From the IMG/VR virus record IMGVR_UViG_2648501841_000009: DNA of 7,023 nucleotides; one strand, 5' to 3'. The notes below the pieces were generated by a model. It saw only the letters and a list, made by a program, of their open reading frames with translations, did not search any database and had not been told where the DNA came from. Numbering within the stretch: the first letter of the stretch is position 1; the number at the start of each line of letters is the position of its first letter. Shown here one piece after another: positions 1 through 7,023 of the stretch. Source of the stretch: a virus (lineage: Duplodnaviria > Heunggongvirae > Uroviricota > Caudoviricetes). The translations under genes and the position numbers were made by a program.

Positions 1-68
1 AAGGGTGAACAAATCCCTGCCATTGCTGGCATATAAAAATGAAACCGGATATTAATTACGGTGCTGTT

Positions 69-260
69 TTAAAGTCCTGCCGGTATTTCGTTATTATTAG
101 TGTGAGTAGTTTTATCTACCGGATAACAGTTACCGGGAATTTTTTGTTCTGCTGCTGCAGCCATGCATTCTTTCATTGAACCGTATAAGCCAGTCACCAG
201 CTCAAGAGATTCGCCGGAAACAAGATAAACTGTCAGAACGAGTGCAAATGTTGTATTCAT
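69..260 (-). CDS. ydfD: YdfD-like small membrane protein (63 aa); Qin prophage YdfD is reported to cause lysis
   Basis: ATG at 260..258, stop at 71..69. Start overlaps the upstream gene's stop (ATGA), implying translational coupling. N-terminal hydrophobic stretch FALVLTVYLV followed by a Cys-containing tail. Length and position after dicB match YdfD of E. coli Qin as I recall it. Confidence 0.7.
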   Translation of the reverse strand: MNTTFALVLTVYLVSGESLELVTGLYGSMKECMAAAAEQKIPGNCYPVDKTTHTNNNEIPAGL

Positions 261-445
261 TGTTTATATCCTTTTTGCAGCAGGTCCAGACGAGCCAGCA
301 TTGAAGGAATGCATACTTCATTTAACAGGTCCTGCTCGAGTTTTCTCTGCTTAATGGCGTCTTCAATAAATGTTTTGTCTCCAGTGATAACGCCAATTTC
401 GAAACGAAGTTCAGACGTGCTGGCATTACATGATAACTTTTCCAT
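257..445 (-). CDS. dicB: DicB-like cell division inhibitor (62 aa)
   Basis: ATG at 445..443 with GAGGA about 8 nt upstream (minus strand). Product MEKLSCNASTSELRFEIGVITGDKTFIEDAIKQRKLEQDLLNEVCIPSMLARLDLLQKGYKQ closely resembles E. coli DicB as recalled from memory (FEIGV...TEDAI..RK.E..LLN..CI.SMLARL). The 98-aa ORF in the track begins at a TTG and is taken to be an over-extension. Confidence 0.8.
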   Translation of the reverse strand: MEKLSCNASTSELRFEIGVITGDKTFIEDAIKQRKLEQDLLNEVCIPSMLARLDLLQKGYKQ

Positions 446-625
446 TATCGCGTCCTCAACAATGAATTTTGTGATGCGGTGCCTGGTGCCTCCAGGTGAC
501 GTTAACCAGTTAACAATTAACGCCGGATACAGAGCATTCTCGTTACTCAGCAAATGACCGCTTTACCGATTTAACTGTTCCGCGTGCGCTGAGCCGCATT
601 CACCGCATCACAAAATTCACTTTTA

Positions 626-683
626 AAAAAGGGCGGCAGAGCAGTTACGGAGTAAAACTGATACCGCCAAATGTCACCAGAAT
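626..683 (-). ncRNA. dicF: DicF-like small regulatory RNA with 3' intrinsic terminator
   Basis: Minus-strand sequence ATTCTGGTGACATTTGGCGGTATCAGTTTTACTCCGTAACTGCTCTGCCGCCCTTTTTT matches the E. coli DicF sRNA as I recall it except at about three positions. It ends in a GC-rich hairpin (GGCGG...CCGCC) plus a T-run and lies just upstream of dicB, as in Qin. Confidence 0.75.
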
Positions 684-1019
684 ATTGATAACAGAGGGCG
701 TTGCAGCGGGGTTGTCACTTAAGCGTATGGTCAACCTGACAACCCGGTGTCCTCAACGGGGGAAGGAATAACCCCTCCATACTTACCGCCGCGCCATTTC
801 GCGGATTGCCACAACCGGAAGCGCACGGTCGAATTAAATTTAACGACGGCTCTAAGGGAGAAGGACTTCGCCGTGCACTTTCGTGTTATGCCCTGACTTT
901 TCAGGGATATATCCTTTCAGTAAACTGTCAGTGCCGGATTCTTATCTGTGTCCGGCGCACGACCACACGTAGCAGCGTGTTGGTCTCCATTTTTAATTCA
1001 GCCCTTAATGGAGGATAAA

Positions 1020-1205
1020 ATGCCAAACAAACCATGCCCTGCCTGTAACGCTCTTTCTGGCTTTTTAGAGAAGGGCGGTTATTACATTTTTAACTGTCCA
1101 GAACATGTTGAATTTCATATATCAAAACTTGACAGTATCATTACAAAGCCAAATCAGTATCAGTCTGATTTACTGAATAAAGAGTTAAACGCCGCCCGAG
1201 ATTAA
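1020..1205 (+). CDS. small zinc-ribbon-like protein (61 aa), function unknown
   Basis: GGAGG at 1009..1013, 6 nt before ATG 1020. Product has CPAC...NCPEH (CxxC-N16-CxxH) spacing typical of a zinc ribbon. AT-rich gene lying convergent to the leftward operon. I take the real start as ATG 1020, not the upstream GTG at 948 used in the ORF track. Confidence 0.5.
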   Translation: MPNKPCPACNALSGFLEKGGYYIFNCPEHVEFHISKLDSIITKPNQYQSDLLNKELNAARD

Positions 1206-1241
1206 GGGCGTAGTGGCCCATTAAAAATATTGCAAAGACCA

Positions 1242-1781
1242 ACTATTGTTGAACTGGATTAAACCAGTAATTCTCTATTGCTCTTATTGTTACCATCGGA
1301 TGATTGCCGGGGGTTATTTTAAGTTCGGGAGGAAAAGGCTCTCCATCAGCAGCCATCATTGAGTATGTGAAATCCGCCGACGCAGTCCCTTTCATGATAA
1401 TTCCGAATTTTTCAAGTAATGAGAGCAGTTCCGGTAATCCTGTGTCATCTGAATAACTTTCCTCATAGAAAGAAGCGATTGCCGCAGGAGATGACAGTTC
1501 TCGCTCTGCAATTTTTTTGTAGTTTTCCAGAATTCTTTTTTTGAATACTTTTCCTCGACATGAAAACCCATCACCGAGGCAATCCGCTTTGCAGTTTCTT
1601 CAGTATTCTGGTTGTTTGTTACCGAAACAGAGTACAATCCGGTAAACGCATCGCGCACATTACGAGCCATATTATCAATGTATTTCTTCGTTGCAGATTC
1701 TAATTCAACTTCGTTCAGACGTTGGTGAAGTGCATGTGCTGCAATTTCCTGGATTTCTTTTAGTAAATCTTTAAATTCCAT
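1242..1781 (-). pseudogene. apparently frameshifted ~180-aa gene in the ydfC position of the dicB-type operon
   Basis: Adding one base in either T7 run (plus 1512..1518 or 1536..1542, A7 on the coding strand) joins MEFKDLLKEIQ...EEKYSKK to ...IAERELSSPAAIASFYEESYSDDTGLPELLSLLEKFGIIMKGTASADFTYSMMAADGEPFPPELKITPGNHPMVTIRAIENYWFNPVQQ, ending at the TAG at 1244..1242. Confidence 0.5.
1392..1781 (-). CDS. hypothetical protein; probably the 5' part of a longer gene broken by a frameshift
   Basis: ATG at 1781..1779 with GGAG 7 nt upstream on the minus strand. The 129-aa ORF ends in a low-quality-looking tail, while the -1 frame stays open from about 1590 down to a TAG at 1244..1242 and encodes plausible protein (see pseudogene feature). 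Confidence 0.6.
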   Translation of the reverse strand: MEFKDLLKEIQEIAAHALHQRLNEVELESATKKYIDNMARNVRDAFTGLYSVSVTNNQNTEETAKRIASVMGFHVEEKYSKKEFWKTTKKLQSENCHLLRQSLLSMRKVIQMTQDYRNCSHYLKNSELS

Positions 1782-1792
1782 CTTTAACTCCG

Positions 1793-1921
1793 TTAGTCGT
1801 TAGATTTTGCCGAACTGGAAAGCGCCTGTTTAAACTCACTGAAGCTGAGAGCTTCCTCGCCTTCGGCAAGGCCTTCGAAGTATTCTTCGTAAGCCTTTTC
1901 CATGATTGTGTCGAAATCCAT
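1793..1921 (-). CDS. ydfB: YdfB-like small protein (42 aa)
   Basis: ATG at 1921..1919 preceded by AGGTGA. Product MDFDTIMEKAYEEYFEGLAEGEEALSFSEFKQALSSSAKSND. Its size and position between a 51-aa gene and the next gene match ydfB of Qin as I recall it. Not in the ORF track because it is under 60 aa. Confidence 0.65.
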   Translation of the reverse strand: MDFDTIMEKAYEEYFEGLAEGEEALSFSEFKQALSSSAKSND

Positions 1922-1922
1922 A

Positions 1923-2078
1923 TCACTCACCTGAGTTTCTTTCCAGCCAGCGACGGGCACCATTTTCGGTTTTAAACGTTTTGCTTTTGGTATACGTCAT
2001 CGCGGTGAATGTACCGTCCTGGTTGGGAAACACGCCGTACACCAGAGATTCGTTGTTGCCAAGATCGATAGTATCCAT
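1923..2078 (-). CDS. ydfA: YdfA-like small protein (51 aa)
   Basis: ATG at 2078..2076 with GAGG 6 nt upstream on the minus strand. Product MDTIDLGNNESLVYGVFPNQDGTFTAMTYTKSKTFKTENGARRWLERNSGE. The longer 131-aa ORF in the track runs through the N gap and the operator and is rejected. Confidence 0.65.
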   Translation of the reverse strand: MDTIDLGNNESLVYGVFPNQDGTFTAMTYTKSKTFKTENGARRWLERNSGE

Positions 2079-2103
2079 GTTGACCTCATTTCCCCTTAAC
2101 GCC

Positions 2104-2113
2104 NNNNNNNNNN
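2104..2113. other. assembly gap or masked bases (10 N)
   Basis: Run of n characters in the 5' leader between the PL-like promoter and the ydfA-like gene. Confidence 0.95.
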
Positions 2114-2223
2114 TGCCGTCATGTTCATACGCCTCGGGCTGGCTACTTACCCCCTGACCACTGCTTGGTAACTCGAAGTATTGCCCGGCGTTCTGTGGGG
2201 CGGGGTGGGTGGTTGGTGTATGT

Positions 2224-2268
2224 AATCTACAATAAAAAACTGTTTTTGTGTCAACAGTTTTTAATTGT
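2224..2268 (-). promoter_or_regulatory. PL-like leftward promoter embedded in an operator (OL-like)
   Basis: Inverted repeat ACAATAAAAAACTGT (2229..2243) / ACAGTTTTTAATTGT (2254..2268) with a 10-bp spacer. On the minus strand the spacer carries TTGACA (plus 2249..2254) and TAGATT lies 19 bp downstream (plus 2224..2229). Near-identical to the site at 3264..3302. Confidence 0.45.
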
Positions 2269-2278
2269 TGTTTTGGGC

Positions 2279-2301
2279 AAAAAAATCCCTCGAAACAGGG
2301 A
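2279..2301 (-). terminator. candidate intrinsic terminator after the toxin gene
   Basis: On the minus strand: stem TCCCT/AGGGA (plus 2286..2290 and 2297..2301), 6-nt loop, then T7 (plus A-run 2279..2285), about 19 nt after the parE-like stop. The stem is short, so efficiency is probably partial. Confidence 0.4.
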
Positions 2302-2319
2302 GTATGAAAATTGTTCAAC

Positions 2320-2607
2320 TCAGATAGAGAAGGGAAATTGTCGCCGAGAATGTGTCACGCTTACAATCTCAATGCTTGAAGCAGCTACTCTGTACAGGAT
2401 TATGTAGTTAGGGTGGGTCACGATCTCTCTCAATCCAGAAACCCGTTCGCTTGGTGGATATAAGTACGGATGCTCAGATAGAGGTAATACCGATGTTTCA
2501 ATGCGTATTTTTAGTCTACGTGCTGCCGGTGGGTTCTCCTTGGCGATGTAAGTTATGATCTGGCGCAAATCATCGCGAGCAGACGGTAGCCATAAAATGG
2601 GTAACAT
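2320..2607 (-). CDS. parE: ParE/RelE-family type II toxin (95 aa), ParE2-like
   Basis: Product MLPILWLPSARDDLRQIITYIA...GLREIVTHPNYIILYRVAASSIEIVSVTHSRR shows the ParE-family pattern as I recall it. Its ATG overlaps the stop of the upstream antitoxin gene (TAATG). Confidence 0.9.
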   Translation of the reverse strand: MLPILWLPSARDDLRQIITYIAKENPPAARRLKIRIETSVLPLSEHPYLYPPSERVSGLREIVTHPNYIILYRVAASSIEIVSVTHSRRQFPFSI

Positions 2608-2798
2608 TACTCGCTCTTGTTAGTTACAGCAATTTGAGCAATAAGATTTTCCATTTCAGCCATTACCTCGTCATGTGGAATTGCGGGGCGAGTGTCTGCA
2701 AGGCTTGACGTTACTTTAGTGCGCAACCATTCGTTGTAACTGTTTTCTTGTTCGGTAGTTTCGAATTCTGAAACTATCGGAGAAAGGGCTGTACCCAT
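2607..2798 (-). CDS. paaA: PaaA2-like antitoxin (63 aa)
   Basis: GAGGAG about 9 nt upstream of ATG 2798..2796. The 63-aa product with SPIVSEFETTEQENSYNEWLRTKVTSSLADTRPAIPHDEV resembles the PaaA2 antitoxin of E. coli O157 as I recall it. It sits immediately upstream of and coupled to the ParE-like gene. Confidence 0.8.
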   Translation of the reverse strand: MGTALSPIVSEFETTEQENSYNEWLRTKVTSSLADTRPAIPHDEVMAEMENLIAQIAVTNKSE

Positions 2799-2825
2799 GG
2801 CATAACTCCTCTTCTTGTACTGTGG

Positions 2826-3227
2826 TCACGCCCGGCGGCTTTTTTGTGCCGCCAGCCACCTAGCAATGGTTTCTTCCATTGATTTTTTCTTGTCTTTGAT
2901 TTCTTGAAGCATTTTTTCTTGGTCTTCCTCAGGAAACGCACTAAAAGCTTGGAGCAGTTCGCGTTGGCGAGGACCAATTTTCATCGTGTCAGGGGTGAAA
3001 ATTTGCTCACACTCTTCAGGAGGCAATAAAAACCAATGCAATGGATGCCCTGAAACCTCAACCAGTTTATCCAAACTTGAGGCTTTAGGTGTAGCCTTAC
3101 CGCTGACCCATTGTTGAACAGTTTGTTGTGTCACACCAATTCTACGGGCAAGCTCAGCCTGGCTCCATCCAGTTTCCTGAAGAAGCTTGCTGATTCTGTA
3201 CATAGATACTTCTAGGGCGCTCATCAT
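2826..3227 (-). CDS. paaR: XRE-family HTH repressor, PaaR2/DicA-like (133 aa); likely the prophage immunity repressor
   Basis: N-terminal HTH (SQAELARRIGVTQQTVQQWVSG). It is the first gene of the leftward three-gene operon and is divergent from a Cro-like gene. Start is ATG 3227, with a second ATG at 3224; a possible alternative start at 3203 cannot be excluded. Confidence 0.85.
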   Translation of the reverse strand: MMSALEVSMYRISKLLQETGWSQAELARRIGVTQQTVQQWVSGKATPKASSLDKLVEVSGHPLHWFLLPPEECEQIFTPDTMKIGPRQRELLQAFSAFPEEDQEKMLQEIKDKKKSMEETIARWLAAQKSRRA

Positions 3228-3233
3228 TATTCA

Positions 3234-3262
3234 ATTTTACAGGTAAATACTGTTAAAAGCAT
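3234..3262 (-). promoter_or_regulatory. PRM-like promoter predicted to give a leaderless repressor mRNA
   Basis: Minus-strand TAAAAT (plus 3234..3239) lies 6 nt upstream of the repressor ATG, placing the predicted transcription start on the A of the start codon. No Shine-Dalgarno is present and the -35 (ATGCTT, plus 3257..3262) is weak. Confidence 0.4.
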
Positions 3263-3263
3263 C

Positions 3264-3302
3264 ACAATAAAAAACTGTTGATTGCATACAGTTTTTTATT
3301 GT
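3264..3302. promoter_or_regulatory. OR-like operator: perfect 15-bp inverted repeats separated by 9 bp
   Basis: ACAATAAAAAACTGT (3264..3278) - TGATTGCAT - ACAGTTTTTTATTGT (3288..3302). It sits between the divergent repressor and Cro-like genes and has a near-copy at 2229..2268. Confidence 0.6.
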
Positions 3303-3307
3303 AGGTT
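3278..3307 (+). promoter_or_regulatory. PR-like rightward promoter for the ydaS/ydaT-like operon
   Basis: TTGATT (3278..3283) inside the operator spacer, 18 bp, then TAGGTT (3302..3307). An alternative -10, TATAGT, is at 3313..3318. GAGGAGG (3324..3330) precedes ATG 3336. Confidence 0.4.
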
Positions 3308-3335
3308 TTGCTTATAGTTTTTAGAGGAGGGCAAA

Positions 3336-3608
3336 ATGCTAGATAGCACTCGCGAAAAAATTAGGCAGAAATACACTCAGGCTGAAATAGGTCGTTATAT
3401 GGGGGTCGCTCAACAGACTGTTTGGCAATGGTTTAGCTTTGGCGTTCCCCCAAAGCAGGTAATTCCGTTATGCCAACTAATGAAGTGGGAAGTTACCCCG
3501 CATGAAATCCGCCCAGATATTTATCCTAACCCAACCGACGGTTTACCTGTTGGATGTAAGGTTAACACATCAAATGCGCCGGAGTTGATTCATGAAAATC
3601 AAGCATGA
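3336..3608 (+). CDS. ydaS: YdaS-family Cro-like HTH regulator (90 aa)
   Basis: Strong RBS. HTH QAEIGRYMGVAQQTVWQW followed by a VTPHEIRPDIYP tail that I recall as typical of the YdaS family. Divergent from the repressor. Confidence 0.85.
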   Translation: MLDSTREKIRQKYTQAEIGRYMGVAQQTVWQWFSFGVPPKQVIPLCQLMKWEVTPHEIRPDIYPNPTDGLPVGCKVNTSNAPELIHENQA

Positions 3609-4017
3609 ACACATCCGCATGGCGATGAATGTCTGGGCGCATCCGGACGGCGAAAAAGTACCGGCTGCGAAAATTACCAAAGCGTATTTCGAGCTGGGAA
3701 TGACGTTCCCGGAACTGTATGACGACAGCCATCCGGAAGCCATGGCTCGCAATACTCAGAAAATTTTCCGCTGGGTGGAGAAAGACACTCCTGATGCGGT
3801 TAAAAAAATTCAGGCGTTGTTACCAGCGATCGAAAAAGCGATGCCGCCTCCGCTGGTGGCCCGAATGCGCAGCCACAGTTCCGCTTATTTTCGGGAGTTG
3901 GTAGAGACGAAGGAACGGCTGGTGAAAGATATTGATGATTTCGTTGCATCAGCGATCGTTCTGTTCGATCAGATGAATCGTGGTGGCCCGGCAGGAAACA
4001 CTCTGGCTGTGCATTAA
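3592..4017 (+). CDS. ydaT: YdaT-like protein (141 aa), at the cII position
   Basis: Starts MKIKHEHI as I recall for the YdaT family. Overlaps the end of the ydaS-like gene by 17 nt. Confidence 0.8.
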   Translation: MKIKHEHIRMAMNVWAHPDGEKVPAAKITKAYFELGMTFPELYDDSHPEAMARNTQKIFRWVEKDTPDAVKKIQALLPAIEKAMPPPLVARMRSHSSAYFRELVETKERLVKDIDDFVASAIVLFDQMNRGGPAGNTLAVH

Positions 4018-4030
4018 TTGGGTAATAAAT

Positions 4031-4540
4031 ATGAGTAATGACAAAAAATTGACACTGAGCGTTTACGAAAACAGTCCGCACATCTGGCGTGGCGGTTTAT
4101 CTGATGTGGAGCTGGCAGAGTGGTTGATACATAAAGCTAATGCGCTGCTCTGGCGTTTGTCAGCCAGAGAACAGCGCAAGGAAACCAGAATAAAGCTGGC
4201 TGATGCAGAAGCGTGTGCCGGGCTTATTGAGGATTATACAAATCTTGGTATTTCTTCAGCAGAGAGTGATCCCATTCAGCCTCTGAGCAGGGAGTCAATC
4301 CAGCACGCTGGTTGTATGGCACATCTTGTAACTGCTCGTCAACATGAGGTGGGTATTGGATCACTTCCGGCGGGATATTCGCTGATTCCAGAGCTGGTTG
4401 AAGCAAGAAAATCAGTTCAGAAAAAGAGAGATGACGCACTTCAATTATTGAGAGAGCACTATGGCGCGATACCAGAATGCGAACAGCGTCGATACCCTGA
4501 AGGTTATGAATGGATGCAGTCTCTTTTTGAAGTTCGCTAA
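4031..4540 (+). CDS. hypothetical protein (169 aa), function unknown
   Basis: ATG 4031 lies 13 nt after the ydaT-like stop with only a weak RBS. Long ORF in the rightward operon with protein-like composition; I recognise no motif. I take the real start as ATG 4031, not the upstream GTG at 3980 used in the ORF track. Confidence 0.6.
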   Translation: MSNDKKLTLSVYENSPHIWRGGLSDVELAEWLIHKANALLWRLSAREQRKETRIKLADAEACAGLIEDYTNLGISSAESDPIQPLSRESIQHAGCMAHLVTARQHEVGIGSLPAGYSLIPELVEARKSVQKKRDDALQLLREHYGAIPECEQRRYPEGYEWMQSLFEVR

Positions 4541-4757
4541 TCAATATGTCGAGACGAAGGTATGTTTCGGCGCGCAGCCAGGCTCTGTAATCCGGGAGCA
4601 TTTCGGGGCTGTTACACCAGCGGTTTGTTGCTGCAACATTTAATACATGAGCCTGATAAAGGCTTTTCAAAAAATACATGTCGAACCTCCTCTGGTTCTG
4701 TCGATTGGGAACCACAGATTATATCCGGAGGAAGGTTCGGCACCAGATGAGGTAGCC

Positions 4758-7023: not shown

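Follow-up and report, generated by a model that had tools for sequence, protein, structure and literature searches.

The region between positions 69 and 683 of the window (the whole stretch of 7,023 nucleotides that was analysed) contains dicF, a small RNA gene, followed by dicB and a ydfD-like gene, all three on the minus strand. The features found in this region and in the leader that precedes it are listed below.

69..260, minus strand: ydfD-like gene, 63 aa, DUF1482 (PF07358 match and identity with K-12)
257..445, minus strand: dicB, 62 aa, with Shine-Dalgarno sequence GAGGA at 453-457, ATG at 443-445, and TGA at 257-259 (PF05358 match and TR01 annotation)
458..624, minus strand: dicF-dicB spacer closed by a long stem with arms at 601-624 and 458-481 (inverted repeat I1 and fold)
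625..668, minus strand: 3' stem-loop of DicF (662-668/632-638 plus 656-660/642-646) followed by a U6 tract (625-630), with the shape of an intrinsic terminator (RNA fold)
631..683, minus strand: dicF, a small RNA gene of 53 nt when delimited as in K-12; variant allele with A1, A12, and A38 (Rfam RF00039 match and K-12 alignment)
684..965, minus strand: conserved non-coding leader upstream of dicF, the precursor region (about 95-100% identity with K-12)

An Rfam scan of the entire window gave DicF (RF00039) as the sole above-threshold match. It was located at positions 631-682 and scored 76.9 bits (gathering score, 48; E = 3.3e-16) over model positions 1-52 of 52. Direct alignment with dicF of E. 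coli K-12 (NC_000913.3, 1649382-1649434) revealed exactly three differences, T1A, G12A, and G38A. The preliminary description had proposed a DicF-like sRNA that differs from K-12 DicF at about three positions, and both statements were borne out. It had also assigned the RNA a terminator hairpin of its own, in agreement with the predicted fold, in which an unpaired 5' part is followed by a two-part G+C-rich hairpin and then by six U residues. The MFE structure was the same as that of K-12 DicF (−15.5 vs −15.9 kcal/mol; RNAs of 53 and 60 nt were folded), and the helices of the stem-loop were paired in 99.8-99.9% of cells across 97 distinct sequences. Position 12 was the most variable internal site among 126 dicF copies (G in 109, A in 14, and T in 3), and the triple allele A1, A12, A38 was rare (2 of 126). 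RNase E prefers to cleave at the consensus RN↓WUU, and after the T-to-A change at position 1 the +1 nucleotide of the cleavage site is still A or U.

The product of dicB matched Pfam PF05358 at positions 1-62 of 62 with 131.8 bits against a cut-off of 27. It also matched phrog_1251 and shared 55% identity with K-12 DicB. A structure search found no solved structure related to DicB. The product of the ydfD-like gene matched PF07358 (DUF1482) with 69.2 bits (cut-off, 25) and phrog_1092 with 117.5 bits over its full length, and it was 63% identical to K-12 YdfD. The stop codon of dicB (257-259) overlaps the ATG of the ydfD-like gene (258-260) as ATGA, a junction that was present in 93 of 106 other copies. 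These results support the earlier assignment of a 62-aa DicB-like gene coupled to a 63-aa YdfD-like gene. Alignment with E. coli K-12 gave the same order, spacing logic, and ATGA coupling, as expected from the comparison with Qin made at that stage. The three genes are full-length family members in the order of K-12 Qin. Significant alignments to DicF (Rfam, 76.9 bits) and DicB (Pfam, 131.8 bits) were obtained, and a chance match is excluded for dicF, dicB, and the ydfD-like gene.

The YdfD-like protein keeps the conserved cysteines C32 and C45 as well as N2 and L63. In K-12, YdfD is a lysis protein that binds cytoplasmic IspG and must be intact for lysis, and this lysis is offset by DicB (PMC8835842). 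The hydrophobic stretch of the protein encoded here comprises only about ten residues (F5-V14), and therefore the membrane location given in the preliminary description is only putative.

No ORF was present in the leader (684-965). The homology with K-12 begins about 280 nt upstream of dicF, near position 965, and the non-coding parts are about 95-100% identical to those of K-12, far above the values for dicB and ydfD. Comparison of 98 distinct dicF regions, some in viral contigs and others in Escherichia/Shigella genomes, showed conservation of the same block, and the sequences further upstream belonged to several unrelated contexts. The region from 440 to 975 folded more stably than shuffled sequence (z = −5.55). 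A 22-bp helix (867-890/810-833) upstream of dicF spans position 820, which lies 137 nt before the first nucleotide of DicF and is the expected 5' end of a 190-nt RNase III product. In K-12, the dicF transcript starts at dicBp, without an internal promoter, and is converted by RNase III to a 190-nt form and by RNase E to the 53-nt form (bioRxiv 10.1101/2023.04.14.536235).

In the dicF-dicB spacer, inverted repeat I1 (24 nt, 92% complementary) forms 21 bp in the MFE fold, and the 3' arm of the stem stops right before the Shine-Dalgarno sequence of dicB. This stem was paired in 99.1% of cells, and for the processing helices overall the figure was 98.6% (97 distinct sequences); in both cases nearly all of the variation was wobble-compatible. 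A covariation test of the helices in 98 sequences gave no statistical support, with shuffles scoring equally, because the sequences are too similar to one another; the structure is compatible with them. Membership of positions 468-617 in STnc100 was rejected, since the Rfam score of 33.6 bits was below the gathering score of 47.

Database comparison of positions 1-1300 revealed 99.8% identity to a prophage in E. coli O157:H7 chromosomes. At least 80% of this region was found in 386 complete genomes, 395 records matched the region or module at at least 99% identity, and the exact 76-nt stretch consisting of dicF and its flanks occurred in 324 complete genomes. In O157:H7 strain TR01, the locus belongs to a lambdoid prophage adjoining yccA/tusE, which is annotated in the order HTH repressor, RelB/PaaA-type antitoxin, RelE/ParE toxin, DUF1391 (ydfA-like), ydfB, 129-aa hypothetical, opposite-strand hypothetical, dicB, DUF1482, exonuclease, and integrase. 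Among 110 other loci with enough downstream sequence, dicB and ydfD were located downstream of dicF in 105. In strains PV15-279 and TR01, the chromosome contains this dicF allele and, at other places, K-12-type copies with 100% identity; the K-12-type dicF stretch was present in 3975 of 5426 genomes. Several copies of dicF/dicBF were described in O157:H7 Sakai and EDL933 in 2016 (Balasubramanian et al., PMC5069750), and PMC7873438 cites Melson and Kendall (2019) for four dicF copies in EHEC. The module is already known and represents ordinary textbook prophage biology, because near base-for-base copies exist in hundreds of sequenced genomes.

The prophage itself looks defective. Its integrase is frameshifted in strain TR01, and the replication gene of the window is frameshifted at about position 5297. 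Together with the divergent N-terminus of DicB described below, these defects could mean that the protein genes are decaying remnants and that only DicF still matters. We regard this as very unlikely, since both ORFs are intact and full length, the Shine-Dalgarno sequence and the ATGA coupling are preserved, and the cysteines and termini of the YdfD-like protein are conserved. In addition, the identity of the module is 99% or higher in the 395 records, and both ORFs are kept in the 105 of 110 loci mentioned above.

The control region and the other genes of the operon were located upstream of the leader as follows.

1392..2078, minus strand: upstream genes of the same leftward operon (TR01 annotation, PHROG matches, and K-12 order)
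1392..1781, minus strand: 129-aa ORF in place of K-12 ydfC
1793..1921, minus strand: ydfB
1923..2078, minus strand: ydfA-like gene, DUF1391
2224..2273, minus strand: P_L-like promoter/operator region before the leftward operon, with TTGACA ... TAGATT between ACAATTAAAAACTGTT and ACAGTTTTTTATTGT (repeats D4, D8, I2, I3, and I5 in common with 3264-3307)
2826..3227, minus strand: cI/DicA/PaaR-type HTH repressor, 133 aa, the presumed repressor of the operon (PF01381 and PF07022 matches)
3264..3307, no strand assigned: O_R-like operator palindrome that separates the repressor gene from the cro-like gene (I8, 15-nt arms, 100% complementary)
3336..3608, divergent from the repressor: YdaS-type cro
3592..4017: YdaT-type cII analogue

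The P_L-like region lies in the interval that separates the ParE gene from the ydfA-like gene and is preceded by a terminator-like hairpin (2286-2301). The palindrome ACAATAAAAAACTGT / ACAGTTTTTTATTGT at 3264-3307 is repeated at 2224-2273 with half-sites of 15-16 nt. An identical 16-nt sequence, ACAATAAAAAACTGTT, occurs at 2229-2244 and 3264-3279, in addition to palindromes I3 and I8. The HTH repressor shares 28% identity with DicA and occupies the same position as paaR2 and dicA; the PaaA/ParE toxin-antitoxin pair lies between the repressor gene and the operon promoter. The same O_R/O_L arrangement occurs in the related prophage CP-933P, for which it has been demonstrated experimentally that PL933P is repressed about 100-fold by PaaR2 and YdaS (PMC8630535). 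A parallel is the repression that has been demonstrated for DicA at dicBp. Because the half-sites of the operator are found again ahead of the leftward operon, we infer, on good grounds, that the cassette is repressed, as had been proposed. The term kil-type cassette in the preliminary description also suits the position of the module, a leftward early operon with a cI/DicA-like repressor gene upstream of it. PMC8630535 draws the same analogy and places kil, dicB, or both 3' of cI or paaR2.

Taken together, the results make it very likely that the region belongs to a cryptic lambdoid prophage in E. coli O157:H7, that it is the dicF-dicB-ydfD part of the leftward early operon (P_L-type) of this prophage, and that it is one of several paralogous copies of Qin dicBF present in that lineage. 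Some results count against this explanation. A sigma-70 scan gave no site at the P_L-like region (2224-2273), because the TTGACA and TAGATT hexamers are separated by a 19-nt spacer. The lack of covariation support for the RNA helices, the divergence of the DicB N-terminus, the 28% identity between the repressor and DicA, and operators unlike those of PaaR2 were also counted on this side.

The effect of the three dicF substitutions on target pairing was predicted for ftsZ, xylR, and manX. The ftsZ segment from −29 to +1 paired with the loop and 3' half of DicF, with a predicted energy of −27.9 kcal/mol for both the K-12 allele and the allele of the window. DicF position 38 is an unpaired bulge in this duplex, and nucleotides 31-33, the site of dicF9, are unchanged. 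The dicF9 mutation, whose positions were decoded from the mutagenesis primers, abolishes ftsZ repression (PMC5069750). In an O157:H7 strain with this allele, the ftsZ leader showed 100% identity. None of the three substitutions touches the predicted ftsZ pairing, and the control of ftsZ is thus predicted to be retained. Co-fold energies with ftsZ failed to separate the functional dicF3 from the non-functional dicF9; the ftsZ prediction is therefore based on the 3'-half duplex and the unchanged nucleotides 31-33.

For xylR, duplex prediction paired nucleotides 5-17 of K-12 DicF with positions +8 to +20 through 13 uninterrupted bp (−20.3 kcal/mol). G12A created a central C·A mismatch in this duplex (−14.5 kcal/mol). 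The co-fold energies of the DicF variants with xylR were as follows.

K-12 wild-type DicF: −15.3 kcal/mol; regulates xylR in experiment
dicF9 (nt 31-33): −15.3 kcal/mol; xylR regulation kept in experiment
DicF allele of the window: −10.1 kcal/mol; prediction only
dicF11 (G7C, single change): −8.6 kcal/mol; xylR regulation relieved in experiment
dicF3 (nt 6-8): −7.7 kcal/mol; xylR not regulated in experiment

Of 5426 genomes, 5386 had a 100%-identical xylR site, and a strain with this dicF allele was among them; therefore no target-side compensation for G12A is available. It is predicted that G12A weakens the control of xylR. The predicted manX site (+34 to +60) agrees with the published footprint, and G38A would convert a G·U pair to A-U in this pairing with a negligible effect. 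Predictions of pykA pairing were unstable between the duplex and co-fold methods and gave no consistent value. The earlier suggestion that the substitutions may alter target pairing did not hold for ftsZ, for which the energy was the same with both alleles, and is plausible for xylR, for which the predicted duplex energy changed from −20.3 to −14.5 kcal/mol.

DicB also differs at the allele level. Three sequence types were distinguished among 106 copies, and the type encoded here (MEKLSCNASTSELR...) was rare (3 of 106). Its residues 2-14 differ at 8 of 13 positions, including L5S, from the near-invariant N-terminus M[KE]TLLPNVNTSEGC, and the length of the segment is the same. The first ~14 residues matter for the activity of K-12 DicB, which is weakened by mutation of Leu5 (PMC4967827). 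By analogy with K-12, the DicB protein of the window would inhibit division in a MinC-dependent manner, and because of its divergent N-terminus this activity is assigned with less confidence.

These differences raise the alternative that the locus is a functionally diverged copy. The A12 DicF would have lost part of its 5'-seed regulon (xylR and perhaps others), and the MinC-dependent activity of DicB would be altered or reduced, unlike in the K-12-type copies of the same genome. The lower stability of the xylR pairing points in this direction, as the co-fold energy changed from −15.3 to −10.1 kcal/mol, near that of dicF11, along with the loss in duplex energy, and the xylR site is invariant. 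So do the variability of dicF position 12, the 8 of 13 differences in the N-terminus of DicB including L5S, and the presence of K-12-type copies in the same O157:H7 genomes. However, the xylR values are energy predictions only, the interrupted 7+5-bp duplex may still work with Hfq, and DicB is still a full-length, high-scoring family member; we consider functional divergence rather doubtful. In the same tentative sense, the dicF paralogues may be non-equivalent within one O157:H7 genome: the A12/A38 copy would keep ftsZ repression and would be paired with a DicB of altered potency. It would have given up most of its control of xylR and possibly of other targets of the 5' seed, to which much of the toxicity of K-12 DicF is due. 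If this were true, the prophage would have a less toxic module that acts on division only. The mildly new points of this study are the allele-level predictions only, i.e. the weakened xylR pairing and the rare N-terminal variant of DicB. A natural single-base change in the 5' seed of DicF that is predicted to uncouple the control of xylR from that of ftsZ bears on whether the extra copies in EHEC are redundant or specialised.

Returning to the explanation of the region as part of a leftward early operon, the module would work as follows. In the lysogen, the cI/DicA-like repressor (2826-3227) would act on O_R (3264-3307) and on the P_L-like site (2224-2273) to keep the operon off. Derepression would yield a polycistronic RNA containing the ydfA-like gene, ydfB, the 129-aa ORF, dicF, and the genes that follow. 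RNase III would cut the 22-bp helix upstream of dicF, and RNase E would trim the product to the 53-nt DicF, whose 3' end would be set by its own terminator hairpin. With Hfq, the hairpin loop and 3' half of DicF would pair with the ribosome-binding site of ftsZ and block the synthesis of FtsZ. Only transcripts reading through the DicF terminator would reach dicB and ydfD. In K-12, a transcript through dicB-ydfDE was undetected under the conditions used (bioRxiv 10.1101/2023.04.14.536235), which counts against this explanation. The two genes would be translationally coupled through ATGA, behind the long stem that abuts the Shine-Dalgarno sequence of dicB. DicB would activate MinC against FtsZ rings, and YdfD would inhibit IspG and cause lysis, which the division arrest imposed by DicB would counteract. 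The expression, processing, repression, and phenotypes of the module are assigned here by homology with K-12 or CP-933P.

Another reading of the same genes is that the module is kept mainly for the benefit of the host and not as a phage killing function, with division inhibition as a side effect of over-expression. DicB would stop ManYZ-dependent phages at the step of DNA entry, and DicF would tune metabolism and the low-oxygen virulence genes of EHEC. It is favoured by the finding that DicF activates pchA and represses stx2A in EHEC, where four copies are present (PMC7873438), and by the persistence of the module in cryptic prophages of most E. coli, as reflected in the 3975 of 5426 genomes with the K-12-type dicF stretch. 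On the other side, the P_L-type position of the operon matches that of lambda kil. The host-benefit reading is compatible with the explanation preferred here, and nothing in the sequence distinguishes the two roles; we lean somewhat against it as the main reason for retention, while giving it real weight.

Among known systems, the closest in organisation is the dicBF operon of K-12 Qin (ydfABC-dicF-dicB-ydfDE, under DicA control), in which the gene order is dicA, ydfA, ydfB, ydfC, dicF, dicB, ydfD, and ydfE. The order common to both is repressor, ydfA, ydfB, dicF, dicB, ydfD, and exonuclease. The DicF fold and terminator are identical, and the ATGA overlap is present in both. The leaders of about 280 nt and the spacers hardly differ, and this holds for the RNase III helix and for the stem in front of dicB as well. 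On the other hand, DicF differs at 3 of 53 nt, DicB and YdfD are 55% and 63% identical, respectively, and the dicF-dicB spacer is 185 nt here compared with 174 nt in K-12. In addition, K-12 ydfC is replaced by the unrelated 129-aa ORF and an opposite-strand 61-aa ORF, the repressor is 28% identical to DicA, and a PaaA/ParE pair precedes the operon promoter. With respect to the multiple dicF/dicBF copies of EHEC O157:H7 (PMC5069750, PMC7873438), the window represents one of those copies, at 99.8% identity and with no difference.

The lambda kil gene of the pL operon and the module described here have in common a host division inhibitor in a repressor-controlled leftward early operon (PMC8630535). 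This likeness is one of position, and three effectors are present here, an sRNA and two small proteins, which in K-12 target ftsZ mRNA, MinC, and IspG. The immunity region of CP-933P (paaR2-paaA2-parE2, ydaS-ydaT, PL933P; PMC8630535) has the same architecture as the window, and both contain a cI-like repressor, a PaaA/ParE pair, divergent YdaS/YdaT, and P_L operators like those of O_R. The YdaT encoded here and the CP-933P protein of solved structure are almost identical (279.5 bits), whereas the ParE is only related to ParE2 of CP-933P (126.6 bits), and the operator ACAATAAAAAACTGT differs from the GTTTAGTAA repeats of CP-933P (PMC8630535). Since the operators and ParE differ, identity of the window with CP-933P itself is ruled out, and it is probably the homologous system that the authors of PMC8630535 placed in CP-933M.

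The region upstream of dicF was compared among 98 distinct sequences in alignment A3, which comprises dicF regions from viral contigs and genomes (loci L004 to L130). In every one of these sequences, the conserved block containing dicF started approximately 230 nt upstream of the gene, whereas the DNA further upstream (beyond the equivalent of window position ~900) represented a minimum of three or four contexts that are unrelated to each other. These results indicate that the unit of leader, dicF, and spacer moves as a recombination module. In six viral or genomic loci (L034, L036, L130, L008, L056, and L102), dicF was accompanied by its leader and spacer, and dicB/ydfD were replaced by another gene, the start region of which is exemplified by ...GGAGATAATTATGATTGCTCATCA. 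Cargo other than dicB/ydfD can therefore be linked to dicF on its downstream side. Exact matches to the DicF core were also found in two contigs (L007 and L009) that carry the labels of metagenome-assembled genomes from Veillonella parvula and Collinsella sp.; these most likely represent mis-binned Escherichia prophage DNA and not the true hosts. On the minus strand, a sub-threshold Rfam match to STnc100 (RF02076; positions 468-617; score, 33.6 bits; gathering score, 47; E = 1.5e-4) extended over the spacer that separates dicF from dicB, including the long stem that closes it. STnc100 is a family of candidate sRNAs from Salmonella and may have originated from prophage spacers of this type.

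Between ydfB and the dicF leader, two ORFs were found:
1020-1205, plus strand (opposite to the operon): 61-aa ORF, phrog_10133 (161.6 bits), function unknown
1392-1781, minus strand: 129-aa ORF, phrog_1363
The 61-aa ORF is flanked by the 129-aa ORF on one side and by the dicF leader on the other, and its sequence contains a CxxC...CxxH pattern (CPAC...CPEH). The O157:H7 annotation lists it as hypothetical, and the Qin operon of K-12 lacks it. The 129-aa ORF, for which no Pfam match was obtained, takes the position of ydfC in K-12 Qin and showed no detectable similarity to K-12 ydfC. Since homology with Qin resumes only approximately 280 nt upstream of dicF, this point marks a mosaic junction.

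The window contains two runs of N: one is 10 bases long (2104-2113) and falls in the ydfA-like 5' leader, and the other is 132 bases long (5876-6007) and falls within the DnaC/IstB-like ATPase gene. Because O157:H7 strain TR01, which is 99.9% identical, has 46 and 88 bases at the respective places, the runs represent gaps or masked sequence, and their lengths are arbitrary. At approximately 5297, the homopolymer run GGCAAAAAAA is one A shorter than in TR01, and an annotated 363-aa replication-region ORF of that strain is consequently broken into two ORFs (4647-5399 and 5387-5848). Either the gene is a true pseudogene or the split results from a sequencing error in the homopolymer.

Two further ORFs, neither of which had a Pfam match, overlap by approximately 300 nt on opposite strands, and only the first is present in the TR01 annotation:
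4224-4715, minus strand: ECs1072-family phage-associated ORF
3980-4540, plus strand: 186-aa ORF

The immunity region consists of a three-gene block on the minus strand (2320-3227) and a YdaS/YdaT pair:
2320-2607, minus strand: ParE toxin gene (PF05016)
2607-2798, minus strand: PaaA2-type antitoxin gene (PF21217)
2826-3227, minus strand: cI-like HTH repressor gene
3336-3608, plus strand: YdaS-type cro analogue (PF15943)
3592-4017, plus strand: YdaT-type cII analogue (PF06254)
The block is related to the CP-933P system paaR2-paaA2-parE2 and probably corresponds to the homologue that has been reported for CP-933M. Its ParE is related to that of CP-933P and is not the same (126.6 bits to PDB 5cw7_B). 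In contrast, YdaT is almost identical to its CP-933P counterpart, the structure of which has been solved (PDB 8bt1; 279.5 bits across 140 residues). Because YdaT resembles the CP-933P copy, whereas the adjoining ParE and operators are unlike those of CP-933P, the immunity region of the window is a mosaic.

Follow-up and report, generated by a model that had tools for sequence, protein, structure and literature searches.

The layout of the dicBF operon has been described for the Qin prophage of E. coli K-12 and for O157 prophages (PMC5069750), the K-12 Qin genes following one another in the order ydfA-ydfB-ydfC-dicF-dicB-ydfD. In E. coli genes AAAAAAA and UUUUUUU are under-represented in all frames, possibly through high indel rates and slippage, and E. 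coli reporter assays have shown that slippery heptamers lacking stimulators raise frameshifting no more than about tenfold over a 0.055% background (PMC4066793). Here we analysed a disrupted gene at 1242..1781 (minus strand) of a 7,023-nt stretch of tailed-phage DNA, referred to below as the window. Our analysis makes it highly probable that this gene, an accessory gene of ancestrally ~179 aa in the dicBF operon of a lambdoid E. coli prophage, carries a fixed, inherited 1-nt deletion (A8 to A7), and that it is a case of ordinary prophage gene decay.

The window comes from a lambdoid E. coli prophage, of which it forms the immunity and early-left region, with a dicBF operon. RefSeq annotation, Rfam and comparison with K-12 placed a DicA-like repressor, ydfA (DUF1391), ydfB, a variable gene, DicF, dicB and ydfD (DUF1482) on one strand, which is the arrangement that defines a dicBF operon, and the RefSeq annotation of the corresponding segment of O157:H7 PV15-279 had the same gene order as the window. 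On the minus strand, the DicA-like repressor (2826..3227) is followed by the DUF1391 (ydfA-like) gene and by ydfB (1793..1921), which was recognised from the annotation of the identical segment and from the K-12 YdfB sequence and lies immediately upstream of the disrupted gene. Downstream in the operon, on the same strand, are the DicF sRNA gene (631..682; Rfam RF00039, 76.9 bits, E = 3e-16), a dicB homologue (258..446) and a DUF1482 (ydfD-like) gene (69..260), and the presence of these three identifies the window as one of several dicBF copies in EHEC-type genomes. A 631-nt segment around the disrupted gene matched many complete E. coli genomes with 100% identity. Facing the disrupted gene on the plus strand is a convergent small Cys-rich gene of 61 aa (CPACN…NCPEH; 1020..1205), which belongs to phrog_10133, a family of unknown function. 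The DicA-like repressor and the ydfA-like gene are separated by a RelB/RelE-family toxin-antitoxin pair (2320..2798, minus strand), which is absent at this position from K-12 Qin and from the loci with intact alleles of the disrupted gene. Homology of the disrupted gene to K-12 YdfC (b1573, 72 aa) was considered and rejected, as tblastn against the K-12 ydfB-dicF interval returned E = 5.5. Rho-dependent termination, through which the premature stop might alter polarity on dicF and dicB, is not mentioned in a preprint on dicBF regulation.

Three-frame translation of the minus strand over 1242..1781 showed that frame 0 runs from an ATG at 1781 to a TGA at 1392-1394, giving a product of 129 aa, while the -1 frame is free of stop codons from 17 codons before the first A-run to a TAG at 1242-1244. 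Only two T7 runs (plus strand) are found in the gene, at 1512..1518 and 1536..1542, and one added base at either of them produced an ORF of 179 aa. A sequence-only reading of this stretch had described the same layout of a 129-aa ORF, a -1 frame open to the TAG and two T7 runs, and had proposed a single ~180-aa gene broken by 1 nt at a 7-nt homopolymer. Both the layout and the proposal were upheld, the latter by comparison with intact homologues, in which the two frames form one ORF in the same gene context.

The reconstructed protein matched full-length, single-ORF homologues of 177–186 aa (P0001-P0009) in protein searches, and these aligned with it from end to end. The closest were P0001 (179 aa, 91% identity), P0002 (179 aa, 82%) and P0003 (180 aa, 77%), followed by six E. 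coli and Salmonella homologues of 177–186 aa with 61–68% identity. The neighbours of P0002 and P0003 are those of the window, with DUF1391 upstream and a convergent 80-aa gene, dicB, DUF1482 and a YdfE-type exonuclease downstream, and the order DUF1391, gene, convergent small gene, dicB, DUF1482, exonuclease was likewise seen at the intact loci L005, L007 and L012. Similarity to the closest intact homologue extended into the stranded part of the gene, where the -1-frame translation was 98% identical (2 differences in 89 residues) and the corresponding 89 codons differed from the closest intact allele by just 2 synonymous and 2 non-synonymous substitutions.

These alignments also position the lesion. 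The intact proteins, which read …EEKYSKKEFWKTTKK-IAERELSSP…, track frame 0 of the window past the first A-run and then follow its -1 frame exactly after the second. In the DNA alignment the window was 1 nt short precisely within the A-run at 1512..1518 (alignment column 276), where four intact alleles (L002, L005, L007 and L012) have A8 (ACA AAA AAA ATT) and the window has A7, and on this basis the break was placed at 1512..1518. The upstream A7 run at 1536..1542 (minus strand) is not the site of the window's break, its length being that of most intact alleles (A7 in L002, L005 and L010; A6 in L007). On the minus strand, the gene therefore consists of an N-terminal part in the native frame (residues 1–90; 1512..1781), as delimited by protein alignment and module searches, an out-of-frame tail (residues 91–129, LQSENCHLL…SELS, with its TGA; 1392..1511) and a C-terminal domain of 89 codons and a TAG stranded in the -1 frame (1242..1512), the last two being delimited by frame translation together with protein and DNA alignment, respectively. 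The sequence-only reading had the 129-aa ORF changing character after about residue 84; a switch of frame does occur, but the native sequence reaches residue 90 (…EFWKTTKK), and residues 91–129 have no similarity to the intact homologues. Its suggestion that a base added in either run restores ~180 aa is correct for the arithmetic of the ORF, but the actual break is the 1512..1518 run alone. The native frame also contains a 50-aa ORF (1243..1395) that covers the C-terminal 50 residues of the ancestral protein and whose ATG (1393..1395, minus strand) overlaps the TGA of the 129-aa ORF as ATGA. A 50-aa protein of this type is present in protein databases as a gene call (P0122), and from the 1392-1395 overlap alone, termination-reinitiation is conceivable.

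A frame break at a 7-nt homopolymer invites the explanation favoured by the sequence-only reading, systematic under-calling of homopolymers, in which the true sequence would be A8 and the window's assembly would be in error. This was examined with an 81-nt query spanning both A-runs, in A7 and A8 versions of the second run, against complete E. coli genomes. The A7/A7 query matched 386 genomes, 384 of them with 100% identity, while the A8 query matched the same 386 and was identical to none. One of the two differing genomes was inspected (E105), and it had a flanking SNP with the run still A7. Carriers of the A7 allele included O157:H7 EDL933, TW14359 and Xuzhou21, members of O121:H19, O103 and O111:H11, and isolates from pig and fish, sequenced by many different groups, and RefSeq treats the 129-aa ORF as an ordinary hypothetical protein (WP_000394511.1) with no pseudogene flag. 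Since 384 of 386 genomes carry the exact A7 allele and none is identical to the A8 query, the break is not a base-calling artefact, and under-calling at this site can be taken as effectively refuted. The lesion is thus present in the DNA of 384 independent complete genomes, and intact orthologues carry both halves as one ORF in the same context, as is expected of a frameshift pseudogene or truncated allele; of the alternatives that the sequence-only reading had offered, it was real pseudogenisation that the evidence bore out. Searches with two intact alleles recovered an intact copy from one of 5,426 complete genomes, that of strain A19 from a vampire bat, whose allele is 99.6% identical to that of P0003 and is annotated as a single CDS.

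The other point in favour of under-calling came from a second break in the same window, which behaves differently. A plus-strand A7 at 5298..5304 splits a replication-initiator-like gene into ORFs at 4647..5399 and 5387..5848. At this site O157:H7 PV15-279 has A8 and a single ORF of 363 aa, and among complete genomes only FORC_044 shared the A7 form. Of the approximately 450 others with full-length matches, most showed 98.8% identity, and in the seven listed the match extended over 82 nt, one base more, consistent with A8. The break at 5298..5304 may be either a private mutation or a base under-called in assembly. The window's two A7 breaks thus stand in contrast, since one is a fixed feature of hundreds of genomes whereas the other is nearly private, and it takes a population comparison to distinguish an under-call from a real lesion when a homopolymer frame break is met in one assembly. 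Two further 1-nt differences from PV15-279 were seen at short homopolymers, in a G-run at ~762 between the disrupted gene and dicF and in a T-run at ~2247 between the RelE gene and the ydfA-like gene. The window also contains N runs (masked or unresolved) at 2104..2113 and 5876..6007, the second of which lies inside a DnaC/IstB-like replication gene.

The same genome comparison bears on whether the A-tract could act as a contingency locus, flipping reversibly within populations between an off state (A7) and an on state (A8). Contingency loci classically switch through homopolymer tracts, and A8, A7 and A6 alleles of the 1512..1518 run are all present in databases. Against such switching, tract-length polymorphism was not found among near-identical strains: none of the 386 genomes matched the A8 query exactly, 384 were A7, and only 2 differed from the A7 query over the 81 nt, the one examined through its flanking SNP. 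The A8 alleles occur instead on clearly diverged backgrounds (77–91% protein identity) and not on the haplotype of the A7 allele, and a tract of 7–8 nt is short for high-frequency switching. Phase variation at this run is accordingly given very little credence.

The stranded C-terminal frame bears the marks of selection on protein sequence. Comparison of E. coli-type with Salmonella-type intact alleles by the Nei-Gojobori method gave dN/dS values of 0.21–0.26 for the 89 C-terminal codons, at dS of approximately 1.1–1.3, and this purifying selection (dN/dS ~0.2), together with the 98% identity noted above, indicates that the frame is genuine coding sequence and not a chance open frame. When the window gene was compared half by half with L002, L005, L007 and L010, dS for the N- and C-terminal halves was 0.18 and 1.22 against the Salmonella type, and 0.78 and 0.11 against the P0003 type. 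The discordant values identify the gene as a recombinational mosaic with a junction near the conserved A-rich linker EEKYSKKEFWK. In the window the stranded frame has acquired no stop codon, and a single change (R to M) is absent from all intact alleles examined, which have R at that position, or K in A19. Such minimal decay counts against a simple truncation, although a recent lesion and continued use would both explain it. Similarly, the frameshifted allele far outnumbers intact ones among complete genomes, which can be explained by hitchhiking and STEC sampling bias and equally by selection for the truncation.

Further frame breaks were found among relatives of the gene. L009/P0011 has A6 at the run equivalent to 1512..1518, although an A7 run with an assembly error would look the same; P0017 and P0018 are broken at the first run (1536..1542) and read …SKKNSGK…; and P0016 is broken at another position. 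On sequence grounds these independent breaks fit a picture in which the A-runs are indel hot spots and the gene is dispensable. The convergent neighbour is also altered in this lineage, being shortened by a TCA-to-TAA change to 61 aa in comparison to the 80 aa found beside intact alleles in protein and DNA alignments, with loss of the 20-nt 3' overlap between the 80-aa gene and the disrupted gene that characterises the intact loci. Lesions in two adjacent genes fit local decay, and the two genes may be a functional pair.

Alternatively, the two-frame arrangement may be put to use. Ribosomes shifting to the -1 frame on A_AAA_AAA, or RNA polymerase slipping and adding one A, would by such functional recoding produce a regulated fraction of full-length protein beside the truncated one, in the manner of a 'savior indel plus compensatory frameshifting'. 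Both A7 runs form X_XXY_YYZ heptamers in the zero-frame phase (TC-A AAA AAA and AC-A AAA AAA), as a programmed -1 frameshift cassette requires, and a -1 shift at either leads into the native C-terminal frame, which is open and nearly unchanged; hundreds of genomes share the fixed allele, and there are precedents for indels in homopolymers being compensated by frameshifting at a low level (reviewed in PMC5009743). An in-phase heptamer is nevertheless not evidence of selection, because it arises automatically when one A is deleted from an in-frame ACA-AAA-AAA-A. Neither the two-frame layout nor the slippery site was conserved among diverged homologues, the intact relatives being single ORFs with A8 and the Salmonella-type allele L010 having no A-run of 5 or more at the position of the second run. 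The 92 nt downstream of the run contained no stimulatory RNA structure, folding no better than shuffled sequences (MFE -22.4 kcal/mol, mean of the shuffles -20.9; z = -0.45), and no GGAGG-like Shine-Dalgarno element was found on reading the 6–17 nt upstream. Efficient transcriptional slippage in E. coli and other enterobacterial examples needs runs of about 9 or more, and the run here is 7 nt. Heptamers without stimulators yield little frameshifting (PMC4066793), so that full-length product from slippage should amount to well under 1%, and the other broken alleles, shifted in the +1 direction (A6) or interrupted elsewhere, resemble random decay. Taken together, programmed frameshifting in this gene is unlikely, and functional recoding in either form is improbable. 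A related proposal, to which we assign a similarly slim chance, is that A8 to A7 was itself selected as a 'savior' indel: a C-terminal domain costly to the lysogen would be mostly switched off while the N-terminal module was still made, with traces of the C-terminal domain supplied by -1 slippage or by re-initiation at the ATGA. If true, it would account for both the fixation in hundreds of E. coli genomes and the still-open stranded frame.

What the deletion would remove can be judged from the construction of the protein, which is in two parts, an N-terminal helical module of ~55 aa (1620..1781, minus strand; consensus MEFKDLP..IQ.IAA..L….NVRDAFTGLYS) and a rarer C-terminal domain. An exhaustive profile search of 1.84 billion representatives returned 83 relatives, nearly all of which share just the N-terminal ~55 residues; a single independent relative of the C-terminal domain was found among these representatives (P0136, 119 aa). 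The module occurs alone in proteins of 50–130 aa and is fused to at least three unrelated C-termini, including those of the 208–214-aa Ybl81/phrog_2151 family. It is widespread (proteins P0121-P0198) and unannotated, with no Pfam family, and was seen once as a tandem duplication (P0149). Two PHROGs families of unknown function matched the protein, phrog_1363 over residues 1–92 and phrog_2151 over residues 1–83. Pfam scans of ten of the 83 relatives gave no match, and searches of Pfam, NCBIfam and PADLOC with the reconstructed protein, P0001 and a 212-aa relative gave nothing significant, in agreement with the earlier statement that the gene has no recognisable function. An AlphaFold2 model built from a 9-sequence alignment was poor (mean pLDDT 50, pTM 0.34), with the C-terminal half below 50. 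Against a phage collection, megablast returned a match of only 36 nt and tblastn only relatives of ~34% identity in Stx phages, covering 71% of the query; there is therefore no close intact copy known in an isolated phage.

In summary, our preferred reading is that the A8 tract lost one base and that the resulting allele was inherited. Replication slippage on the tract is the most likely origin of the deletion, which would then have reached O157:H7, O121, O103, O111 and non-STEC strains either by travelling with a prophage lineage that was successful or through recombination between lambdoid prophages. Read from its ATG at 1781, the gene encodes 90 native and then 39 out-of-frame residues before the TGA at 1392-1394, and the C-terminal 89 codons are left untranslated in the -1 frame. 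The predicted product is a C-terminally truncated protein that retains the ~55-aa N-terminal module, and because this module exists alone in many relatives, the truncated protein may keep the N-terminal part of the function. The function of the C-terminal domain would be lost, except for a trace (well under 1%) from spontaneous -1 slippage on the A_AAA_AAA runs. The consequence for annotation is that WP_000394511.1 (129 aa), and phrog_1363 at least in part, represent a frameshift product in which the C-terminal 39 residues do not belong to the native sequence, the true family being a two-domain protein of ~179 aa. The biological consequence is small, as this is another decayed accessory gene in an E. 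coli prophage and the event is of an ordinary kind.

Comparison with described systems places the gene as follows. It shares with ydfC of the K-12 Qin dicBF operon its position between ydfB and dicF and an operon controlled by a DicA-like repressor, but its protein has no sequence similarity to K-12 YdfC, and as the two are not homologous, the slot between ydfB and dicF holds alternative, unrelated cassettes. The 208–214-aa prophage proteins of the Ybl81/phrog_2151 family share the N-terminal ~55–80 residues (for most members, 55–67% identity across 47% of the query), but their C-terminal domain is unrelated to that of the window gene. With the -1 frameshift cassettes of E. coli dnaX (A_AAA_AAG) and of IS911/IS3 orfAB the gene has in common an A-rich X_XXY_YYZ heptamer and a downstream domain in the -1 frame; unlike these cassettes, it lacks a stimulatory structure and a Shine-Dalgarno element, its layout is not conserved and its intact relatives are single ORFs. 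The homopolymer-indel pseudogenes and truncated genes of cryptic or defective lambdoid prophages (Qin, Rac and the Sp/CP-933 elements of O157) differ from the window gene in that it carries no pseudogene flag in RefSeq and its stranded half is almost undecayed. In both cases, however, the loss of a single base in a mononucleotide run has broken an accessory gene, the lesion is inherited and common to many strains, and a neighbouring gene is disabled as well.

Follow-up and report, generated by a model that had tools for sequence, protein, structure and literature searches.

The two palindromes that lie about 1 kb apart around a repressor-antitoxin-toxin operon are very probably the left and right immunity operators (OL and OR) of the defective lambdoid prophage Sp4, with the toxin-antitoxin (TA) genes paaA and parE carried between them as passengers. 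This reading draws support from the gene content of the locus, from comparison with other genomes and from a paralogue that has been characterised, and the original prediction of an OR/OL-like pair for one repressor is borne out, except that a third right-hand site, O_R3, had been missed. The arrangement is an ordinary phage switch, and no new kind of mechanism is revealed by it.

The DNA that we analysed, a single window of 7,023 nt, matches prophage Sp4 of the E. coli O157:H7 strain Sakai at 99.9% identity, and the locus is annotated under that name in the Sakai genome. We take Sp4 of Sakai to be the counterpart of CP-933M of EDL933. A paralogous PaaR-PaaA-ParE system has been placed on CP-933M in the literature. 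At a coverage of at least 80%, the module was found in 507 of 5,426 complete E. coli genomes, or about one in ten. The repressor gene ends 27 nt from paaA, both lying on the minus strand, and the PaaA antitoxin is followed by the ParE toxin in the order of the three-component PaaR-PaaA-ParE systems (Hallez et al. 2010), with a PaaR-type regulator upstream in the operon (Table 1). We considered whether the TA proteins are PaaA2 and ParE2 themselves and rejected this identification, as by sequence they are paralogues. The repressor and the Cro-like YdaS are divergently encoded across an intergenic region of 108 bp, which holds three copies of the operator motif, and the CII-like YdaT follows together with a perfect copy of the operator consensus published for YdaT, 5'-TTGATTN6AATCAA-3' (PMC9986795). 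The terminator-like hairpin of the repressor-paaA-parE operon has an equivalent in the Salmonella locus of our comparison set (L004), where a GC hairpin with a T run also stands before OL. Leftward of OL lie ydfA (DUF1391), the DicF sRNA at positions 631-682 and a DicB-like ORF.

Table 1. Genes, predicted operators and predicted promoters of the Sp4 immunity region (window coordinates).
Feature	Position	Strand	Evidence
Predicted PL: -35 TTGACA (2254-2249), 19-bp spacer, -10 TAGATT (2229-2224)	2224..2254	-	sequence; relatives
Predicted O_L1, ACAATAAAAAACTGT (ACAGTTTTTTATTGT in PL direction), within PL spacer	2229..2243	.	repeats, matrix, relatives
Predicted O_L2, ACAGTTTTTAATTGT, abuts/overlaps PL -35	2254..2268	.	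repeats, matrix, relatives
Terminator-like hairpin and T7 run, end of repressor-paaA-parE operon, directly before OL	2286..2301	-	
ParE-family toxin, 95 aa, ECs_1067 in Sakai	2320..2607	-	Pfam PF05016, E=2.9e-17; ParE2 structure 5cw7, E=3e-36
PaaA-family antitoxin, 63 aa, ECs_1068	2607..2798	-	Pfam PF21217 PaaA2, E=5.6e-19; 3zbe (PaaA2), E=1.4e-20
CI-position repressor, 133 aa, identical to ECs_1069	2826..3227	-	Pfam HTH_3
Predicted PRM core: -10 TAAAAT (3239-3234), 6 nt, ATG at 3227	3227..3239	-	sequence; 7 loci
Predicted O_R3, weaker operator ACAGGTAAATACTGT, over PRM spacer and -10	3239..3253	.	matrix; 7 loci
Predicted O_R2, ACAATAAAAAACTGT, between PRM -35 region and PR -35	3264..3278	.	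repeats, matrix, relatives
Predicted PR: -35 TTGATT (3278-3283), 18-bp spacer, -10 TAGGTT (3302-3307)	3278..3307	+	sequence; relatives
Predicted O_R1, ACAGTTTTTTATTGT, within PR spacer	3288..3302	.	repeats, matrix, relatives
Cro-like YdaS, 90 aa, ECs_1070	3336..3608	+	Pfam PF15943
YdaT operator consensus, TTGATTCATGAAAATCAA; equivalent of PRE region	3585..3602		exact match
CII-like YdaT, 141 aa, ECs_1071	3592..4017	+	Pfam PF06254; CP-933P YdaT structure 8bt1, E=3.9e-83

A pattern search of the window for the 15-mer ACAATAAAAAACTGT returned four matches, at 2229-2243 and 3264-3278 on the plus strand and at 2254-2268 (one mismatch) and 3288-3302 on the minus strand, compared with 0.37 matches expected by chance when up to three mismatches are allowed; none of 200 dinucleotide-preserving shuffles reached four. 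This search and a repeat finder agreed on the two near-identical palindromes that had been described around the operon. At the right site the 15-nt arms 3264-3278 and 3288-3302 are 100% complementary with 9 nt between them, and at the left site the same arms, separated by 10 bp, carry a single mismatch located in 2254-2268; taken over 2224-2244 and 2253-2273, the left arms are 86% complementary. Between the two ends, 2224-2243 and 3288-3307 match in inverted orientation at 95% (19/20). A shared core of about 18 nt had been claimed, and the core common to both palindromes, ACAGTTTTTTATTGTAG, is present with a length of 17 nt, rising to the 19/20 match when its flanks are included. The additional right-hand site O_R3 has a matrix score of 15.4, as against 7.8 for the next best site in the window, and renders the right operator tripartite, with site centres 25 and 24 bp apart. 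The left operator consists of two sites within 2229-2268 with TTGACA between them, and no third left-hand site was found about 24-25 bp to either side of this pair. Judged from these sequences, the binding unit is most likely a 15-bp pseudo-palindrome, ACA(A/G)T-N5-A(C/T)TGT, rather than the 39-bp element. What the original prediction called a bipartite operator is therefore likely to be two adjacent operators, O2 and O1.

The comparison set comprised seven loci, two of them from E. coli and the others from Salmonella, Klebsiella, Pluralibacter, Morganella and one metagenome. Counted from the repressor ATG, sites begin at -75, -51 and -26 in all seven, except that in one locus the first stands at -74; they were picked by an ACA-N9-TGT filter that makes their outer three bases invariant by construction. 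The majority fraction was 0.86 in the half-sites versus 0.61 in flanking and inter-site DNA, in loci that are homologous and whose matching positions partly reflect common descent. A pair of the OL type, 23-25 bp apart, was present downstream in all six loci with enough sequence, and this two-site left operator of the relatives lies at a variable distance, with TA genes present or absent.

Inverted identity between O1 and O2 ranged from 10 to 15 of 15 positions in the relatives (14/15 in Salmonella), showing that their mutual symmetry is not conserved, and a compensatory pattern was absent. These observations make it very unlikely that the whole 39-40-bp palindrome, rather than two independent protein-binding sites, is the functional unit, whether by forming a DNA cruciform or by folding into an RNA hairpin, for instance a terminator or attenuator in a leftward PRE-type transcript. 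Such a role would fit the perfect pairing of the arms in the window (at the right site) and the short U runs close to the stems, and folding as RNA is indeed favourable: the right site reaches -16 to -18 kcal/mol (z = -4.2 and -5.2), the left site -14.2 kcal/mol (z = -4.6), and the Salmonella right site folds well too (z = -7.1). However, Klebsiella and Pluralibacter lack the long hairpin (z = -1.5 and -1.2) yet retain all of their 15-mers at unchanged offsets, O_R3 has no partner arm, and the predicted starts of PR and PL lie downstream of the palindromes, which are thus not within those transcripts.

The -35 hexamers in the spacers of both palindromes and the TAG(A/G)TT -10 candidates were found at the positions originally claimed for them. 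All seven loci have TTGA at the O2 end and TA..(T) at the O1 end, and in all seven TA(A/G)(A/G)AT (TAAAAT or TAGAAT) stands 6 nt before the repressor ATG, a distance that implies a leaderless repressor mRNA. Although weak against the consensus, with TAGATT matching at 4/6 positions and TAGGTT at 3/6, the hexamers that overlap the sites occupy conserved positions in all relatives; the PR -10 reads TAGGCT in Sakai, DEC4E and N47. A generic sigma-70 promoter scan of the window called neither PR nor PL, because of the poor PR -10 and the 19-bp spacer of PL, and the promoter assignments therefore rest on the position-conserved hexamers. In CP-933P (Sp12), the equivalents of PR, PRM and PL have been mapped or reporter-tested, and the leaderless paaR2 mRNA was demonstrated by 5' RACE (PMC8630535).

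The repressor has an N-terminal five-helix XRE helix-turn-helix (HTH) domain (AF2 model, helices within residues 4-67) with the recognition helix TQQTVQQW, followed by a flexible linker and a PaaR-type helical C-terminal domain, which is a helical hairpin in the AF2 model. A Pfam search revealed no Peptidase_S24 or RecA-cleavage domain in the protein. By BLASTP, the repressor is 42% identical to PaaR2 over 98 aa (E=2e-20), most strongly in the last 46 aa, where identity is about 65%; its N-terminal 36 residues do not align, the first aligned residue being 37. The repressor being PaaR2 itself was rejected, as PaaR2 starts MQKKE and only the C-terminal part is common. The best solved-structure sequence match of the N-terminal domain was the 434 repressor (phmmer, 2r63/1per, E=3.2e-5), the 434 helix TQQSIEQ aligning to TQQTVQQ with Gln-Gln...Gln kept, and among the generic XRE matches from Foldseek was the repressor domain of 434. 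Whether queried by sequence or by fold, the PDB yielded only generic XRE domains and no PaaR structure. The recognition helix of YdaS, AQQTVWQW, is similar to that of the repressor. A protein search of phages returned none of this immunity type (the best match, at 54% identity, covered the HTH alone), and at the DNA level the only near-identical match in sequenced phages was the conserved PL leader. Literature searches for these operator strings and for those of 434 found nothing relevant, and under the name PaaR1 they yielded type VI secretion papers only.

The operators of 434 are 14-bp ACAA-N6-TTGT sequences. In addition to the Gln-Gln...Gln helix, the Sp4 locus resembles 434 in a half-site that begins ACA(A/G) and in a QQ-containing Cro helix, and it differs in its 15-bp operator with one extra central base pair, in a different C-terminus without the S24 autocleavage domain, and in low overall identity. 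The locus is also comparable to DicA/DicC (Qin) and RacR/YdaS (Rac) of K-12, which likewise have a short repressor without a peptidase domain and YdaS/YdaT-family partners, and guard a left operon with division inhibitors (DicF, DicB-like). DicA is a distant match (28% identity), and these systems differ from Sp4 in DNA-binding specificity and operators, and in that the TA passenger is found here.

The characterised paralogue is CP-933P, where paaR2-paaA2-parE2 and ydaS-ydaT are arranged with OR, OL, PR, PRM, PL and PRE (Jurenas et al., mBio 2021, PMC8630535). Its intergenic region is footprinted by PaaR2 and YdaS, both of which regulate PR, PRM and PL by repression; PRM is activated by low PaaR2, and PaaR2 is octameric in solution (PMC8630535). 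Sp4 shares with CP-933P the order parE-paaA-repressor followed by divergent ydaS-ydaT, a predicted leaderless repressor start, a predicted multi-site right operator, a second predicted operator-promoter on the far side of the TA genes, the PL leader, a left operon of the ydfA/dicB type and the repressor C-terminal domain. In addition, YdaT is about 88% identical and its operator consensus is exactly matched. In contrast, the N-terminal DNA-binding domain is different, and so are the operators, which in CP-933P are of the GTTTAGT type, have been counted either as four inverted repeats of 18 bp or as three operators, and for this comparison were read from the genome. The intergenic region is 97 bp long in CP-933P versus 108 bp here, and whereas the CP-933P sites are experimentally supported, those of Sp4 are predicted from sequence. 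The predicted immunity specificity of Sp4 is hence distinct from that of PaaR2/CP-933P. The TA paralogues of the CP-933M and CP-933P types show no cross-neutralisation (PMC4803016).

[quoted passage not shown] The Salmonella, Klebsiella, Pluralibacter and Morganella repressors found with the Sp4-type sites have nearly the same recognition helix. Locus L008, with the repressor helix AQQSVQKW, has its own repeat motif at both OL and OR, and L013, with SQQTVQRW, has ACAC-N7-GTGT repeats, at OR only. In the corresponding places at OL and OR, L001, which encodes a different HTH, has AATAG-N5-CTATT repeats, and the PaaR2 locus (L015) has GTTTAGT repeats. At least three clearly distinct repeat motifs (window type, L001 and PaaR2/L015) track the DNA-binding domains, and from one HTH type to another the Cro and repressor helices change in step.

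It is extremely improbable that the palindromes are instead type II TA autoregulatory operators that are bound by PaaA-ParE, with the HTH protein as an accessory. They do flank the TA operon, and PaaA-ParE partly represses the paaR promoter according to the account of Hallez et al. 2010 given in PMC4803016, and proteins besides the repressor may thus act there. However, PaaA has a Pfam match to the PaaA2 family only and none to a DNA-binding family, and the PaaA2 family is described as being without a DNA-binding motif (PMC8630535). The same operators occur in the Salmonella, Klebsiella, Pluralibacter and Morganella loci, where no TA genes separate the repressor from OL, while L008 combines a PaaA2/ParE2-type TA with a different repressor and different repeats, indicating that it is the repressor, rather than the TA pair, with which the repeats travel.

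Likeness between OL and OR at the same position was greater within a genome (13.5/15) than between genomes (11.8/15). Together with the inverted orientation of the two ends, on either side of a module that has been reshuffled between prophages, this would be compatible with a mobile cassette that brought in the repressor-TA module, the two sites being its terminal inverted repeats or its recombination sites. We give such an origin hardly any credence: there is no transposase or integrase inside the bracket, the sites are embedded in a conserved layout of predicted promoter elements, with three of them on the right, and the inverted layout is explained by PL and PR as divergent copies of one promoter-operator design, like in lambda. 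Exchange of lambdoid immunity modules is usually attributed to homologous recombination in conserved flanks, and flanks of this kind are present at the locus.

For the immunity switch that we favour, repressor binding, the order in which sites would be filled, activation and an OL-OR loop are inferred from lambda and from the published experiments on PaaR2 and YdaS of CP-933P. A dimer of ECs_1069 would most likely bind the 15-bp pseudo-palindromes, three on the right and two on the left. With O1 and O2 occupied at either end, the promoter there (PR or PL) would have its -35 and its spacer covered. Shut-off of PR would silence the rightward ydaS(cro)-ydaT(cII)-replication genes, and shut-off of PL the leftward genes ydfA-ydfB-...-dicF-dicB. 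From O_R2, beside the weak PRM -35, the repressor could activate its own promoter, and at high concentration it would repress PRM from O_R3, which lies over the PRM -10. YdaS, given its similar recognition helix, presumably competes for the same sites. The paaA and parE genes would be passengers in the slot that rexAB occupies in lambda, co-transcribed with the repressor and terminated before OL.

Like lambda, the Sp4 region has a predicted tripartite right operator with centres about 24 bp apart, O1 and O2 lying over the predicted PR and O3 over the predicted PRM, with O2 beside a weak candidate -35 of PRM, as well as a predicted leaderless repressor mRNA, passenger genes between the repressor and OL, and a terminator-like hairpin before OL. 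Unlike lambda, it has operators of 15 rather than 17 bp, only two recognisable sites in the left operator, an OL-OR distance of about 1.03 kb rather than about 2.3 kb, and, in place of the S24 peptidase domain, an unrelated short helical C-terminal domain. Lambda is the precedent for OL-OR looping through repressor octamers (PMC8630535, refs 38-40). In Sp4 such looping is plausible, because the C-terminal domain is common to PaaR2, which is reported to be octameric (PMC8630535).

More tentatively, and with doubt prevailing, the PaaR family may be a natural domain-swap series, in which a shared C-terminal oligomerisation module is joined to interchangeable HTHs with matched operators. Under this scheme a 434-like helix would read a 15-bp site, a change from Gln to Arg/Lys would accompany that from ACA(A/G) to ACAC, OL and OR would undergo concerted evolution within a genome, and an octamer might loop out about 1 kb of passenger genes, which could result in bistable TA expression.

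Taken together, the analysis provides an operator map of Sp4/CP-933M with five predicted sites, three predicted promoters and a likely half-site code. On this map, the Sp4 repressor is predicted to keep DicF and DicB silent and to set PaaA/ParE expression at the locus. The map also predicts heteroimmunity to CP-933P in the same cell despite the common repressor C-terminal domain, which itself raises the question of mixed oligomers between the two repressors. In addition, these loci offer a compact natural series in which HTH specificity and operator sequence change together.

The window matches E. coli O157:H7 Sakai at 1165102-1172116 with 99.9% identity, within the annotated 'prophage Sp4, lambda-like phage', which we take to be CP-933M. 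The genes between the two operator sets all lie on the minus strand and encode an HTH repressor (133 aa, identical to ECs_1069), a PaaA-family antitoxin and a ParE-family toxin, as expected from the original prediction that a pair of near-identical palindromes brackets a repressor-antitoxin-toxin operon. To the right lie the Cro-like YdaS, the CII-like YdaT, which matched the YdaT structure of the paralogous prophage CP-933P with E=3.9e-83, and replication genes. The left side carries ydfA (DUF1391), the DicF sRNA and a DicB-like ORF, and the presence of the last two makes the PL operon one of the dicB type, coding for cell-division inhibitors. The module was found at ≥80% coverage in 507 of 5,426 complete E. 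coli genomes. Two runs of N interrupt the window, one (2104-2113) replacing about 46 nt found in Sakai and DEC4E and the other (5876-6007) lying within a DnaC-like replication gene.

Coordinates of the operator sites, predicted promoter elements and neighbouring features in the window
Feature	Position	Strand or direction	Remark
ACAATAAAAAACTGT match	2229-2243	+	repeat finder, mismatch-tolerant search
ACAATAAAAAACTGT match	2254-2268	-	1 mismatch; repeat finder, mismatch-tolerant search
ACAATAAAAAACTGT match	3264-3278	+	repeat finder, mismatch-tolerant search
ACAATAAAAAACTGT match	3288-3302	-	repeat finder, mismatch-tolerant search
ACAGGTAAATACTGT, fifth site	3239-3253		matrix search
Predicted PL -35, TTGACA	2254-2249	leftward	as originally predicted
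Predicted PL -10, TAGATT	2229-2224	leftward	as originally predicted
Predicted PR -35, TTGATT	3278-3283	rightward	as originally predicted
Predicted PR -10, TAGGTT	3302-3307	rightward	as originally predicted
Terminator-like hairpin	2286-2301		after the repressor-PaaA-ParE genes
DicF sRNA	631-682	-	Rfam RF00039, 76.9 bits, full length
DicB-like ORF	~257-445	-	
ORF 'ECs1072 family phage-associated protein' (RefSeq)	4224-4715	-	antisense, between ydaT and replication genes

Both palindromes were recovered with the arms and spacers attributed to them: 10 bp between the arms of the left site and 9 bp between those of the right site. Only 0.37 matches to ACAATAAAAAACTGT with up to three mismatches would be expected by chance in the window, and none of 200 dinucleotide-preserving shuffles contained four; with flanks included, 19 of the 20 bases of 2224-2243 are those of the reverse-complemented 3288-3307. 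A matrix derived from the four arms and run over the window added a fifth site, ACAGGTAAATACTGT, scoring 15.4 against 7.8 for the runner-up position, so that the right-hand region holds three sites, centred on 3246, 3271 and 3295 in steps of 25 and 24 bp. The left-hand region has two sites 25 bp apart, and no third left-hand site was found in the window. Every 15-mer is a pseudo-palindrome of the form ACA(A/G)T-N5-A(C/T)TGT, the form expected for a site predicted to bind one HTH dimer. The paired arms are present as claimed, but the supposed 39-40 bp bipartite operator is most likely not a single unit; it would consist of two adjacent operators that happen to face in opposite directions. The arms form a long hairpin in the window and in the Salmonella locus, whereas Klebsiella and Pluralibacter lack it; since the 15-mers are kept in all four, it is unlikely that the palindrome acts as a hairpin or cruciform. 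In O157 strains the left-pair spacer (2244-2253) has 10 bp, with a T5 run; strain N47 (L002 3090-3098) has 9 bp, and both its left arms carry the A/T change and make up a perfect palindrome.

The -35 hexamers within the spacers and the TAG(A/G)TT -10 candidates are present where they had been placed. A generic sigma-70 scan called neither PR nor PL, because PR has a -10 matching at only 3/6 positions and PL a 19-bp spacer. One PR/PL design recurs in every compared locus: O2 ends in TGT, its final T being the first base of the -35 (TTGAnn), while O1 occupies the spacer and its final T is the first base of the -10 (TAGGTT, TAGATT, TAGTCT, TAATAT or similar). A spacer of 18 bp is usual here, and PL of N47 has this length, but PL of O157 has 19 bp. 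O_R3 ends on the T of TAAAAT/TAGAAT with the repressor ATG six nucleotides further, a layout that predicts a leaderless repressor mRNA in all seven loci, and 17 bp upstream of this -10 is a poor -35 abutting O_R2, apparently the same arrangement as in lambda PRM. We infer the PR, PL and PRM assignments at the level of sequence. Position 3306 is polymorphic within the predicted PR -10, which reads TAGGTT in the window and TAGGCT in Sakai, DEC4E and N47.

Relatives were found by homology search with the repressor and their loci retrieved; the comparison covered seven loci, two from E. coli and one each from Salmonella, Klebsiella, Pluralibacter, Morganella and a metagenome contig. Six of these have (T/A)QQTVQQW as recognition helix, and the metagenome locus has SQQTIQQW. 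Counted from the repressor ATG, all seven loci have ACA-N9-TGT sites beginning at -75 (one locus: -74), -51 and -26, and a downstream pair, 23-25 bp apart, occurs in all six loci with enough sequence. Because the search filter fixed the outer three bases, no weight attaches to their invariance; the filter has no bearing on the constant offsets or on the second pair. The majority fraction was 0.86 in half-sites compared with 0.61 in DNA outside the sites. The left pair lies 507 nt from the repressor ATG in Morganella, with nothing in between, about 960 nt in E. coli, with the TA pair in between, and 984 to 1582 nt in Salmonella, Pluralibacter and Klebsiella, with unrelated ORFs in the gap. This variation with the intervening genes argues that the operators go with the repressor and that the TA pair is a passenger. 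Classical operators bound by the antitoxin are unlikely, because PaaA lacks a DNA-binding domain and the sites also occur without TA genes. It is also improbable that the sites are the ends of a mobile cassette, given that there is no recombinase, that they belong to the promoter architecture and that three lie on the right.

Loci with another DNA-binding domain have other repeats at unchanged positions, as seen in CP-933P and in the comparison loci L008 (helix AQQSVQKW; ACACyTwTAAAGTTA-type repeats at both ends), L013 (SQQTVQRW; ACAC-N7-GTGT) and L001 (an unrelated HTH with the same C-terminal domain; AATAG-N5-CTATT). Together with the constant offsets and the second pair, this supports the predicted OR/OL-like arrangement for one repressor as essentially right. 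The recognition helix of the Cro-like protein shifts with that of the repressor between HTH types (AQQTVWQW with TQQTVQQW; TQGMVSH with TQGAVSH), as would be expected if both read the same sites. Within a genome, O_R1/O_L1 and O_R2/O_L2 agree at 13.5/15 positions, compared with 11.8/15 between genomes, a hint, from five genomes only, that the two promoter-operator modules have undergone concerted evolution. Across loci the modules are mosaic, the same C-terminal repressor domain occurring with three or more clearly distinct DNA-binding domains (those of the window, L001 and PaaR2) as well as with the two helix variants of L008 and L013. PaaA/ParE paralogues are reassorted among L001, L008, L013, L015 (CP-933P) and the window; L008 has a PaaA2/ParE2-like pair, showing that TA and repressor types occur in different combinations from locus to locus. 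In L013 an additional YoeB/YefM pair separates ParE from the place where OL is expected.

The AlphaFold model of the repressor (mean pLDDT 80.8) has a five-helix HTH domain at residues 4-67 and a helical hairpin at the C-terminus (86-132), with a linker between them modelled at low confidence (75-83), and a domain search found no S24 peptidase domain. Foldseek returned generic XRE domains, including 434 repressor and SinR. The best sequence match among solved structures was 434 repressor, whose recognition helix TQQSIEQ aligns with TQQTVQQ. The 434 operators are 14-bp ACAA-N6-TTGT sites; the half-sites start alike and the present site is one base pair longer, a resemblance we regard as a lead. 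Lambda provides the precedent for OL-OR looping. The OL and OR pairs lie 1,035 bp apart in the window, and among relatives their separation varies by more than 1 kb (measured from the repressor start codon, OL begins at 507 to 1,582 nt). Looping may plausibly occur; the support is indirect and comes from the two sites at each end, the lambda precedent and a C-terminal domain in common with PaaR2, which is reported to be octameric.

E. coli O157:H7 carries two paaR-paaA-parE systems (PMC4803016). In CP-933P, PaaR2, octameric in solution, and YdaS shift and footprint a 97-bp intergenic region; 5' RACE mapped the PR and PRM start sites and showed the paaR2 mRNA to be leaderless; low PaaR2 activates PRM, YdaT activates a PRE-like promoter, and repression of about 100-fold acts on a PL/OL copy beyond parE2 (PMC8630535). 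The leaderless mRNA shown there is the layout predicted for the window repressor. A homologue of this system was placed on CP-933M (PMC8630535), and the window is that homologue, not CP-933P. Its repressor is not PaaR2, which starts MQKKE rather than MMSALE; when compared with CP-933P taken from an O157:H7 genome (L015), the two repressors align only over residues 37-133 (42% identity, E=2e-20), with the last 46 residues about 65% identical and the N-terminal DNA-binding parts unrelated, and the CP-933P repeats are of the GTTTAGT type, unlike the present 15-mers.

At the ydaS/ydaT overlap, TTGATTCATGAAAATCAA (3585-3602) exactly matches the published YdaT operator consensus 5'-TTGATTN6AATCAA-3' and is therefore likely to be a PRE-type control region. 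Between PL and ydfA, a stretch of about 100 nt (~2100-2215, minus strand) varies hardly at all between immunity types and between genera, and is also present in L001, L002, L003, L004, L010 and L015, though the adjacent operators and passengers differ. RNAalifold gave two stem-loops with few compensatory changes and the stretch had no Rfam match; a role as antiterminator-like leader RNA would be no more than a guess.

Taken together, the sites are best read as the predicted OR (three) and OL (two) operators of prophage Sp4/CP-933M. The lambdoid switch itself is of textbook design, and its sister system in CP-933P is experimentally characterised. The searchable literature yielded no mention of the present 15-mers. 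What appears not to have been described before is this immunity specificity, comprising the operator sequence and site map together with the recognition helix that matches them.

Follow-up and report, generated by a model that had tools for sequence, protein, structure and literature searches.

A 7,023-nucleotide stretch of tailed-phage DNA (Caudoviricetes; IMG/VR record IMGVR_UViG_2648501841_000009; referred to here as the window) carries a repressor gene followed by an antitoxin and a toxin gene. This arrangement raises two questions: to which prophage does the operon belong, and is the lysogenic state tied, through the antitoxin, to the survival of the host cell?

Gene layout and genomic origin

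The initial annotation had described three co-oriented genes with a 27-bp gap, a TAATG overlap and a terminator, and all of these, the last as a terminator-like hairpin, were found where it had placed them. The three ORFs lie on the minus strand in the order regulator-antitoxin-toxin, and the main features of the operon and of the divergent genes are as follows.

2826..3227, minus strand: paaR1-type repressor gene (133 aa, as in the RefSeq annotation)
2607..2798, minus strand: paaA1-type antitoxin gene (63 aa)
2320..2607, minus strand: parE1-type ParE-family toxin gene (95 aa)
2301->2279, minus strand: terminator-like hairpin TCCCTGTTTCGAGGGA followed by T7, 18 nt past the parE stop (putative function)
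3336..3608, plus strand: Cro-like ydaS-family gene (90 aa; Pfam YdaS_toxin, E=8e-10), divergent from the repressor
3592..4017, plus strand: ydaT, CII-analogue activator (141 aa; Pfam YdaT_toxin, E=1.2e-9)
3585..3602, ydaS/ydaT junction: YdaT operator OM TTGATTCATGAAAATCAA, an exact match to TTGATTN6AATCAA

The stop codon of the repressor gene (TGA, 2826-2828) is separated from the ATG of the antitoxin gene (2796-2798) by 27 bp (2799-2825), which hold GAGGAG (2811->2806) 7 nt upstream of the ATG, while the antitoxin stop and the toxin start overlap in TAATG (CATTA on the plus strand, 2605-2609). Given this short gap with its ribosome-binding site, the overlap, and a hairpin located solely after parE, the sequence is compatible with co-transcription of the three genes, which, together with repression by PaaR, has been demonstrated for the sister locus paaR2-paaA2-parE2. 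The hairpin was kept in E. coli O157:H7 Sakai and in IHE3034 (operon 91% identical), where sequence differences extend the stem and the predicted energies were -9.6 and -13.8 kcal/mol, respectively, versus -7.5 in the window. The window's own stem is weak, and a terminator scan returned two such sites in the window versus 1.8 expected in shuffled sequences, which alone is not significant. A 131-aa ORF at 1923-2318 is doubtful as a real gene, since it spans a run of N and RefSeq has only a 51-aa DUF1391 gene there. The same gene order was seen in divergent relatives, namely, exonuclease, dicB, DUF1391, ParE, PaaA and repressor, facing cro-like, ydaT and replication genes.

The window was 99.9% identical to prophage Sp4 of Sakai, which is the same element as CP-933M (PMC2884950). 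Only seven differences were found over its whole length, including position 2296 (terminator loop), position 3306 (putative PR -10) and a 1-nt deletion in a replication gene, and none of them fell inside the operon. The latter corresponds to Sakai Sp4 genes ECs_1067-1069, with the repressor (ECs_1069) annotated as 'phage repressor protein'. It was 100% identical in all 15 sampled genomes, which were the highest ranked, and 438 records matched at 99% identity or more (at least 99%). The paaR-paaA-parE loci occupied exactly two places in the O157 genomes listed; in Sakai, the locus of the window is in Sp4 and the PaaR2 locus is in Sp12. CP-933M has been reported to carry a homologue of paaR2-paaA2-parE2 (PMC8630535).

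We therefore assign the feature, with high confidence, to paaR1-paaA1-parE1 of Sp4/CP-933M, a defective lambdoid prophage found in E. coli O157:H7, and we extend this confidence to its architecture, its proposed addiction function and its proposed YdaT back-up, as set out below. PMC8630535 and PMC4803016 credit the name to Hallez et al. 2010, and the number 1 is given to the Sp4 locus on the basis of such secondary citations and of elimination; one paper uses the variant 'paaR1-paaA1-parE3'. Protein searches against PaaR2, PaaA2 and ParE2, which the initial annotation had proposed, found similarity for all three products (37%, 62% and 67% identity, respectively). These values, together with the map position in Sp4, rule out that the operon is paaR2-paaA2-parE2 of CP-933P/Sp12 itself. 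Thus, the resemblance to that O157 system suspected from the start is a true relatedness, but the locus is not merely similar to an O157 locus: it is one, the paralogue located in Sp4/CP-933M. The expectation that the operon was probably not novel was also correct, as it had already been described and is unchanged across many O157:H7 genomes; the locus is already known. Within the collection of deposited phages, a single record, phage Evi (regulator of 372 nt, parE without annotation), had a ParE of this kind, and it was of the PaaR2 type, so that no PaaR1 type was found there in an isolated phage.

The repressor and the toxin-antitoxin pair

The antitoxin matched Pfam PaaA2 (PF21217; E=5.6e-19, 68.3 bits versus a cut-off of 27) and the PaaA2 structure 3zbe (E=1.4e-20), with no other domain and, specifically, no DNA-binding domain. 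The toxin matched Pfam ParE_toxin (PF05016; E=2.9e-17, 63.5 bits versus a cut-off of 23) and the ParE2 chain 5cw7_B (E=3e-36). These matches are far beyond chance, and the two proteins belong to the PaaA and ParE families. Identity to the sister proteins was unevenly distributed. In PaaA, residues 1-45 were 82% identical and residues 46-63 were 11% identical (the 62% given above is the overall value), and in ParE, the corresponding values were 49% for residues 1-39 and 81% for residues 40-92 (67% over the 92 aa). The divergence of the PaaA C terminus and of the 39 N-terminal residues of ParE fits the lack of cross-neutralisation between the two O157 systems reported in a review. According to Hallez et al. 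2010, as cited, the toxicity of ParE, which is SOS inducing and nucleoid associated, is relieved by the cognate antitoxin in both systems. For the sister pair paaA2-parE2, post-segregational killing and plasmid stabilisation have been observed (PMC8630535), and PaaA2 is broken down by ClpAP/ClpXP.

The repressor (Pfam HTH_3, E=2.3e-12, likewise far beyond chance; Phage_CI_repr, E=7.4e-5) combines a 434-cI-like HTH at its N terminus with a C-terminal domain of ca. 50 aa that is common to PaaR2 and DicA-like repressors. When the PDB was searched, the best matches were 434 repressor chains, with helix 3 (TQQTVQQ) aligned to TQQSIEQ of 434, and only generic HTH domains (434 cI, HipB) were recovered, with no PaaR structure among them. 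The Pfam search of the 133-aa protein found no Peptidase_S24 domain, which sets it apart from SOS-cleavable repressors of the LexA/CI type; PaaR2 is likewise stated to be without an S24 peptidase domain. The C terminus is conserved with PaaR2 (common motif ELLQxFSAFPE..Q...SME..IARW.AAQK.RRA), while the N terminus is unrelated. The locus thus has the three-component paaR-paaA-parE order, with an HTH regulator bearing the conserved PaaR C-terminal domain. Against the NCBIfam DicA model (NF007257), residues 11-130 aligned to model positions 9-131 of 135, with a score of 51.5 bits, below the cut-off of 101. Judged by its sequence, the repressor is a DicA relative and, by NCBI's criterion, not a DicA member.

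Operators, promoters and the immunity region

The initial annotation had placed the operon at a prophage immunity locus with a pair of operators. The pair exists, as a perfect inverted repeat, ACAATAAAAAACTGT-N9-ACAGTTTTTTATTGT, at 3264-3302 and a near copy at 2224-2273. The placement also held, given that the repressor is divergent from cro-like and cII-like genes, that operators recur in the interval between them, and that another operator/promoter set lies past the operon. The operon is flanked by two clusters of ACAR-N7-YTGT sites, three to its right and two to its left, and these regions hold the following features.

3239..3302: right operator region (OR-like), sites 3239-3253, 3264-3278 and 3288-3302, centre spacings of 25 and 24 bp
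2224..2268, minus strand: putative left operator/promoter (OL/PL-like), ACAR-N7-YTGT sites 2229-2243 and 2254-2268
2254->2224, minus strand: putative leftward promoter, PL-like, TTGACA (2254->2249)-N19-TAGATT (2229->2224), 10/12 consensus matches
3278-3307, plus strand: putative PR, TTGATT (3278-3283) and TAGGTT (3302-3307), as read from the sequence
3239->3234, minus strand: putative PRM -10, TAAAAT, from which transcription would begin with the A of the repressor start codon

The window held five exact ACAR-N7-YTGT sites versus 0.54 expected (none of 200 shuffles reached five), with the pattern defined from four of the five and the remaining site (3239-3253) an independent match at the expected spacing. 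In IHE3034, the three OR sites were identical and both left sites were kept. A more distant relative, in E. coli 23CRST049 (72% identical), was rejected as a test of the motif: it had no ACAR-N7-YTGT site, a different recognition helix and its own ACACTTxTAAAGT-like repeats, and it is a third immunity type.

A scan for consensus sigma-70 promoters found none in the right intergenic region, and a more lenient one gave a clear PL, while its candidates for PR and PRM were either weak or had alternatives. The PL-like promoter is directed at the DUF1391-ydfB-...-dicF-dicB genes, a layout analogous to that of PL933P in the sister prophage CP-933P (PMC8630535). On the 5' side of the repressor, TAAAAT ends 6 nt before the ATG (3227), there is no Shine-Dalgarno sequence upstream, and the -35 is poor; an alternative, TTAACA-N19-AATAAT, would start transcription inside the ORF. 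If TAAAAT is the -10, the repressor mRNA may be leaderless, as demonstrated for lambda cI and PaaR2.

On the other side of the region, the Cro-like protein had only 20% identity to YdaS of CP-933P, and its helix AQQTVWQW is similar to TQQTVQQW of the repressor. YdaT, in turn, was 86.5% identical to its CP-933P counterpart, with no difference in the first 50 residues. The operator sequence reported for YdaT, TTGATTN6AATCAA (PMC9986795), occurred once in the window (0.07 expected), and the same 18-mer is present in Sp12. Moreover, positions 3581-3720, which start just upstream of this operator, were 100% identical to Sp12 over 140 bp.

The region resembles those of lambda and 434 in having a repressor and a cro gene divergent around three operators, a further group of operators ca. 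1 kb away, accompanied by a promoter (putative in Sp4) that points leftward, accessory genes co-transcribed with the repressor (as predicted for Sp4), and a recognition helix that retains the Gln-Gln...Gln of the 434 repressor. The half-sites of the 434 operators are ACAA, which those of Sp4 (ACAA/ACAG) resemble. However, the Sp4 repressor is without the S24 autocleavage domain, its operators are 15 bp rather than 14 or 17 bp, an unrelated POU-like YdaT takes the role of CII, and a toxin-antitoxin pair stands in place of rexAB. There is also a likeness to DicA-DicC/dicB of the K-12 prophage Qin, with DUF1391 (ydfA-like), ydfB, the DicF RNA and dicB downstream of the leftward promoter; Qin is not known to have a toxin-antitoxin pair after dicA. 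The positional equivalence with the dicA region of Qin has been stated previously (PMC8630535). The closest system is paaR2-paaA2-parE2/ydaS-ydaT of CP-933P/Sp12 (PMC8630535; structures 3ZBE, 5CW7, 5CZE and 5CZF), with the same gene order, spacing logic, place in the immunity region, and OR plus OL/PL. In contrast, the repressor HTH, the Cro-like protein and the operator sequences of the two prophages are unrelated, and the Sp4 and Sp12 prophages should therefore be heteroimmune.

Regulation, addiction and cross-talk

By analogy with CP-933P and from the sequence, a DicA/434-cI-like repressor without a RecA-cleavable domain would be transcribed from within the 108 bp that separate its gene from the divergent cro-like gene, and it probably binds the three 15-bp ACAR-N7-YTGT operators there as well as the two located ca. 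1 kb away, just past the toxin gene. It would thereby shut down both the ydaS-ydaT-replication operon (rightward) and the DUF1391-ydfB-dicF-dicB operon (leftward) and regulate its own synthesis. The same transcript would encode ParE and the labile PaaA, which has no DNA-binding domain, with translation of ParE probably coupled to that of PaaA via TAATG, and the pair would occupy the place of lambda rexAB. Addiction would then arise when this stretch of DNA is lost or replaced: PaaA would disappear through the action of Clp proteases, and ParE would be freed. As a back-up, YdaT bound to its operator would activate a PRE-like leftward promoter, so that the operon would be transcribed even in the Cro-like state. 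Given that this operator and positions 3581-3720 are identical to Sp12, the same route is expected in the Sp4 locus. Operator binding by PaaR2 and YdaS, PL, PRE, a bistable switch, plasmid stabilisation and Clp dependence have been described for the sister locus, and their transfer from CP-933P to the Sp4 copy is by architecture only, with HTH, Cro and operators unrelated in sequence.

The pair could instead act mainly against other phages, by abortive infection or exclusion, as a functional and positional counterpart of rexAB and not as a prophage stabiliser. Many type II toxin-antitoxin systems defend against phages, and this pair lies where rexAB does, with the repressor on one side and OL/PL on the other, and would be expressed, like rexAB, from the lysogenic promoter. 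Yet the sole phenotype shown for PaaA-ParE in the literature examined is post-segregational killing and plasmid stabilisation, and we consider a mainly antiphage role unlikely.

The initial annotation had proposed a more direct coupling, in which any event that shuts off the repressor operon would also stop antitoxin synthesis and so couple the lysogenic state to an addiction module. In its simple form, with lysogeny thereby tied to killing, the claim was unsupported, since toxin-antitoxin genes of the sister locus are transcribed in both states of the switch and PRE provides a second route (PMC8630535). The corresponding switch, in which closing the repressor promoter (Cro-like state or induction) ends antitoxin synthesis and ParE kills or arrests the cell, would agree with the lability of PaaA2 to ClpAP/ClpXP and with the absence of an evident promoter between repressor and paaA, where the 27-bp gap holds only a ribosome-binding site. 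Nevertheless, transcription of the sister pair is appreciable in either state, the fractions of SOS-positive cells were equal between states (0.88% versus 0.95%), and addiction was seen upon DNA loss and not upon flipping of the switch, which released no toxin (PMC8630535). The YdaT-activated PRE also feeds the operon from the other side, and the Sp4 locus has the same YdaT operator, with identical adjoining DNA, all of which makes such a switch rather improbable. It is least probable, to the point that we set it aside, that PaaR and PaaA form the split antitoxin of an ordinary self-regulated operon and that the repressor is not the immunity repressor: although many antitoxins have HTH domains, HipB and MqsA are among the weak repressor matches, and a review describes partial repression of the paaR promoter by the PaaA-ParE complex, the repressor lies at the cI/dicA position opposite cro-like and cII-like genes, the operator motif is also present at another promoter, which is directed towards dicF/dicB, the full-length, sub-threshold DicA match fits an immunity repressor, and PaaR2 has been directly demonstrated to repress PR and PL.

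Addiction upon loss of the DNA, with transcription of the operon backed up through YdaT, remains our preferred reading. Since positions 3581-3720 and the first 50 residues of YdaT are identical, YdaT from either prophage should activate both PRE-like promoters, and hence both repressor-toxin-antitoxin operons; the conserved C-terminal domain of PaaR might also allow mixed PaaR1/PaaR2 oligomers. We propose tentatively, as somewhat short of an even chance, that Sp4/CP-933M and Sp12/CP-933P are cross-wired in this way. No mention of such cross-talk was found in the literature examined, and 'CP-933M' is absent from PMC9986795.

The locus itself adds little: it is a named toxin-antitoxin system that has been validated by experiment and that hundreds of O157:H7 genome sequences carry without change, and its regulatory logic, with operators and Cro-like and YdaT-like inputs, has already been published for the sister copy. 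What is of modest use is a concrete map of the operators and putative promoters that would underlie the immunity specificity of CP-933M, together with the abrupt mosaic junction located at the YdaT operator, from which cross-talk in regulation is predicted between the two prophages that share a host.

An O157 repressor-antitoxin-toxin operon in prophage Sp4

The three co-oriented genes that the initial annotation had placed at 2320-3227 were all recovered there, by ORF listing and by direct sequence reading, together with the 27-bp gap (2799-2825) between repressor and antitoxin and the TAATG overlap between antitoxin and toxin (CATTA on the plus strand, 2605-2609). Within the gap, GAGGAG lies 7 nt upstream of the antitoxin ATG. 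The two genes facing the operon were assigned by family search.

Genes of the immunity region
2320-2607, minus strand: toxin gene, 95 aa
2607-2798, minus strand: antitoxin gene, 63 aa
2826-3227, minus strand: repressor gene, 133 aa
3336-3608, opposite strand to the operon: YdaS-family Cro-like gene
3592-4017, opposite strand to the operon: YdaT-family gene

The toxin matched both Pfam ParE_toxin (E=2.9e-17) and, among solved structures, ParE2 of E. coli O157:H7 (5cw7_B, E=3e-36), and the antitoxin matched Pfam PaaA2 (E=5.6e-19; no other domain in the Pfam search) and the solved PaaA2 (3zbe, E=1.4e-20), confirming the family assignments first made from sequence. The NCBI pipeline names the antitoxin "RelB family antitoxin" (NF050103, 92 bits), while Pfam and the solved structures place it in the PaaA2 family. 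The N-terminal domain of the repressor is HTH_3/Phage_CI_repr, no S24 peptidase domain was found in the Pfam search, and its closest solved relatives are 434 repressor chains. The NCBIfam DicA model spans its full length, but at 51.5 bits the match is sub-threshold (curated cut-off, 101).

Many E. coli O157:H7 chromosomes carry the operon region at 99.9% identity, and the operon alone was 100% identical in all 15 of the best-ranked genomes sampled. It was matched at 99% identity or more by 438 records, and some relative was found in 833 of 5,426 complete E. coli genomes. In strain Sakai, the counterparts ECs_1067 (plasmid stabilization system protein), ECs_1068, and ECs_1069 (phage repressor protein) lie inside the annotated "prophage Sp4, lambda-like phage," which is a defective prophage because IS629 and ISEc8 interrupt its late region. 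The equivalent prophage in EDL933 is CP-933M (PMC2884950).

The O157 genomes listed had exactly two paaR-paaA-parE places, which in Sakai are Sp4 (the locus of the window) and Sp12. The characterized paaR2-paaA2-parE2 belongs to CP-933P, which is identical to Sp12 of Sakai (PMC8630535). The window is not that system, because PaaR2 starts with MQKKE and the repressor of the window does not. Given that the other of the two places is the paaR2 copy, the locus is taken to be paaR1-paaA1-parE1, by elimination and from secondary citation of Hallez 2010. The proposed identification by resemblance to paaR2-paaA2-parE2 was essentially right, except that the locus is the paralogue (system 1) rather than something merely resembling system 2. 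The operon is already known.

Elsewhere in the window, a 1-nt deletion at 5297 shortens an A-run (A7 versus A8 in Sakai) and breaks the gene for the O-like replication protein (363 aa in Sakai, ECs_1073) into ORFs 4647-5399 and 5387-5848; this is a real frameshift or else a sequencing error in the homopolymer. The N runs at 2104-2113 and 5876-6007 do not preserve length (10 N for 46 nt of Sakai and 132 N for 88 nt), and ORFs crossing them, among them 1923-2318 and 5845-6645, cannot be relied on in those parts. The minus strand at 4224-4679, between ydaT and the replication genes, encodes an "ECs1072 family phage-associated protein" (NCBIfam NF033230, E=2.1e-30). This gene is antisense to a plus-strand ORF of 186 aa that matched no family, and it is missing from the equivalent position of Sp12.

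Operators, promoters, and terminator

Candidate control elements
2301 to 2279, minus strand: hairpin TCCCTGTTTCGAGGGA followed by seven T
2229 and 2254: left ACAR-N7-YTGT sites (n = 2)
2254 to 2224, leftward: predicted promoter TTGACA-N19-TAGATT
3239, 3264, and 3288: right intergenic ACAR-N7-YTGT sites (n = 3), centers 25 and 24 bp apart
3278 to 3307: predicted ydaS promoter TTGATT (3278)-N18-TAGGTT (3307)
3585-3602: YdaT operator

The hairpin begins 18 nt past the toxin stop, where a terminator had been proposed. The scan found 2 hairpin-type sites versus 1.8 expected from shuffles, and the stem in the window is weak (-7.5 kcal/mol). The same hairpin has a longer stem in Sakai (-9.6 kcal/mol) and in IHE3034 (-13.8 kcal/mol), a strain carrying a 91%-identical operon, and because these differences extend the stem, the comparison supports its reading as a terminator. 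Positions 2296 and 3306 are two of the seven differences between window and Sakai; the former (C in the window, G in Sakai) costs the stem one base pair, and the latter, in the predicted PR -10 TAGGTT, is T in the window and C in Sakai and IHE3034.

Repeat finding located ACAATAAAAAACTGT-N9-ACAGTTTTTTATTGT, an inverted repeat without mismatches, at 3264-3302, and an almost identical copy of it just past the terminator, at 2224-2273. Every arm fits ACAR-N7-YTGT, which has five exact matches in the whole window versus 0.54 expected (none of 200 shuffles reached five), although the pattern was derived from four of these sites and the sole independent match is the fifth, at 3239-3253. In IHE3034 all three right-hand sites are unchanged despite the 91% operon identity, substitutions there being confined to the between-site spacer and downstream of the third site, and both left-hand sites still match. 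The repressor helix TQQTVQQ retains the three glutamines of TQQSIEQ in the 434 repressor, whose half-sites are ACAA. The helix of the Cro-like protein is AQQTVWQW, which fits competition of the two proteins for the same sites.

The predicted leftward promoter (10 of 12 matches) is embedded in the left operators and aims at DUF1391, ydfB, DicF RNA, and dicB; the ydaS promoter, from sequence reading, has the same layout. The repressor probably also silences the cell division inhibitors DicF/dicB, as DicA does in Qin. Downstream of the leftward promoter, the DicF antisense sRNA is at 631-682 (Rfam RF00039, 76.9 bits) and dicB at 257-445, both on the minus strand. A TAAAAT ends 6 nt short of the repressor ATG, without a Shine-Dalgarno sequence, suggesting a leaderless mRNA, with an alternative promoter also possible; leaderless repressor mRNAs have been demonstrated for PaaR2 and lambda cI (PMC8630535). 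The published YdaT operator, TTGATTN6AATCAA (PMC9986795), has a single exact match in the window (0.07 expected).

Mosaic relationship with Sp12 and other relatives

Compared with the Sp12 proteins (ECs_2277-2281), identity was 67% for ParE, 62% for PaaA, 37% for the repressor, 20% for YdaS, and 86.5% for YdaT. DNA similarity was limited to three pieces: part of parE (2331-2480, 75%), a segment from the 5' part of paaA to the 3' end of paaR (2665-2891, 76%), and 3581 rightwards (88%). The block at 2892-3580 (repressor HTH, intergenic operators, and Cro-like gene) is unrelated and, judged from sequence, represents a classical swap of the immunity cassette. The joint on its right falls just upstream of the YdaT operator, an 18-mer identical in both prophages. 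Window 3581-3720 is 100% identical to Sakai Sp12 (44135-44274 of the stretch compared), with unrelated DNA directly leftward, a pattern suggesting that the co-resident prophages have recombined and are under common YdaT control. PaaA was 82% identical over residues 1-45 versus 11% over 46-63, and ParE 81% over residues 40-92 versus 49% over 1-39; we infer that PaaA 46-63 and ParE 1-39 may determine which toxin pairs with which antitoxin, and so account for the absence of cross-neutralization that has been reported.

Gene order (exonuclease, [DUF1482], dicB, DUF1391, ParE, PaaA, and repressor, facing cro-like, ydaT, and replication genes) is kept in divergent relatives, for example 23CRST049 (72% identity), JNE120393 (PaaR2 type), and IHE3034 (91%). 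E. coli 23CRST049 has the repressor-antitoxin-toxin/cro/ydaT layout of the window (3218-4510 of its stretch). Its recognition helix (AQQSVQKW) and its ACACTTxTAAAGT-like operator repeats, at both OR and OL, are unlike those of the window and by these features it is a third immunity specificity with the same toxin-antitoxin (TA) module. Since it has its own helix and operators, the module travels with several specificities. A ParE of this kind was present in only one of the deposited phage genomes, that of phage Evi (LR597642.1), which is of the PaaR2 type. Its ParE2-like ORF (3501-3776; 67% identical to the ParE of the window by tblastn) is unannotated in the record, though the record does annotate the regulator and PaaA-like genes upstream.

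Control of the operon and fate of the toxin

By analogy with experiments on CP-933P, the repressor would keep both early promoters, rightward and leftward, switched off and tune its own, and the Cro-like protein, competing for its sites, would create a bistable switch. YdaT on its operator would turn on a PRE-like leftward promoter, re-feeding the repressor-TA operon. PaaA would be Clp labile and ParE a nucleoid-associated, SOS-inducing toxin.

The initial annotation had supposed that shutting off the repressor would free the toxin, coupling lysogeny to addiction. In this simple form, the idea is not borne out by the sister locus, where both switch states show transcription of the TA genes and SOS-positive fractions are equal (0.88% and 0.95%) (PMC8630535). 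Because the YdaT/PRE segment is identical, the same outcome, no toxin release on repressor shutoff, would be expected for the window copy. The sister PaaA-ParE stabilizes DNA bearing the pair (mini-F stabilization), and its authors propose that it guards the immunity region from loss or recombinational replacement (PMC8630535). What is mildly new here is a map of the operators and promoters of this immunity type, together with the predicted sharing of YdaT/PRE control by the two O157 prophages.
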